Below, one piece after another: positions 1 to 56,623 of a DNA stretch of 56,623 nt (positions are counted from its first letter, which is position 1; every line of letters begins with the position of its first letter). Position numbers and translations under genes: made by a program. Below the pieces are notes generated by a model, which worked only from the letters and a program-made list of their open reading frames with translations, was not told the DNA's origin and made no database searches. This DNA comes from a virus (lineage: Duplodnaviria; Caudoviricetes): the IMG/VR virus record IMGVR_UViG_3300035156_000125, positions 1 through 56,623 of that record, one strand, 5' to 3'.

Positions 1-25
1 ATCTTAATTCTACATTGTTGCCCAT
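1..25 (-). CDS. Probable 5' end (MGNNVELR) of a tail gene truncated by the window edge, likely continuing at 56623
   Basis: ATG at 25 after an A-rich leader, downstream of the 78..1709 stop; the ORF at the far end is open to the edge. Confidence 0.5.
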
Positions 26-77
26 TGTTGCTTATGTTTTTATCAGCCGTTTTGCATTGTTGTGTTACTCACTTGTA

Positions 78-1709
78 TTACGGATTATTTATAATTGGCA
101 CATACCACACTCCTATGTCGCTATTTGTTGGCTGTGTCGGTGCTGTGTTAGTGCTATGTGTTGAAAGAAATATTAACCGAGCGTTTGGCCCATCAAAATA
201 AAGACTGCTGTCATACACTCCCGAATACCCCGGTTGTGGACTAAAAAATTTCAGTAAAGGCAATATCCTTACACCATCCTTTGACGCCCATCTTACAACT
301 TCGCGACCTACGCCTGACGATGCTGATGCTCCATCTCCTGTTATCGCATAAATAGAAGATCCAAGTTGTATGGAACAAACCTCACCGGGATAGAATTTAT
401 TGAACGGCATCATCATTGACCCTAGTACGGTTGGAGTTGTCCATGTTATACCGTCCGTTGATGTTGACCTTAGCATGAACCTTAAAAACGTCGTTGCAGT
501 TTCACCCACAAAAAACATTTCTAAGCCTGTCCAGATTGGTCTAACTATTGGGTCTACATATTTATTATACCCTCCTACGCCACCTGTAAAAATTATTGTC
601 CCTTGTGGATATACTTCATTGAGCGTGTTTGCAAATGAATAGCGAATATTAGCGTAAGTAGTGTTAGGGTTATCGTGGTAGTAATGCCAGTATTTTGCAA
701 GGAAAGGAACAACTGAACCATTCCCGGCAAGGTCGCCTTCACCTGTTCCAGGTGTTTGAATTGCCGTTGCTTGAACAGTCCACGGCCCGCTGATAGTATT
801 TGCAATAGCTGCCCAAACTGTCCATATTGTACCGTTATAAGCCGAAACAGAAAAGAACTTTTTGCCGTCTAAGGTGTCGTGGTATCCGTCAGGATTTGCC
901 CAACCGCCACTAGCTTGCGTGTAGCCTGTTCTTAGTAATATGTTTGACTGGAAAACGGCTGTATCAAGATAAGTTCCTTTCAGTTCGTTCATCTTCAATA
1001 ATGCGAGTGTATTTGCATCTGAAGTAAGATTTGAAGTGCTTGGAGTGTAAGCAGAAGAATAACGTGAAATATTACTCATTCTAAAGTCTCCAATTGTTCC
1101 CCAGAAAGGAGCTATAGCAGCCCCGCCAGTGTCATCATCGTGACAGCCTAACCTAAATGGAACGCTGTTGGCAACTGCAACGGGAGTACCACATGTAACA
1201 GAAGAAACTTGCGCCCCGTCAATAAACATTTTTAGATTTGTACCCGTTCTTACAAGTGCAACGGTATGTGCGTTTCCGTCCGTAGTAGCAGCCGAGGCTA
1301 TAGCAGCCGCACCGGAATAGTTGTTATAATAGTTTAATTTATTGGCTGCATCAAAGTAGCAAAGGAATTGCGAAGTTGTTCCCGATGCGCCGTTACCCCA
1401 TCTTGCAAAAATTACCTGAACAATCCCGTTCTTAGCAGTGTTGCGCTTAAAACGAAACTCTATTGTGTAATTAGAAAGGTTATTATCAAACTTTTCTCCT
1501 TCTGCAATAGCGTTGCTGATACCGGCAAACAATAGCCCGTTTATACCTGTTCCAAATGCATCGGTTACGACTGCCGGCGGTGTTTGTCCACCAAGTGTCA
1601 AATGCTTCCCATTACCCGAAGTGTCCACGATGTTTGCATAATCTAACGCAGATATTGCAGGCGCACCGAGTAAGAAGCCGGGATTTAATATCGTAAGCGC
1701 TCCTATCAT
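78..1709 (-). CDS. Tail adhesin/receptor-binding protein: LamG/ConA-like lectin domain plus beta-propeller glycosidase-like domain
   Basis: YTIEFRFK...HTVALVRTG...MFIDG...IGDFRMSNISRY LamG pattern; C-terminal YVDP and STDGITWT (Asp-box); short hydrophobic N-terminus. Confidence 0.7.
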   Translation of the reverse strand: MIGALTILNPGFLLGAPAISALDYANIVDTSGNGKHLTLGGQTPPAVVTDAFGTGINGLLFAGISNAIAEGEKFDNNLSNYTIEFRFKRNTAKNGIVQVIFARWGNGASGTTSQFLCYFDAANKLNYYNNYSGAAAIASAATTDGNAHTVALVRTGTNLKMFIDGAQVSSVTCGTPVAVANSVPFRLGCHDDDTGGAAIAPFWGTIGDFRMSNISRYSSAYTPSTSNLTSDANTLALLKMNELKGTYLDTAVFQSNILLRTGYTQASGGWANPDGYHDTLDGKKFFSVSAYNGTIWTVWAAIANTISGPWTVQATAIQTPGTGEGDLAGNGSVVPFLAKYWHYYHDNPNTTYANIRYSFANTLNEVYPQGTIIFTGGVGGYNKYVDPIVRPIWTGLEMFFVGETATTFLRFMLRSTSTDGITWTTPTVLGSMMMPFNKFYPGEVCSIQLGSSIYAITGDGASASSGVGREVVRWASKDGVRILPLLKFFSPQPGYSGVYDSSLYFDGPNARLIFLSTHSTNTAPTQPTNSDIGVWYVPIINNP

Positions 1710-2074
1710 GGCTGTACTGAATAAGCTGCTACTATATCAGTTTCGTTTGAACCAAAGCAGTAGAGTGAAAGAATTGCTGTTTTGCCTGTTGCTATGCTTG
1801 CAGGCATACCAGAGCCAATGAAGACCCACCCTACAGGAAATGTAAAAGTGCGTGCAGAACTATCGCCAATTATCCGAATTACCTTTTGCTTTATTGCTGC
1901 CTTGTTGGAAGTTGTGAAAGTGACATTCCCAGTAAGCGTTAACGTCTTTATGTTGTCGTTGTTAAAATCGAGGTTTGTTGTTGCTGCATAAGTAAGGGTT
2001 GACAGTACATCAATAGACGCTTTTGCCGCCAAATCAGTTACTAAATTTGTTACCTGTTCTTGCCTGATTGCCAT
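1706..2074 (-). CDS. Short tail fibre tip / adhesin-anchoring protein
   Basis: TLTLTGNVTFT...TFTFP.GW...ILSLY pattern typical of fibre C-terminal domains; ATGA-coupled to the adhesin gene. Confidence 0.55.
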   Translation of the reverse strand: MAIRQEQVTNLVTDLAAKASIDVLSTLTYAATTNLDFNNDNIKTLTLTGNVTFTTSNKAAIKQKVIRIIGDSSARTFTFPVGWVFIGSGMPASIATGKTAILSLYCFGSNETDIVAAYSVQP

Positions 2075-2078
2075 AGTA

Positions 2079-5000
2079 TTATTTTATATAGGTTGCCCTT
2101 ATTTTGTCGCCTGTAAATGGTGCTGTGATAAAAGTTATGGTCGCTCCCGAAATGGTGTAATCATCGGTAAGCATTTGAAGCAACCCATTCAAGAAAATCA
2201 TTTCTTTTCCGGTTACAGGGGTGTTGGCAAGGGTAAATACTGTGTTTGAACTGTTTACAGTTCCTGATGGAGTTTCCCGAACGATGTAGTCGGCTGAATT
2301 TAATTTTAATGAAAGGTTGGTAGCATTGGTGGCACTGTCAATGAATGTTCTCCAGGCTGCCAGTGCGCTATCATAATATTTGAATTTGTTAGTGCTGTTG
2401 ACGTAAACAAGCAAACCATTTGAAGGACTACTTATTGCTGCTCTTTGTGTCTCTGTTAAACGTGGAACTAGCAAACCTTTAGTACTGCGTATATCCAATA
2501 TAGCTGAAGGATCAATAACATCAGATGATGCGAGAGCATCTCCCAAAAGCAATCCTCTTTTTTGAAAAGCGGCACGTTTCGTTGGGGTAAATGTACCAGA
2601 TGATGTTAACGCACTGTCAACATAGATACCTACTTCTTGTTGTGTTCCTGAAATACCTAAGCCTATAGCTGAAGAGCTAGTTGCAGTGGCTACCCAACTT
2701 GTTCCATTATAATAACCATCATTCGAAAAACTCGTCCCCGTCAAACTTGTAAGGTAACCCCTGTTTCCAAACTTCATTGCCGTTGCTGCCGTTTCCTGCA
2801 CTTCAAATAAGGCAGTATTTGCCGGTACTCCTGTACCTACTACTACTCTGTTATTAGTGTTGATAGCAAACCTTTGCGTAGGCGTGTAAGTTGATCCCAT
2901 AGTCTTGCCTGCGTCTGAATAAAATCCAAGAAAGCCGCCCCCCTGAACAAATAAAGATGGCGCTGCGCTTTTTGCAGTGTATGCCCCTCCGCTATAGCCT
3001 ACACCTGCTCCTATTATAGCTGTGTTATTTGCTCCGCTACCAGATAAGTACATGCCATCACCAACGGCTACATAACCTTCTCTTTGGTCGATTGTTAGAT
3101 AATTTGCATCTTGCCTGTAATTGCTTTTTGGTTTTAGGTTAAGGACTGCCGCTATATTATCTGCCTTACGTTGGTGCCCTAGTACATTAGGATGCAAACC
3201 ATCAATAGTGTAAGAGGTATTCATCGTAAAACCTGATGCCGCTTTCATTGTCAAGTACTGATCTATTACAGCTCCCGAGCTTCCATAAGTAGAAATAATT
3301 AAGGAGTTATAAGAACTTACATCAATTGCTCTTGGCATTACTGTAGTTATAAATAGGGTACTGCCTAACACATACCCGGCTGATTGTAATGCTGAAACTA
3401 GCGTTGCCAGATTTGACATAAACACTGTAGTGGTTTGCGTTCCTGCTGAACCGCTAATGTTATTTGTTCCTTCATCAATAACTATTTTAGACGGTGCAAG
3501 TGCGATTATTTCTGCTACGTTATTATCTTCAAACTTGTTATTTCCTGCACCATAGCCAACGAAATTTCCCTCATACTGGTTTATTAATTTTTGAAGCCAC
3601 CTGTTTTCCGGCGAATTAGAGTAGTAGCCCTTCAATATGCTATCACCAATAAAAAGCCAATCAGCATATTTTACCTCGTTGGATGTTACTATTAAATTAT
3701 CTACCTGATGGGTGCCACCTAAAGCGTAAATGGTAATCTGCCCTGAAGGACAATTAAAAGTTTGTATAGGAGAATTTAAGGGAATATTGAGCGGTTCTGT
3801 TATAGATGCTCCTGTGGTGATGTTTTTTACTATCGTAACTATTTTGTTTTTATAGTAAAAGATAGAGACATGCAGATTATCACCTGCCGTTACCGTTAGT
3901 CTGCTTGTGCCTAATATTGCTCCTGTTGCTGAATTGTTGTAGTAATAAGAGATTTTACCACTGTTAGATGAACTTAAATCAATACCAACTTGTAGCGGAT
4001 TTAATCCCTGCCATCCAACACCAACACCGCCAAAAGTTCCTGATAGTGTTCCTACTGTTATATCAAAAGATATTGTTTCCGTTTCCAAATTCGTAATTCC
4101 ATAAGTTGAGTGTTTGATGTAGTTGGCAAAGCTTAAAGAACCTGCTGCTGAACTTACAGCAAGTTTGCCTGCTGATATACTTCCTGCACCCGTTCCTGCA
4201 GCCGTCCAGTTAGATAATGTTCCTGAAAATGTCTCGTTTATTAGTGATCCTAATGGTATGTATGTTTTATTAGCTGCTATAATTGCAGCAAGACTATCAG
4301 ACGTTGTCTTCGTAGCTGCTTTGGTTTGCCAGTAAGTTGCGTCAGGGTTAAGCGTTACATTCGAGTTTGCCCCGCTTGTATCTACTGTTCCTGATATGCC
4401 GTTTGCCGTTGTGATTACGACTGGTCGGACTGTGCCGGATGAGCCGCCTGTTGATGTAGGCGAATAAATACTCCAATGCTGCCCGTTCTTTTTGTACACT
4501 CGCAGACTGTCACCGGAGCGGTATAAGGTGTCGAGGTTTTTGTCAGAGTAGATTTTTTGGACGTAGGTAAGTGGATCGTAGTTAGCTGAAAAATCCTGTG
4601 CAGCAACCATCCCCCTTGAACTTGGACTTACATCTGAAAACAAAAAACCATTATCTGTATCATTAATGGCTAACGTCTTGTCGTATGACCCTAATCCTAT
4701 ACCCTGATTTGGTTCAATAAAAATATAATTATTGTTTAACTGGTCTCTAATTGCTACCGGCCCACCTAATATGAGGTCACCCGTTATTGGTTTCCCCGCA
4801 ATCGTACCGCTTAATGGTATTTTGGTACTGTCTGTGTCGCTGCCGCCAACCAAATGAGCAGTATCAGCTAACCCGTTTAACCTGCCAAGAATAAAGCCTG
4901 AACTATCCGGCAACCCTGTAAATGTTCGATACGCGCCGCTATCTATACCACTACCACCGCCCGTATAACTAGTCGTATCTTCTGAAAGCGTTCCTAAACT

Positions 5001-5687
5001 GTCTTTAAGAAGAATTTGCATATTGGCTACAACCCGCCTTCCATAGTAATACGGTTTATCTATAGCACCGGCTGAAATTGATATTGGAATTTTACCTGTA
5101 CTGTCAGCTACTATTGGTGTACCTCCATTTACGGATACTGAAAAAGGCAACGTACCGCTCCTTTTCGGCAGATAAAGCGTACTGTCACCTTGCATGTGAT
5201 AGGACTTTAGCGCAATCGAACCGGGATAGGCAAGACTGTTACGAAGGGTAAGGTAGGGCGTTGCTACCTGGTCTTTATTTAGGAAAGTACCTTGTGCGCC
5301 AGATGCGGTTCCGGTTATCCATACGTAAGGGAATGGGCCGGTAAGTGTTACTGATTGGTCTGTCGCCGTGTTGCCGAGGTCGAGGGTTTGTTGAAGGGTT
5401 TGGGAGGAGCCCGACCCGCCGGCATCAATAGCCGTCCATTTGTACCCAGCCCAGGTATAAAATATATTATTTCTTGCAATGGTGTCTTGCGGACGCCTGG
5501 TAATTGCGCCTTGGCGGATCGGGGTGTACATGGTATCATAAATCGGTGCGTAAAGCTCCGTGTTAGCCATTACCCCGTTATACCGAATGCCCCTCGACGC
5601 ATTAGGCTGTGCGAAACTGCCGACCGGCTGCTGACTAAAAGCGGAAAATGATACAGCAGAGAGCAGTATAAAAAAAAGTGATTTCAT
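2079..5687 (-). CDS. Large fibre-like protein with Sec signal peptide and SGNH/GDSL esterase domain
   Basis: MKSLFFILLSAVSFSAFS|QQ; SGNH blocks FIGDSI, GAG, EGTNN, DGLHPN; C-terminal PSAILDI..TKGLLVPRLT fibre motif. Confidence 0.75.
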   Translation of the reverse strand: MKSLFFILLSAVSFSAFSQQPVGSFAQPNASRGIRYNGVMANTELYAPIYDTMYTPIRQGAITRRPQDTIARNNIFYTWAGYKWTAIDAGGSGSSQTLQQTLDLGNTATDQSVTLTGPFPYVWITGTASGAQGTFLNKDQVATPYLTLRNSLAYPGSIALKSYHMQGDSTLYLPKRSGTLPFSVSVNGGTPIVADSTGKIPISISAGAIDKPYYYGRRVVANMQILLKDSLGTLSEDTTSYTGGGSGIDSGAYRTFTGLPDSSGFILGRLNGLADTAHLVGGSDTDSTKIPLSGTIAGKPITGDLILGGPVAIRDQLNNNYIFIEPNQGIGLGSYDKTLAINDTDNGFLFSDVSPSSRGMVAAQDFSANYDPLTYVQKIYSDKNLDTLYRSGDSLRVYKKNGQHWSIYSPTSTGGSSGTVRPVVITTANGISGTVDTSGANSNVTLNPDATYWQTKAATKTTSDSLAAIIAANKTYIPLGSLINETFSGTLSNWTAAGTGAGSISAGKLAVSSAAGSLSFANYIKHSTYGITNLETETISFDITVGTLSGTFGGVGVGWQGLNPLQVGIDLSSSNSGKISYYYNNSATGAILGTSRLTVTAGDNLHVSIFYYKNKIVTIVKNITTGASITEPLNIPLNSPIQTFNCPSGQITIYALGGTHQVDNLIVTSNEVKYADWLFIGDSILKGYYSNSPENRWLQKLINQYEGNFVGYGAGNNKFEDNNVAEIIALAPSKIVIDEGTNNISGSAGTQTTTVFMSNLATLVSALQSAGYVLGSTLFITTVMPRAIDVSSYNSLIISTYGSSGAVIDQYLTMKAASGFTMNTSYTIDGLHPNVLGHQRKADNIAAVLNLKPKSNYRQDANYLTIDQREGYVAVGDGMYLSGSGANNTAIIGAGVGYSGGAYTAKSAAPSLFVQGGGFLGFYSDAGKTMGSTYTPTQRFAINTNNRVVVGTGVPANTALFEVQETAATAMKFGNRGYLTSLTGTSFSNDGYYNGTSWVATATSSSAIGLGISGTQQEVGIYVDSALTSSGTFTPTKRAAFQKRGLLLGDALASSDVIDPSAILDIRSTKGLLVPRLTETQRAAISSPSNGLLVYVNSTNKFKYYDSALAAWRTFIDSATNATNLSLKLNSADYIVRETPSGTVNSSNTVFTLANTPVTGKEMIFLNGLLQMLTDDYTISGATITFITAPFTGDKIRATYIK

Positions 5688-5695
5688 GTTAAATT

Positions 5696-5755
5696 GAAGT
5701 TAGCAGGGCACGGTTTGCCATGTTCAGGTATTGTATAACACTAGCCAATAGGTTA
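5696..5755 (-). promoter_or_regulatory. Putative activator-dependent late promoter
   Basis: TAACC-N10-TGTTA-N33-TAACTTC, same spacing as four other sites. Confidence 0.6.
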
Positions 5756-5759
5756 CAAA

Positions 5760-7088
5760 CTAGCAACGTACATAGGCTCGGGTTGCATAGTTTTTCGGGC
5801 GTGTTTCGGTGCCTGTATTTGCGTCTGTTGTCTTGCTTGTACTGCCTGGTATCATTACACTTCTATCATTCGCATTGTCGGAAAGACCAGTTTGATCGCC
5901 GGGGTTGTATTCGTGTGTATGTGGGCCTACCATATCAGCTTGATATTGGCCGGGTAAGCGGGTTCCGTCCGTTTGTCGCTCGAAAAGGTCTCGCAGATCC
6001 GGTACATGAAAGTTGCCGCTGCCGTCTGCTAAGGAATATTTGTATTTATTGTCGCCTGTAGACCATGCCGCATAAGTAACAACCTCTCCCGAAGGTAACC
6101 GGTTGACATAATCGTAGAATAGACGGGCCTGCGCTGTGATTGTGCAGATAGTACCGTCGAGAGGTATTTTATTATACACTAATGTAGATCCGGCAAATTC
6201 AGAAACCCTTTCACCCACAATTTTAAAGTTGCCGTCTGCGTTCAAAATGTGCCATTCGCTGCCTATCCGGAATATTATCAAACTCTCGCAAATACCCATG
6301 TAAAGTTTAGTCCGTGCCCCTTGCAACCAATCAATTGCCCCGCTGTCAGAGCTAACGATGGCGGCGCAACTATGACTTATCCGGCCTGTTTTAATGTGTA
6401 GCTGTCGAAGCTCTACAACGGTCGAAATGGGCGGCAATGTAACTTCCAAATAAGGGCTTGCTCCTTCAATCAGGATTAATTTTGTCCCGAAATCTGTAGC
6501 TAAAATTGTAGCGTTTGCTGTGATGGTCCGGACGGACGTAAAAGGTAGGTTTATGACGGGCGCGGATGGCAGTACTTTCGGCTCAAACTCAACCCAATAC
6601 TTTTCATACGGCGAAATAGCATCGGTTAGGGTGAGTATTCCGGTTACAGGGTCCCAGGTGTAATTTTCTGCTGATAATGTGAACTGTGTGCCAAAGCCAA
6701 CCTTTTCCAAATGAATATCCCAGGTACGCCAATCATCCGTTCCGCTTGTGCCGTCCATCGTTACGGTGTTGGCCGCGCTGACCCATCCCGGCGTAAAATC
6801 GGCAACTATTTCTTGCGGTGCTTTTATCTCGATTGACCCGGCTGCGGGTAAGGTTATAATTGCATCGGCAAGGGTTTGAATATCGAGGGCTGAACCGTCT
6901 ATTTCAGTCCAGCGAAAAAAGTAGGATTGTGATGGTTCAAGGTTGTAAAAAGTCCACTGCCTTTGCGGGTGCGGGGCATCGTAAATAAGACTGTCAACAA
7001 TGGCAAGTCTGTCAGGTTCTTTGTATAGATTTATGCGTGTCCTGTTGACTGTAGTTAGGTCTGTCGTTACGATGTTAAGCGTTGCCAT
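5760..7088 (-). CDS. Tail fibre protein with C-terminal tail-collar domain (ATG start at 7088 preferred)
   Basis: FHVPDLRDLFER...GQYQAD..GPHTH...ETRPKN collar motif. Confidence 0.8.
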   Translation of the reverse strand: MATLNIVTTDLTTVNRTRINLYKEPDRLAIVDSLIYDAPHPQRQWTFYNLEPSQSYFFRWTEIDGSALDIQTLADAIITLPAAGSIEIKAPQEIVADFTPGWVSAANTVTMDGTSGTDDWRTWDIHLEKVGFGTQFTLSAENYTWDPVTGILTLTDAISPYEKYWVEFEPKVLPSAPVINLPFTSVRTITANATILATDFGTKLILIEGASPYLEVTLPPISTVVELRQLHIKTGRISHSCAAIVSSDSGAIDWLQGARTKLYMGICESLIIFRIGSEWHILNADGNFKIVGERVSEFAGSTLVYNKIPLDGTICTITAQARLFYDYVNRLPSGEVVTYAAWSTGDNKYKYSLADGSGNFHVPDLRDLFERQTDGTRLPGQYQADMVGPHTHEYNPGDQTGLSDNANDRSVMIPGSTSKTTDANTGTETRPKNYATRAYVRC

Positions 7089-7094
7089 GCATGG

Positions 7095-7154
7095 CAAAGT
7101 ATTGAATACATGGTAAGGTGTTGGAGCGGTTTTGTAAGGGGGAAGGGAGTGTTA
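7095..7154 (-). promoter_or_regulatory. Putative late promoter
   Basis: TAACA-N10-CCTTA-N33-TACTTTG. Confidence 0.6.
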
Positions 7155-7535
7155 TAAAATAATTTGCAGTTCTTCCCCGGTTAAAGCAAAGTATAGGTTT
7201 TGGAGCTGGTGTATGTGCTTTATTGGCTTACCTATTCTATTTAATTCGCAAAGGTATTCATCACCAATACTGCATAGGCAGTAATTTTTACTTAAAATAA
7301 CACTACTAATTGAATAGGAATTAAAATCACCGTCAAATTTAAACCCTGCCTTTTCAAGTATTTCTGGTGTTAGTGGGATGGGCATTAGCCTAATGCATGC
7401 TATTTCTTCCTGCTCGCCACATGACCAATATTTTACTTTGACTGAATTTTGAAATATCACTTTCACTTCATAAATCCTATGGTTGTTTCGTTCGGCCACC
7501 TTATTTCCTATTCGTAGTTCGTTTGCGGGTATCAT
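7152..7535 (-). CDS. Hypothetical phage protein in a moron
   Basis: ELRIGN...PIPLTPEILEKAGF...HQLQNLYFALTGEEL motif common in Bacteroidota phages; start moved to MIPANEL. Confidence 0.75.
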   Translation of the reverse strand: MIPANELRIGNKVAERNNHRIYEVKVIFQNSVKVKYWSCGEQEEIACIRLMPIPLTPEILEKAGFKFDGDFNSYSISSVILSKNYCLCSIGDEYLCELNRIGKPIKHIHQLQNLYFALTGEELQIIL

Positions 7536-7539
7536 AAGG

Positions 7540-7809
7540 CTAGTTTTTGTTTTTCGGAGCAAATCTTTGTGGTAAATAATGTCCGTTCTTATCAACCCAC
7601 AGAATGCTTTCGCCAGTAAAATCAGCTATTTGCTGATATACAAATGGAATGCAGTTCTTTACATACTCATCCATTATTGGAGAAATGTTTTCCTTATTTA
7701 ATTTACAGCTCCAATTAGCCTTTGCAATAGGGTTATTCTTGTCTTTTTGTAAAATGAAATCTACTTTTATACCGTTCGAAAAAGTATAAGATGTTTGGAT
7801 TGTAAGCAT
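7540..7809 (-). CDS. Hypothetical protein downstream of a structured leader RNA
   Basis: 89-aa ORF with ATG, tiles the region. Confidence 0.7.
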   Translation of the reverse strand: MLTIQTSYTFSNGIKVDFILQKDKNNPIAKANWSCKLNKENISPIMDEYVKNCIPFVYQQIADFTGESILWVDKNGHYLPQRFAPKNKN

Positions 7810-7819
7810 ATCAAATAAA

Positions 7820-7949
7820 ACGGGCTAACCCTATACGTGTGCTTTACGTCCACTCCAAAAGAGGAATTGACCACGTAAGAATTAGCCTTATTTTAAATTA
7901 GTTGTTGCGATAGATAAATTTTGGATGAACGTAAAGCCGTATAAAGATA
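7820..7949 (-). ncRNA. Structured leader resembling P4 CI / P1 C4 antisense RNAs, with own promoter
   Basis: TATCTTTA at 7942-7949; stem 7823-7839/7872-7887 whose loop (7841-7860) is complementary to 7919-7937. Confidence 0.6.
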
Positions 7950-7951
7950 AT

Positions 7952-7975
7952 AAAAAAAGCAGGCTTTCACCTGCT
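7952..7975 (-). terminator. Intrinsic terminator after the large tail protein
   Basis: AGCAGG-TGAAAG-CCTGCT-T7. Confidence 0.8.
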
Positions 7976-8002
7976 AATAATTACAAGATTGCTACGATCC
8001 AT

Positions 8003-11000
8003 CTATTCCGGTTCAATCACAATAATACTACCACCTTGTCCGAACGCTTCCCCGTCTATTGAGGCAAGCATAGCCCTTTCGCCTTGTGTGCCCGTATCGG
8101 TAACAGAGAAGTCAAGCAGGTTATTAGACCGGCGTAAGCGCACAGAATAAGCATTAAAAGGCACACCGCTTCGTTCGCTTTTCTCCCACTTCGAATCGTT
8201 GGGGAAAGTAATTCGCGTTCCTTCAATATCGGTTCTGTCTAAGCGTAAAATATTATTCAACTTTATTTGCATCCAGTCCGGTATGCCGTACGGATAGCCG
8301 AAAAGCATAACTCGATCCGTGTAAGTATCAAAATCCAATACCTGTAGCCGGTTTTCTTCCTGGTAATCGGTTGAACTACCTTCCCCACTTTCGGTTCCCC
8401 ACATTGCCTCAACCCTGATCATTGGGCGGTAAGTAGTGAAGTAAGCGTTTAGTTTATTGTAGGAGTTCCAGTAGTCGAAAATGTATGTGCCCTCGTGCCG
8501 CTCCGCAAAGTGCTGAATAGTTGAAAGGGCAAGTTTTACGCTGTTGGATCGTAATTCATAACAATAAAAGCCTTCGCCATAACTACCGATTGTTGCCCCT
8601 ATCATTACTTCAATTTCCATTATTGCGAACGGGCTGCGCACTGCAGGATTAGCAACGATTACCGAAATAACGCTTGTTACCTCTTTCCACTTGAACAGAC
8701 CCGCCTTCCCTGCCGGAATGGCTTTGTATAGGAATAGTTCTACAGTTGATAATCCATTTACGATGCCTTGCAGCTTAACCGTGTCGTCAAATTCCCATTT
8801 CTGGACATAGCCCGGTTGGATGGCAAATTGATCGTTGCGCAAATGCTCCCAATCGTCGTAAATGTCTTTGTATTTGTACCGGCTGTTTAGCGTCTTATCG
8901 TAATAAATAAAATGCACCGGGTTGAGCGGGGAAAGTCGTAATGTATTGTTCATGCCGTCTGATATATAAAGTCCTTCGTCTGAAAGTTCCTCAAGCGTTT
9001 TGAGGTTGTTGTTTGCGCTAATAAGCAGCTCCCATTCCTGCGCGTCGTTCGTCGCCGGTTTAGCCGTCATTTTGCCAATAGGAAGCAGGAATATTTCAAA
9101 GCCGTTGTAAACTATCCTGACATTTCCCGCGCTGTTCAGGTTCGTCATTGTCTTGCTAAACGAAAGCGGGACACGTGAAACAAAAGAGGCTTTGTAGTTA
9201 AGAAAGAACGGGGCGGCAAGTTGCGATACTTGTGTATCTGCCTTTTCTGCAATGGTGACCCCTGCTAATGTTGTTACCAGATCCGCGTTTTTGTTACTGG
9301 TCTGAAAGGTTAGTTTTTCGCCTGGCAGTTGAAAAAACACAGACCGAAACCATGAACCCCAATTAAGCAGCCGACGCTTTGGTGTCATTTCTTCGATGTT
9401 AAACAGTGCGCCCGGTCCGTCAATGTTGGGCGTTATTATTCCCTGTGGGTACGTGTCGTAAACGCGGCGGGTAAGTTTGTAAGGAACATAAACAGACCCG
9501 GTAAAAAAGGCTGCTACTGATGGTACTATTTCAACTACTACAATGTCAAGATCGCTGCCGTTTACTGTTGCGGAAACGACAGTAAAAGAGAAGTGGTTAA
9601 AACTCTCAAGGTCTGTGCTAACCGTTTGAAATATTTTACCGGCAGGGAAAAGCGAAATGTTTGCGGCCTGATCGTATAGTTTTATTGTTTTTGTGGCAAG
9701 TATCCATTCTATACCAAAAGTGCCTGGTATTTGCGCCTGCGGGGTTACGTTGACAATAAATGCTTCATTATCGCTTTTCGCATCGGTCGTGTCTTTGTTG
9801 TTTAGCTTGCCCCGTAAAAACTCTATACCGTATGGGTCGCCCCTTGCATCGCTGATTAGATCAATTTCGCCTTTTGACTTCGCCGGCGTAGCCCATTCTA
9901 CCTCTGTATTTGTTTCTTTAAGTCCGTTGCGCTCGTCGTATTCCTGCTTTGGCCAACCTAGTTTTATGGTCTTAATAACCGGCTCCGCGTTAGGTTTTAT
10001 TTTCAGATCAATTACTGCGTCTAGGTCAAAAATAGTTACGTTGCTTGTGCTGCTGTACCTTAATTCTCTTTTTTCGACGTAGATCACATTGCCGATAATG
10101 GTAAGGGCTAAACAGTATTCCGTGTCGTAATCTGTCCACCATTCTTTAAACGACTTTTTTATTACCGCTCCGGGAAGTCCGCGAAGTGATTGCCCCGACG
10201 TTTGTACGAGGTTTGAATGAGCGGTTAGAAAATTACTTTGCACACTGTACGCGGTGTTCCACTTCTTTACAATCAGGTTTGCAAGTGCTAACGGGGTAAG
10301 GAAGGAAGCGGTAGACGGGGTATTTTGGGAGTTGAAGGAAAGAGAAACAGAAGTGACCGGGCTTATGGTAATGATGTAGTTTCCAAATCCAGGCTGTTTT
10401 ACATTGCAACCTATAAATATTTTATCCCCGGCAAACAGGTTTACATCAATATCGTATGAAAATGTGAGCGTTTCGCCTATGTCTGACGCCTCTAATGGTA
10501 GTGTCTGCGAAAGGTATATTCTGTCCCATGTGGTTTCGGTAATGTTGTAATACAAGAATAAATCAATAGTTGAGTCTATAGACCCGACTTCCTTTACCGT
10601 ATAGGAAAAAGTAATTTTTAGACTATCAATGTAAATCGGGCTTGTAGTCTCGAAAATGTTATTCCCAGGTGACGTTTCGGTTAAATACTCAAGTACGGTA
10701 TGACTGCCGGTTAAGTCAATTTTTTCAGGTTGTTGCGTTCCGGATATTACACCAACGCTGTCACCTTCATTGTTTAAAAAGACTATTGGCAAAATCCACA
10801 AACCAAAGTCCAGGTCGAATGAGTAACTATTGTAATTATAGGTGTCAAATAGCCTAACGCCATCAAATAAAACCTGATCCCCAACTAACGGAAACTCGTA
10901 AGTTATATCTGCATTATTGTCTAAGTCCGATTGCAGCCCGCCCGTCTTAGCGTTTACCGTAACGCCTATGCCGGGTTCATCCAGCACATTGTTAAGCATG

Positions 11001-11356
11001 TCAATCTGACCCTTGTATTCAAGTTCATACAGGCCTTGTTTGCCATCCGGATCAATGAATGCTGAATTGTATTTGCAGATTAAAACGTAAACTTCTTCAT
11101 TGTAGCCTTTGCCCCGGTATAATAACCAACGCAAAATACTTGCCCCGTCCAAAACGTACTGCATCGGTACAGATAGCGCCTTCATGTTCGAAAAGTACTT
11201 GCCCGAAACATCGAACGACATTTCAATTTCCTGCCATCCGATTGGTTTATTTTGCAACGGACGCGGCATGGATTGGGACTGAATAGATCCGTCCGCTGCC
11301 TGAAAGTAGCTGCGGTTGTCTTTATCCAGCAAAAAGTAATAAAAATGTTCGTGCAT
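8003..11356 (-). CDS. Large tail tip/baseplate-region protein (possibly two fused modules)
   Basis: ~1117 aa, beta-rich, follows the tape measure gene; internal MNNTLRLSPLNP resembles the start of a second module. Confidence 0.7.
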   Translation of the reverse strand: MHEHFYYFLLDKDNRSYFQAADGSIQSQSMPRPLQNKPIGWQEIEMSFDVSGKYFSNMKALSVPMQYVLDGASILRWLLYRGKGYNEEVYVLICKYNSAFIDPDGKQGLYELEYKGQIDMLNNVLDEPGIGVTVNAKTGGLQSDLDNNADITYEFPLVGDQVLFDGVRLFDTYNYNSYSFDLDFGLWILPIVFLNNEGDSVGVISGTQQPEKIDLTGSHTVLEYLTETSPGNNIFETTSPIYIDSLKITFSYTVKEVGSIDSTIDLFLYYNITETTWDRIYLSQTLPLEASDIGETLTFSYDIDVNLFAGDKIFIGCNVKQPGFGNYIITISPVTSVSLSFNSQNTPSTASFLTPLALANLIVKKWNTAYSVQSNFLTAHSNLVQTSGQSLRGLPGAVIKKSFKEWWTDYDTEYCLALTIIGNVIYVEKRELRYSSTSNVTIFDLDAVIDLKIKPNAEPVIKTIKLGWPKQEYDERNGLKETNTEVEWATPAKSKGEIDLISDARGDPYGIEFLRGKLNNKDTTDAKSDNEAFIVNVTPQAQIPGTFGIEWILATKTIKLYDQAANISLFPAGKIFQTVSTDLESFNHFSFTVVSATVNGSDLDIVVVEIVPSVAAFFTGSVYVPYKLTRRVYDTYPQGIITPNIDGPGALFNIEEMTPKRRLLNWGSWFRSVFFQLPGEKLTFQTSNKNADLVTTLAGVTIAEKADTQVSQLAAPFFLNYKASFVSRVPLSFSKTMTNLNSAGNVRIVYNGFEIFLLPIGKMTAKPATNDAQEWELLISANNNLKTLEELSDEGLYISDGMNNTLRLSPLNPVHFIYYDKTLNSRYKYKDIYDDWEHLRNDQFAIQPGYVQKWEFDDTVKLQGIVNGLSTVELFLYKAIPAGKAGLFKWKEVTSVISVIVANPAVRSPFAIMEIEVMIGATIGSYGEGFYCYELRSNSVKLALSTIQHFAERHEGTYIFDYWNSYNKLNAYFTTYRPMIRVEAMWGTESGEGSSTDYQEENRLQVLDFDTYTDRVMLFGYPYGIPDWMQIKLNNILRLDRTDIEGTRITFPNDSKWEKSERSGVPFNAYSVRLRRSNNLLDFSVTDTGTQGERAMLASIDGEAFGQGGSIIVIEPE

Positions 11357-11362
11357 TCGCGG

Positions 11363-11422
11363 CAATGTAGGGTGAGCGAGTTTTTATTAATCGTCTATTT
11401 TATAACATCGCTACCACAGTGA
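11363..11422 (-). promoter_or_regulatory. Putative late promoter
   Basis: TCACT-N10-TGTTA-N33-TACATTG. Confidence 0.55.
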
Positions 11423-11449
11423 AAAAATAAACGCTACATTTATTCCCCT

Positions 11450-11566
11450 ATGCGCAACTATGAAGATAATTTCTGGAATGACCGGGTGTTGCCCGCTTTG
11501 GTTATTGGAATTATTATCGCTGCAATTGCCGGTATTTATCAATTGGGTGTTTATTTGTTTAAGTGA
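11450..11566 (+). CDS. 38-aa single-pass membrane peptide (not in ORF track)
   Basis: MRNYEDNFWNDRVLPALVIGIIIAAIAGIYQLGVYLFK; TACATTTA just upstream. Confidence 0.6.
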   Translation: MRNYEDNFWNDRVLPALVIGIIIAAIAGIYQLGVYLFK

Positions 11567-11577
11567 TTTGTTTTAAA

Positions 11578-12069
11578 ATGAAGCTATTTCTTTTTCTGTT
11601 TTTGCCTTTATTCTCACTTGCCCAATCAAAGCAGACAGACATTTTACCAATGGTAAACGGCATGGCGGCTTATTCAGATACCATATCTATTGCCGGCGCC
11701 ACAAAGAATGATTTGTATAACCGGGCTAAAAGGTGGGTGTCCAAGCAATACAACTCACCTAAAGACGCGGTTCAAGTTGACGACAAGGAAGCTGGTGAAA
11801 TACTGATTAAAGGCGTCTTTTCGGTAGATTACTATACGCGATCGCCTATTATCTACCATACGCTTTCTATTTCTGTAAAAGACGGTCGTTACAAGTATTA
11901 TTTGACTGACTTAAATTACTCCGACAATCAAAACAAAAATTTCGCTATTGAGAACTTTCCTAAAAGTTGGAGCGGACAAAAGAAACTGTTTTCCGGATTA
12001 AACCAACAAGTAGAAACTTTAATTAATTCCTTAGTCAAGGCAATGAATGAAAGCGGTAATGATTGGTAG
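11578..12069 (+). CDS. Exported DUF4468-like protein (moron)
   Basis: MKLFLFLFLPLFSLA|Q signal peptide; DLYNRAKRW...DKEAGEILIKG...ISVKDGRYKY pattern. Confidence 0.75.
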   Translation: MKLFLFLFLPLFSLAQSKQTDILPMVNGMAAYSDTISIAGATKNDLYNRAKRWVSKQYNSPKDAVQVDDKEAGEILIKGVFSVDYYTRSPIIYHTLSISVKDGRYKYYLTDLNYSDNQNKNFAIENFPKSWSGQKKLFSGLNQQVETLINSLVKAMNESGNDW

Positions 12070-12071
12070 GC

Positions 12072-15000
12072 CTATTTGTAATAATTACGTGTGTAAATGC
12101 TCCATTCCCGGCTATCTTTTATGTAGTTCTTTACTATTACTCCTTTTTGATTGCCCTTTTTAGTCACGGTTATTAGTTGTTCTACCAAGCCCTCTAATTT
12201 ATCCGGTTGGTTGCGATTTGCGCCCATTGCTTCCGCTGTTCTCTTAGCCATTGACCGGTACATTGCCTGGTTAATTTCGTCTTTACCAATAGGTGTAATG
12301 TTGGTGCCACGCGGTATGAAGGCAACCGTTTCGCTGTCGGCAATAAAGGGCTTTTGTCCTGGCATATCTACTATTTCCGGTCCGTCTTCTCCATAAACCC
12401 CGACGTGCCCGGTTGCGGCGCTTTTTAAACCCTTTGCGTATCGGGGCAACGGTGTCGCAATTGCGACGGCTAATTGTGCTGCTCCTAATACCCCGGCAAG
12501 TATTGCCAATGGTATTGCCGGCAGTGCTTTTACTACCGCAGCGGCGGTGTTGATAATGATATTCATAATCGCTTGCGCCTTGTCAAACTTCGCCTTCTTT
12601 AAATCGGCTTCCCTGTTTTTACGGTCAAACTCTGCTTTTTGCGCCTGTCGTTGCGCCTCAAGTATTTTTATCTTATCGGCCTTTTCTGTCTCTGAAAGTG
12701 TGGAGCCGTTTATCCTCTCTAGTTCGTTATCATAGTTTTTTTGCCGTTCGTCCTCAACTTCCTGTAAAGCGTTTTTTTCTTTGGTTACTCCAATATTGAT
12801 AACGCCGCCAAGTATATCCGCAACCTGGTTAAACCTGTCCTGAAATTCACCTAAGAATTTTATCAGGTTCTCCCTTCTTTTTGCCTGGTCTTTATCGTCG
12901 GCAGCTTTGATCTTTACGCCTAATGCTAACCTGGCCTCCGCTAATTTCTTTTCAATTTCCAGCCGCTTATCTGCGTTTTCCTGCGTGTTTGCAACGCCAA
13001 TAAAGGCGTACTTCAGTTCACTTTCATAGCTGTCAATTTGGGCTTGTATAGACTTTTCAGCGTAGGTTTCCTGAATGTCAAGTAGCTGTTCCTGGTATTC
13101 CTTTTCGCTTATTTTACCCAGCGCAAAGAAAGCAAGTAGTTTCGTTTGACTTGTTGCAAAATCTTTTGCAGCTACGGTTTGACGAAAAGATAGATCGTCT
13201 TCGTATGCTTTTGTTTGTTCGTCTCTGAACTTATTTAGTGCTTCGGGGGCTCCCTCTAACAGTTCTTTGTATGCTTGTTTGAAAGATAGTTTCGGTGGCT
13301 TTAGTTTATCCTCAAATGCCTTGATGCTATCTTCTAGTAGGCGGGTATTTACGGGATTTAATTCAAAAAGTATTTGTTTTACTACCGGGCTATTTTCATT
13401 TGCGCCAATCTTAAATATTTCATCTAACGTTTTTTTGTAAGCCTTTACTCTCTCCAGGTCTGCATCAGTATCGCCAAGCAGCCCCGTTACTTGTTGCTTA
13501 TCAATTGAACTCAACTCCTTTCTTAGTTCTTTTAAATAATCTGAAATTGTTTTTATTTTCTTGCCCTTATCTTCCTTTCCTAAAAGGTCATCCAATTGAT
13601 CTTGCAGTTTTTTTCTGGCAGATACAAGTCCTGGTATTTTCTTTTCTAATGTTTCGAAGTTTATTTGCTTATCTAGTTCGTCAATCTCTTTTTTAAGGCT
13701 TTCGACAACACCCAACTTTACATCTTCACTTCCGACTGCTTTAAACTTACTCTTAAATACGTCTAATGATGCGGTTACTCGTTTGTTTGCTTTTTTTAGT
13801 TCATCTTCTACTCCTACTAGCATTTCTTGGATGTCCGATTTCGGCACCTCTAAATTCAACACAGACGCAGTAAAATTTATCCTTCCTGTTGATGTTTTCA
13901 TTTTATTCAGAAACTTCAACTCTTCTTCGCTCAAGTCATCGTAATTAGTTTTTACGGCTACCAACCTCTTACGCAAAAGATCTTTAATTACTTCAAGTTT
14001 GTACACTTCTTTTGATGCATCTGCCTGTATAGCTCCCGCTGCCTCTAATTCGGCCTTCCTTCTTAACAAATTTACATAGTCATCAAGTATCTTTTTCCCT
14101 TCGTCTGTCGCGATATTTGCTAGCGTCAACCCTTGTAGGAACTTAGGGTCTAAAGCAATCAAATCTGTAAGTGCTCTTTTTTTATCATCCAATGATGCGT
14201 TTCCGTCCTTTATAACCGCTGTCAATCCTTCAACCTGCGATCTTTGCGCTCCAAAACTTTCGATTGCTTTTAGATTTACCTGCCCCAATACTTTCATTCT
14301 TTCCGCAAAGTCAACTACTTGTCCAATTGCTTCTTTTATGTAGTCAATTGTACTTGCAATCGCCTGACCGCCCAATAGGAATATTCCACTTATTCCCAAA
14401 CCGGGAATAATATTGGCAAGGATTTTTAAACCGCTGTAAGCCTTGCCCGCTGCTGCAGTAAACTTTTGGGTTGCGGTGGTTCCTTTGTCTACATCACCTG
14501 CGTAATTGCCGACGTTACGTTGCGCTCGCCCTGTACCCTTTTCGAGTTCTTTAACCTGATTGGTCAAGCCCGCCGTTATTTTCTGCAGTCTTTGACCGCT
14601 TGCGCTTGCCCTTTCTACGGGGCTTTGGTTATCATACACTGCATTCAACCGGATCAATGCTGCCCGCCTCTGCTCTAATGAACCCTTAACGGCGTTCTGC
14701 TCCCTTACTTCATTTTTTAGCTGTGCAGCACGTTGCGACGCCAATAGTTTATCCTCGACCTTTATTTTCAGATCCCTTTCTTCTTCAATTCTTAGTTGCT
14801 CCGCTGACTTCTTTGCAACGTTTACCCCTTCAGCGGCTTTTCTGTTTGCGTTGCCCCATGCGGTTGCGGATATTGCGGCCTCGGCTTGCTCTCTATCCAA
14901 ATCATTAACAGCGGTTCCGGTGGAATTTGCTGCAGGTTCGATTACCGACCCGTCTGCATTTAGGTTGGTGGTGAAAGGAATGTCTGCACTTGCTTTTTTG

Positions 15001-15359
15001 GCTGCGGCTTCTTTTTCTCTTTTAGCCGTCAACTTATCCAGTTCCTTTTGAATAGCTAACATTTCATTACGCTCTGCCTTATCCATAGCAATCTTTTGCT
15101 TTTGGGTAATGCCGGTTTGCGTAAGTGTTTTGCCGTATTCGTCATAGCTCTTTTTTACTGTGGTGACCGCCTGCGCAACTTCCTGCGCTCCTTTTTTAGA
15201 TGCCGCAAATCCTGCAGAAACGTCAATAAGGGAAAAACTTTTGGTTACATTATTCCCGGCGTCAACAATACGCTGCATTTGCGCCAATACTTTTTCGGCG
15301 TCTGCCTGGGTTTTTTTGTAATCAAAACCAATGGATAATATGTCCTGCTCGATTGGCAT
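12072..15359 (-). CDS. Tail tape measure protein
   Basis: 1095 aa, helical/coiled coil, QRNVGNY motif, C-terminal hydrophobic stretch then YAKG...GEDGPE. Confidence 0.9.
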   Translation of the reverse strand: MPIEQDILSIGFDYKKTQADAEKVLAQMQRIVDAGNNVTKSFSLIDVSAGFAASKKGAQEVAQAVTTVKKSYDEYGKTLTQTGITQKQKIAMDKAERNEMLAIQKELDKLTAKREKEAAAKKASADIPFTTNLNADGSVIEPAANSTGTAVNDLDREQAEAAISATAWGNANRKAAEGVNVAKKSAEQLRIEEERDLKIKVEDKLLASQRAAQLKNEVREQNAVKGSLEQRRAALIRLNAVYDNQSPVERASASGQRLQKITAGLTNQVKELEKGTGRAQRNVGNYAGDVDKGTTATQKFTAAAGKAYSGLKILANIIPGLGISGIFLLGGQAIASTIDYIKEAIGQVVDFAERMKVLGQVNLKAIESFGAQRSQVEGLTAVIKDGNASLDDKKRALTDLIALDPKFLQGLTLANIATDEGKKILDDYVNLLRRKAELEAAGAIQADASKEVYKLEVIKDLLRKRLVAVKTNYDDLSEEELKFLNKMKTSTGRINFTASVLNLEVPKSDIQEMLVGVEDELKKANKRVTASLDVFKSKFKAVGSEDVKLGVVESLKKEIDELDKQINFETLEKKIPGLVSARKKLQDQLDDLLGKEDKGKKIKTISDYLKELRKELSSIDKQQVTGLLGDTDADLERVKAYKKTLDEIFKIGANENSPVVKQILFELNPVNTRLLEDSIKAFEDKLKPPKLSFKQAYKELLEGAPEALNKFRDEQTKAYEDDLSFRQTVAAKDFATSQTKLLAFFALGKISEKEYQEQLLDIQETYAEKSIQAQIDSYESELKYAFIGVANTQENADKRLEIEKKLAEARLALGVKIKAADDKDQAKRRENLIKFLGEFQDRFNQVADILGGVINIGVTKEKNALQEVEDERQKNYDNELERINGSTLSETEKADKIKILEAQRQAQKAEFDRKNREADLKKAKFDKAQAIMNIIINTAAAVVKALPAIPLAILAGVLGAAQLAVAIATPLPRYAKGLKSAATGHVGVYGEDGPEIVDMPGQKPFIADSETVAFIPRGTNITPIGKDEINQAMYRSMAKRTAEAMGANRNQPDKLEGLVEQLITVTKKGNQKGVIVKNYIKDSREWSIYTRNYYK

Positions 15360-15389
15360 AGTTGCTATTTTTTATTAACTTTATTCCTT

Positions 15390-16061
15390 ATGACTTTAAT
15401 TTCACGCGCTGCGGACTGTTCAATCCGGACTTTCGTTTCCTGCAAGTTTGACCGGAGGTTTAGCGCCCTGATTATTGATGGTGAACCAACAGAAATCGAA
15501 CTTTTAGAGGCATTTGACAGCATCGAAACCGAATACAATGATCTTATCGGAAGTGTGCCAATGCAACTAAGAAAAATGAATGAGGTAAACAGGCAAATAT
15601 TAAGAAACGAAGCGGTTAAACTCCACATGTTTGCAATAAGCGAGATTGTGCGACGGATATTTGACACGGTGCCGGCGTATGCAATGATGGCTGACGAAGC
15701 GGATATACATTTAGCCCGCCCAATAGCAGCGGTGCAGGATCTGATCGAAAAATTAAGACCATTTGGAGTAAAAATAAAGTGGACAAAAGACATAGAACAG
15801 TTTAAAAAGTCTATAAATAAGGCGGCTACACTCGAAAAAACACAGATAGTAAAACTTAAAGAACTAAAGTCGGAATTAGAGACAGTTGAGGCACAAGTAA
15901 CGACTTCACCTAAACACACCCGCGCCGACTTCGCTAAACTCAAAATTGCCGTTCAGTCTATGTTGGGGTATAATATTTCAGAAATTGAAACCAACATGTA
16001 CGACTACGGTATAATGTGCAATTCGTATCTTGAAATGGTTAAAAACCAATCCCCCAATTAA
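15390..16061 (+). CDS. Alpha-helical protein, possible tail assembly chaperone, on the opposite strand
   Basis: 223 aa with protein-like composition, directly adjacent to the tape measure start; function is positional inference. Confidence 0.6.
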   Translation: MTLISRAADCSIRTFVSCKFDRRFSALIIDGEPTEIELLEAFDSIETEYNDLIGSVPMQLRKMNEVNRQILRNEAVKLHMFAISEIVRRIFDTVPAYAMMADEADIHLARPIAAVQDLIEKLRPFGVKIKWTKDIEQFKKSINKAATLEKTQIVKLKELKSELETVEAQVTTSPKHTRADFAKLKIAVQSMLGYNISEIETNMYDYGIMCNSYLEMVKNQSPN

Positions 16062-16504
16062 ACACTCGTTACTTTTTGCCTGTACACCTCTAAAATCTCC
16101 GGTCTGGTAATTTCCTGTATAAAGTCGCGGCGGCTGTCTACATTCAGCCCAACCACACCAACGCCGGACCGCTGCACCATCTTATCGAACTTAAACGAAG
16201 GCGAAGTAATCCGGAACTTGCTGCCCTGTATTTGCGCGGCAAGTGACTTGTATAGTTCGCCCGTGTTGAAAAATGTCACCCTGTCATACACCCCCGCCAA
16301 TCCCGTCTTTTTCTTCTTTTCGCTAATCGTAAACGCGGCGTATTGCGGGTAAATCTGCTTGCCCTGGCTGTTGATGCCTTGCGCTAATTGGCTTGCCTGT
16401 AAATCTGCTAACTTACCCTTATTATCGGTCACTATCTTAACCAACTCTTTTGAAAAAGAGAAGGACTGCAGCGCTTTGATTTTATTTTGAAGGTGGGTTA
16501 GCAT
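16058..16504 (-). CDS. Neck/tail-completion protein
   Basis: Basic 148-aa protein with VTFFNTGELYKSL motif in the tail module. Confidence 0.55.
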   Translation of the reverse strand: MLTHLQNKIKALQSFSFSKELVKIVTDNKGKLADLQASQLAQGINSQGKQIYPQYAAFTISEKKKKTGLAGVYDRVTFFNTGELYKSLAAQIQGSKFRITSPSFKFDKMVQRSGVGVVGLNVDSRRDFIQEITRPEILEVYRQKVTSV

Positions 16505-16674
16505 AAAGCCTTTACCCGCTTTTTATTCCACTTTATTTTACCCATTACTACCTTTCCTATTGGCAGAAAGGCGCACGGTTGAAATATTTCTTTTGTTTTA
16601 GTGTCGTACTCCAAGCCCTTAAAAATCTTTTCTATTTGCGCAGCCAATAAGTTGTTGCATGAACTTGATAACAT
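16498..16674 (-). CDS. 58-aa hypothetical protein (not in ORF track)
   Basis: MLSSSCNNLLAAQIEKIF...KALC; stop overlaps the next start. Confidence 0.45.
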   Translation of the reverse strand: MLSSSCNNLLAAQIEKIFKGLEYDTKTKEIFQPCAFLPIGKVVMGKIKWNKKRVKALC

Positions 16675-16704
16675 GGTTTAAAATTTTAATGGTTTAAAAT
16701 TACC

Positions 16705-16735
16705 AAAAAAGCCAACCAGTTACGGGTGGCTTTTT
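16705..16735 (-). terminator. Terminator after the major tail/FN3 locus
   Basis: AAAAGCCA...TGGCTTTTTT hairpin flanked by A/T runs. Confidence 0.7.
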
Positions 16736-16765
16736 GCTTGAAAGTATCGGATTAAAACCGGGTGT

Positions 16766-17062
16766 TTATGCTGTTGTAGTGAATGCTACCCAACCGCTGG
16801 AAGTTCCGGAAATCTCTACGCCTGCATTCAATGGAATTACCCTGACCCAATAATTTGTTGACGGTGAAAGTTCCCCTGTTAACTCATAGCTTGTGCCTGC
16901 TGTAGTATCGGTATAAAACATTCCCGTTTCATCACTATTTGTTGAGAAGGAAACCGAATAACTTGTAGCATTTGTTACCTGCCCCCATTCTACAGTAACG
17001 TCATTAGCTTCGGGTGTTATATCTAGCTCCAGAGGTAACACTTCGGGAGAACTTGCGTTAGG
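16766..17062 (-). CDS. Fibronectin type III domain, probably a frameshift extension of the major tail protein
   Basis: VTVEW..VTNATSYSV...LSPSTNYWVRVIP FN3 pattern; frame is open back through the MTP stop; only a weak GTG start. Confidence 0.7.
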   Translation of the reverse strand, partial: PNASSPEVLPLELDITPEANDVTVEWGQVTNATSYSVSFSTNSDETGMFYTDTTAGTSYELTGELSPSTNYWVRVIPLNAGVEISGTSSGWVAFTTTA

Positions 17063-18332
17063 AAACTACTATATCAACCCCATTGCCGCTTGCATCATAT
17101 CCAGACACGCTGTTAGTAAGCCATACGGAAGGCGCTGAACCAACAACATTATAAGTGTGCCCTGCTATGATCGGCGCTGTAATTTCAACCACGCCGCCCA
17201 CAACTGCAACGCCTGTAGGTGTTATTGTGCTGTCGTCCGCTGTATCGGTCACAACGTATAGTGCTGCAAGGGCAATGTCAGCACCGTATGTGTCAACCAG
17301 GTCAGTATGTGCGCACTCTGTACGAACTCCTATTTTTAGTTTGCCGCTTGCGTTTACACCGCCTGCGAATACCCCAAAAGACCCGGCAAATGTACCTGTG
17401 AATAGAGGGGCGATATTTTCTCCGTTAAGACTGGAACCGACACTTATCGGAGCTATTAGGGTGATAATGGCACCTGTACTTGTTGCCGTGTAACCCCCGT
17501 TCGTTGATGTAGCAGTATTGATAGCGTTTTTAATCTTCGTTGCCATCAACGTTAAGGTAGTTTCAGAAGATGTTTTTGTAACTACTCCGCCGCTGATTGT
17601 AACTGACCCTGTTTTCCTGACGTTAACCGTGTCGCCATCGGCTCCAAGTGTTGTTAATGTGATGTCGCGGGTTGCTGACGTTGCTACGCTAATAATCGTT
17701 GCCTCTGCCGCTTTTGTTATTTCTGTGTCGATCAAGCCGTTGAAATCGGTAATGTCTTCGCTAGACTGTATCAGCTCTGAATGCCTTATGTACTCGTCCT
17801 GCGAAACTCCAAGTATCAAAGTATTTTTGAACTTGGCCGATGCACTTGCAGGAATGATAGAAGATGAAATGTCAGAGGATTTTAGGCCCGAATACGTGCC
17901 GTCGCTGTTAAGGCGAACTAACATCTTACTATCCTGGTCAACCGCAATGAAGCGATATCCCTTGCCCTGGAAACCAAGTAAGGCCTTAGCCAAACAAAGA
18001 CCACCTTCTTCAAAGGTGTATGTCAGCGTGAAACCGCCCGCCCTTAAACGGCTGTTAATGCCGGTAATCGGGTTTGTTTCAGTTATATCGCTTTCGTTGG
18101 CAATGGCAAAATCAAAAATTCCCTGTAATACCGGGTAAAAGCGAGAAGATCCGGCTGCGTGTATTCTTGCGGTAATAAATGCGACCGGGTCTGCCATATC
18201 CTCTGCAGTCCATGTGTAAGACGGATGCATAATAAATATGCCCTTCGCAATACCCAAAGCGGCACTACATTCGACGCCTGTATTCGAAACGCTGCCTTCT
18301 GAAATGTTGCAAGGATTTATGAGTGTTGCCAT
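17058..18332 (-). CDS. Major tail (tube) protein with inserted domain
   Basis: Position after neck genes; NTG..C N-terminus typical of Bacteroidota phage tube proteins; Thr/Ala/Gly-rich. Confidence 0.75.
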   Translation of the reverse strand: MATLINPCNISEGSVSNTGVECSAALGIAKGIFIMHPSYTWTAEDMADPVAFITARIHAAGSSRFYPVLQGIFDFAIANESDITETNPITGINSRLRAGGFTLTYTFEEGGLCLAKALLGFQGKGYRFIAVDQDSKMLVRLNSDGTYSGLKSSDISSSIIPASASAKFKNTLILGVSQDEYIRHSELIQSSEDITDFNGLIDTEITKAAEATIISVATSATRDITLTTLGADGDTVNVRKTGSVTISGGVVTKTSSETTLTLMATKIKNAINTATSTNGGYTATSTGAIITLIAPISVGSSLNGENIAPLFTGTFAGSFGVFAGGVNASGKLKIGVRTECAHTDLVDTYGADIALAALYVVTDTADDSTITPTGVAVVGGVVEITAPIIAGHTYNVVGSAPSVWLTNSVSGYDASGNGVDIVVS

Positions 18333-18339
18333 TCTTTTC

Positions 18340-18900
18340 TTAGTTTAAACATTTTTGATTAAAAGTGATTTTCAAATTCCTTATTTCGATCCCGTCCAAA
18401 ACGTCCGAAAGTAGGTAGCCATCGGGACCATAGGCTGCCGGGTTTCCCCAATGTGGGCGGTCTATCTTTTCATGACTTAGTTTACTTACTGATTGAATTA
18501 CCGTGTACTGATTTTTGTAAATCTGCTTTAGCAACTCTTCGTAAATCGGATAAAGGATAGGTTTAAAAACCTTTGTGTATCTATCCTCTGTGTAATCCGT
18601 TTTACTGGTATGATAAACGATCATCAATTGAAAAGAACCTTCGCCGTAATACCCTCCGCTATCTCCCCTGCTTTCTACGAAGTCCTGAAACAATGCGACT
18701 AACGGGTATCTGTCAAACTTGCCTGTTGTCATCTTCGCAAGCCCTTGTAGCTTTGCCTGTATCTCTGTATAATGTCCTACCATGTAATGAACCCCTGTTA
18801 TAACTGATTGAACCGTTTGCAGACTTTCAGTCATGCTTTCGCTAACCTTAGTCACAATATCCCGGAAAATGTCAACTATGTAAACAGGTTCTTTGGTCAT
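18340..18900 (-). CDS. Tail terminator-like protein
   Basis: Between adaptor and tube; YPLVAL...FKPILYPIY...DGIEI. Confidence 0.55.
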   Translation of the reverse strand: MTKEPVYIVDIFRDIVTKVSESMTESLQTVQSVITGVHYMVGHYTEIQAKLQGLAKMTTGKFDRYPLVALFQDFVESRGDSGGYYGEGSFQLMIVYHTSKTDYTEDRYTKVFKPILYPIYEELLKQIYKNQYTVIQSVSKLSHEKIDRPHWGNPAAYGPDGYLLSDVLDGIEIRNLKITFNQKCLN

Positions 18901-19751
18901 TAAAATGTCGTTATATACCTATACAAACTGTAATTACCTGTATGTATCGAATTGTCGAAAGTGTTGTAAACCGCGCTATTTACTTGAACGAACGATCTTA
19001 AAATCTGGACACTATCTACCATTTCGTTCCAGGCCTTTCGCATTTTGTTTGCCGGGTTGACCCTGTTGCTGTTTTCTGTTTTGCTTTCCGTTTCGCCGGT
19101 TCCCGTTGTGCTACTCATCAAATTGCGCATGAACCAATAATAAACGTAATTGGCAATGAGGCTTTTCTTTTCGGAATTGACTACCAGTGTAGCATCTTCG
19201 TTTGGAATGAAGCTGACAACAAAGTATTCGTTCGGCTCAAAACTGGCGTCGTTAAGCAAAGTCCAAATTCCGGTTACTCTATCCCAAGTATATTCAATGC
19301 CCCTTTTCTGTGTACCAAAGCCGATCTTTTCTACTTTAATGTCCCATGTACGCCAATCAGGTTTCCCGTCCGTTCCGTCAACCGTTACCGTGTTTACCGA
19401 TGAGGCGAATCCCGTTGTTGTGCCGAATTTTATTAAGGCGTCAGGCTTTACTATATACCCGTTCAAAGAGCTTGCTGTTATGCTACCACCTTCTAAAAAC
19501 CCTTTCCATTTTGACAGGCGATTTGAATAGGTAAATTCTGCCCCGGTTAATAGGTCAACCCATAGTTGTTCTATTGGGTCTGCCGTTAATCCCGCTTTGA
19601 ATAGCTTATACATTTCGTACCCCAGCAGGGCGGTAAGTAGCTCATCCTCGTACTTGACAATAAACCGGTTCAATTCTTCTAAAACCTCCGGCTTGTCTAT
19701 GTTCGGAATATTTAACTCACCAACGAAAAATGTATAGTCTGTTAAAGGCAT
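18900..19751 (-). CDS. Head-tail adaptor with inserted beta domain
   Basis: FFVGELNIPN...LLG...IANYVYYW...AWNEMV; follows the capsid gene. Confidence 0.65.
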   Translation of the reverse strand: MPLTDYTFFVGELNIPNIDKPEVLEELNRFIVKYEDELLTALLGYEMYKLFKAGLTADPIEQLWVDLLTGAEFTYSNRLSKWKGFLEGGSITASSLNGYIVKPDALIKFGTTTGFASSVNTVTVDGTDGKPDWRTWDIKVEKIGFGTQKRGIEYTWDRVTGIWTLLNDASFEPNEYFVVSFIPNEDATLVVNSEKKSLIANYVYYWFMRNLMSSTTGTGETESKTENSNRVNPANKMRKAWNEMVDSVQILRSFVQVNSAVYNTFDNSIHTGNYSLYRYITTF

Positions 19752-19754
19752 TAT

Positions 19755-19952
19755 TTACTTTATGATCTTTGCGATACCCTTTGCTTCCAATTCTTCCGCC
19801 TGCAATACATGTACTTCGATAGTGTCGCCGTCTTTTAGATGCTTCTTTTTAGCATAGTCTTTTGGGTAAGCGACTTTCATTTTTACTACGTCGCTAAACC
19901 TGTAAACTTTATCGGTTGGGTCTAGTTTTTTTTCTCCTTCGTTAACTATCAT
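19755..19952 (-). CDS. Small head-associated protein
   Basis: 65 aa directly after the capsid gene. Confidence 0.7.
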   Translation of the reverse strand: MIVNEGEKKLDPTDKVYRFSDVVKMKVAYPKDYAKKKHLKDGDTIEVHVLQAEELEAKGIAKIIK

Positions 19953-19999
19953 ATAGAAAAATTATTATGGGTTCCATTGTTCATGGCACCCGTTTTATT

Positions 20000-21241
20000 T
20001 TATGCTGTTTCCAGTGCGGTTTTGATCGTCGCGAATGTGCCCTTTGTTAAACCACCAAGTTTGTTTGTTGATATGTAATCGTAGAAGAACTGCTCAACAA
20101 CAACTGTAAATTGGTTTTTTATAAGGTCATCATTCACATAGCCAATCTTTACAATCACGTCCCCGTAAAGGTCAACGTTGTAGTTGTTTAAATCCCCAAT
20201 CAGGAAGGTTCCTGCAGTGATCCGGGGGTCAACAATGACTGTCCCAAAAGCGTATGTGTTACCGTTCCAATCGAAAGGAGGCATGACATATTCGCCGGTA
20301 GTTGTTTTTTGCAGCTTCATGATCCAGGCATCAGCCGGATTTAGGAACAGTACATTGGGATCTCCAAAGTAAAGCGCCTGTTGCCCTGCGATGGCTGCAC
20401 CAATTGCCGCGTAGTTGTCCGCGTTGTCAATTTTGGCGTTTAAGCCTGTGTACGAAAAAGTTGGCGCTGCGGAAATAACGTCAGCTAAAATTATTGATGC
20501 CATTGCGAGTCTTACGTCGCTTTCCATCAGTCGGCGAATGGTAGTGTATAGCTGCGGAAAATCCCTTTCAAACTCGTCAGTAATTGTTGAGTAGCCGGCA
20601 GCCTTTTGGTAGGATGCTGATTTGCGTTCAAATCTGTACTGAACCATTGGCTTTGCTACTCCCTCCGCAGTTACGGCAAAGTCGCCCTCCTTGGCCAATT
20701 CATCAAACCAAATTAACACGCTAGATGTTGTGCTTCCCAGGTTGACAAAATCAAGAATGAAAGGCTTGCCCCGCCTAATCTCATATATAGGACCATCACC
20801 CAATCTTTGCCCGCCCGCAGCGCTTACGGAATTGGTTATTGCCCTGGTGCCGCCGGTGGTTGCAGTGGTGGTTACGCCGGCAGCTTTCAAGGTGAAAGTC
20901 TTCATTCCGGTCCTATTTTTCTGGATTTGCTTTAGCTCGTCCTTTGCTTTTTCTAGGGTATCAAGAAAACTTTCCTGGTCTGTTTCAATCCCTGACGCTT
21001 TGATCTTTTCGATCTCTGCAGCCTGCTTACGTACAGCTTCGGCGGTTTCCTTAATGGTTGTTTCCTGCTCTGTAGTCGCTCCTTTGCCTTCAAGTGCTTT
21101 TGAAATCAGGTTATTGACTTCTTTTTCGGTCAATGCGCCTTTTGTTGCATCGTTAAACGCAATATCCAGAGCCCCTTCCATTAATTCGGCAAACTTTAGC
21201 GTTTCGCCTGTCAGCCCGTCTTTTTTTATTTGAAATTTCAT
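20000..21241 (-). CDS. Major capsid protein (HK97 fold)
   Basis: N-terminal coiled-coil scaffold, AEGVAKP, LNPADAW..KTTTGEY, FLIGD. Confidence 0.92.
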   Translation of the reverse strand: MKFQIKKDGLTGETLKFAELMEGALDIAFNDATKGALTEKEVNNLISKALEGKGATTEQETTIKETAEAVRKQAAEIEKIKASGIETDQESFLDTLEKAKDELKQIQKNRTGMKTFTLKAAGVTTTATTGGTRAITNSVSAAGGQRLGDGPIYEIRRGKPFILDFVNLGSTTSSVLIWFDELAKEGDFAVTAEGVAKPMVQYRFERKSASYQKAAGYSTITDEFERDFPQLYTTIRRLMESDVRLAMASIILADVISAAPTFSYTGLNAKIDNADNYAAIGAAIAGQQALYFGDPNVLFLNPADAWIMKLQKTTTGEYVMPPFDWNGNTYAFGTVIVDPRITAGTFLIGDLNNYNVDLYGDVIVKIGYVNDDLIKNQFTVVVEQFFYDYISTNKLGGLTKGTFATIKTALETA

Positions 21242-21244
21242 CGT

Positions 21245-22045
21245 TTAGGATGTTTGAAAAATGTTTAATAATTGTTTTATATCGAAATGTCCCTCTAACG
21301 GCTGCTTATCAGTGCCCAAAGGCGGCTGCTTATCAGTGTCAAGAACCGGTGTAATCCTGTTTGATCCAATTGGGACCGCTGAACCTTCAATGGCTTTAGC
21401 CTCCGTAACCGCAAAGAAGTAGCTTATATTTTCCGCTTCCTCTTTATTTGCAATCTGGTCAAAGTACTTGTTCCATATCTCAAACTCTACCTTGTAATCC
21501 TTGTCGTTAATTGCCATATCTATTTGGATATAGCGCATGCCAACGGAGTGATTTTTAACGTACCCTTTTTTGTATTGATCGAACATAAAAGGGTTGCGCT
21601 CTCTTTTGATTGTGGAATTGAATAAAAGCGCCTGCGTTGTGCCTTCAATTTCTACTCCTAGTGTTCGCCAATTTATATTCTTGGTATAGGCCTCAACTTC
21701 GTCAGTAATTATCTTTTCAAAAGTCATTGCGTGTTCCTGCAACAAGTACACTTCTTTGTTTTCGGCCAAAGACTTTTTCCAAAGCCCATCAATATGAACG
21801 TCCCGGTGCGAATCCATCCACTTAGTTGTATTTATAACGCAAAGCCTTTGAATGGTGTCTACATCTTCTGTGATAGGGTTAGCTTTTACAATTGCACCCT
21901 TATCGGTAATGTATAGGTTAGGAAAATTGATAGGGTCAGCATGCTTGACATTGTACTTTTTTTCGGCAATCAATAATCTCTTATTGGTCACCAAAAAATC
22001 AAACAATTCTTTGCCCCTTAAATTTTCGTCTATTGTTACCTTCAT
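21245..22045 (-). CDS. Prohead protease
   Basis: DSHRDVH, HSVGM, EGSAVPIGSN..TP. Confidence 0.85.
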   Translation of the reverse strand: MKVTIDENLRGKELFDFLVTNKRLLIAEKKYNVKHADPINFPNLYITDKGAIVKANPITEDVDTIQRLCVINTTKWMDSHRDVHIDGLWKKSLAENKEVYLLQEHAMTFEKIITDEVEAYTKNINWRTLGVEIEGTTQALLFNSTIKRERNPFMFDQYKKGYVKNHSVGMRYIQIDMAINDKDYKVEFEIWNKYFDQIANKEEAENISYFFAVTEAKAIEGSAVPIGSNRITPVLDTDKQPPLGTDKQPLEGHFDIKQLLNIFQTS

Positions 22046-22164
22046 TTTGTAACTATTTGGCCGGTTTTAACCGCTTTTTCCTTTATTTCTTTGATTTCCT
22101 TAATCGTTTTTGGATCAATCTTAACCTGGTTAACTTGCTGTTGATCCGTCGTTTGCTGTTCCAT
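22042..22164 (-). CDS. 40-aa basic peptide between portal and protease (not in ORF track)
   Basis: MEQQTTDQQQ...KEKAVKTGQIVTK; ATGA overlap with the protease start. Confidence 0.55.
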   Translation of the reverse strand: MEQQTTDQQQVNQVKIDPKTIKEIKEIKEKAVKTGQIVTK

Positions 22165-23587
22165 CTGCGTTTGTGTTAGGTTGAGCCATAGTTTTCATAC
22201 TCAAAACTTCTTTAACCTTTGCCAACTCTTCCGGCTCCATTTCGTAAACCCGCTTATCATACAACGGAATGGCAGTTACTTTTTCATTTCCTGTTGAAAC
22301 AACCCAATCATTTAAGCTGCAAACACCGTTGATAAACCTCTGCCTGTAGGTTTCGGTGTTTGTCTTGTCTACCTCTGCCTTTTCCTTTTTATTCTCCTGC
22401 AGTACGTCTATATGGTCGAAAGAGGCGTGCAGATAAAGTTTTGCTTCATTCAACCCTAATTTGTTGGTAAGGCTTTGCATCATGTTTGCCGCTTTCGGCA
22501 TAATAACGTTTTGATAAAATCCCCGGTCTGCTTGCTTCTGGTTTTCGAAGGTTGCACCGTCTTTCATTGGCATCAACTCCCTGGGTACTTGCAACGCCGA
22601 ATAAATTGCCATCGCATCTGCTAAAGTTTCTTCGAACGGCTGCAACTCTGATATTGTAGCGCCAACCTTTACATAATCTATTGGTGCCTCCGTAATCCCA
22701 ATTGGTGTGCGATTATTGGTTATGCCATAGTTGCCGTTGAACTCGTTGTAAATGCCGTCCTTTTCCTTTGCCGTCAAAGACTGCATACCGCTTTCATCGC
22801 TCTTTCGGCTTACTATAAAGCCTAACGCGCCCCGTTTGGTATAGATCACATTCCTTGCTTCATACACGGCTATCAGGTTCGCTATTGCCTTCTTTGCGCT
22901 TAATAACGGGCTTTTGCCTTTAATTTTGCGCTGCTCCCAATCTAGGTTTATCGCTCGAATATGAAGCACGTCCTTAGGTTCGTAAAGGTTCTTGTCATCA
23001 AGTTTGTACTTACTTACAAGATCCTCAATTGTTGTAGCTGTAAAGAGTTTCAAAGAACTATTCTTAACCGGTTCGATCTTGTCTGCCGGAAGGTTCCATA
23101 TCGAACTAACGTTTTGATATTTATAACCGACTGCAGAAGGTGTATTAAAAAGCATGTACTCGTTACCGGTTACATACTCATAAACCACCGCTTCATAAAT
23201 CAACTCTCTAAAATGCTGTAAAGGGTTTGGCGTGTTGAAAAGCCTGTTCCAGTCGGCATCTTTATATTGAACCTGGTCGTTGAATGTCCTCCTTAACTGA
23301 AAATCTGCGTTCGCAATCCGGCTTGCGATTGCGTGTATCGGCGCGAATATTTCCGGAACGCAATGAAACAGTTCTACAAAATTGCTAGATGAGTTCGGTC
23401 CGTCTACTAGCCCTCTATAATCCCCGCTGTTAATAAACTCATCTGGTCTTGAGAACGTGAATTGAGGCATGAATGCCGCGCGTTCATTGGTAAAGCCAAG
23501 CATTGATTTCTGCATATCTGCCTTAAATGTTTCTTCCTTCCAATAGGATGGTTTGAATATATTTTTAAGGCTTTCACTGAATTTCAT
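22130..23587 (-). CDS. Portal protein (HK97-like)
   Basis: PNPLQ, GNEY, DVLHIR, GKSPL, ATFENQ. Confidence 0.92.
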   Translation of the reverse strand: MKFSESLKNIFKPSYWKEETFKADMQKSMLGFTNERAAFMPQFTFSRPDEFINSGDYRGLVDGPNSSSNFVELFHCVPEIFAPIHAIASRIANADFQLRRTFNDQVQYKDADWNRLFNTPNPLQHFRELIYEAVVYEYVTGNEYMLFNTPSAVGYKYQNVSSIWNLPADKIEPVKNSSLKLFTATTIEDLVSKYKLDDKNLYEPKDVLHIRAINLDWEQRKIKGKSPLLSAKKAIANLIAVYEARNVIYTKRGALGFIVSRKSDESGMQSLTAKEKDGIYNEFNGNYGITNNRTPIGITEAPIDYVKVGATISELQPFEETLADAMAIYSALQVPRELMPMKDGATFENQKQADRGFYQNVIMPKAANMMQSLTNKLGLNEAKLYLHASFDHIDVLQENKKEKAEVDKTNTETYRQRFINGVCSLNDWVVSTGNEKVTAIPLYDKRVYEMEPEELAKVKEVLSMKTMAQPNTNADGTANDGSTAS

Positions 23588-23621
23588 TTATTAACATTGC
23601 GGAACTCAAATTCTTATTAGC

Positions 23622-23684
23622 ACCAATATTAAATAAGATTTTAGCCGCTCGTTTTGCAACAACGTAACAGGGTTGACGATGTTA
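23622..23684 (-). promoter_or_regulatory. Putative late promoter for the head operon
   Basis: TAACA-N10-TGTTA-N33-TAATATTGGT. Confidence 0.7.
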
Positions 23685-23705
23685 TAAAGAAGGGTTTAGG
23701 GGAAC

Positions 23706-23731
23706 AAAAAAAGCCGCAATTAAGCGGCTTG
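23706..23731 (-). terminator. Intrinsic terminator
   Basis: AAGCCGC-TTAATT-GCGGCTT plus T run. Confidence 0.8.
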
Positions 23732-23801
23732 TATATCAAGCGATACGGGTTTTATAGTCACATGCTACACGAGCACCTAACGACCACTGTCGATACCTTC
23801 A

Positions 23802-23924
23802 TTAAACTTCCTCAATCAATTCCACACCGCAATCTTCTACACAAATAACGCTGATATGGAGTTTACCTTCTGCGTTTACTGTCATTACGATGGTGTCCTG
23901 TCCGTTATGAATTGTCTGTTCCAT
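23802..23924 (-). CDS. 40-aa hypothetical protein (not in ORF track)
   Basis: MEQTIHNGQDTIVMTV...ELIEEV. Confidence 0.5.
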   Translation of the reverse strand: MEQTIHNGQDTIVMTVNAEGKLHISVICVEDCGVELIEEV

Positions 23925-23966
23925 AACCTTTAATATCAATTTGGGTGCCGTGGTTACCCGATACGG

Positions 23967-24200
23967 CTAACCGGCAAACTCTTTTACTTTTCTTATTTCT
24001 TTAGCCGCTTTTACTAAAGCTCTGCATACATAATCTTCGTCAACTTCTCTTTTAGGTATAGAGTATTGATATTTAGTAACATTTATTCCGTAAAGAGAGC
24101 CGACTAATACTTCTAAATTCTTTTTGCCTATATCGTTTTTAAATTTTACCTCTAAGCCTGCGTCAAGCAGTTCATTAATAGTTTCCAGTAAATTTGCCAT
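23967..24200 (-). CDS. Hypothetical protein (moron with own promoter)
   Basis: 77 aa; TAAATTTG at 24225-24232. Confidence 0.7.
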   Translation of the reverse strand: MANLLETINELLDAGLEVKFKNDIGKKNLEVLVGSLYGINVTKYQYSIPKREVDEDYVCRALVKAAKEIRKVKEFAG

Positions 24201-24236
24201 TGTAATTTGATTGTTTGGTTACTTCAAATTTACAAC

Positions 24237-24269
24237 AAAAGCCCCGATAGTCTTACTATACGGGGCTTT
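24237..24269 (-). terminator. Intrinsic terminator after the terminase operon
   Basis: AAAGCCCCG...CGGGGCTTTT. Confidence 0.75.
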
Positions 24270-24287
24270 AATTATTTGGGCTGCTTT

Positions 24288-24464
24288 TCAATAAACCCCT
24301 TCCTTTATATCCCTTTCGAACGGGTGTGGCGGCTTGCCATCTTCCAGATACTTGACGATCAAATCCGCTGCTGCCTGGCTATCGGTAAAGAAATTATCAC
24401 AGCCGTAACGGGACCGCTCAATTATCGTTTGTACTGCTAATTTCTGTTCGTTGCTAACTGTCAT
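24288..24464 (-). CDS. 58-aa hypothetical protein (not in ORF track)
   Basis: MTVSNEQKLAVQTII...KEGVY, 6 nt after terL. Confidence 0.6.
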   Translation of the reverse strand: MTVSNEQKLAVQTIIERSRYGCDNFFTDSQAAADLIVKYLEDGKPPHPFERDIKEGVY

Positions 24465-24470
24465 AATTGT

Positions 24471-25970
24471 TCAGCCTTTAACAGGCCACAGGTGAGGAAA
24501 TTGAGTTTGATAGTAACCGGCACACATTTCGCTTACGTCCGGGGCGTCATCATGTTTGTTCATCTTGCCTGGTTCTTGAATTTTTAGATATGATGTAAGG
24601 TTTCGCATAAACTTTGCATATTGCGGAAAATTTTCATAGTCATCCCTAAAAAGAAAGTGATTTTTGATGAAGCTTGCCCGGTTGCTGATCCTTGCCAGTT
24701 TACCGGTCCGGGGTCTTAGCATCCTTACTTCGCCTTCAAATCCCTTTTCCTCAAGATCATTCCGAACGTTAATAGCCGTTTCCTTCCACCCTAAAACACT
24801 TTCGATACCCACATTGCTTGCCTTGCTTTTAAGTACCATATCAACCAAAGCCGGTTCATTAAAGTCTGCACCGTCCGTGTTGTAAAGTACATTGACTATG
24901 TAAATCTTATTTCCTATCAGCCTACTATCCAAACCGGCAAAATCATCTCCGCCACGGTCTGCAGGATCTGCGCAGACGTAATTGTGATCGGGGTCGCTCA
25001 AAGCCTTTTCTAGTTGAGCAAAGTTGTAAAGTAAAAGTTCCTGTAGTGGGAACATTAACCCGGTGCGGGGGTTAGGGTTTAAGGCATATTGTCTTTCATA
25101 CACCAATTCATTGGCTTTTTTCATTGCTAAAGCCTCTCCCACTGTCATCCTAAATTCCCATAGCGCTTCTCCCGGCATTAAACCGTAATCATTCCCTACT
25201 TGGTTAATAACAGGAAGATTTATAAACGTCCATTCATCTTGCTCATCTGCCCGTTGTAAATAACCTATCATATCCATTGGGTGCAGTCGCTGCATAATGA
25301 CGATTATAGGCGTTTTACGGCTGTTTACCCTGTTCCTTATCGTACTATCAAACCTTTCATTTACCCGCCCTCTTACTGTATCACTGTCTGCATCATCCGG
25401 TTTTATTGGGTCATCAATAATTACTGCCCCGTTAAACCCTTCTTTTCCTGTAATAAATTCGTCCAAGTCTTCATCAGGGTCGTCAACCTTTCCCGCTCCG
25501 AAACCAGTAACGCTACCGGCTGCAGACCTTGCCAATACCCCGCCGCCAGCTGTTGTGTACCATTTATCTTTCGCCTTACTGTCTTTTTTGATTTGAACTT
25601 TTGGGAATAACTGTTGATACTCGTCCGATTGTATTAAATCTTTTACCGTTTCGCTATTATCCAATGCAAGGCTATCAGAATATGAAAGATGAATGAACTT
25701 AGCTGCGGGATTTAGCGCCAAACCGTGACTTATAAATGATTTAACGGCCAACTCTGTCTTGCCAAAACGGGGTGGTACTGATATTAAAAGCCTGGTTATT
25801 TCTCCTTTCAAGACGCGCTCTAATGCATTGCAGATAATTTCATGGTGCTTTCCTACAACAAACTTTCTTTTATATTGAGATTTGAAAAAGTAACGGGTAT
25901 GGAATAGCAGCGATTTTAGACATTTGACTTTTGCAACTTGCAGCGTTTCTATGTCTAAAGTTTCTGTCAT
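24471..25970 (-). CDS. terL: Terminase large subunit
   Basis: VPPRFGKT Walker A, IIDDP Walker B, MQRLH, HDDAPD nuclease motif. Confidence 0.95.
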   Translation of the reverse strand: MTETLDIETLQVAKVKCLKSLLFHTRYFFKSQYKRKFVVGKHHEIICNALERVLKGEITRLLISVPPRFGKTELAVKSFISHGLALNPAAKFIHLSYSDSLALDNSETVKDLIQSDEYQQLFPKVQIKKDSKAKDKWYTTAGGGVLARSAAGSVTGFGAGKVDDPDEDLDEFITGKEGFNGAVIIDDPIKPDDADSDTVRGRVNERFDSTIRNRVNSRKTPIIVIMQRLHPMDMIGYLQRADEQDEWTFINLPVINQVGNDYGLMPGEALWEFRMTVGEALAMKKANELVYERQYALNPNPRTGLMFPLQELLLYNFAQLEKALSDPDHNYVCADPADRGGDDFAGLDSRLIGNKIYIVNVLYNTDGADFNEPALVDMVLKSKASNVGIESVLGWKETAINVRNDLEEKGFEGEVRMLRPRTGKLARISNRASFIKNHFLFRDDYENFPQYAKFMRNLTSYLKIQEPGKMNKHDDAPDVSEMCAGYYQTQFPHLWPVKG

Positions 25971-26042
25971 TTAATGCCCCAATCGGACACGGTATTTTAT
26001 GAAATGAGGGTAAAGGCACGAAATATGCCGGGGAAACACGTT

Positions 26043-26576
26043 CTAAAAGTTATTTTCCAGAGCTTCGCTGATTTCCTTAATCTTTTCCGGTGTTAGTTCG
26101 GTGTTGTAATTTAGGTTTCTGTTAATATTCTCCGTTTTTTCTCTCCATTTATCCGGCTGTCGGTTCATTAACCAAAACTTAGCGGCGACTGTATCAGGCG
26201 GCACTTCTTGCGTCAAATCAACTATTTCTATTTCTTCTGTTTGAGAAATCTTACCGTTGTGGTCGGGCGTTTTTGTAGTTAGTTTTATTGCTTGCTGTAC
26301 TGTAATTGTGCATCCTTTAGCTCTTTCATATAATGAATTTGCAATTTCCGCATCTGCTTTAGCCTTTCCGTTGCCCACGGACACGGAAAACACTTCATGA
26401 ACCTTCTTCCATTCATTTATTGTATCCTCGTGTACTTCAAAGTAAGTTCCCAATTCAGCATCGGTAAACCCCAATAAACACAACTTGTACGCTTGTTCGG
26501 CGTACTCATCTTTGTACTTTGTAGGTCTTCCACCTTCATTTCCCTCTGCAAACTTATTTCCTTCCGGTGCTGCCAT
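26043..26576 (-). CDS. terS: Terminase small subunit
   Basis: GNKFAEGN.GGRPTKY, HTH, PPDTVAAKFWLMNR. Confidence 0.9.
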   Translation of the reverse strand: MAAPEGNKFAEGNEGGRPTKYKDEYAEQAYKLCLLGFTDAELGTYFEVHEDTINEWKKVHEVFSVSVGNGKAKADAEIANSLYERAKGCTITVQQAIKLTTKTPDHNGKISQTEEIEIVDLTQEVPPDTVAAKFWLMNRQPDKWREKTENINRNLNYNTELTPEKIKEISEALENNF

Positions 26577-26581
26577 AACCT

Positions 26582-26644
26582 ACCAATATTACTCACTCCC
26601 ATCACTCCCGCTTACTTTATTTTGTAACAGGTGGGGCGGTGTTA
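26582..26644 (-). promoter_or_regulatory. Putative late promoter for the terminase genes
   Basis: TAACA-N10-TGTTA-N33-TAATATTGGT. Confidence 0.7.
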
Positions 26645-26654
26645 GTTAATTCCG

Positions 26655-26837
26655 TCACTCAATAATTAAATATGATACCAATTCAACCTTCCTTATCTTT
26701 TTGTATATGTCCTTAGCAAAAAGAGAATCTATGCCTTCGTAATACTTCCTTGCCTTAAAGAGAGCATCTTCAATACTTTCCGCTTTTATATAAACAAGAG
26801 GTGCAATGCAGCTCGATGTTTCGATTTTGTATAGCAT
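26655..26837 (-). CDS. Hypothetical protein
   Basis: 60-aa ORF in operon. Confidence 0.65.
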   Translation of the reverse strand: MLYKIETSSCIAPLVYIKAESIEDALFKARKYYEGIDSLFAKDIYKKIRKVELVSYLIIE

Positions 26838-26843
26838 ATCATT

Positions 26844-27377
26844 TTATTGCGCTTGACTTTCCGTAAACATTTCAGCAACCACAGTACAACCCCGTTCAAC
26901 TGCAAAGCCTTCCATCTCGGATAGTTGCGAATAAAGCACTTCGCAAAGCTGTTTTATTTCGCTCCGTTCTGCCTGGTATGCTGATTTGATCCTTTCGGGC
27001 GGGTTAATCTTGTCTTTCTCCGCTCCTACCTGCTGACTAATCCAGTCACGTTGCGTTCCTAGTAGTACGCTTAACGTTTCGGCTAATCCGTCCTTTACCG
27101 TTGCACGGTGGTTTTGCACGTATTCCGGATTGCAAAGCGATAAAGCAACCGCAATGAACTTACGACGAAGGTTAGTCTGCTCTTTCAGGTGCCGGATGGT
27201 AATGTGGTAATAATCGCAAAAGAGAGACCGGAGCGGGTGAAGGAAAACAACGTCTGTGATGGTTGGCTCTGGTTTATCTACCAGATATCGGTACTTGCTT
27301 AAAAATGTAGGATCTTCTGCAGCCTTTCGCCCGAGGTTAAGTAGAACGTATTGAGGTAAATCCGTAACACTCTGCAT
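26844..27377 (-). CDS. Hypothetical protein, candidate late-gene activator
   Basis: Last large gene before terS; LAETLSVLLGTQRDWISQ HTH-like segment; function inferred from position. Confidence 0.45.
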   Translation of the reverse strand: MQSVTDLPQYVLLNLGRKAAEDPTFLSKYRYLVDKPEPTITDVVFLHPLRSLFCDYYHITIRHLKEQTNLRRKFIAVALSLCNPEYVQNHRATVKDGLAETLSVLLGTQRDWISQQVGAEKDKINPPERIKSAYQAERSEIKQLCEVLYSQLSEMEGFAVERGCTVVAEMFTESQAQ

Positions 27378-27475
27378 TTTGTTAGACGTTTATCGAAATT
27401 AAGAACTTTATTCTACTTAAATGCAGATTTGTAGAATAAATGTTTAGCTTCTTTTCGTATTGGTTAATGTTTGTT

Positions 27476-27796
27476 CTAAAACTCCACCAACTCAACCTTT
27501 CCGTTCTTATTCTGCTGTGCAAGTAAAGCGGTGCCGCCCCGTTGCTTTATTTCAGTCAGGAAGTCTATCTGTTCGTCTGATAGCTTATCGTTTATCGTCT
27601 TGACCTCACAAGCGCACCAATGGCCGGTTCGGGTAATACCAACTAAGTCGCTTACTCCTTTACGTCCGATAAACTTTCGACCTGGTATCGCAATGTTGTT
27701 GTTGATCCATACGGTATTGCCTTTTAACGTCAACTCTGTTATCGCCTGTCTGCGAATAGTTGCTTTGTCCAGTTCAGCTACCTTTATCGACCTCAT
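27476..27796 (-). CDS. VRR-NUC family nuclease
   Basis: GVSDL...EVK...LSDEQ..F. Confidence 0.85.
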   Translation of the reverse strand: MRSIKVAELDKATIRRQAITELTLKGNTVWINNNIAIPGRKFIGRKGVSDLVGITRTGHWCACEVKTINDKLSDEQIDFLTEIKQRGGTALLAQQNKNGKVELVEF

Positions 27797-27855
27797 TACT
27801 TACTTTAGTTATCTTACTACAAGATAATGAAATTCAGTTGGTTGAGCAATAATAA

Positions 27856-28098
27856 CTAACTGTTATTTTCAGTACCAGTTGCAAACTTTCCTTCCTTAAC
27901 GTCTTTTTTAAATTGCTCTTTTGAGTTTAGGTACTCACTCCATTTATCAACCTCCTTCACCTCGGATTGCTTTGCCAGGTTGTAGCCGTATTCTGCCATT
28001 CTAAACGCATCGTAACGGGCTTGGTGTAAAGTTTCCGGTATCACTACTATGTAGTCTTTTGCTTCCTGCTCTATCAGTTCCTTTTCGTTCTCTGTCAT
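27856..28098 (-). CDS. Hypothetical protein
   Basis: 80-aa ORF in operon. Confidence 0.7.
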   Translation of the reverse strand: MTENEKELIEQEAKDYIVVIPETLHQARYDAFRMAEYGYNLAKQSEVKEVDKWSEYLNSKEQFKKDVKEGKFATGTENNS

Positions 28099-28123
28099 GA
28101 CTTTTGGTGTGGTTTAAAATGGG

Positions 28124-28279
28124 TTAAGCATTGGAATTAAATCCTGCTGAAAATGCACTTTCCAGTATATTGTCAATGTATGGCTGCTTCATTCCTTTGG
28201 CCTTCATCTCCTTGACCGAGCTTAGGTAATCATTGCTTTGCTTGTACTCAATAAGCGCCTGTGAATATTTGGTTTTCAT
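28124..28279 (-). CDS. 51-aa hypothetical protein (not in ORF track)
   Basis: MKTKYSQALIEYK...AFSAGFNSNA fills the gap. Confidence 0.6.
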   Translation of the reverse strand: MKTKYSQALIEYKQSNDYLSSVKEMKAKGMKQPYIDNILESAFSAGFNSNA

Positions 28280-28285
28280 CTTATT

Positions 28286-28669
28286 CTATTTTTGATTGTT
28301 TGCTATTTGGTTGGGGTGGGGTACGCCTTCTACGTCAAGTTTAAACTCACGCCGTAGAAAGTAATTAATCTCTTTTAGCTTAAATGGATATGAACCGTGT
28401 TTTTGTGAATACAAAACAGGGCTGTCACCATTCAACGTTAGGTGCATCCGATAGTTAAATTTCAATTCCCCAAACTCTCTTTTTTGATTTTGGGCAATGT
28501 CAAAGAATAAAGTGTTTCCCGATCCAAATGCATTTACCTTGAAATGATCTATAACGGGCTTCTCATAATACTCCGGCGAACCACAATAGCCGCCCGAGTA
28601 AATGAAATCCACAACTTCCTCTTTAGTTAAATCGAACACCGTTTTGTTTCCTACCGTTAGCTGTTCCAT
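28286..28669 (-). CDS. Hypothetical protein
   Basis: 127-aa ORF in operon. Confidence 0.75.
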   Translation of the reverse strand: MEQLTVGNKTVFDLTKEEVVDFIYSGGYCGSPEYYEKPVIDHFKVNAFGSGNTLFFDIAQNQKREFGELKFNYRMHLTLNGDSPVLYSQKHGSYPFKLKEINYFLRREFKLDVEGVPHPNQIANNQK

Positions 28670-28711
28670 AATCGTTTTTGTTTATTGGTTTACTTGGTTG
28701 GGGTGGTGAGG

Positions 28712-29104
28712 TCAATGTCCGAAGCTGTCATAGAGTTGGTTAAAGTCACTTTTCAGTCTCTCATTTTCTTCCCTCAACTCCCTTACCTGATCCAGTGCGG
28801 TTTGAAGGGAAGTGGTTTCTTCGAGCCATTCGACAATCTCTCGTTTGTAAATCATCAGGTCATGATAGCCCGTGTTTTCGCATTCTTCATACCATCCTTC
28901 TTTGAGCGTTACGGGGTCATCTTCACCATTAATCCAATCAGGCAAATCTTCGTAGTCATCAAATTCCTGCGCTACTTGCTTATCTCTTGCATAAAAACAA
29001 GAGTATTTATTGCCTTTTGCATCAAATGCAAATACAGGCTTTGTGTTTGGTGGTAGCTTCCCAGAACATTTTACTACCTGATATACTTTTTCGTTCTGCG
29101 ACAT
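28712..29104 (-). CDS. Hypothetical phage protein
   Basis: KLPP..PVF...LKEGWYE...W pattern, C-terminal coiled coil. Confidence 0.75.
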   Translation of the reverse strand: MSQNEKVYQVVKCSGKLPPNTKPVFAFDAKGNKYSCFYARDKQVAQEFDDYEDLPDWINGEDDPVTLKEGWYEECENTGYHDLMIYKREIVEWLEETTSLQTALDQVRELREENERLKSDFNQLYDSFGH

Positions 29105-29110
29105 GGTTGA

Positions 29111-29515
29111 TTATTTTGAAAGGGTTAGAAATGATAAATCAGGTTCTTTGTAGTTTGGGCCTTTTAAAACTTTACCGTCTGCTCTTTTTACTGGCTTGCC
29201 ATCTCCCCCTAGTTTCGACATATTACTTTCATGCACTGCGTCAAATACCTGCTCGATTTGATCTTGCAAGCCCTCCGTTATTATAGTTCCGAACACAGTA
29301 TAAAGAATGTCAGCTAATTCTTTTGCTCTTTCTCCAACTCCCAAATTAAAGGCTGCTGCCTCGATCCACTCTTTAACTTCTTCTGACATTATTCTTCCTC
29401 TTAGCCGTAACAGTGCCATGTTTTCATCGCTGTCATCATAAGGGTCAGGCTCATTTCTAAATGGCACTTCAAACTTTTTATGCCATTCAATCAATTGGTT
29501 AATCTGTTTTAGCAT
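29111..29515 (-). CDS. MazG-like all-alpha NTP pyrophosphohydrolase
   Basis: EEVKE, ELADILY, VHESNMSK...DGKVLKGPNY. Confidence 0.88.
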   Translation of the reverse strand: MLKQINQLIEWHKKFEVPFRNEPDPYDDSDENMALLRLRGRIMSEEVKEWIEAAAFNLGVGERAKELADILYTVFGTIITEGLQDQIEQVFDAVHESNMSKLGGDGKPVKRADGKVLKGPNYKEPDLSFLTLSK

Positions 29516-29521
29516 GGTTGA

Positions 29522-29734
29522 TTATTTTTTACTTAATGAATTGGTTTGGTTATTCGAGGTTAAAATCGCATCTACTTCACTTGCTGTGATCTGTCCGGTA
29601 TCTTCATAGCCTTTTGATAGCCCGTATTCTAGAACTTTACGAACTTGCTCTTTCGACATTTGATTGCCGTTGTGTTCAAATACTCGATAGCTTTTGTTTA
29701 TCTGCCTTAATGCACCTTTGATGTCTGCGTCCAT
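29522..29734 (-). CDS. Hypothetical protein
   Basis: 70-aa ORF in operon. Confidence 0.7.
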   Translation of the reverse strand: MDADIKGALRQINKSYRVFEHNGNQMSKEQVRKVLEYGLSKGYEDTGQITASEVDAILTSNNQTNSLSKK

Positions 29735-29891
29735 GTTTGCTTGTTTTATTTTAATTTATTCGCAATACCCTTTAATCGCACGTAGTAGCCCCAAAACGGG
29801 CGTCAATTCGGTTTTGATAGAATTGCCCGTTGGAATGGATAGCGGTTGATTTTGGGCGGTACTGGTGCGCTGGGTTGGGGTTTAGGGCATA

Positions 29892-30083
29892 CTATTTAGC
29901 TGAAGGCTTCTTTGTCAACCTGAAATAATACGTTTTGCCATCCCCGTACAGTAGAAATTGATTATCCCATAGCGTGTCTAAGTCAACAAGACCGTTTTTC
30001 GGTATAGGCAGTTTGTCGATGTAGTGAGTTGTTCCCCACTTTTCGGTAACGCTTGCCATGATCTGCTCGTTTGTTTCTTCCAT
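29892..30083 (-). CDS. Hypothetical protein
   Basis: 63-aa ORF with A-rich leader. Confidence 0.65.
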   Translation of the reverse strand: MEETNEQIMASVTEKWGTTHYIDKLPIPKNGLVDLDTLWDNQFLLYGDGKTYYFRLTKKPSAK

Positions 30084-30139
30084 GTTGTTTTTATTTTACC
30101 TCCCCTTTCGTAGTGATTTGGGGGGGGTGAATTATTTAT

Positions 30140-31588
30140 TTAGAAGGGCGCTGCTTCGTCCATGCCGTCGTCGAAGTTTGTTGAGTTTTTTATTGCTTGG
30201 CTCATTGGTATTAGCCGTTGTGTGGTTAGTAGCGCGGCCTTTGCAGGGAATTGTGATGAAACCAATTCCATTTCATCAAGTTCATAGAATTTCATCTTTG
30301 GTCCGTCAAATCCTATTTTAATTTCTGCCAATTCCCCGTTTCTCCATTTAGAAACTAGAATATCTGCTTCGTTTTCGGTACTGCCTCCATCCTCGTTTGT
30401 TTTCTTGCCGCTCATAAAATCACGGTGGATAAAAAGCACCCCGTCTGCATCCTGTTCCAGAGATCCGCTTTCTCGCAGGTTGTGTAGTTTCGGCTTTTCA
30501 CCTTTTTGCTCGCTTAACCGGTTGAGTTGGCATAGCAGAACAATAGGGATGTTGTATTGCTTTGCCATTAGCTTTATCCCACGGCTGATTTTGCTTACTT
30601 CCTGCTCCCTGACTGAATTTTTATTTAGCCCGTCAGTATCAATTAATCCTAAGTAATCGATAAACAGAACATCAATTTCGTTACGCTGCTTTAGCCTGGC
30701 CACCTTGCTTTTTATGTCACCTATGTTTACGCTCGCATTGTCCGAAATTTTAATTGGCAGGTTGCTACTTCTATTCATTATTTGATAGAATTTATCCGCT
30801 TGCTCCTGGTCGTACATTCTATTTCTCCAAATTCGCCAATACTCAACTTCTGTTATTAGTGATGCCATACGACCCATAATTTGCTTATCATCCATTTCAA
30901 GGGTAATCAGTCCTACTTTGTGCCCCTTCTTTGCCGCCTCGACAATCATTCGTCCCATAAAAGCAGTCTTACCCACACTTGGCCGGGCGGCTACTATATA
31001 CATTCCTGTCGGCTCTAGTCCCCCGGTTATCTTATCTAAATGTCGAAAGCCTGTAGTTATGCCTGATAATTCCCGGTCCTTAACCTCAATCATTTTCATG
31101 TATAGATCACTAAGAACCTCATCGAAGTTTTTAAAGTCATCGGTTATCTTTATTTGCCGAAGTTTTACGAGTTTGTCTTGCAGTTCATCAATATACATTA
31201 GCCCGTCTTTGCCGTTTGTACCAGACAAGGTTAACTTTAGCATCTCCCTTTCGATATACATTTGCCTAAGAAACAGGGAATGCTTTTCCAGGTTGGCCGT
31301 TGAGCAAACTCCTTTAGTTATTTCTGCCACATACCAGGCTGCATTGTGTCCATCGACTATCTGAAAACCTTTTTTGTAAATACAGTATGTGGCCGTGCAA
31401 ATGTCAATCGGTTCACTCGCTTCCCACATTTCAGACAGCACGTTAAATATGTTTTTATGGTGCTCATAGTAAAAAACATCAGGGTTGATAATACCGTACA
31501 TTCTTCCAAAGGCGGTGGGCTCAAGTAAAACTGAACCAAGTATCACTTTTTCTAATTGTCTGCTGTAGTGCAATTCTTCTATAAACAT
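30140..31588 (-). CDS. dnaB: Replicative DNA helicase
   Basis: ARPSVGKT, IDYL, QLNR, LRESGSLEQDAD, KWRNG. Confidence 0.96.
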   Translation of the reverse strand: MFIEELHYSRQLEKVILGSVLLEPTAFGRMYGIINPDVFYYEHHKNIFNVLSEMWEASEPIDICTATYCIYKKGFQIVDGHNAAWYVAEITKGVCSTANLEKHSLFLRQMYIEREMLKLTLSGTNGKDGLMYIDELQDKLVKLRQIKITDDFKNFDEVLSDLYMKMIEVKDRELSGITTGFRHLDKITGGLEPTGMYIVAARPSVGKTAFMGRMIVEAAKKGHKVGLITLEMDDKQIMGRMASLITEVEYWRIWRNRMYDQEQADKFYQIMNRSSNLPIKISDNASVNIGDIKSKVARLKQRNEIDVLFIDYLGLIDTDGLNKNSVREQEVSKISRGIKLMAKQYNIPIVLLCQLNRLSEQKGEKPKLHNLRESGSLEQDADGVLFIHRDFMSGKKTNEDGGSTENEADILVSKWRNGELAEIKIGFDGPKMKFYELDEMELVSSQFPAKAALLTTQRLIPMSQAIKNSTNFDDGMDEAAPF

Positions 31589-32358
31589 TAGTCGTAAGTT
31601 GAAAGTTGTTTTTTTAGTTTTTCCTTTTTCTCTCTGTCGGATATTTCTTCAGGTGCAGAATATGAATTGAATGTTTTTAAGGTTGTAGGCGTCTGCCTGT
31701 TCATCCAGTTTATGAAGTGGGTGTAAGTATCTGAAACATCTTCGTAGAATTTCTTTCCGTTGAAATTTTGAACCTTAAACACTTTCCAATACCTCAAAAC
31801 CTTTTCATCATCAACGGTAATCTGTTTGCCTATTTTCAAAAGCTCCTTAACCGCACCTATTTTAATTTCTGGTATTTCAAGCTGTAAATTTTCTTCGTTA
31901 GGAAATTTTGGAAAATCCGTATTAATAATACCATTTACATTACCAGTACCATTTACAGTAACAGTAACAGTATCAGTATCATTTACATTACCAGTTGAAT
32001 TTGTTGAGGTTTGTTGACCGTTGTTATCGTTTGTTGAGCTTTGTTGAATTTTGTTGACGTTTGTTGAATTTTGTTGATTTTCTTCAAACTCCTTCAATAT
32101 CCTTTTTGTCTCTGCGCTAACCTTTCCGGCCTCACTTCTTGCCTTTTTCTTTTCCTCGTACTTTTTTAGATCCCGCTTCATTTGCCTTTTTATTGGCTCA
32201 AAAACAAGATCGACTACCATATCTTCAACTGTTGGGTTTCTATCGTTTACATAGGAAAGAATTATTTTTAACAATACCCCAGCCTTATCGTCCGGCATCT
32301 TTTCTACTGTATGGATTAAATCAGCATACAGTACAAAAGACTTTTTATCTTCTGCCAT
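31588..32358 (-). CDS. Replication initiator (DUF6291-like N-terminus)
   Basis: KKSFVLYAD...RSEAGK; coupled to dnaB; internal iteron-like repeats. Confidence 0.8.
   Translation of the reverse strand: MAEDKKSFVLYADLIHTVEKMPDDKAGVLLKIILSYVNDRNPTVEDMVVDLVFEPIKRQMKRDLKKYEEKKKARSEAGKVSAETKRILKEFEENQQNSTNVNKIQQSSTNDNNGQQTSTNSTGNVNDTDTVTVTVNGTGNVNGIINTDFPKFPNEENLQLEIPEIKIGAVKELLKIGKQITVDDEKVLRYWKVFKVQNFNGKKFYEDVSDTYTHFINWMNRQTPTTLKTFNSYSAPEEISDREKKEKLKKQLSTYD
32001..32080. repeat. Eight 10-bp-phased TTGTTGAnnn repeats, putative replication origin
   Basis: Exact 10-bp period (one copy TTGTTAT) inside the initiator gene. Confidence 0.75.
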
Positions 32359-32424
32359 TTCGTGCGTTTGAATTAATTTTAAAAAAATAGTATCCTGATC
32401 TATTGGAAGTATCGTTTCAAACTA

Positions 32425-32514
32425 TATCTTTGCACTACCACAGTTGCAAAACAAAGTTTAAAATGCGTTTCCAAAAGTTATAATGGCGTCCCTGGCAGGA
32501 TGCCATTTTCTTTT
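32425..32514 (+). ncRNA. Putative ~75-nt counter-transcript upstream of the initiator
   Basis: TATCTTTG at 32425-32432; terminator AATGGCGTCC-CTGGCA-GGATGCCATT-TTCTTTT. Confidence 0.55.
32435..32506 (-). CDS. Possible 23-aa leader peptide
   Basis: MASCQGRHYNFWKRILNFVLQLW after an A-rich leader. Confidence 0.3.
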   Translation of the reverse strand: MASCQGRHYNFWKRILNFVLQLW

Positions 32515-32675
32515 AGTATCGTTTAATTTTTAATTGAGCATAGGCGAAACATATTTTAAAAGTTATATAAATTAAATAATGAATATACGGTAGGTATAAA
32601 ATGAAAATAGCCGCCTTTCGGAGCTATTCTGCGTATAGCAAAAGTATATAAACAAACAATACTAAACAAATAATT

Positions 32676-32861
32676 ATGGCGAAAGGAGCAAAGAAAGGAC
32701 CGGCAAAAATTGATGCTAATGGCCTGGTGGCAATGTCATTCAAGTTCACGCCGGAAGTAAAAGATTTACTCGAAAAGGTTTCAGCCGCTAACAGGCGATC
32801 TTATACTGGTACTATCGAAGTGCTTATTCGTGAAGCAGCCAAACAACAAAACATCACCTAA
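32676..32861 (+). CDS. Ribbon-helix-helix (Arc/CopG-like) regulator
   Basis: VAMSFKF beta strand, PEVKDLLEKVS, RRSYTGTIEVLIREA. Confidence 0.8.
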   Translation: MAKGAKKGPAKIDANGLVAMSFKFTPEVKDLLEKVSAANRRSYTGTIEVLIREAAKQQNIT

Positions 32862-32923
32862 ACTGATCGGGATTTGCGAAGTGGGGTTATCGTTCCAATT
32901 TTAAAAGTTTCTCCAATCTGTGT

Positions 32924-33457
32924 TTACTTATTATGTGCAGACCAATATTCAGTATTGATCCTCCGTTGGGAAATAATCCTTTTTACCTTAGGCAACATGG
33001 CAAACTGTGATTTATCTACCTTTCTCTTATCAGATATGGCGGTCAGTTCTGCCGGTAATTGCGGGTTACTGTACTCTCCCGGTGCCCTGGAAAATATTAC
33101 CGGCTCCGGCATGTGAGACTTTATAATTACTTTTTCTGTAACGGATATTTCGTCCGATTTTGCTTCTACCTTTTTAGTTACGGCATCCGGTGGCGTGGAT
33201 ACCTGGTTTTTTACTTCTTCGCTTTCATTCATCTTACTTTCCAGAATGATAGATAATTCAACATCGCCGTGCGTATTTTGAAAATCAGGCAACCGGGTTG
33301 CAATAAAGTTGTTTAATATAAGATTTACGGCGTCTGTCTTTGCCTCGCACCGTTCTCTAAATGAAGTCTGGTCTGCTCTTATCGGTCCGTCCGGTTCGGG
33401 CAAGTGACAATAAATCCTGCTTACCAGTTTTGATTTGAGGCTTACTTCTATAAACAT
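32924..33457 (-). CDS. Hypothetical protein
   Basis: 177-aa ORF. Confidence 0.75.
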   Translation of the reverse strand: MFIEVSLKSKLVSRIYCHLPEPDGPIRADQTSFRERCEAKTDAVNLILNNFIATRLPDFQNTHGDVELSIILESKMNESEEVKNQVSTPPDAVTKKVEAKSDEISVTEKVIIKSHMPEPVIFSRAPGEYSNPQLPAELTAISDKRKVDKSQFAMLPKVKRIISQRRINTEYWSAHNK

Positions 33458-33468
33458 GATTTGAATTT

Positions 33469-33801
33469 TTATCCTACCAGTTTTATTTCCTTACCGCTTA
33501 ATAGTCCGTCGATCATTACCTCTACAAGTTCCCGTTGATCCGGTGGCAGTAGTGCGACCTTCTCATTAATCGCAACGACTGCCAATACATCGCTCCGTAG
33601 TTCCTGGTTAATCCCGTCCCGTACTATTTGAGGCAGTAACGGTTCGCTTTTAATGTCGTTGAATATCCATTCGATCTTGGTTCGATACGTGCGGAATAGC
33701 CTGCTTAATGCTGATGACGGGCGTTCACGAATAAAGTCCTCCATAAACGATTGGGCTATTTTTAAATGCTGAACTGTAGAAATTACATTGGCTCCTTTCA
33801 T
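33469..33801 (-). CDS. Hypothetical protein
   Basis: 110-aa ORF. Confidence 0.75.
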   Translation of the reverse strand: MKGANVISTVQHLKIAQSFMEDFIRERPSSALSRLFRTYRTKIEWIFNDIKSEPLLPQIVRDGINQELRSDVLAVVAINEKVALLPPDQRELVEVMIDGLLSGKEIKLVG

Positions 33802-33836
33802 ATCATTTTACGGTGTTGGATTATTTGGGAAGGGGG

Positions 33837-34178
33837 TTAGAACGGCAAGAATGAGCCGTCATCGGTTATATGACTAACTACTTTTATCCCCAGCGATTCG
33901 GCAAGGTTGATTTCATGTTGCATTCCTGAACTTATCCTGTCACCACACAACCACATTTCATCTATAAACCCGCGTTTAATTAACTCTGTGTCGTTCTTAA
34001 TGCCGCGTTCCCGCTCGGACGGCACATTGTCATCCAGTGCGTGGCAATCGAGCCAATACGGGGCAAATGGTACGATTTCGGGGCAATGGATATTTATGTC
34101 ACGGACTATCTGCCTTATGTTCTCTAAGTTAGCGGTGACGTTGCCGGAGATTTTGTGAGCGATGTAGATAATTTTCAT
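33837..34178 (-). CDS. Nucleoside deoxyribosyltransferase-like (DUF4406-type) protein
   Basis: IYIAH.ISG...DEMWLCG..S.GM..EI..A. Confidence 0.7.
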   Translation of the reverse strand: MKIIYIAHKISGNVTANLENIRQIVRDINIHCPEIVPFAPYWLDCHALDDNVPSERERGIKNDTELIKRGFIDEMWLCGDRISSGMQHEINLAESLGIKVVSHITDDGSFLPF

Positions 34179-34231
34179 ATTATGCTTGTTTATTGTATTC
34201 GTTTCGGCTTTTTTCGGTAAATGCTTACGCC

Positions 34232-35218
34232 TTATATTGCATGTCTGAATAAATCGGGTTTACTCATTTCGATTGCAGCCCGTTTATTGCTCATTAGGAC
34301 GTGCTTTAGTGTTGTCTCAAACCCTACGAACCTTCTACCCTCTTTAGCTGCCATTGCGCATTCTGTGCCGCTACCTGCGAAGGGAACGACTATTAAATCA
34401 TTCGGGCGGGAACAGGTCAGGATTAAGGCGCGGGTAACCGCTTCCGGCTTCTTTGTATCGTGGTCGAATTTTCTTGTATTTAATGTTTCCTGCTCAAACT
34501 TTAGTACATCGGTAAGCATTAGTAAATTTTCGAAAGGACGCCGCGTCTTTTCGTAATTGTCGCGAAGTACTCTATATTCCGAATTTAATTCTAGGTAGGA
34601 CTTTTGTAAATATTGAGACCCTAACCATACTTGCAAACTTTTATAAATTGGTTCGCTAATCATAGCGGGCTCCATCTTATCCAAACTTAAACAAGCGGAT
34701 GCAACCCCGCCGCCATTTGTAGCAGTCCCTAATGCAGCATTTATTTCGCTGAATGAAATTTTCCCTTTTGCCTTAATTATTTCCTCCCTTATATAATCCC
34801 TTACATTACAAACACAACCAGTTAAATTTATTGTATCATGTGTGTACATTAGCAGCCTTTCCGTAACAGGAGCGAATGAACGAAAGTTCTGAATGTACAT
34901 TCTGGTTTGGCAATCTTTCTTTTCCCACACGATCGAGTTTTCTAAATTGAAATACCGATCGAAAATAACCTGCACATAAGCTATTCTTTTAGCGTGTCCC
35001 CAAACAAACAAAGTTCCATTGTCGGCTAAAATCCTTTTGTAAAGTTTCGCCTGCCCTTCCATAAATTCTAAGTATTCATCAAACGACTTCCACACAAAAT
35101 CAAAGTCACCTTTTACCTCAAAATATGGCGGATCTGCAATGATTAGGTTAGCGCATTTTTCCGGCAATTGGGGTATGCCTATTCGGTTGTCAAGGTGGTG
35201 TACTGTATTTAACTCCAT
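34232..35218 (-). CDS. Orphan N6-adenine/N4-cytosine DNA methyltransferase (beta class)
   Basis: DPPY motif N-terminal, H.T.KP and PFAGSGT C-terminal. Confidence 0.92.
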   Translation of the reverse strand: MELNTVHHLDNRIGIPQLPEKCANLIIADPPYFEVKGDFDFVWKSFDEYLEFMEGQAKLYKRILADNGTLFVWGHAKRIAYVQVIFDRYFNLENSIVWEKKDCQTRMYIQNFRSFAPVTERLLMYTHDTINLTGCVCNVRDYIREEIIKAKGKISFSEINAALGTATNGGGVASACLSLDKMEPAMISEPIYKSLQVWLGSQYLQKSYLELNSEYRVLRDNYEKTRRPFENLLMLTDVLKFEQETLNTRKFDHDTKKPEAVTRALILTCSRPNDLIVVPFAGSGTECAMAAKEGRRFVGFETTLKHVLMSNKRAAIEMSKPDLFRHAI

Positions 35219-35230
35219 ATTTCTCTTTTC

Positions 35231-35572
35231 TTACCAACCAAATTCACCCTGATCGAGCGGCTTGGTGGGGTGTTTAATTACGTTAATTCTATAAAATTCT
35301 TCGGTTGAGCCGTACAATCCCAGCTTTCGTTTACCCGTCTTTACCAGGTGGTCTTTCTTGTATAGGTTCGTTACGGCCCGTCCAATCGATACCTTTATCC
35401 ATTTATGCCCCGCTCGCTCGCACATGCCGAGAATATCCGAAACGGTAAAGGGCATTCGGGTCGTCAGGTATATTTTTAGGCAAGCCTGTTCCTGCGTTAA
35501 GCACTTGGCAACCTGGTCTTTCAGGGCTTGGCCTGCAGTTTGGTTGGTATTGTAAAATGTTTGGGTTGTCAT
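35231..35572 (-). CDS. Winged-helix DNA-binding protein
   Basis: SIGRAVTNL...LVKTG..K.G.YG. Confidence 0.65.
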   Translation of the reverse strand: MTTQTFYNTNQTAGQALKDQVAKCLTQEQACLKIYLTTRMPFTVSDILGMCERAGHKWIKVSIGRAVTNLYKKDHLVKTGKRKLGLYGSTEEFYRINVIKHPTKPLDQGEFGW

Positions 35573-35600
35573 AACGGTGTGGAGTTGTCGAAGTTGGGAA

Positions 35601-35867
35601 TTACTTTAACCTTTCTTCTAATTGATAAAAAGTGAACCGGCTCCAATTCTCTTTCAGGAACTCAATTTTCATTCGATCATCAAGGCTGCCAGAAGTAAAC
35701 CCTTCTATTTTGAACTTTTCGAATAATGGCTGTATCACTTCAGATAGCCTTCTTTTATCCTGTTTTGCCATTGCCCTTGATACGCGTCTAGTTAATTCTT
35801 CAATCAACTCATCGTCGCTTAATTCACTCGGCTCCGGGTCGGCTACCCAAACTTCAACGTATGCCAT
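35601..35867 (-). CDS. Hypothetical protein
   Basis: 88-aa ORF. Confidence 0.75.
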   Translation of the reverse strand: MAYVEVWVADPEPSELSDDELIEELTRRVSRAMAKQDKRRLSEVIQPLFEKFKIEGFTSGSLDDRMKIEFLKENWSRFTFYQLEERLK

Positions 35868-35954
35868 AGCTTTATTTTTTACTGTTTTATTTCAATCACT
35901 TCCACAACAACAACCCGAACAGTTTCGATTGTGTCGTGGATGGTTAGGAGGGTG

Positions 35955-36383
35955 TTAGGCGAACATTGCTGACTGCTCATTAGGATAGGGAATTTGCGTG
36001 TTTAAATACTCGGCTGCAAACTTTATTACTTCGTCAATTAGTACCATAAAATCAACCGTGGATAGCGTCGCGGTGCTGCCTGGTATTTCTATTGCTTCGC
36101 CTGTGTTGCGGTTAGGGATGCACTTTTTTAGAAACTTGTATTTGATAAACTCGTGTGCATCGTTGTTATCCCTTATTTCATCCCATCCCGAATTGCGCAA
36201 TCCTTCGAAAACCAATGGAACCAGACAACCCCAATAGAATGAGTTTTGAGGCAGGGAGCGGCGGTTATTAACCTTCTTAACCGTCACTCGATACTTTCCG
36301 TCCGCAAGCTCGGTAAAAAACTTACGGACGGCTGTAGTGTTTGTGATCTTGCTGTCGGTTATATGTAGAATGAGTTCTTGCAT
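35955..36383 (-). CDS. NinB/Orf-like recombination accessory protein
   Basis: RSLPQN.FYW, HEFIK, STATL...F. Confidence 0.75.
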   Translation of the reverse strand: MQELILHITDSKITNTTAVRKFFTELADGKYRVTVKKVNNRRSLPQNSFYWGCLVPLVFEGLRNSGWDEIRDNNDAHEFIKYKFLKKCIPNRNTGEAIEIPGSTATLSTVDFMVLIDEVIKFAAEYLNTQIPYPNEQSAMFA

Positions 36384-36401
36384 AACATATTATAAAAAAT
36401 C

Positions 36402-36845
36402 CTAAAATGGCAAATCGTCGATCGGCTCAACATAGCTACTGCTCTGTGCCGTCTGGTAAGTCTCTGCAGGCGTGTAGGTTTGCGATTGTTGTGGCTGCTG
36501 TGACTGCTGTGACTGCTGTGACTGCTGCTGACCGCTGCTAAGTAGTTGAACAGATAACACGCGAAGCGATAAAGACGCACCATGTTGCCCTGTGTTCGAG
36601 GTATAGGTTCGAATATCCGGGCTGCCTTCCACATACACTTGAACACCCTTTTTTAGATACGGAGCAATACCAGTTTTATCAGTCCAATATGCGCAATCCA
36701 CCCATATACTTTTGTCCTTCTGATTACCTTGCGCGTCCTTAAACTTTTCAGTATGGCATACGCTAAAATTCATTACTTGCTTGCCGCCTACGTTGTTAAT
36801 AAGGCAATCTTTCCCGAGGTGGCCGATGGCCTGTAGTTTAATCAT
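36402..36845 (-). CDS. ssb: Single-stranded DNA-binding protein
   Basis: IGHLGKD, YLKKG..VYVEG, DDLPF tail. Confidence 0.95.
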   Translation of the reverse strand: MIKLQAIGHLGKDCLINNVGGKQVMNFSVCHTEKFKDAQGNQKDKSIWVDCAYWTDKTGIAPYLKKGVQVYVEGSPDIRTYTSNTGQHGASLSLRVLSVQLLSSGQQQSQQSQQSQQPQQSQTYTPAETYQTAQSSSYVEPIDDLPF

Positions 36846-36850
36846 TTCTT

Positions 36851-37396
36851 TTATTTCAACGTAACACTGACAGACGTTGTACTGGTTTTGTATGGTTTAT
36901 AAACTGTGTAGGTTTCGCCGGTTTCCGGATCGGTCACTACAAGTCCGCTTTCCGGCACAGCCTGCAAAAACGTTTCACGTTCCTTTATCTTCTTTTCAAG
37001 TTCTTGCTGCTTTTCGTACAACTCACCCAAAACAGGGTCTTCGGTGTTTTCGTAGTGCCACTTTGTGCCGGTTTCTATTTGTGTAAACTTGGCATTGTGA
37101 AAGTCGAAAGACTTTTGCCCGTTGCAGTTTTTTGTAAAGGCGTCTAACAAATGGGATTTATACTCCTTTGCGGCTTCCAGGTTCTTGTTCTTTTGCTTGT
37201 CGCTACTGGTTAGCTGCGTAATAATATCCTCCATTGCCTTTACTTGCAAATGAACAATAAGCGGGTTTACTTCGCCTTCACTTAGTCCGGCTAATACTCC
37301 ATCAACAAACGACTTTCGCTGCGCCTTGTTGGTCTCAAATAGCGCAAGGGTTGACTTTGGCGACATTTCAACATCCTGATCAAAATAGTTTTCCAT
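36851..37396 (-). CDS. Conserved hypothetical protein of the recombination module
   Basis: 181 aa between the Sak4-like gene and ssb. Confidence 0.75.
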   Translation of the reverse strand: MENYFDQDVEMSPKSTLALFETNKAQRKSFVDGVLAGLSEGEVNPLIVHLQVKAMEDIITQLTSSDKQKNKNLEAAKEYKSHLLDAFTKNCNGQKSFDFHNAKFTQIETGTKWHYENTEDPVLGELYEKQQELEKKIKERETFLQAVPESGLVVTDPETGETYTVYKPYKTSTTSVSVTLK

Positions 37397-37398
37397 AG

Positions 37399-38274
37399 TT
37401 AGGCTGTTTGCGCTTCTTTTGGAGCGGTTAAGAATTTATATCGAGACATTGCGGCTGCGTGAAAATCTTTATCCCTTACAACGTATTCAAGCAATGTGCT
37501 TTTAAAGGTGCTTAGGTCTTCAACGGTGCCGCAATTAGAAAGATTTGCAATTGCTTCGCTTACCGCATCTTTCATATCTACTCCACTTTCGCACCATTCA
37601 GCTATCATTTTTCCGGTTGCTTCTGAAGGGGTAAATTCAGGCTTTCCCATAAATAAGCCGGTTCTATCTTTGGAGGCAGAAGCGTTGTGGTTTTGGTCGA
37701 GGTTTAGATTAATGGTTAATTCGTATTCATAGCCGTCCCTTGTAATTTCTTTTAAACCCGATTTCTCAACAACTGTTTTACCATTACTATTTTTACTCAT
37801 TTCATAATCCTGCTTCCTTCTAACCGTTGTTATGATATGAGTAGGACTTTGTAAAATAGCATCTATAAAACTCTGGTGGCGTGGCGTCACTTTGCCCCAT
37901 GAGGTGTAACTATTTTTAGCTTGGCTTGCTTGTGTTATCTGATCTACTATTTCTAAGCAGCCGCCTTTCCCATCCCACTCATGCGTTATACTATCGACTA
38001 TAATAACCTCCATTCCTGCTACCTCGCAAGTCTTTATTGCTTCTATATATTTTTCCGGTGTAAACGGAGCAGATAGCGGTAAAACATTGTAGTCGCCTAA
38101 ATGCGCGTACAGGTCGGCGCTATTGTTCTCTGTGTCGATTACCGCGACTTTTGATAAGTCACCACAAAGTCCTTTAGCGATCAGTATTGCGGAGTAAGTT
38201 TTGCCGCCTCCGCTTACTGCTGACAGCCCTAACCTTATTTTTGCTTTTTGCCGTGTGGCTTTTCTTAGTTGCAT
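37399..38274 (-). CDS. Sak4-like AAA ATPase / single-strand annealing recombinase
   Basis: SGGGKTYSA, IDTE, IVDSITHEW, SKDRT; near ssb. Confidence 0.85.
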   Translation of the reverse strand: MQLRKATRQKAKIRLGLSAVSGGGKTYSAILIAKGLCGDLSKVAVIDTENNSADLYAHLGDYNVLPLSAPFTPEKYIEAIKTCEVAGMEVIIVDSITHEWDGKGGCLEIVDQITQASQAKNSYTSWGKVTPRHQSFIDAILQSPTHIITTVRRKQDYEMSKNSNGKTVVEKSGLKEITRDGYEYELTINLNLDQNHNASASKDRTGLFMGKPEFTPSEATGKMIAEWCESGVDMKDAVSEAIANLSNCGTVEDLSTFKSTLLEYVVRDKDFHAAAMSRYKFLTAPKEAQTA

Positions 38275-38295
38275 TACTTTATTTTTTAAGATTTA

Positions 38296-38601
38296 TTAAG
38301 CAATTTCCCCCTCCCCGATCCGAACATTAACCGGATAGCCTATTTCCTTTTCCTCAATCGCGGTAACCATGCGCTGTACGAGGTTGGCGTAGTACTCCTG
38401 CAATCGTATCACTGCGGCCTGGTGTATCCTTTCTTCGTGCTGTAGACTTGGTATTAAGCGCCTGGCTGGATGCATGTGATCAAGCCGGTATGACCATTCA
38501 ATTTCTCGGTGACACTCGTCGGCCTTTTTGTTTAAGTCCTCGATCAGTTTCAGTACGGCCAGTTGCTTTTCGGTTGCGGAGATTAGGTAGGTGGTTATCA
38601 T
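38296..38601 (-). CDS. Hypothetical protein (start MITTY)
   Basis: ATGA overlap with the upstream gene. Confidence 0.7.
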   Translation of the reverse strand: MITTYLISATEKQLAVLKLIEDLNKKADECHREIEWSYRLDHMHPARRLIPSLQHEERIHQAAVIRLQEYYANLVQRMVTAIEEKEIGYPVNVRIGEGEIA

Positions 38602-39050
38602 TTGAGGCTGTTTTGGTAGGCTTCGTATTCTTGTTGGGTGGCGGGGAGCAAATAAGGTAGCCACATAGATGCAGTCATGGGGCAATTATCTATACTTATC
38701 GTATTGTCCGGCAGTAGCTTAAATTTGACTACTTTATTTTCCGTACCAAACCCTTGCTGCCATGTGGCATACTCCGGCATGTCCTCTATCTTTCTATCCT
38801 CCCACCATCCAAGAAGTTTAAATAGGTGCGGTAATTCTTTCAATCTTTGCTCTGGAAAATAATTCCTTACCGTTGCATTGCCTGTAAATCCATCATTGCA
38901 ACTCGTTTGAGTTATAAACCAACTAACATTATCCCTATCCTTTCTTTTTTCCGAATACGAATTTTCTACTAACATTCCTGCAGTATATGGGGAATGGATA
39001 TAATCTGCAATAACCTTATAGCGCGGTTTCATTAGTTCTTCCGGTGTCAT
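38598..39050 (-). CDS. Hypothetical protein (start MTPEEL)
   Basis: PRYKVIADY...PHLFK.L.WWE motif. Confidence 0.75.
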   Translation of the reverse strand: MTPEELMKPRYKVIADYIHSPYTAGMLVENSYSEKRKDRDNVSWFITQTSCNDGFTGNATVRNYFPEQRLKELPHLFKLLGWWEDRKIEDMPEYATWQQGFGTENKVVKFKLLPDNTISIDNCPMTASMWLPYLLPATQQEYEAYQNSLK

Positions 39051-39061
39051 AACGGTTTGTT

Positions 39062-39274
39062 TTACATCCATCCCACATGAACTTTATCAACCACCTTCAC
39101 GGTAAATCGGGTTGACAAGTCCATTGCGCGACGGTCTTTTTTAAGAAGTTTGTTTAATTCGGTTTCGACGGGCGTTCCTTTCGGTACGGGTAGTTCTTTT
39201 GTCAGCACCGGATACGTAGCGCCCCGGTCTGTGATTTCGTAGTCTACTTTGTAGAGGTCTTTTGGAGGTTTCAT
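39062..39274 (-). CDS. Hypothetical protein (start MKPPK)
   Basis: Tiles the operon. Confidence 0.65.
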   Translation of the reverse strand: MKPPKDLYKVDYEITDRGATYPVLTKELPVPKGTPVETELNKLLKKDRRAMDLSTRFTVKVVDKVHVGWM

Positions 39275-39275
39275 A

Positions 39276-39635
39276 TTATTGATTTGAGTATTTAAATCCG
39301 TAGTCTTTCCACACTTCGCCTTCAACAACCTGGTCAAATGATTTTAGTTTTCTTACGCTCCAACACTCCGAATCTCTTCCCATAAAATCAACTCCCTTTA
39401 TACCCATCACGAAGTATTCTATTTGTCCCTCTTTTTCAACGTGCGTTCCGTCAGAATAACTTTTAAACTTATCCGAAACGACTGCGGTTAGTTCGTGGTT
39501 ATCGCATATCCCGCTTGCGTCAATTGATGATGGAAGTACTATATCGCCAACAAATAAATCGGCTCCGGTTAAGTCCTTAAAGGGCGTTGGCTCGCCACAA
39601 ATACCTAGTCTACATTCCCCCGAATAGATGTACAT
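39276..39635 (-). CDS. Hypothetical protein
   Basis: 119-aa ORF. Confidence 0.75.
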   Translation of the reverse strand: MYIYSGECRLGICGEPTPFKDLTGADLFVGDIVLPSSIDASGICDNHELTAVVSDKFKSYSDGTHVEKEGQIEYFVMGIKGVDFMGRDSECWSVRKLKSFDQVVEGEVWKDYGFKYSNQ

Positions 39636-39647
39636 AATATTTATTTT

Positions 39648-39845
39648 TTATTGATTTAATTCCCATAATTCCTTTGCAATTTTTTTCCTGACCGGGCCGT
39701 CAATATTCCAGTCGTACCATTCTACATCTTCCTCGGTCTTTATGATCAGGCCGTTTTGGAAGTAGACTTTTTGGACGTCGGGCGGGAGGGTTTGGTCTAT
39801 TTGTTCGAGTTGTGCCATTTGATAAATTCGGCTCCCTTCTATCAT
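39648..39845 (-). CDS. Hypothetical protein (start MIEGS)
   Basis: Start overlaps the upstream stop. Confidence 0.65.
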   Translation of the reverse strand: MIEGSRIYQMAQLEQIDQTLPPDVQKVYFQNGLIIKTEEDVEWYDWNIDGPVRKKIAKELWELNQ

Positions 39846-40177
39846 TTTCTTAGCTTTTCTATAGATTGTTCTAATGTGGGATGACGCAAGCTCATGCTGC
39901 CTTCCCTGCCTTGTCGCTTCCATATACACACTTTCATTGACCGCGGGCTACTAGGTCTTATTTCACCACGAATACACTTGTCATGGCACATAATCACAAA
40001 GTCTGTGAGGTTGTAAAAATCAAAAGTTGCCATACCAGCAAAGTCTTCCACGCAAAAACCCTCACCCCATTCTTTTACTTTACTAGGTAGATGATGTTCG
40101 CCACGGTACAATTCTGAAAAGAAAGAAGTAGCTTCCTCTTTTGTCAATCTTTGTCTAGTCGGTTCTTCGCCTATCAT
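39842..40177 (-). CDS. Hypothetical phage protein
   Basis: ATFDF..LT.FV..CHD.CIR...HPTLE motif. Confidence 0.75.
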   Translation of the reverse strand: MIGEEPTRQRLTKEEATSFFSELYRGEHHLPSKVKEWGEGFCVEDFAGMATFDFYNLTDFVIMCHDKCIRGEIRPSSPRSMKVCIWKRQGREGSMSLRHPTLEQSIEKLRK

Positions 40178-40407
40178 TTTTTAAATTTTTTATGTGACCA
40201 ATCAAAATTTGGGTTAAGTACTCCTTCTTCAATCATTTCATCGAATTTCCCGTTGTCTCTCATGCTTTCCTGAATGTATTTATATGAACGAGCGGCATCA
40301 TTAAATACAGGGTCATCATCATCTAAATGACCTATCAAACACATAGTCAATGCCAAGACGCTTTTCTCTAAAGAAATTACCCTTGCCTTTAATTGTTCTT
40401 CTGTCAT
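40174..40407 (-). CDS. Hypothetical protein
   Basis: 77-aa ORF. Confidence 0.7.
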   Translation of the reverse strand: MTEEQLKARVISLEKSVLALTMCLIGHLDDDDPVFNDAARSYKYIQESMRDNGKFDEMIEEGVLNPNFDWSHKKFKK

Positions 40408-40465
40408 TTGTTTTAAAAATTGCAGGCAGTAGAAACCGCCCGCCTGATTGCTTGCTTAGAAAATG

Positions 40466-40567
40466 TTATTTCCGTCTCAACCACTCCCAGGCTTGCAGGA
40501 CTTTAATTGCAAGACCGGCTATGATCGTGGTGATGGCGTGAAGGAGGTAAGAAATGAGTTGCTTCAT
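40466..40567 (-). CDS. 33-aa membrane peptide (not in ORF track)
   Basis: MKQLISYLLHAITTIIAGLAIKVLQAWEWLRRK; ATGA overlap. Confidence 0.55.
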   Translation of the reverse strand: MKQLISYLLHAITTIIAGLAIKVLQAWEWLRRK

Positions 40568-40962
40568 TTGAGCAGTTCGGGGTTGTCGTGAATATTGCCT
40601 ATGACTACAAACGAATGAAGCCTATTAATTGAATATATTTCACTTGTTGCAAAGTCAGTTAGGCAATACATAAATTCCTGATCATCAAAAAAAATATGAC
40701 CTTGTAAATTTTCGATGCCTTGCTTTGTCCTGAATTTAGCGTTACACCAATCAAATTCATATATATTTTGGTTATTGGTAAAGTCATGAACGCCTACAAA
40801 CTGCCCTACAGTTTCAGGTATTACCACATGGTAAGTATTGGACGTAGCTTCGTCAAACGGTTGCCAATAAATTAGGTGATCACCTTTTGGCCTCTTTACG
40901 TAATAGCCGTACACCCACTCACCATTATCTAGCCGCTTTCCTCTGAATATAATTTGTTTCAT
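40564..40962 (-). CDS. YopX family protein
   Basis: IIFRGKR.DNGEWVYG...PETVGQF.G...VIGNIHDNPELL. Confidence 0.88.
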   Translation of the reverse strand: MKQIIFRGKRLDNGEWVYGYYVKRPKGDHLIYWQPFDEATSNTYHVVIPETVGQFVGVHDFTNNQNIYEFDWCNAKFRTKQGIENLQGHIFFDDQEFMYCLTDFATSEIYSINRLHSFVVIGNIHDNPELLK

Positions 40963-40972
40963 TTTGGTTTTT

Positions 40973-41083
40973 TTAACTTTTTACAATCCTTACTCCTTCA
41001 AAATTATTTACCCGACGTGTTCCGCATTTGCGCGGTTTACGTTTGGGTTGTTTTCGGAAAAGGGCGAGTATTTTTTTGATCAT
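40973..41083 (-). CDS. 36-aa basic peptide (not in ORF track)
   Basis: MIKKILALFRKQPKRKPRK...; ATGA overlap. Confidence 0.45.
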   Translation of the reverse strand: MIKKILALFRKQPKRKPRKCGTRRVNNFEGVRIVKS

Positions 41084-41166
41084 GGCCGGTCGTTTATTTT
41101 GGCGAATAATATGTGCCTAAGGAATAAGAACGTCAGTACGCAGAGAGCAAAAGTTGGGATGAACAT
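41080..41166 (-). CDS. 28-aa hydrophobic peptide (not in ORF track)
   Basis: MFIPTFALCVLTFLFLRHILFAKINDRP. Confidence 0.45.
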   Translation of the reverse strand: MFIPTFALCVLTFLFLRHILFAKINDRP

Positions 41167-41188
41167 GGCAAGGGGGTTTAGATCGTTA

Positions 41189-41599
41189 TTATAAATTATC
41201 AGCAATTCCGCTAATATCTTTCTGTCTTAGTAGCACAAGGCGTACTATGTAGGCGTTGACCAATGATGCGTGTTCGCTTTGCCTTCTATGCTTTTTACCG
41301 TAGGCTTCGATTAGGCTGTAGGATTGTTTCAATTGCTCTAGTTCGGTACAGCCTTCTATCTGCATTTTGATGATGTAGAACTCCCTGATAAAATCGTCTT
41401 CCTCGATAAACATTCGACCGTTTTTCATCACTAGCGGCCAGGGTAGCGGGTATCCGTTCCGCTTACTTTCCCGGTAGTTCTGTATAATCAGGTAGATAAC
41501 AAGCGCCAGGACCGCAACGGCGCTTATACATAGCAGGCTGACCAGTACGCTAAGGGTTGAAAGATGCTCGACGGTTAGGAAGGATTTTAGCTTTTGCAT
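41189..41599 (-). CDS. Membrane-anchored hypothetical protein
   Basis: One N-terminal TM segment. Confidence 0.7.
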   Translation of the reverse strand: MQKLKSFLTVEHLSTLSVLVSLLCISAVAVLALVIYLIIQNYRESKRNGYPLPWPLVMKNGRMFIEEDDFIREFYIIKMQIEGCTELEQLKQSYSLIEAYGKKHRRQSEHASLVNAYIVRLVLLRQKDISGIADNL

Positions 41600-41704
41600 A
41601 TCATTTTATTAAGGCTGTAGTATTCCGGGTAAGACCGGTACTCTGCGCAGAACCTTTCGCGGTCAAGTCGGTCAAAAATTATTTGGCTTTCGATGGTCAT
41701 TGGG

Positions 41705-41902
41705 TTATTGTGCTTTTAATCTTCTTTTAGCGACCGACATTGCGTAATCTTCTTCTATCTCTTTTTTGAAGCTGATTTTCCTTACTACTGTTTTTCGCGG
41801 TGCAGGAGCTTGATTTTGCGTTAGCTCGTCAAGCTCCGTCGTTGCCGCTTTGATCATTGCTACCAGGCGCTGAACTCGTTTAATTTTATCTTCGCTATTC
41901 AC
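41705..41902 (-). CDS. Hypothetical protein
   Basis: 65-aa ORF, GTG start. Confidence 0.6.
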   Translation of the reverse strand: MNSEDKIKRVQRLVAMIKAATTELDELTQNQAPAPRKTVVRKISFKKEIEEDYAMSVAKRRLKAQ

Positions 41903-41920
41903 TATTATAAAAAAATTATC

Positions 41921-41990
41921 TATCTTAGTTTTCTACCTGAAAGTTGCGCCGGTTCAACTCCTACATTTCGCCGGCGCTTTTTCTTTCTTC
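41921..41990 (+). ncRNA. Possible short antisense RNA in the early operon
   Basis: TATCTTAG then GCGCCGG-N18-CCGGCGC-TTTTT. Confidence 0.4.
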
Positions 41991-42120
41991 TTTGGGGTCA
42001 ACACTTCGTTATCAACTAGGCAGGGCAAGCCCTACCCCGGTCACATTACTATGTTTTTAGCAATAGAATTACCATTCAGCATTTTAATAGCTGTTTATGT
42101 TTTCGATGATCTTTTGTCGA

Positions 42121-42354
42121 TTACGCGACTAACTGCTTTTCCCTGTCGGCTATTCTTTGCCTGAAGATGTTTAGAATTAGCAAAGCCTTGTCGTTGTTAT
42201 TTATAATACCGTTAAGGCACCGGCTTATCATCATTTTGGAAACCTTGACCTGTTCAGCGGCTATCGCCCTGTCGAGAGGTGTAACGTCCTCCTTTATCCT
42301 ATCGAAAGCCTCCTTAATCCTCCGTTCCTGTGATATTACTTTTCGTGTTCTCAT
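42121..42354 (-). CDS. Cro-like HTH regulator
   Basis: AAEQVKVSKMMISRCLNG HTH; divergent from the repressor. Confidence 0.8.
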   Translation of the reverse strand: MRTRKVISQERRIKEAFDRIKEDVTPLDRAIAAEQVKVSKMMISRCLNGIINNNDKALLILNIFRQRIADREKQLVA

Positions 42355-42398
42355 TTCCTTTTTGTGTTACTTTTAGATTAGTACTTTGTTATTGTCTG

Positions 42399-42445
42399 TT
42401 ACAAATGTAATGACATTATTGACACTGTCAATACATTTTGTAAAA
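42399..42445. promoter_or_regulatory. Immunity switch: divergent promoters and operators
   Basis: TACATTTG (- strand, 42402-42409); palindromes TTACA-AA-TGTAA and ATTGACA-C-TGTCAAT. Confidence 0.65.
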
Positions 42446-42470
42446 TATTTTTAAAATATTTTTTCTTAGT

Positions 42471-43007
42471 ATGGTTACAGGGAAACAAATAAAAGAAGCT
42501 ATTAGGGTCTCGCAGTTAACAATGCAACAAGCGGCGGACAAGATGGGCGTAAGCAGACAAACCCTTTACGGTATAGTTAACCGAGGGGAGTTGGATGAAG
42601 ATGTTTCTAATGATGTAATTACAAAACTGGGTCTGGTATTACAAGATGTAAAGACAAACGATAAGGAGCCTGGGAGCGCTCAAAGCATAGTTGGATCACA
42701 GGTAAGCGATCGATACATAAAATTATTAGAGGATACTGTAGAGAAGCAGAAGGAGGAAATTGTAGCACTTAAATCAGAAGTGAAAGCCCTGCATAAAGTA
42801 AGAGAGCATTTAGATGACTTGCTAAAAAATCAGAAGACAATACTTTCGCAATTGGAAGCCGGGCAAGAAGTGATTTTGTCAAAACTTTCGAGTGACGACG
42901 AAGATTACCAGTCTTTGATGGATGGGGTGGGCAATACCTTTCTTCTAAAACGGAGGGAGTTAGAGAGAATGGGCAATCGTTTTGTAGTTGGCAGTTCTGA
43001 CACTTAG
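42471..43007 (+). CDS. Repressor: XRE HTH plus coiled coil, no S24 peptidase domain
   Basis: LTMQQAADKMGVSRQTLY HTH; heptad C-terminal region. Confidence 0.85.
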   Translation: MVTGKQIKEAIRVSQLTMQQAADKMGVSRQTLYGIVNRGELDEDVSNDVITKLGLVLQDVKTNDKEPGSAQSIVGSQVSDRYIKLLEDTVEKQKEEIVALKSEVKALHKVREHLDDLLKNQKTILSQLEAGQEVILSKLSSDDEDYQSLMDGVGNTFLLKRRELERMGNRFVVGSSDT

Positions 43008-43023
43008 CATTCGATGCAATCAT
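42769..43023 (-). CDS. Possible Cys-rich protein antisense to the repressor 3' end
   Basis: ATG with A-rich leader, KCQNCQLQNDCP...YCP, downstream of a structured leader. Confidence 0.3.
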   Translation of the reverse strand: MIASNAKCQNCQLQNDCPFSLTPSVLEERYCPPHPSKTGNLRRHSKVLTKSLLARLPIAKVLSSDFLASHLNALLLYAGLSLLI

Positions 43024-43091
43024 TTCTGTACGGTTTTCCTTAGCTTAAAGTTAATTAAACTGCGTGATTTATAGATGGTTATGGTAGGTTA

Positions 43092-43230
43092 AAATAAAAA
43101 GACGCCGGATTTTCACTACGGTAGCGAAGGCAGTGAGAGGCCTTTCCCCAATAGCTTATGTCCAGCGCCGTACGGCACAGAACGTTAAGCATAGAAGGGG
43201 ATTTAGAAACGTCTCACTTTTTCGCTACCC
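43092..43230 (-). ncRNA. Structured switch-like leader RNA
   Basis: Nested complementary blocks 43120-43158/43186-43229; alternative stem 43101-43109/43161-43169 followed by a U tract. Confidence 0.55.
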
Positions 43231-43523
43231 TAACACCAAACGTGCGTGTTTAATATATTCCTGATTGCAAAGTGTATTAATAAAACAGAACCATCAATTA
43301 ATGTTTTTCATTCTTAATGTTCAATCATTAAAATATTAACCCATAAGATTAGTGCCACAATAGTTTAGATATTATGAGTTGCGTAAAAAATCATTTTGCA
43401 CCTGGTTTGCATAGTAAAATCACTTGGTAGAACTACGTTTCTAGGTGAACCGGAGAAAATAGTAGCTGAACCGGGCAGCGTTTTTTGGAAGGCATCTTTT
43501 GACGACTGCATTCATAAACTTAC

Positions 43524-43738
43524 CTCAAACAAAAAACTCAAACAAAAAACTTTAAAACAGTCGCATATCATTCGTTGGCAAAACCGTAAGTAATTGAAAG
43601 TCAGTAACAGAATTTTTTAGGAATGCCCTTTTTATCCGGGGGTTGGTTTCCCTAACTCTCCGCTTATTTTTCTGAAACCCTTTACTGACGGTCATTTCAC
43701 CAGGCGCTGACGAATATCTCAAACAGAACTCAAACAAA
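43524..43738. other. attP: integrase arm sites flanking a tRNA-Ser-like core
   Basis: CTCAAACA pairs at 43524-43549 and 43718-43738; GTCAGTAA/TTACTGAC inverted repeat; CCGGGGGTT..TCCCT..CTCTCCGC at 43636-43663. Confidence 0.7.
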
Positions 43739-43749
43739 TTCGTCACGTA

Positions 43750-44967
43750 ATGATCCAGACAGTAAGCTATTCAGAACCTGTATTGTGCCACTATAACTAT
43801 GACTTAAATAAGTCCTGGTTTGTTCATTTCGATGTAAAAAATATTGTTACCGGGGAAGTTAGCCGGCAACAGTACCGCGGGAAAATAAATAGATTTAAAA
43901 CTAAGGCAGAGCGGCTTGTGGTTGCAGGTAGAATAATTTCCTTTTGGAAGGGAGAAATTAAGCGCGGCTGGAGCCCTTTTGAAAAAGTTGAGAAGGACCC
44001 CACTACTTCCTTCAATGCCGCAATTGATTTCGGCTTATCTAAATGCAAGGTTGCAAAGAAAACTTACCAATGCTATAAAAGCACAGCGGGCTTTATTAAG
44101 TCTGCAGCTACAAAGACCGGGCTGCACAAAAAGTCTATTGCTGATATTAAGCGGGTACATATTAAGCAGATATTAGAATCGGGGCAATCCACTTTTACCT
44201 GGTCCAACAAGTCCTACAACAAGCATTTAAATTACCTCAAAGCTATACTTACTCGTGTTGTTGATTGGGAAATAATAGAAAACAACCCTGCCTTAAAGAT
44301 CAAAACCTTACCTGTTGACGAAACGGAAAAGTACGTTCCTTACACCGATGCAGAGCGAAAAGCGATACAAGAATACCTTTTCATGCATCATTACCGCTTT
44401 TTCGTGTTCCTTATGTTTGTGTACCATGCCGGGGTCCGCCCAAAAGAAATACTTGCATTGAAGATTAAAGACATTGACTTGATCAACATGCAAATAACCA
44501 TCCTGCCAAACATGGAAGCCGGCAACAGTAAGACCCGTAAGATCCGCAAAATCCCAATTAGTAAGGCGCTATTGCCATTTCTAAGGGAGTTGCAATTAAG
44601 TGCATACAGCCGGGAGTGTTATGTATTTGGAAGTCCTTACGAGGCGGGAAAGGGTAACCGTGGAAGTTCTGCAGGCGGGCTATCAGGTGCGATGCATCCC
44701 GAATATTTTAAGCCGTCCGCTACAATGATTAAAAGAGATACAGTTACCAGACTGTGGAAGAAGGTTATAATGGAGAAGCTGGGGATTGAAAAACACCTGT
44801 ACGCGGCGAAGCATTCAGGCGGGAATGCAAAAATTATGGCCGGTATCAGCATAGATGCTTTACAAGAACTTTATGGTCATTCATCCCGCTTAATGACTGA
44901 AAAATATGTTTCCGAACTAAAGAAGGTTCACTTCAATCAGATAATTGAGCTTTCTCCAGACTTTTAA
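43750..44967 (+). CDS. int: Tyrosine integrase
   Basis: GVRPKEI, KT, HLYAAKHS, LYGHSS...TEKY. Confidence 0.95.
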   Translation: MIQTVSYSEPVLCHYNYDLNKSWFVHFDVKNIVTGEVSRQQYRGKINRFKTKAERLVVAGRIISFWKGEIKRGWSPFEKVEKDPTTSFNAAIDFGLSKCKVAKKTYQCYKSTAGFIKSAATKTGLHKKSIADIKRVHIKQILESGQSTFTWSNKSYNKHLNYLKAILTRVVDWEIIENNPALKIKTLPVDETEKYVPYTDAERKAIQEYLFMHHYRFFVFLMFVYHAGVRPKEILALKIKDIDLINMQITILPNMEAGNSKTRKIRKIPISKALLPFLRELQLSAYSRECYVFGSPYEAGKGNRGSSAGGLSGAMHPEYFKPSATMIKRDTVTRLWKKVIMEKLGIEKHLYAAKHSGGNAKIMAGISIDALQELYGHSSRLMTEKYVSELKKVHFNQIIELSPDF

Positions 44968-44972
44968 TGTTC

Positions 44973-45629
44973 TTATTGAGCGTGTAAAACCAGAGCTTCA
45001 TTTAAGGTTCTGGTTTTACCTACGTTGCACCTCTTGCCATTTTGTATTTTTCTTACAATCCATCTTTTCTGATCTTCCCTATACGTTATACCTACAATAC
45101 CGGATTGTAATTTTGCGGGCGTCCGAGATAAAATATCATTATCTAACAACAACTTCTGTTGTGCAACAGGAAGATGTATGGAATTAGCTTTCCCTTCTAA
45201 TTTGTTTTCTGAAAGAATAAAATTGTATTTTATTGCTGCCGCCAATTCCGTTTTATACAAAGGTGAGACAATTCTTTTGGCGCTTCTTGTTACTACAGCC
45301 CTAAAACCATTTGCGCATTTTTCTACGCCGGTAAAGTTTCTCTTTCTGTTTTTTCTTGCAAGTCCTCTATTTTGGGAATTTATGGCGTGAGATACACTCC
45401 TTAAATTACCCCTTGTATTATTCAATTTATCCCTATCAATGTGGTCTATTATCTCCCCGCTGATGGCATTTGCTATCATTCTGTGCATCTTGAACGCTTT
45501 GCCTTTAATAGTGCATTGCGCATACCCTTTTACCAAATACCATTTTAACCCTGATAGCCTATCGTAATCTTCGTCGGAAACCTTTGCCGAATTGCCGCAA
45601 TGGGCTCCAGTTATTTGTATTTCTCTCAT
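44973..45629 (-). CDS. HNH homing endonuclease with AP2-like domains
   Basis: MHRMI...DHIDRDKLNN...NLR...NSQN; repeated GV/GI..W/F beta motifs. Confidence 0.88.
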   Translation of the reverse strand: MREIQITGAHCGNSAKVSDEDYDRLSGLKWYLVKGYAQCTIKGKAFKMHRMIANAISGEIIDHIDRDKLNNTRGNLRSVSHAINSQNRGLARKNRKRNFTGVEKCANGFRAVVTRSAKRIVSPLYKTELAAAIKYNFILSENKLEGKANSIHLPVAQQKLLLDNDILSRTPAKLQSGIVGITYREDQKRWIVRKIQNGKRCNVGKTRTLNEALVLHAQ

Positions 45630-45721
45630 ACTTAAATATACGAATTAATATCCAATAAACATTTTGGTGCAGAGTGTTTATTATACCATCAAAATCTCCT
45701 TTCCATTTATGGTTTGGGTTG

Positions 45722-46144
45722 TCATATCACTTTGTTTAAAATTGTCAAAGCGTCTATAAATCCCTTCGCATAGCCTGACCTGTAGCGAAATACGCCATGC
45801 TCATCCATGCCGATCATCTTATCTGGAAAAGTTTTTTCTGCCAATTCAAAAGCGTCATTGTACTTCATGACCCTTATACTCTCCGCATCCTCCTTACTCA
45901 ATAGGTACGCGGTGGTTTCCTTTAGCCAATGTATCCTTTTTAACTCGCCGTTGTCTTTATCGTACCCTGTCACAAGGTTACCGCAATGATCAAAAAAGCC
46001 GATAAGGTGATCGTTCAAGCCACTTTTATACGGTCTTATAAAGCACTTATCCATCCTTGTGTAACCAGTTACGGCAACCTCTTGTTGATGATGCGGGAGC
46101 GCTTCAGTGACACTTACCGGCACGTAAACTGTTGTTAGTTGCAT
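45722..46144 (-). CDS. Hypothetical protein
   Basis: 140-aa ORF. Confidence 0.75.
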   Translation of the reverse strand: MQLTTVYVPVSVTEALPHHQQEVAVTGYTRMDKCFIRPYKSGLNDHLIGFFDHCGNLVTGYDKDNGELKRIHWLKETTAYLLSKEDAESIRVMKYNDAFELAEKTFPDKMIGMDEHGVFRYRSGYAKGFIDALTILNKVI

Positions 46145-46154
46145 ATATTAGGGT

Positions 46155-46436
46155 TTAAAGTAGTATTGGTGAGGTTTTAATTGTGCTGCCAAAATTGACC
46201 ACAAGTGGCTGATCTGGTATGTTTGCGCACAGGTTGATTAGGTTTATCAAATTGCATCCCTGCACATGTATCTCCCAATCTGAAGACGTATTTGCATTGA
46301 AAATAATACCGCAAATGTTCAATGATTTTTTAGATGCCGTTACATTATAGTAATCGTGAAGAAACAAACCCGCGCCAACCATTTTTGAATGAAAATGCCG
46401 GCTACTAAAAATTGCTAAGTTGGTTGAAGGTTGCAT
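46155..46436 (-). CDS. Hypothetical protein
   Basis: 93-aa ORF flanked by junction repeats. Confidence 0.65.
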   Translation of the reverse strand: MQPSTNLAIFSSRHFHSKMVGAGLFLHDYYNVTASKKSLNICGIIFNANTSSDWEIHVQGCNLINLINLCANIPDQPLVVNFGSTIKTSPILL

Positions 46437-46439
46437 ATA

Positions 46440-46943
46440 TTAAGATTTACTTGTGATGGTTGACGCGTCAATGGCGAGACCGGATGGGATAAGGTCGAAA
46501 AGATCGAAATGGAGTGATAGTAGGTAATGGAATTGAGTTGGGTTAAGCCTGACAAACGAAAGTGTACCAGATTGGTAGTGACTACCGTCTTTAAATACAG
46601 AATATCCAACACCTTCCCCTCTAGTTGTATTCCTCTTTGGTTCATCGCAATAAAACTTAAATTCGTTAAGCATGTTTCTAAAAACATAATCGCTGGGAGC
46701 ATATTTAAAACATAATAACTCCTTCATTTCATCCTCTGTCATATCACTTAATAAGCGAAGGATGGGCCTTAATTCATGCATTTTAAAAGGGATTAAGTTT
46801 GACTGCCCTGTATACTCTATAAAAGCATTCTCGCAGCCATCCATTATCCTAATCGCTAACAACCTACCAGATATTGTTCGGTCTACTGGCTGGCATTCGC
46901 ACCCCAAATACAAATGCAGATAGTTAACCAGTTCTTTTTTCAT
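46440..46943 (-). CDS. Hypothetical phage protein (start MKKELV)
   Basis: PILR.LSDMT...YLLS.HFDLF.LI..GLAID motif. Confidence 0.78.
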   Translation of the reverse strand: MKKELVNYLHLYLGCECQPVDRTISGRLLAIRIMDGCENAFIEYTGQSNLIPFKMHELRPILRLLSDMTEDEMKELLCFKYAPSDYVFRNMLNEFKFYCDEPKRNTTRGEGVGYSVFKDGSHYQSGTLSFVRLNPTQFHYLLSLHFDLFDLIPSGLAIDASTITSKS

Positions 46944-46977
46944 TTCAACTCGTTTAATTTTGAATAGGACGGTGGGG

Positions 46978-47145
46978 TTAGTTTTCAATATACTTTTTAA
47001 CTGCCGTGATAATTAAATTGCTCAATGTTCGGTTTTCTTGCTCTGCCCTTACTACCGCGTCCTTTTTAAGATCCCGCGGAAGCCTTACTGCGGTAGCGGG
47101 GTTATTGTCTTTTCGCTTTGGGGCTTTTTTTGCTGCTTTTTTCAT
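46978..47145 (-). CDS. Second ribbon-helix-helix regulator, 55 aa (not in ORF track)
   Basis: MKKAAKKAPKRKDNNPATAVRLPRDLKKDAVVRAEQENRTLSNLIITAVKKYIEN; TAAATTTG 4 nt upstream (leaderless). Confidence 0.8.
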   Translation of the reverse strand: MKKAAKKAPKRKDNNPATAVRLPRDLKKDAVVRAEQENRTLSNLIITAVKKYIEN

Positions 47146-47191
47146 TATGCAAATTTACAAAAGCGCGTTACAGCCGCGCCCCTGTTGTTTA

Positions 47192-47455
47192 TCAACAAGT
47201 GTATGTTTTTATAATGACGTCGTTAGGATGAACAAAGTTTTTAAAACCTTCAAGTACTGCATTAATCTTAACATCTAAATCTTTGTTAGTTGAATACGCA
47301 ACTTCAGCTAACTCAAATTCAAACGTTGTGGTTTTTATCTCTAATGTGTTAAAGATTGAATTAAGTAGCTTTTCTTCTGGCGTTGGGGCGTATTCTACAC
47401 CATTGCTAAAATACTGGGTTACTGTTTCTTGGTGAATTATAGTTGCAGTTTTCAT
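47192..47455 (-). CDS. Hypothetical protein (start MKTATI)
   Basis: TATCTTTG promoter at 47477-47484. Confidence 0.7.
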   Translation of the reverse strand: MKTATIIHQETVTQYFSNGVEYAPTPEEKLLNSIFNTLEIKTTTFEFELAEVAYSTNKDLDVKINAVLEGFKNFVHPNDVIIKTYTC

Positions 47456-47532
47456 GCTTTTTCGTTTTTGATAAATCAAAGATAGTGTATAACAAAGTAA
47501 TACGCAACTATTTCGCAAACTCTTTTCAAAAC

Positions 47533-47562
47533 AAAAAAGCCCGCCGTAAAAAACGGCAGGCT
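47533..47562 (-). terminator. Terminator ending the late/lysis transcript
   Basis: AGCCTGCCGT-TTTT-ACGGCGGGCT-TTTTT. Confidence 0.85.
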
Positions 47563-47583
47563 ATAAACTAACCACATGAAAAA

Positions 47584-48168
47584 CTAACTATTCAAACACT
47601 TATAAAAACTCGTCCCGTACGTCCCGATCTTAAAAGCCTGATCCAATGAATTAATTATCTTTCGCGCGTTCAACCAGTCAGACTTCTTATCGTTAAAGTA
47701 GTCCACTAACTTTCGCCCCGTAAATACTCCCTTAATCATCCCGTCGAACAATATTGTCGTTGCGGTTTCGAGTTCTAAAGCCTTTTCAGGATGGTCAGCA
47801 ATACCGAACTTTTCATAGTTGGCTCGTCCGGTAATTTGCGCCATGCCGCGCCCTCTAAACCGTGCCCCGTCGCCCACATTCGTATTGCCTAACAACTTAC
47901 CGACTTTCGTTTGCGGACCGTAACGGCGGTTAAAATACGCCTCTGTTCCAGACTCGTTAATCGCTTGGAATGTCTTTGCGCTTTCGTGATATACCGTCGC
48001 ACAGATGTATGCAAGCCACCTCAAATCGTCCAATTCCCTTCGCTCCCATTCGTCAATGATAGCATTCATACCGTCTACCTGTAACTGTGAAAGTTTGCCA
48101 TTAAAGAAAGACTTCCGTACACGGTCAAAAAATGCTTTACGGTTTATTTTCGTTGCTACTGTTGGCAT
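47584..48168 (-). CDS. Endolysin, GH19 chitinase-like
   Basis: LAY..AT..HES, FRGRG..QITGR.NY, ARKIIN. Confidence 0.9.
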   Translation of the reverse strand: MPTVATKINRKAFFDRVRKSFFNGKLSQLQVDGMNAIIDEWERRELDDLRWLAYICATVYHESAKTFQAINESGTEAYFNRRYGPQTKVGKLLGNTNVGDGARFRGRGMAQITGRANYEKFGIADHPEKALELETATTILFDGMIKGVFTGRKLVDYFNDKKSDWLNARKIINSLDQAFKIGTYGTSFYKCLNS

Positions 48169-48182
48169 TTGAAATTGTTTAT

Positions 48183-48310
48183 TATCTTTGAAATTGGAGC
48201 CGAAAAACCTTGCTTTTACGTAGGCAGGCTAAATGCAAAGCAGTTACTATGTACAGAGTATGACCGCACCGCATGACAGGCAGGAGCCACTTTAACGAGT
48301 GGCTTTTTTT
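48183..48310 (+). ncRNA. Putative ~115-nt sRNA antisense to the spanin-endolysin junction
   Basis: TATCTTTG at 48183-48190; terminator AGCCACT-TTAACG-AGTGGCT-T6. Confidence 0.55.
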
Positions 48311-48896
48311 ACGCCACAAACTTCCTAACCAACCCGACCGCCCCGGCTAATACCGCCAACCCAACTAGAGTGTAAACGATCCACATATAACCGGGTGCCT
48401 CCCTTTCGACCTTCTTATTCACGTCTTCCGTCTCTTTCGCAACCGATGTACGATTACTTTTCTCGGAGGCAAGGCTGTCTTTATTTGAGTAGGTGCCGGT
48501 TTGCTTGGTTTGGAGCGTTCCTTTTTCGCGGATGGTAATTTTACTTACCCTGCTTTCATTTCTAATTCCCCTGATTTCGGGGGAATTAAAAGATAGGCTT
48601 GTACGGGTAGGGCGTATGGTTGCCATGTTCCCGACATTGGTGTCGGGAACATACTCAACGACCGTTTCCCGCTCCCAGGTTTCGTTGCCTTCCTTCGTAA
48701 TCGAGCTGTCATGGGTGCTGACGTTCGTTTCTTGCTGACTGCTGATACTTGTGCTGTCCGTGCTTGTCTTGCTTCGCTGTACGGTCTTGTGTACGCTGCA
48801 CGAGGTAAGCAGGGTCAGTACGGCTATTGCTATCAGCATCATTGACCAGACCGATGCTATAAAGGTTCGCGGGTGGTTGTAGAAATAGGTTGTCAT
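48309..48896 (-). CDS. Unimolecular spanin-like lipoprotein
   Basis: Lipobox LTS-C after a hydrophobic stretch plus C-terminal TM helix; next to the endolysin. Confidence 0.75.
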   Translation of the reverse strand: MTTYFYNHPRTFIASVWSMMLIAIAVLTLLTSCSVHKTVQRSKTSTDSTSISSQQETNVSTHDSSITKEGNETWERETVVEYVPDTNVGNMATIRPTRTSLSFNSPEIRGIRNESRVSKITIREKGTLQTKQTGTYSNKDSLASEKSNRTSVAKETEDVNKKVEREAPGYMWIVYTLVGLAVLAGAVGLVRKFVA

Positions 48897-48902
48897 TGTG
48901 GT

Positions 48903-49097
48903 TTATTTTAATTCATGCCATTCAAAGCCATATATGTCTACGTTATTGCTTTTTATATGACTAAAGTCTTTTTTCGCATCCTGTTCGTTTTCAAAATATT
49001 TCAAATTCTCTTTTCGAGTTGAGCCGCCGCCCCTTGTTCTATACAAGGGCTTGGAGGTCGTATTGTTTAAGGTTTCGTATGTGTAATATCCTTTCAT
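48903..49097 (-). CDS. Hypothetical protein
   Basis: 64-aa ORF. Confidence 0.6.
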   Translation of the reverse strand: MKGYYTYETLNNTTSKPLYRTRGGGSTRKENLKYFENEQDAKKDFSHIKSNNVDIYGFEWHELK

Positions 49098-49323
49098 AAT
49101 AGCTATCCCTTTTACTAAGTATCGCTTTTCTGCACACTTTTTTCAGCTATCCGGAATTTCCGGACAACTCAATTTTGAGGTTTCCTTTTGTTTACCCTCG
49201 GCTTAACCGATACCTGACCTAGGTATTACCTAGTGCAGCTATCCCTTATTATATGTTCCGCATTTTTGCAAAGTCTGCAAACTTGCAAAGAACTAACGCA
49301 ACCCTAACCAGTTGCTTTTTTTA

Positions 49324-49506
49324 TTAAATTGTTATGTAGAAATTGGCCAACCTTTCCCAATTAACATTTTTATTTCGCTCTATCATCTCGCATTTCTTTT
49401 TCAATTCGATTAACTGCCTTCTCATTTTGGGACTATTATAGTCAATTGTTTTTACTTTGGTTTTAGTTCCCTTTTTTAAAATGTCTTCAATTTTAGTCTT
49501 TGGCAT
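49324..49506 (-). CDS. Hypothetical basic protein (inserted cassette)
   Basis: 60 aa, flanked by ~18-bp direct repeats. Confidence 0.6.
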   Translation of the reverse strand: MPKTKIEDILKKGTKTKVKTIDYNSPKMRRQLIELKKKCEMIERNKNVNWERLANFYITI

Positions 49507-49549
49507 GTATTATTTTTTAGCGACTCTGCGAATGTAACCGGTTGCTTTT

Positions 49550-49933
49550 TTATGGCTCCATGTTTACAATCTTACCATCTGCGACGTCCGTTTTTCTGTC
49601 AACGATTTTGTTTATAGCCGTATCGGTCTTACTAAGCAAAGCCTGCAAAGTGGATGATCCGGTATAGCCGACAAAGACGAACAGCCACTTGACAAACTCC
49701 CCTACAATCGGCTTATACTTAATCAATTCATCAATACCCATCAAGGCAATGATTAAAGCGATTACGGACGCGCTTAACGCAATCCAGTCGTCCTGCAGGT
49801 AGTTGCCAAAGCTGAAATGTATATTGGCTACTGCCGACCTCTTTTTGAGCGCTGGCAGCTTAATTACAAACACGTGGAACAGTAGTCCCAACATTCCCAT
49901 TCCGAAGCACTTCCAAAGTAGTATGATACTCAT
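49550..49933 (-). CDS. Holin-like membrane protein
   Basis: 2-3 TM segments, charged C-terminus, in lysis cassette. Confidence 0.65.
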   Translation of the reverse strand: MSIILLWKCFGMGMLGLLFHVFVIKLPALKKRSAVANIHFSFGNYLQDDWIALSASVIALIIALMGIDELIKYKPIVGEFVKWLFVFVGYTGSSTLQALLSKTDTAINKIVDRKTDVADGKIVNMEP

Positions 49934-50193
49934 TTTCTATAATTTTCAGGTAAAACAATATTGGCTACATATTTGGTCAGCATACAGGCGGCAAACGATA
50001 CCCCGGCCTCTGTAGTTGTGTGCATTGGCGCAAAGAACACGGCAAGTAATATGAAGCTGTACTCTAACCAAAATGCTGCATCGCGGACCAATTGAAACTG
50101 GTTTAAATCCTTGTCCTGTATATATTTTAATAGCTGCTTAAAACCTAACAGTACCACTACAAACACAAGATCGTAGACATATATGCAGGTCAT
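49930..50193 (-). CDS. Small membrane protein (holin/antiholin candidate)
   Basis: 2-3 hydrophobic segments, ATGA-coupled on both sides. Confidence 0.6.
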   Translation of the reverse strand: MTCIYVYDLVFVVVLLGFKQLLKYIQDKDLNQFQLVRDAAFWLEYSFILLAVFFAPMHTTTEAGVSFAACMLTKYVANIVLPENYRK

Positions 50194-50432
50194 TTCGCAA
50201 GCATTTTTAAGATGATATCTTTCAGGTCGCGCATGATCTCGTTATTATCTATTACGAGCTTTGCTACCTGCTTATTCAGTTCCTTTATCTCCACGTCTTT
50301 TTCACGGATCAGTACATCTTTTGTATTGATAACCCCGGTGAAATACTTGTACATGAAGTAGCAGAAAAAGCCAAGTACAACAATTACCGGTAACTGCTTT
50401 AATAGAAAATCTTGTATTATTTGCGGGTCCAT
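50190..50432 (-). CDS. Single-TM coiled-coil protein (holin-like)
   Basis: LPVIVVLGFFCYFMY then heptad repeat. Confidence 0.65.
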   Translation of the reverse strand: MDPQIIQDFLLKQLPVIVVLGFFCYFMYKYFTGVINTKDVLIREKDVEIKELNKQVAKLVIDNNEIMRDLKDIILKMLAK

Positions 50433-50435
50433 TAG

Positions 50436-50918
50436 CTATTTTTTTTCTAGTCTTTCCAGTATACGTTTTGCTGCCTCTTTCAATTCGCGGTCTTTTTCGC
50501 CCAGTACGTGCGCTTTCATTATCTTTCGCTCCATATCAATCTTTGCCTGGTAGACCTTTTCTATTACCTGCCTAAACCAATTAACGTCAGGACTTTTTTT
50601 GACATAGTAAGATCCCACACGTAGCCGGATAATGTCTAGTAATTGGGGAACGTTCGTTGCCCCGCTTACAAATACCGGCGCTATTACATTCTGTATCTGC
50701 ATCACGCTTTTCATTACCTGTACGCCCGTCCCGCTGCCTTTCAAATCGTAATCACTAACGACAACGCAGGGCACGTCAGGCTTTATGGCAGCAATAAGAT
50801 GTTGCGCATCGCTGTAAAATGTAGCCTCTAGTTTTACCTCTGCGAAATACTCCTGCATCAATTGCAGGTCATCTAAATCATCGTCTATCACAAACACTTG
50901 GATTTCCATTATTTGCAT
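50436..50918 (-). CDS. Stand-alone response-regulator receiver (CheY-like) with C-terminal helix
   Basis: VFVIDDD, VVVSD56Y, G..V, VFVS85G, YYVK107K. Confidence 0.88.
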   Translation of the reverse strand: MQIMEIQVFVIDDDLDDLQLMQEYFAEVKLEATFYSDAQHLIAAIKPDVPCVVVSDYDLKGSGTGVQVMKSVMQIQNVIAPVFVSGATNVPQLLDIIRLRVGSYYVKKSPDVNWFRQVIEKVYQAKIDMERKIMKAHVLGEKDRELKEAAKRILERLEKK

Positions 50919-50961
50919 TTTCTCTCCTGCCCGTTTATCTTTCTTTTTACGGTATTGTCTG

Positions 50962-53949
50962 CTATTGAAAATGCAGACTTAATATGTTTATTTTCCTGTC
51001 ATAGTTTACTCCAAACATTTTCACCCTTACCCGCTTTGGATTTTGCCAATTCGCTAACGGGTCACTCACTGGTACTACAATGGGTGTGTAATCCGCATAA
51101 GCGAACCTTACACCTGCCGATGTTGCAGAAATGGTTAACGGTTGATTTCTCCAAAGAACGTTACTGATGAATGGCAGCCCACCTTCGGAATGTATCAGGT
51201 TGCCATTGCCATACACGTTGCGTGGATTAGTACCGCCAAAGCTGATTGTGTGGTTGAACCGAGCTATTACCCTGTCTGCATTGTCCAACACTTCCAGGTA
51301 TGTACCGCCCTCAAATGCGTCCGGGAAGCAATATTCCAAATTGATAACAGATGATACCGTCCATGAATTTCGGCCTGCTATGTACGTTGGAAAGTCTTTG
51401 TATACTTGATCTTCTGATCCGGGAACTGTCTGCTTATAGTTCACATACAAGTCACCCGTTTCACGGCGCAGGTATTTCATGTTGTAAGTTTTGATATTCC
51501 AAAACCTACCATTTACCGCGTCTGTTTCTTCTGCACGGCTTCTGTACCATCCGCCGTCACCACTTACCAGAACTGTATTGTAATCCAGTCCGTTCATCAT
51601 ATCAGTAGGGTCTACGGGTACAGCATCGTAAGGCTGTACAAGGGTAATAGTGGTTTCACTTTCAACTACGGTATTTAATCCACTTATTTTCCAACTATGT
51701 ACACCACCATGAACGCTTTCATCGTTGTGGACGAGATAATAGTTACTCCCAATAGTTGCCATCTTTGCGCAAAAGCTATTTCCGGCCATCCCTGCTGCGC
51801 CGCTTGCACCGCCATCTTGTGCCCCAAATTGTCCTACCATTAGTCCGTTATCCCAAACGTGTTGCCACATATTGCACTGGCCACCTTTCCAAAATTCACC
51901 GTGATAACCCCAGAAGATTGATCTCCCTTGCACCCTTGCAACGCTTCCTGCATAAGCAGGCCCTCCACCGTATTGCGCCTCGCCGTTGCCTATGTCAAAA
52001 TCTCCGTTTGAAGGAAACCTGCCGCGGTAGTAAGGAAATGTAGGTAATGATGTTCGCCATTTCCATGTGGATGCACCAAGTTCTACAGCGCCAAGATGAT
52101 ATTTTTCAGAACCATTTTGAGAGGGGGTTTGACTGCCTGGCATAGCACCGTCAAATACAACCATTAACCCCGACGTTGTTTGCTCTCCCGGTGCAAGGGT
52201 TCCACCTACACCCATGTAAGCGGGATCATCTTCGCCTATGTTTGGAGTGCTTGCAAGTGCCGTAAATGAACTTGCCCAAATTGGGTTGTTGCTGCCATCA
52301 AATCCGGTCAATGCTTTTTTGTACCATACTAACGGCTCATTTGTACTTCTGAAACTGTAGATGTACCTGATAGAACCGTCTGCATATAATTCATTACTTC
52401 CTATGCCAAACGTTATACCTGTGTACCGAAGTAATGCAGTTGGCATGACTTCCATTACACGCCAATTTGCACCGCCTTGCGTATTGTACATTAACCCGTA
52501 AGCCCTGCCGTTTGAAAATGTAATCGGATTTTGAAAGGATAGATTGTTTGCGTCAATACTTCCTATGAAGTTTCTTTTTAGTAACCACCCGGTACTACCT
52601 GAGAGAGTTACGTTATAGTCTCTCTCAAATTCAAGATGATCTGAATAAATGCGTGAAGGGTTATTTGGGTCTATTGAACTATAGTAAGAGTGAGGGATAT
52701 AAGCAATCTGGTCTATGTAAGTACCGGCACTGTTATAATGCATGTTTCGGTAACTGTTCTTGTCGCCTATCCAAAAAGAACCATCTGATTGAAATGCTAT
52801 ATACGAGTTATCAAAGCTGAATTTGTAATTTGTAACGGCTGGGGAAGTAAGGTAGCCGCCTGCTGTTCCTACTGTTATTGTGGGCGCTCCGGTACTTGTG
52901 TTATACAGCTTGGCTTGTTGTACTGTACTTGCATCCAACACTCCTATAACGCTTCCCTGTGATCCCACACCGCCGACCTTTGTAAACCCTGTGAGGCTGA
53001 TACCGGATGCAGTGAAATTTCCACTACCGTCGATTGTATATTTCGTTACTGTTGTATTCCCGAGTGTTACCCAAAGTGCATCTGCATCATCCCGAGCTAG
53101 GTGTCTTGCATTTTCAAAACTTTGTGTGCGGATTAATGCCCCTGTTGTTTTGTTGTAAACTTCCACCCCCGCGCTTCGGGACACGTAAAGAAAATTGGTT
53201 CCTACTGCCATCCCATAGACTGATCCTCCTACTGCAATTGCGTTATTATAGCCCTGATAAGATGAACCGCTACTAAACGCTACTTCTGTATTGTCTGCAG
53301 TTGAAGTTGCAAATACCCATGTACTTGCATTTTCTTTATCCCCGGCCCAATAAACGCGGGTTCCATCGGTGCAGCTAAATTCTGTTGATTGACTTACGCC
53401 GTTTTCCCTATCGGGAAGCACATTCAACATTTCCTGTTTTTCGCTTAACAGGAATGACTTTTGAGAAGTAGAGCGCTCGTTATAATGTACGCTGTAATAT
53501 CCTTTCGTACTACTAAAACACATCGAAGCAATAGGCAAAAAGCCTTTGTGAATAAGATCGCCTGTAAACGATTTGCTTGTGTTGCCAATTACGCCTTCCC
53601 ACGTATAGGTGACGTTATTTCTTAGTACTTTGATTTTGTAAGTTCCTGCTGCTATATCAGCATAATCATCGTCGGTTCCATCCCATGTGTAAGTATGCGT
53701 GCCGGCAGGGTAAACCACGTTGTTAAATATGCCCCGGATTAAGACATTGTTTGTTGTATAAACTCCGGCAGATACCGTTTGCGTTGATGGTGTTGCAAAC
53801 ACAATATCCAGTCCTTCGCCACCTACTACGGGGATTGTCACTGTGTCTCCTTTTACGTAAACCTTAGAACCACGTTTAATGTAGATGGAGTTTTGCGCAT
53901 TCGTGGAAATGGCTAATGCTGCAAAGAGTATTGAGATTAGTAAACGCAT
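50962..53949 (-). CDS. Exported protein: signal peptide, FlgD-like Ig domain, beta-propeller
   Basis: MRLLISILFAALAISTNA|Q; GVY....LIR...AGTHTYTWDGTDD...GTYKIKV. Confidence 0.72.
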   Translation of the reverse strand: MRLLISILFAALAISTNAQNSIYIKRGSKVYVKGDTVTIPVVGGEGLDIVFATPSTQTVSAGVYTTNNVLIRGIFNNVVYPAGTHTYTWDGTDDDYADIAAGTYKIKVLRNNVTYTWEGVIGNTSKSFTGDLIHKGFLPIASMCFSSTKGYYSVHYNERSTSQKSFLLSEKQEMLNVLPDRENGVSQSTEFSCTDGTRVYWAGDKENASTWVFATSTADNTEVAFSSGSSYQGYNNAIAVGGSVYGMAVGTNFLYVSRSAGVEVYNKTTGALIRTQSFENARHLARDDADALWVTLGNTTVTKYTIDGSGNFTASGISLTGFTKVGGVGSQGSVIGVLDASTVQQAKLYNTSTGAPTITVGTAGGYLTSPAVTNYKFSFDNSYIAFQSDGSFWIGDKNSYRNMHYNSAGTYIDQIAYIPHSYYSSIDPNNPSRIYSDHLEFERDYNVTLSGSTGWLLKRNFIGSIDANNLSFQNPITFSNGRAYGLMYNTQGGANWRVMEVMPTALLRYTGITFGIGSNELYADGSIRYIYSFRSTNEPLVWYKKALTGFDGSNNPIWASSFTALASTPNIGEDDPAYMGVGGTLAPGEQTTSGLMVVFDGAMPGSQTPSQNGSEKYHLGAVELGASTWKWRTSLPTFPYYRGRFPSNGDFDIGNGEAQYGGGPAYAGSVARVQGRSIFWGYHGEFWKGGQCNMWQHVWDNGLMVGQFGAQDGGASGAAGMAGNSFCAKMATIGSNYYLVHNDESVHGGVHSWKISGLNTVVESETTITLVQPYDAVPVDPTDMMNGLDYNTVLVSGDGGWYRSRAEETDAVNGRFWNIKTYNMKYLRRETGDLYVNYKQTVPGSEDQVYKDFPTYIAGRNSWTVSSVINLEYCFPDAFEGGTYLEVLDNADRVIARFNHTISFGGTNPRNVYGNGNLIHSEGGLPFISNVLWRNQPLTISATSAGVRFAYADYTPIVVPVSDPLANWQNPKRVRVKMFGVNYDRKINILSLHFQ

Positions 53950-53951
53950 GG

Positions 53952-55106
53952 TTATTTCTTAATAAAAGGTATGAATATGGCTTCTTTTGTGTTGGTACCC
54001 TGGTCTTCTACAGCTCCGGTATTGTTGAATAATATTGTACCATTTGCCGATTTCAATGTGTTTACATCCCGTTGAATGAGTATTTTATACAATCCTGCAT
54101 CTACAGTGTTCTCGGATAAGACATTGTTGTTGCCCTGGTTTAATATGAGTGAAGCATAGACCTTTTTACTCTTTCCTTCAATTACTGTATTGGATGACAA
54201 TACACAACTATCTACATCGGTAAGCATGATACCCACTTGCACATTTTCTATTGTGTTGTCAGATATTCTGGTATGTAGTGTTTTCTGCAAACGTTGGAAA
54301 CTGCCTATGCGCATACCGTACACACTGCCCGATATTGTGTTTTTGGAGATACTGGAATAATCAAAGCTCCCTGCTATACCGTATTCTCCACTGTTTACTA
54401 TCGTGTTAAATGCTATGGTACTAAACCTGCTGCCTCCTTTATTATCATCCGCAGTGATGCCGATATAACAACCTTCTATATAGTTGCCAATGATTTTTGC
54501 AAACCTGGAATACCTGGTAAGAATACCATTTGCTTTTTTATTGTAGATTTTGTTGTCATTGATTGTTATGAAGTCATCGGTACTATCTGCACTGTATCCC
54601 CAATCTGCAATACCGTCGCTGGTACCTCCTCTAATCTCATTAGCTATAATATCAAAATCACGATTGCCGCCATTAAGTAACACGCCTACATCTGTATTGA
54701 AGATCTTGTTATTTGCTATTTTACAGTTTTTCGATCCGTTTAAAGCAATGCCTTCAGCGAAGTTGTCTCTTACCGTACAATCAACAATTTGTATAGTATT
54801 GCAGTTTAGTACCATGACCAGTGTAGTTGACTGGTCCATAGCAGTATATCCTTCAATGTCAAATCCTTCAATTGATGAATTATTTGCCTTATAAAAGGTA
54901 ATACTGTGTGCCTTGATATAAGGTTTGTTTAATCCTACTAACTTGGTATTGGAAGGAATGTATAAGTCCTTGACGAAGAAACTATCTCTGGCAATATTGA
55001 TGGTACCACCTTTATTGATGGCATCCTGCAGTTCCTTCGTATTATCTACCTGCGCCGTAGCAGCACAACAGGTAAGAAAAGCAAATAACCCAAATAGTGT
55101 TTTCAT
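53952..55106 (-). CDS. Exported right-handed beta-helix (pectin lyase-like) protein
   Basis: MKTLFGLFAFLTCCAATA|Q; DNT..LQDAIN; repeated GI...I..N.I. Confidence 0.8.
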   Translation of the reverse strand: MKTLFGLFAFLTCCAATAQVDNTKELQDAINKGGTINIARDSFFVKDLYIPSNTKLVGLNKPYIKAHSITFYKANNSSIEGFDIEGYTAMDQSTTLVMVLNCNTIQIVDCTVRDNFAEGIALNGSKNCKIANNKIFNTDVGVLLNGGNRDFDIIANEIRGGTSDGIADWGYSADSTDDFITINDNKIYNKKANGILTRYSRFAKIIGNYIEGCYIGITADDNKGGSRFSTIAFNTIVNSGEYGIAGSFDYSSISKNTISGSVYGMRIGSFQRLQKTLHTRISDNTIENVQVGIMLTDVDSCVLSSNTVIEGKSKKVYASLILNQGNNNVLSENTVDAGLYKILIQRDVNTLKSANGTILFNNTGAVEDQGTNTKEAIFIPFIKK

Positions 55107-55117
55107 GGTTGTAGTTT

Positions 55118-55981
55118 TTAACGCGGAGCCACTTCATCATAGCTGGAATTTTCATTCCCTACTCTGACAGGCCCGAAATACAGTACTCTTTGTTTAATCG
55201 CAGGCGGCGCACCTACTAAAAATTTCCACGGCCATTTGTATATTCCACATCGCAGATAAGGCGGTGTTGTATCGTTGTAACTGTTCGGCATTCCCACCCT
55301 GTCAATGACCTTCGTCCCGTCTTTCCATACTTCAACTATGCCTGTTTCGTCATGACCGTGTTTAATATGAAATACCCAATCAATCCATTTTTCTTTGGGT
55401 ATTGCTCCAAGTGCTATTGTCGTTTGTCCGTCCAGCAATGTTCCACCGCCCGGCCCTGAATTGTTCTCGAGGCTTGACCATTTAATGTCAAATCGAAATT
55501 GCCCATTAATTGATACCAGTGACAGTGCCGGACTTCTCGCTCCTTCGCCTATATCGTTCTGATCTACTTCGTGCCAATGGGTTATAATCTCCGGGTTCAC
55601 GTCGTCCGCCGTTGACTTTGGGAACAACATGGAAAGCCCAACCCAACATTCTACCGTGCCTGTATTAAAATACTGTACTAATTCTGCTCTCGAAGGGTCA
55701 TGCGTTGTACTGTCTGCAAAGTTCACTTCGCACCGTCCGCACGTTTTTGTGTTGCCTCGTGCGTACTTGTTTGAAATAGCCAAAGAACTTGTTGCACCAA
55801 CTGTTGTTATATTCCACGCACCTAGTAAATGATCTTCCTGGTAGCGTTGTATTCTGATTAGATTACCCGCATTGACCTCGAAACCCGTCCCGTTGTGGTG
55901 GATGCCATTAATAACTTGGTGGTCAATTGACCATCTTGGTGTGCGATATCCTCCCGGTGTATTTGTTTCGACTAGGTACAT
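55118..55981 (-). CDS. Polysaccharide lyase (beta-jelly-roll, heparinase I/PF14099-like)
   Basis: RAEL, IITHWH, KWIDWVFHI, GIVEVWKDG, PYLRCGIYK. Confidence 0.78.
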   Translation of the reverse strand: MYLVETNTPGGYRTPRWSIDHQVINGIHHNGTGFEVNAGNLIRIQRYQEDHLLGAWNITTVGATSSLAISNKYARGNTKTCGRCEVNFADSTTHDPSRAELVQYFNTGTVECWVGLSMLFPKSTADDVNPEIITHWHEVDQNDIGEGARSPALSLVSINGQFRFDIKWSSLENNSGPGGGTLLDGQTTIALGAIPKEKWIDWVFHIKHGHDETGIVEVWKDGTKVIDRVGMPNSYNDTTPPYLRCGIYKWPWKFLVGAPPAIKQRVLYFGPVRVGNENSSYDEVAPR

Positions 55982-56623
55982 TACGGATTATAGATGATTA
56001 CGTCGGCAACATACAATGAAGCCGTCTGACTTGCCTCCGAATTTTTTAGCGATATTGTTAGTAATGGGTTGGCTGAAAAGTCGAATGTAAAAGGAACTAT
56101 TTCGGTTGTTGCGACGCCATAACCAACATTGGTTGGGCTGTCAACCGCACCAACAATGAACTGATTTGTCAACGACCCGGCAAAGAACAAACTGGTTGTG
56201 TAATTACCGACCTGACCGAGCGATTGACTAACCTCTGCTATGATCGTACTGCCTATTCTTACCCTGCATTGTATAGCCTGGAAAACAAAGCTGATCTGAA
56301 TTTTACTGTTTACTGTTAGCTGGGTGAACTCTATCGCTTTGGTGAATAAGACTACGTGCGATGTGCTGCCTGTTGCGGTGCCAGTTACGTGGCTTAATCC
56401 GTAAAGTCTCGGGTTGATACTGTTCTTTGTACCAATAAATTTATGTGCGCCGTAATCCCCGTCACCATCATAAAAATATTTCGATACTGCACCGTTGTTT
56501 TGTTCATCTATAGCGACGGTAATTATTTTTCGCTGTTCACTTGTAGCTTCATCTACATAAGCAGGGTAATCAGCAACGGACACGGCTTTGTAAGCCTCTT
56601 TGGATAGAATGCCAGAGTTACCG
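55981..56623 (-). CDS. Tail-block protein, 5' end truncated by the window edge
   Basis: Frame open from 56622 (GNSGILSKEAYKAVSVADY...). Confidence 0.7.
   Translation of the reverse strand, partial: GNSGILSKEAYKAVSVADYPAYVDEATSEQRKIITVAIDEQNNGAVSKYFYDGDGDYGAHKFIGTKNSINPRLYGLSHVTGTATGSTSHVVLFTKAIEFTQLTVNSKIQISFVFQAIQCRVRIGSTIIAEVSQSLGQVGNYTTSLFFAGSLTNQFIVGAVDSPTNVGYGVATTEIVPFTFDFSANPLLTISLKNSEASQTASLYVADVIIYNP

Follow-up and report, generated by a model that had tools for sequence, protein, structure and literature searches.

The time at which a phage lyses its host sets burst size and fitness. To our knowledge, the lysis timers described so far are either intrinsic to the holin or antiholins that sense superinfection. 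Antiholins such as S107 of lambda, RI and the cytoplasmic RIII of T4, and LydB of P1 modulate holin triggering and are encoded beside the holin; we know of none that is a phospho-switch or that reads the two-component signalling of the host. Response regulators that consist of a single domain or act by contact include CheY (with FliM as partner), Spo0F, DivK, CpdR, and the adaptor RssB. Two-component systems regulate the transcription of holin-like genes, as in LytSR-LrgAB. The PhoB-like response regulator RoeA is also tied to a lysis cluster, that of Yersinia entomophaga, again through transcription.

Receivers have also been described in phages and in defence against them. In the work on Detocs, a bacterial three-gene defence operon, the stand-alone 'buffer' receiver DtcB, which is encoded with the kinase DtcA and the effector DtcC, was proposed to absorb phosphate. 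The receiver-fold domains of phages called cREC are, in their description (PMC7824862), linked to NAD+/ADP-ribose-processing enzymes and never found in kinase systems. [quoted passage not shown] Our literature searches found no paper in which a receiver encoded by a phage is connected with holin or spanin genes.

The window analyzed here is the whole of IMG/VR record IMGVR_UViG_3300035156_000125 (Caudoviricetes, 56,623 bp), whose completeness according to CheckV is 100%. The phage is uncultured, and its integrase (43750-44967) marks it as temperate. A preliminary description of this DNA had pointed to an orphan receiver heading the lysis genes and had suggested that it times lysis. We report that gene order and overlaps indicate translational coupling of the receiver to three small membrane proteins, in a block ending with an endolysin and a strong terminator. 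Through this receiver, host signalling may influence the time of cell burst.

Sequence and predicted fold of the receiver

The expected CheY-like protein of 160 amino acids was present as an open reading frame at 50436-50918 on the minus strand, and it was identified as a stand-alone receiver (REC) by Pfam, AlphaFold (AF2), and Foldseek. The Pfam model Response_reg (PF00072) matched residues 8-109 (E 2.1e-07) with 31.5 bits, which exceeds the curated cut-off of 30.2 bits by just 1.3 bits, and a six-frame search of the genome with the same model scored the gene at 31.9 bits. The core of the receiver comprises residues 7-112. Among the canonical residues named beforehand, D12, D13, D56, and S85 were found in place, but the invariant lysine was K108 and not K107. 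Both lysines are present in the protein, and K108 is invariant in 13/13 sequences of alignment A1 and in 50/50 of alignment A4. D56 is likewise invariant in the 13 sequences of A1, and D13 and D56 are each conserved in at least 90% of the 50 sequences of A4. Y105 occupies the aromatic switch position.

The structure was predicted with AF2 from 50 aligned relatives (pLDDT 96.5), and this model replaced a poor single-sequence fold (pLDDT 61). The model showed a (beta-alpha)5 flavodoxin-like fold with strands at residues 7-11, 33-35, 51-56, 79-85, and 104-107. Helix 5 is prolonged in the model as a single amphipathic helix spanning residues 113-159, which is predicted to be of the coiled-coil type and about 70 Angstrom long; 11 of its 14 heptad a/d positions are hydrophobic. 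The tail had been described as helical and about 35 residues long, and the model agrees with the helix but gives a length of about 48 residues. The protein stops at the end of this helix, at residue 160, so that, as had been proposed, no DNA-binding output domain follows. The tail is conserved among the stand-alone receiver relatives of 150-176 amino acids.

Foldseek returned 178 PDB matches to the model at E <= 0.001, and the top ranks listed were almost all receivers. The first matches were the receiver plus linker of DctD (1L5Y and 1QKK), and the DctD/NtrC1 receiver-plus-linker proteins (1QKK, 1L5Y, 1ZY2) were the best matches among solved structures in both sequence and fold. As in the phage protein, helix 5 of their (beta-alpha)5 receiver extends into a long linker helix. 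However, in DctD and NtrC1 the linker leads to an AAA+ sigma-54 activator and DNA-binding output, whereas the phage receiver ends with its linker-like helix and the next gene encodes a membrane protein.

From its residues and fold, the gene is thus predicted to encode an intact, phosphorylatable single-domain response regulator. Like CheY, Spo0F, DivK, CpdR, and RssB, it has no output domain and would be expected to act by contacting a partner in a phosphorylation-dependent way. It differs from them in being viral, in having no cognate kinase or Hpt protein, and in that the partner proposed for it is one of the membrane proteins in a lysis block. With RoeA and LytSR-LrgAB it would share a functional tie to a holin/endolysin cluster, but RoeA and LytSR are bacterial DNA-binding regulators of transcription, and the phage receiver contains no DNA-binding domain.

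A role independent of phosphorylation was also considered, either as an RssB-like contact adaptor with a dimeric coiled coil or as a cREC-like hydrolase of the receiver fold. The borderline Pfam score would fit such a scaffold or enzyme, as would the small number of relatives, with 1.84 billion representatives yielding just 100 nearest ones at E <= 1e-3, and a weak NCBIfam similarity to RssB that lies far under the RssB cut-off. We consider this role very unlikely, because the phosphorylation pocket and switch residues are all kept in the receiver, and largely across the family, and because its neighbours are membrane proteins without the NAD+/ADP-ribose enzyme domains that define the cREC context. 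In PMC7824862, cREC domains are described in jumbo phages, which also speaks for an enzyme.

Relatives of the receiver

Three of the 100 nearest relatives (P0011, P0061, and P0078, tail-anchored) consist of a receiver, a helix, and a C-terminal membrane anchor, so that location at the membrane is a recurrent feature in the sequence neighbourhood of the receiver. Viral, metagenome, and genome contigs were scanned with the receiver, P0002, alignments A2 and A3, and P0101, and no relative was found in 7 of 8 scans. The eighth gave a partial match of 25 residues in an Omnitrophota MAG, which was dropped. One word-indexed protein search returned the receiver alone, and another returned 10 proteins, 3 of them in the family. 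Searches of GenBank phages by tblastn with the receiver and with relative P0010 gave nothing. With P0022 as the query, the one match was in a high-GC contig that encodes an ordinary pair of regulator and kinase and was dropped as bacterial, and P0078 and P0011 found generic receivers only, mostly in records resembling bacterial contigs.

Phospho-relay genes in the genome

Searches of the complete 56,623-bp record for HATPase_c, HisKA, and Hpt gave no match at E <= 1. The genome thus lacks the histidine kinase or Hpt protein of a classical two-component system, in agreement with the preliminary description. The GC content of the receiver gene (0.431) is native to the genome (0.423 +/- 0.031). 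PADLOC gave no match at E <= 0.01 for any of 10 proteins tested, including the receiver; provided that PADLOC includes a DtcB model, the receiver is therefore not a close relative of DtcB.

An orphan receiver could act late in infection as a phosphate sink or decoy, drawing off or blocking phosphotransfer from one or more kinases of the host, as the preliminary description had also suggested. Envelope-stress systems, hybrid two-component systems, and a kinase-based defence such as Detocs are possible targets; the neighbouring membrane proteins would then have no functional meaning, or their only effect would be to bring the receiver close to kinases in the membrane. The phospho-acceptor residues are all intact in a phage without a kinase, as a sink would require, and phosphate-buffering stand-alone receivers are documented in DtcB. 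The signalling AMG class given to the Alteromonas receiver in print also agrees with it. However, a sink needs neither a conserved coiled-coil tail of 48 residues nor tight coupling to membrane proteins. PADLOC offers no DtcB-like match, and DtcB itself is encoded with a kinase, whereas the phage receiver is not. In addition, the receiver lies in a late operon, and counter-defence would be expected early. We therefore regard a sink as somewhat unlikely.

Membrane proteins coupled to the receiver

The receiver gene ends with TAG, and after 3 nt (CTA) the ATG of a gene for an 80-amino-acid protein follows (50190-50432, minus strand). This spacing had been noted before, and so had two further ATGA-coupled membrane proteins, which were confirmed as an 87-amino-acid protein (49930-50193) and a 127-amino-acid protein (49550-49933) on the same strand, with one ATGA overlap joining the 80- and 87-amino-acid genes and another joining the 87- and 127-amino-acid genes.

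The 80-amino-acid protein has an N-terminal membrane helix at about residues 9-27 and a C-terminal coiled-coil-like helix with heptad periodicity. No lysine or arginine is present on the N-terminal flank of the membrane helix and two are present on the C-terminal flank, so by the positive-inside rule the protein is predicted to be N-out/C-in, with its coiled coil in the cytoplasm, on the same side as the receiver. It had no Pfam match over the cut-off and no PADLOC or NCBIfam match, and it resembled two PHROG families of unknown function (E 0.0055 and 0.0066). This protein is the candidate membrane partner of the receiver.

The 87-amino-acid protein contains two strong and one weaker hydrophobic segments, with peaks at residues 2-18, 39-55, and 65-81, and had no family match in Pfam, PHROG, or NCBIfam; by its size and shape it may be called holin-like. 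The 127-amino-acid protein also contains two strong and one weaker hydrophobic segments, followed by a charged C-terminal tail, and is the best holin candidate. It has 6 unnamed homologues besides itself, and a homologue 49% identical to it lies in the tail-fibre-to-endolysin region of the complete phage G001. Both proteins fit a holin in size, hydrophobic segments, and position, and neither matched a holin family in Pfam, PHROG, or NCBIfam. The 80-amino-acid protein likewise gave no holin match in these libraries, and none of the three gave an antiholin or spanin match; the receiver had no homology to any lysis PHROG.

We tentatively favour the explanation, plausible at this stage, that the receiver docks at the membrane and tunes lysis as a phospho-switch; its phosphorylation, its docking, and its effect on lysis are steps that we infer. 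The receiver would be made late, along with the three small membrane proteins at the head of the lysis block. It would be phosphorylated by a histidine kinase of the host or by acetyl phosphate, the phage having no kinase of its own, and its long helix would dock onto the cytoplasmic coiled coil of the 80-amino-acid neighbour or onto the holin candidates. Its phosphorylation state would then shift holin triggering, making it a cytoplasmic phospho-switch antiholin or pro-holin. Such a protein would resemble lambda S107, T4 RI and RIII, and P1 LydB in modulating how the holin triggers and in having its gene next to that of the holin, but these antiholins have no relation to the receiver in sequence or fold.

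Lysis genes and transcription signals

Upstream of the receiver lies a gene for a tail-fibre-like protein of 995 amino acids (50962-53949, minus strand), separated from it by 43 nt that contain neither a terminator nor a promoter-like element. A Bacteroidota-type promoter pattern, taken from general knowledge, had 4 matches in the genome compared with 5.6 expected, and none of them was near the receiver.

Downstream, still on the minus strand, a hairpin motif (49528-49553) is located directly 3' of the 127-amino-acid gene. It belongs to a repeat family, D1, of three copies, the other two being at 49298-49323 and 48286-48311. There follow an open reading frame for a very basic soluble protein of 60 amino acids (49324-49506; 16 K+R and 7 D+E; no family match), a non-coding gap of 226 nt (49098-49323), and a soluble 64-amino-acid reading frame from the open reading frame list (48903-49097). 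The gap contains two copies of a 34-nt direct repeat (D2) and three TTTGCA words and is possibly an internal promoter or operator; an Rfam scan gave nothing relevant and placed the gap in no family.

The next gene on the same strand (48309-48896) encodes a protein of 195 amino acids with a signal sequence, the lipobox LLTSC (Cys33), and a C-terminal membrane helix at residues 173-189. It had no match to a spanin family in PHROG. The earlier assignment as a u-spanin is borne out to the extent that the lipobox and the C-terminal membrane helix, both sequence features, make the protein u-spanin-like. The gene for the endolysin, 194 amino acids in length, follows (47584-48168, minus strand). An endolysin of the GH19 type had been predicted, and the endolysin is supported by phrog_181 (1.6e-33) and by the PDB endolysins 9MS7 and 4OK7. 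However, the GH19 type was not recovered by Pfam or NCBIfam, and the sole chitinase-type support was a 'chitinase' PHROG at 4.6e-08. A hairpin resembling an intrinsic terminator, with 10 pairs (7 G-C) and a T run, closes the block after the endolysin (47538-47562, minus strand), and no terminator was found between the receiver and this strong one. The D1 hairpin and the 226-nt gap with its repeats lie between the receiver module and the genes for the u-spanin and the endolysin, which may thus belong to two transcription units; this counts against a role of the receiver in lysis.

The slot between tail-fibre and lysis genes is a usual place for cargo genes, which also counts against a role in lysis, as does the AMG class given to the Alteromonas receiver. 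The receiver and the 80- and 87-amino-acid proteins could form a cargo (moron) module that is unrelated to lysis and occupies this insertion-tolerant slot, acting in the lysogen or during infection in superinfection exclusion, envelope remodelling, or another form of host takeover. All three are missing from G001, which keeps the 127-amino-acid protein; this is one case, and G001 was ruled out as a relative of the whole phage, having no TerL match and only the 127-amino-acid protein in common. None of the three other phage records searched, one of which has the 127-amino-acid protein, carries the receiver, so it is accessory and dispensable. The hairpin directly after the four-gene module and the temperate lifestyle of the phage would also suit cargo. 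In contrast, the receiver is native in composition, lies 43 nt from the tail-fibre gene, and has no promoter-like element ahead of it, the Bacteroidota-type pattern having no match at that place and no enrichment genome-wide; in Alteromonas phages, moreover, the receiver gene overlaps a spanin gene inside the lysis cluster, as described below. In our judgement a cargo module, with any such activity in the lysogen or in infection, is unlikely.

Analogous arrangement in Alteromonas phages

The membrane-docked phospho-switch was also considered in the light of four distinct Alteromonas-type records: V22 (gp30, MN877442), A5 (gp11, OP481051), and the IMG/VR contigs L013 and L014. All four carry a stand-alone receiver in the equivalent place of the lysis cluster, in the same order: a small, N-terminally hydrophobic, C-in coiled-coil protein, the receiver, a spanin pair, and a two-helix holin candidate. 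The spanin pair consists of an Rz-like i-spanin with an overlapped lipobox o-spanin, and it is the i-spanin gene that the receiver gene overlaps. The endolysin is adjacent in each of the four records, and none of them has a kinase over the cut-off. Together with the gene coupling to the three membrane proteins and the predicted cytoplasmic coiled coil of the 80-amino-acid neighbour, these analogues lend partial support to the link to lysis in the timer proposed by the preliminary description, the remaining steps of which we infer.

The Alteromonas receivers are 25% identical to the receiver of IMGVR_UViG_3300035156_000125 (E 0.014), and their partners are without sequence similarity to those described above; with such divergence, either the arrangement is ancient or it evolved repeatedly. 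It is possible, if doubtful, that in several unrelated phage lineages an orphan receiver is tethered to the cytoplasmic side of the membrane, through a helical partner or, where fused, through an anchor of its own, and that it reads the phosphorylation state of the host (acetyl phosphate or a host kinase) and sets the moment of holin firing. If true, lysis timing would be subject to a class of control unlike that of any known antiholin. A receiver wired into lysis cassettes would link the phage directly to the energy or envelope signalling of the host and would represent a new type of output for receiver domains. The proposed control of lysis timing by the receiver is directly testable, since the analogous module exists in cultured phages, V22 and A5.

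The V22 receiver matched 154 GenBank phage records by tblastn, and V22 and five others were inspected, of which A5 was kept. The match in Burkholderia phage vB_E427 was a 229-amino-acid protein that is not stand-alone and lies beside an RND adaptor, those in Pseudomonas Y11 and MT835472 were regulator-plus-kinase operons, and that in OQ658365 was in the host flank by an integrase; these four were dropped.

V22 gp30 and A5 gp11 resemble the receiver studied here in being phage orphan receivers of about 150 amino acids with a C-terminal helical tail and no phage kinase. They are also encoded past the tail-fibre genes, beside an anchored coiled-coil protein and a two-helix membrane protein, with the endolysin nearby. 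However, in V22 and A5 the receiver precedes an Rz-like two-component spanin, whereas in IMGVR_UViG_3300035156_000125 the u-spanin-like gene lies further downstream, and the anchored coiled-coil protein is encoded before the receiver in V22 and A5 but after it in IMGVR_UViG_3300035156_000125.

The receiver protein

The open reading frame at 50436-50918 on the minus strand encodes a stand-alone CheY-like receiver of 160 aa, as stated in the preliminary description. The Pfam Response_reg model matched residues 8-109 with 31.5 bits, a small margin over the curated 30.2, and the six-frame family search of the window genome gave 31.9 bits. Residues D12, D13, D56, and S85 were at the positions originally assigned, and the aromatic switch position was occupied by Y105. 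The conserved lysine, given before as K107, is K108, and was invariant in both alignments of receiver relatives (13/13 and 50/50 sequences). It is quite improbable that the protein is a phosphorylation-independent scaffold or a cREC-like enzyme.

The receiver was divergent: among 1.84 billion representatives, 100 sequences were found at E <= 1e-3, and E 1e-10 was reached by one sequence other than the receiver itself. The best relatives (P0002, P0003, P0004, and others) were stand-alone proteins of 150-176 aa with 26-32% identity, and they aligned over the full length, including the tail region. The length was 180 aa or less in 40 of the 100 relatives, and in three of these 100 nearest sequences (P0011, P0061, and P0078; 161-165 aa) the helix was followed by a C-terminal membrane anchor. 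The base composition and codon use of the receiver gene were typical for the window genome.

The fold was predicted poorly from the single sequence, and AlphaFold2 with 50 aligned relatives was used instead. The model (mean pLDDT 96.5) contained five strands and five helices, and helix 5 was continuous from residue 113 to 159, which is longer than the tail of about 35 aa claimed before. The heptad a/d positions of the tail were hydrophobic in 11 of 14 cases. Among solved structures, the NtrC1 receiver plus linker (1ZY2, 1.8e-14) gave the strongest profile match and the DctD structures 1L5Y and 1QKK, also receiver plus linker, the closest fold matches; the ESM Atlas search likewise assigned receiver identity. 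The protein is thus a receiver that continues into a coiled-coil-type helix and has no output domain.

The absence of a histidine kinase also held: no HATPase_c, HisKA, or Hpt match was found at E <= 1 in the whole complete record, in searches whose controls gave signal. A receiver of this kind could act on host kinases, kinase-based defence among them, as a sink for phosphate or as a decoy. DtcB, as described in the accessible part of its report, provides a precedent, and we consider this explanation rather unlikely.

Coupling to membrane proteins of the lysis block

The receiver stop codon TAG is followed after 3 nt by the ATG of the 80-aa gene (50190-50432), and two ATGA overlaps join this gene to the 87-aa gene (49930-50193) and the latter to the 127-aa gene (49550-49933), all on the minus strand; this coupling is as first described. 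Neither a terminator nor a promoter-like site was found between the tail-fibre gene and the receiver gene. The 80-aa protein has a single N-terminal membrane helix and a tail with a heptad pattern; the N flank of the helix contains no Lys/Arg and the C flank two, so that by the positive-inside rule the coiled coil is predicted to be cytoplasmic. The 87-aa and 127-aa proteins each contain two strong hydrophobic segments and one weaker one, and the C-terminal tail of the 127-aa protein is charged. None of the three gave a Pfam match over the cut-off, a PHROG of known function, or a PADLOC or NCBIfam match. The best-supported explanation is that the receiver acts near the membrane as a phospho-switch connected with lysis, which we put forward tentatively because each mechanistic step, namely the phosphate source, the docking, and the effect it would have on a holin, had to be inferred.

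The 127-aa gene is followed by a hairpin and a basic 60-aa ORF (49324-49506, minus strand). Three copies of the hairpin motif (48286-48311, 49298-49323, and 49528-49553) lie directly after the stop codons of the minus-strand 195-aa, 60-aa, and 127-aa genes; an A-run precedes the stem on the coding strand, so the motif looks like a terminator for the opposite strand only. In a non-coding gap of 226 nt (49098-49323), a stretch of 34 nt is directly repeated (49101-49134 and 49237-49270), and the word TTTGCA occurs three times on the minus strand. The gap precedes the 64-aa, u-spanin-like, and endolysin genes and may be an internal promoter or operator. Between this gap and the 195-aa gene (48309-48896) lies the 64-aa ORF (48903-49097, minus strand). 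The 195-aa protein, called a u-spanin before, appears u-spanin-like from its lipobox and C-terminal membrane helix. The product of 47584-48168 was supported as an endolysin by PHROG phrog_181 (1.6e-33) and by solved endolysins, but its assignment to GH19 found no match in Pfam or NCBIfam. A strong minus-strand terminator (47562-47538) closes the block after the endolysin gene. A 25-nt inverted repeat with 84% complementarity was also seen, with arms 1207 nt apart in the 64-aa ORF (48929-48953) and near the 80-aa/87-aa junction (50161-50185); it may be due to chance.

The 127-aa protein had six unnamed homologues. One of these shares 49% identity with it and comes from G001, a complete phage of 53.5 kb that has terminal repeats. 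In G001 it is encoded in the region running from the tail fibres to the endolysin, flanked on one side by a 137-aa multi-helix membrane protein and on the other by more small membrane proteins, with an endolysin downstream. G001 shares only this protein with the window; the terminase, receiver, 80-aa, and 87-aa proteins had no counterpart there. The 127-aa family seems to move between lysis regions. No Response_reg match was present in any of the three other phage records searched (G001, Bacteroides phage BF503P4, and MT835612), which indicates that the receiver gene is accessory. It could belong to a cargo module that merely fills the slot between tail-fibre and lysis genes, which we regard as unlikely.

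The same arrangement in other phages

Of eight contig scans with queries from the window receiver family, seven gave no relative and one a 25-residue partial match. Several GenBank records filed as phage (MT835949, OQ572412, MT835472, and OQ658365) contained regulator-plus-kinase operons of the usual bacterial type or host flanking sequence, so receiver matches there need one-by-one checking.

A fold search of viral models identified a 149-aa stand-alone receiver in Alteromonas phage V22 (MN877442). Four distinct records with this type of receiver were compared: V22, schitovirus A5 (OP481051), and two IMG/VR contigs (L013 and L014) with the same receiver. One gene order was common to all four. 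Tail fibre and chaperone genes are followed by a small coiled-coil protein whose N-terminus is weakly hydrophobic and whose C flank is basic, and then, after a gap of 1-4 nt, by the receiver. The next gene overlaps the receiver end and encodes an N-in membrane-helix protein that matches an Rz-like spanin family (phrog_4297, 7e-06); it is overlapped by a lipobox ORF, an o-spanin candidate unannotated in V22, and followed by a two-helix membrane protein of 87-92 aa. An endolysin or amidase directly adjoins the cluster in every record, and no kinase over the cut-off was found in any of the four. In V22, the unannotated ORF (26492-26791; 99 aa, lipobox LTGC) overlaps ORF31, which matches the Rz-like spanin PHROG, and from these features the two look like an overlapped o-spanin/i-spanin pair; counterparts of the 99-aa ORF were present in L013 and L014. 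In the accessible text of the published Alteromonas phage papers, gp29, gp31, and gp32 were left without assignment, and a term search there found neither 'holin' nor 'spanin'.

Over 89 residues, the window and V22 receivers were 25% identical (E 0.014); sequence comparison found no similarity between their membrane partners. The same architecture therefore occurs in lineages whose relationship, if there is any, is very distant. The receiver domain itself is ordinary. What is unusual is a virus-encoded receiver without a kinase, coupled gene-to-gene to lysis-block membrane proteins, in an arrangement that recurs in unrelated phages. Our literature search found no paper linking a phage-encoded receiver to such proteins. 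The nearest printed case is RoeA and the Yersinia lysis cluster, in which, according to the accessible part of that source, the control by RoeA is transcriptional. Because cultured phages carry an analogous module, the receiver-lysis link is testable and hence of good interest.

The phage genome

The record (CheckV completeness 100%, 56,623 bp, one whole IMG/VR virus record) carries nearly every gene on the minus strand, in the order replication, then terminase, portal, major head protein, tape measure, and tail fibres, then the receiver/lysis region, HNH, and integrase. The tail-fibre genes span the record ends, and the integrase is on the plus strand. The integrase together with the head and tail genes therefore describes a temperate tailed phage. 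Among GenBank phages, the closest large terminases were from human-faecal phage contigs (43-45% identity) and Bacteroides fragilis phages (37%). When all 53 minus-strand genes were checked, a Shine-Dalgarno-like core was found upstream of two, and upstream regions were A-rich, which we take to be consistent with a Bacteroidota host. The receiver gene is one of these two, with AGGAG 6-10 nt before its ATG. Only one sequencing run is listed for the window; it is of DNA and carries the label biocrust metagenome, and the record may come from it.
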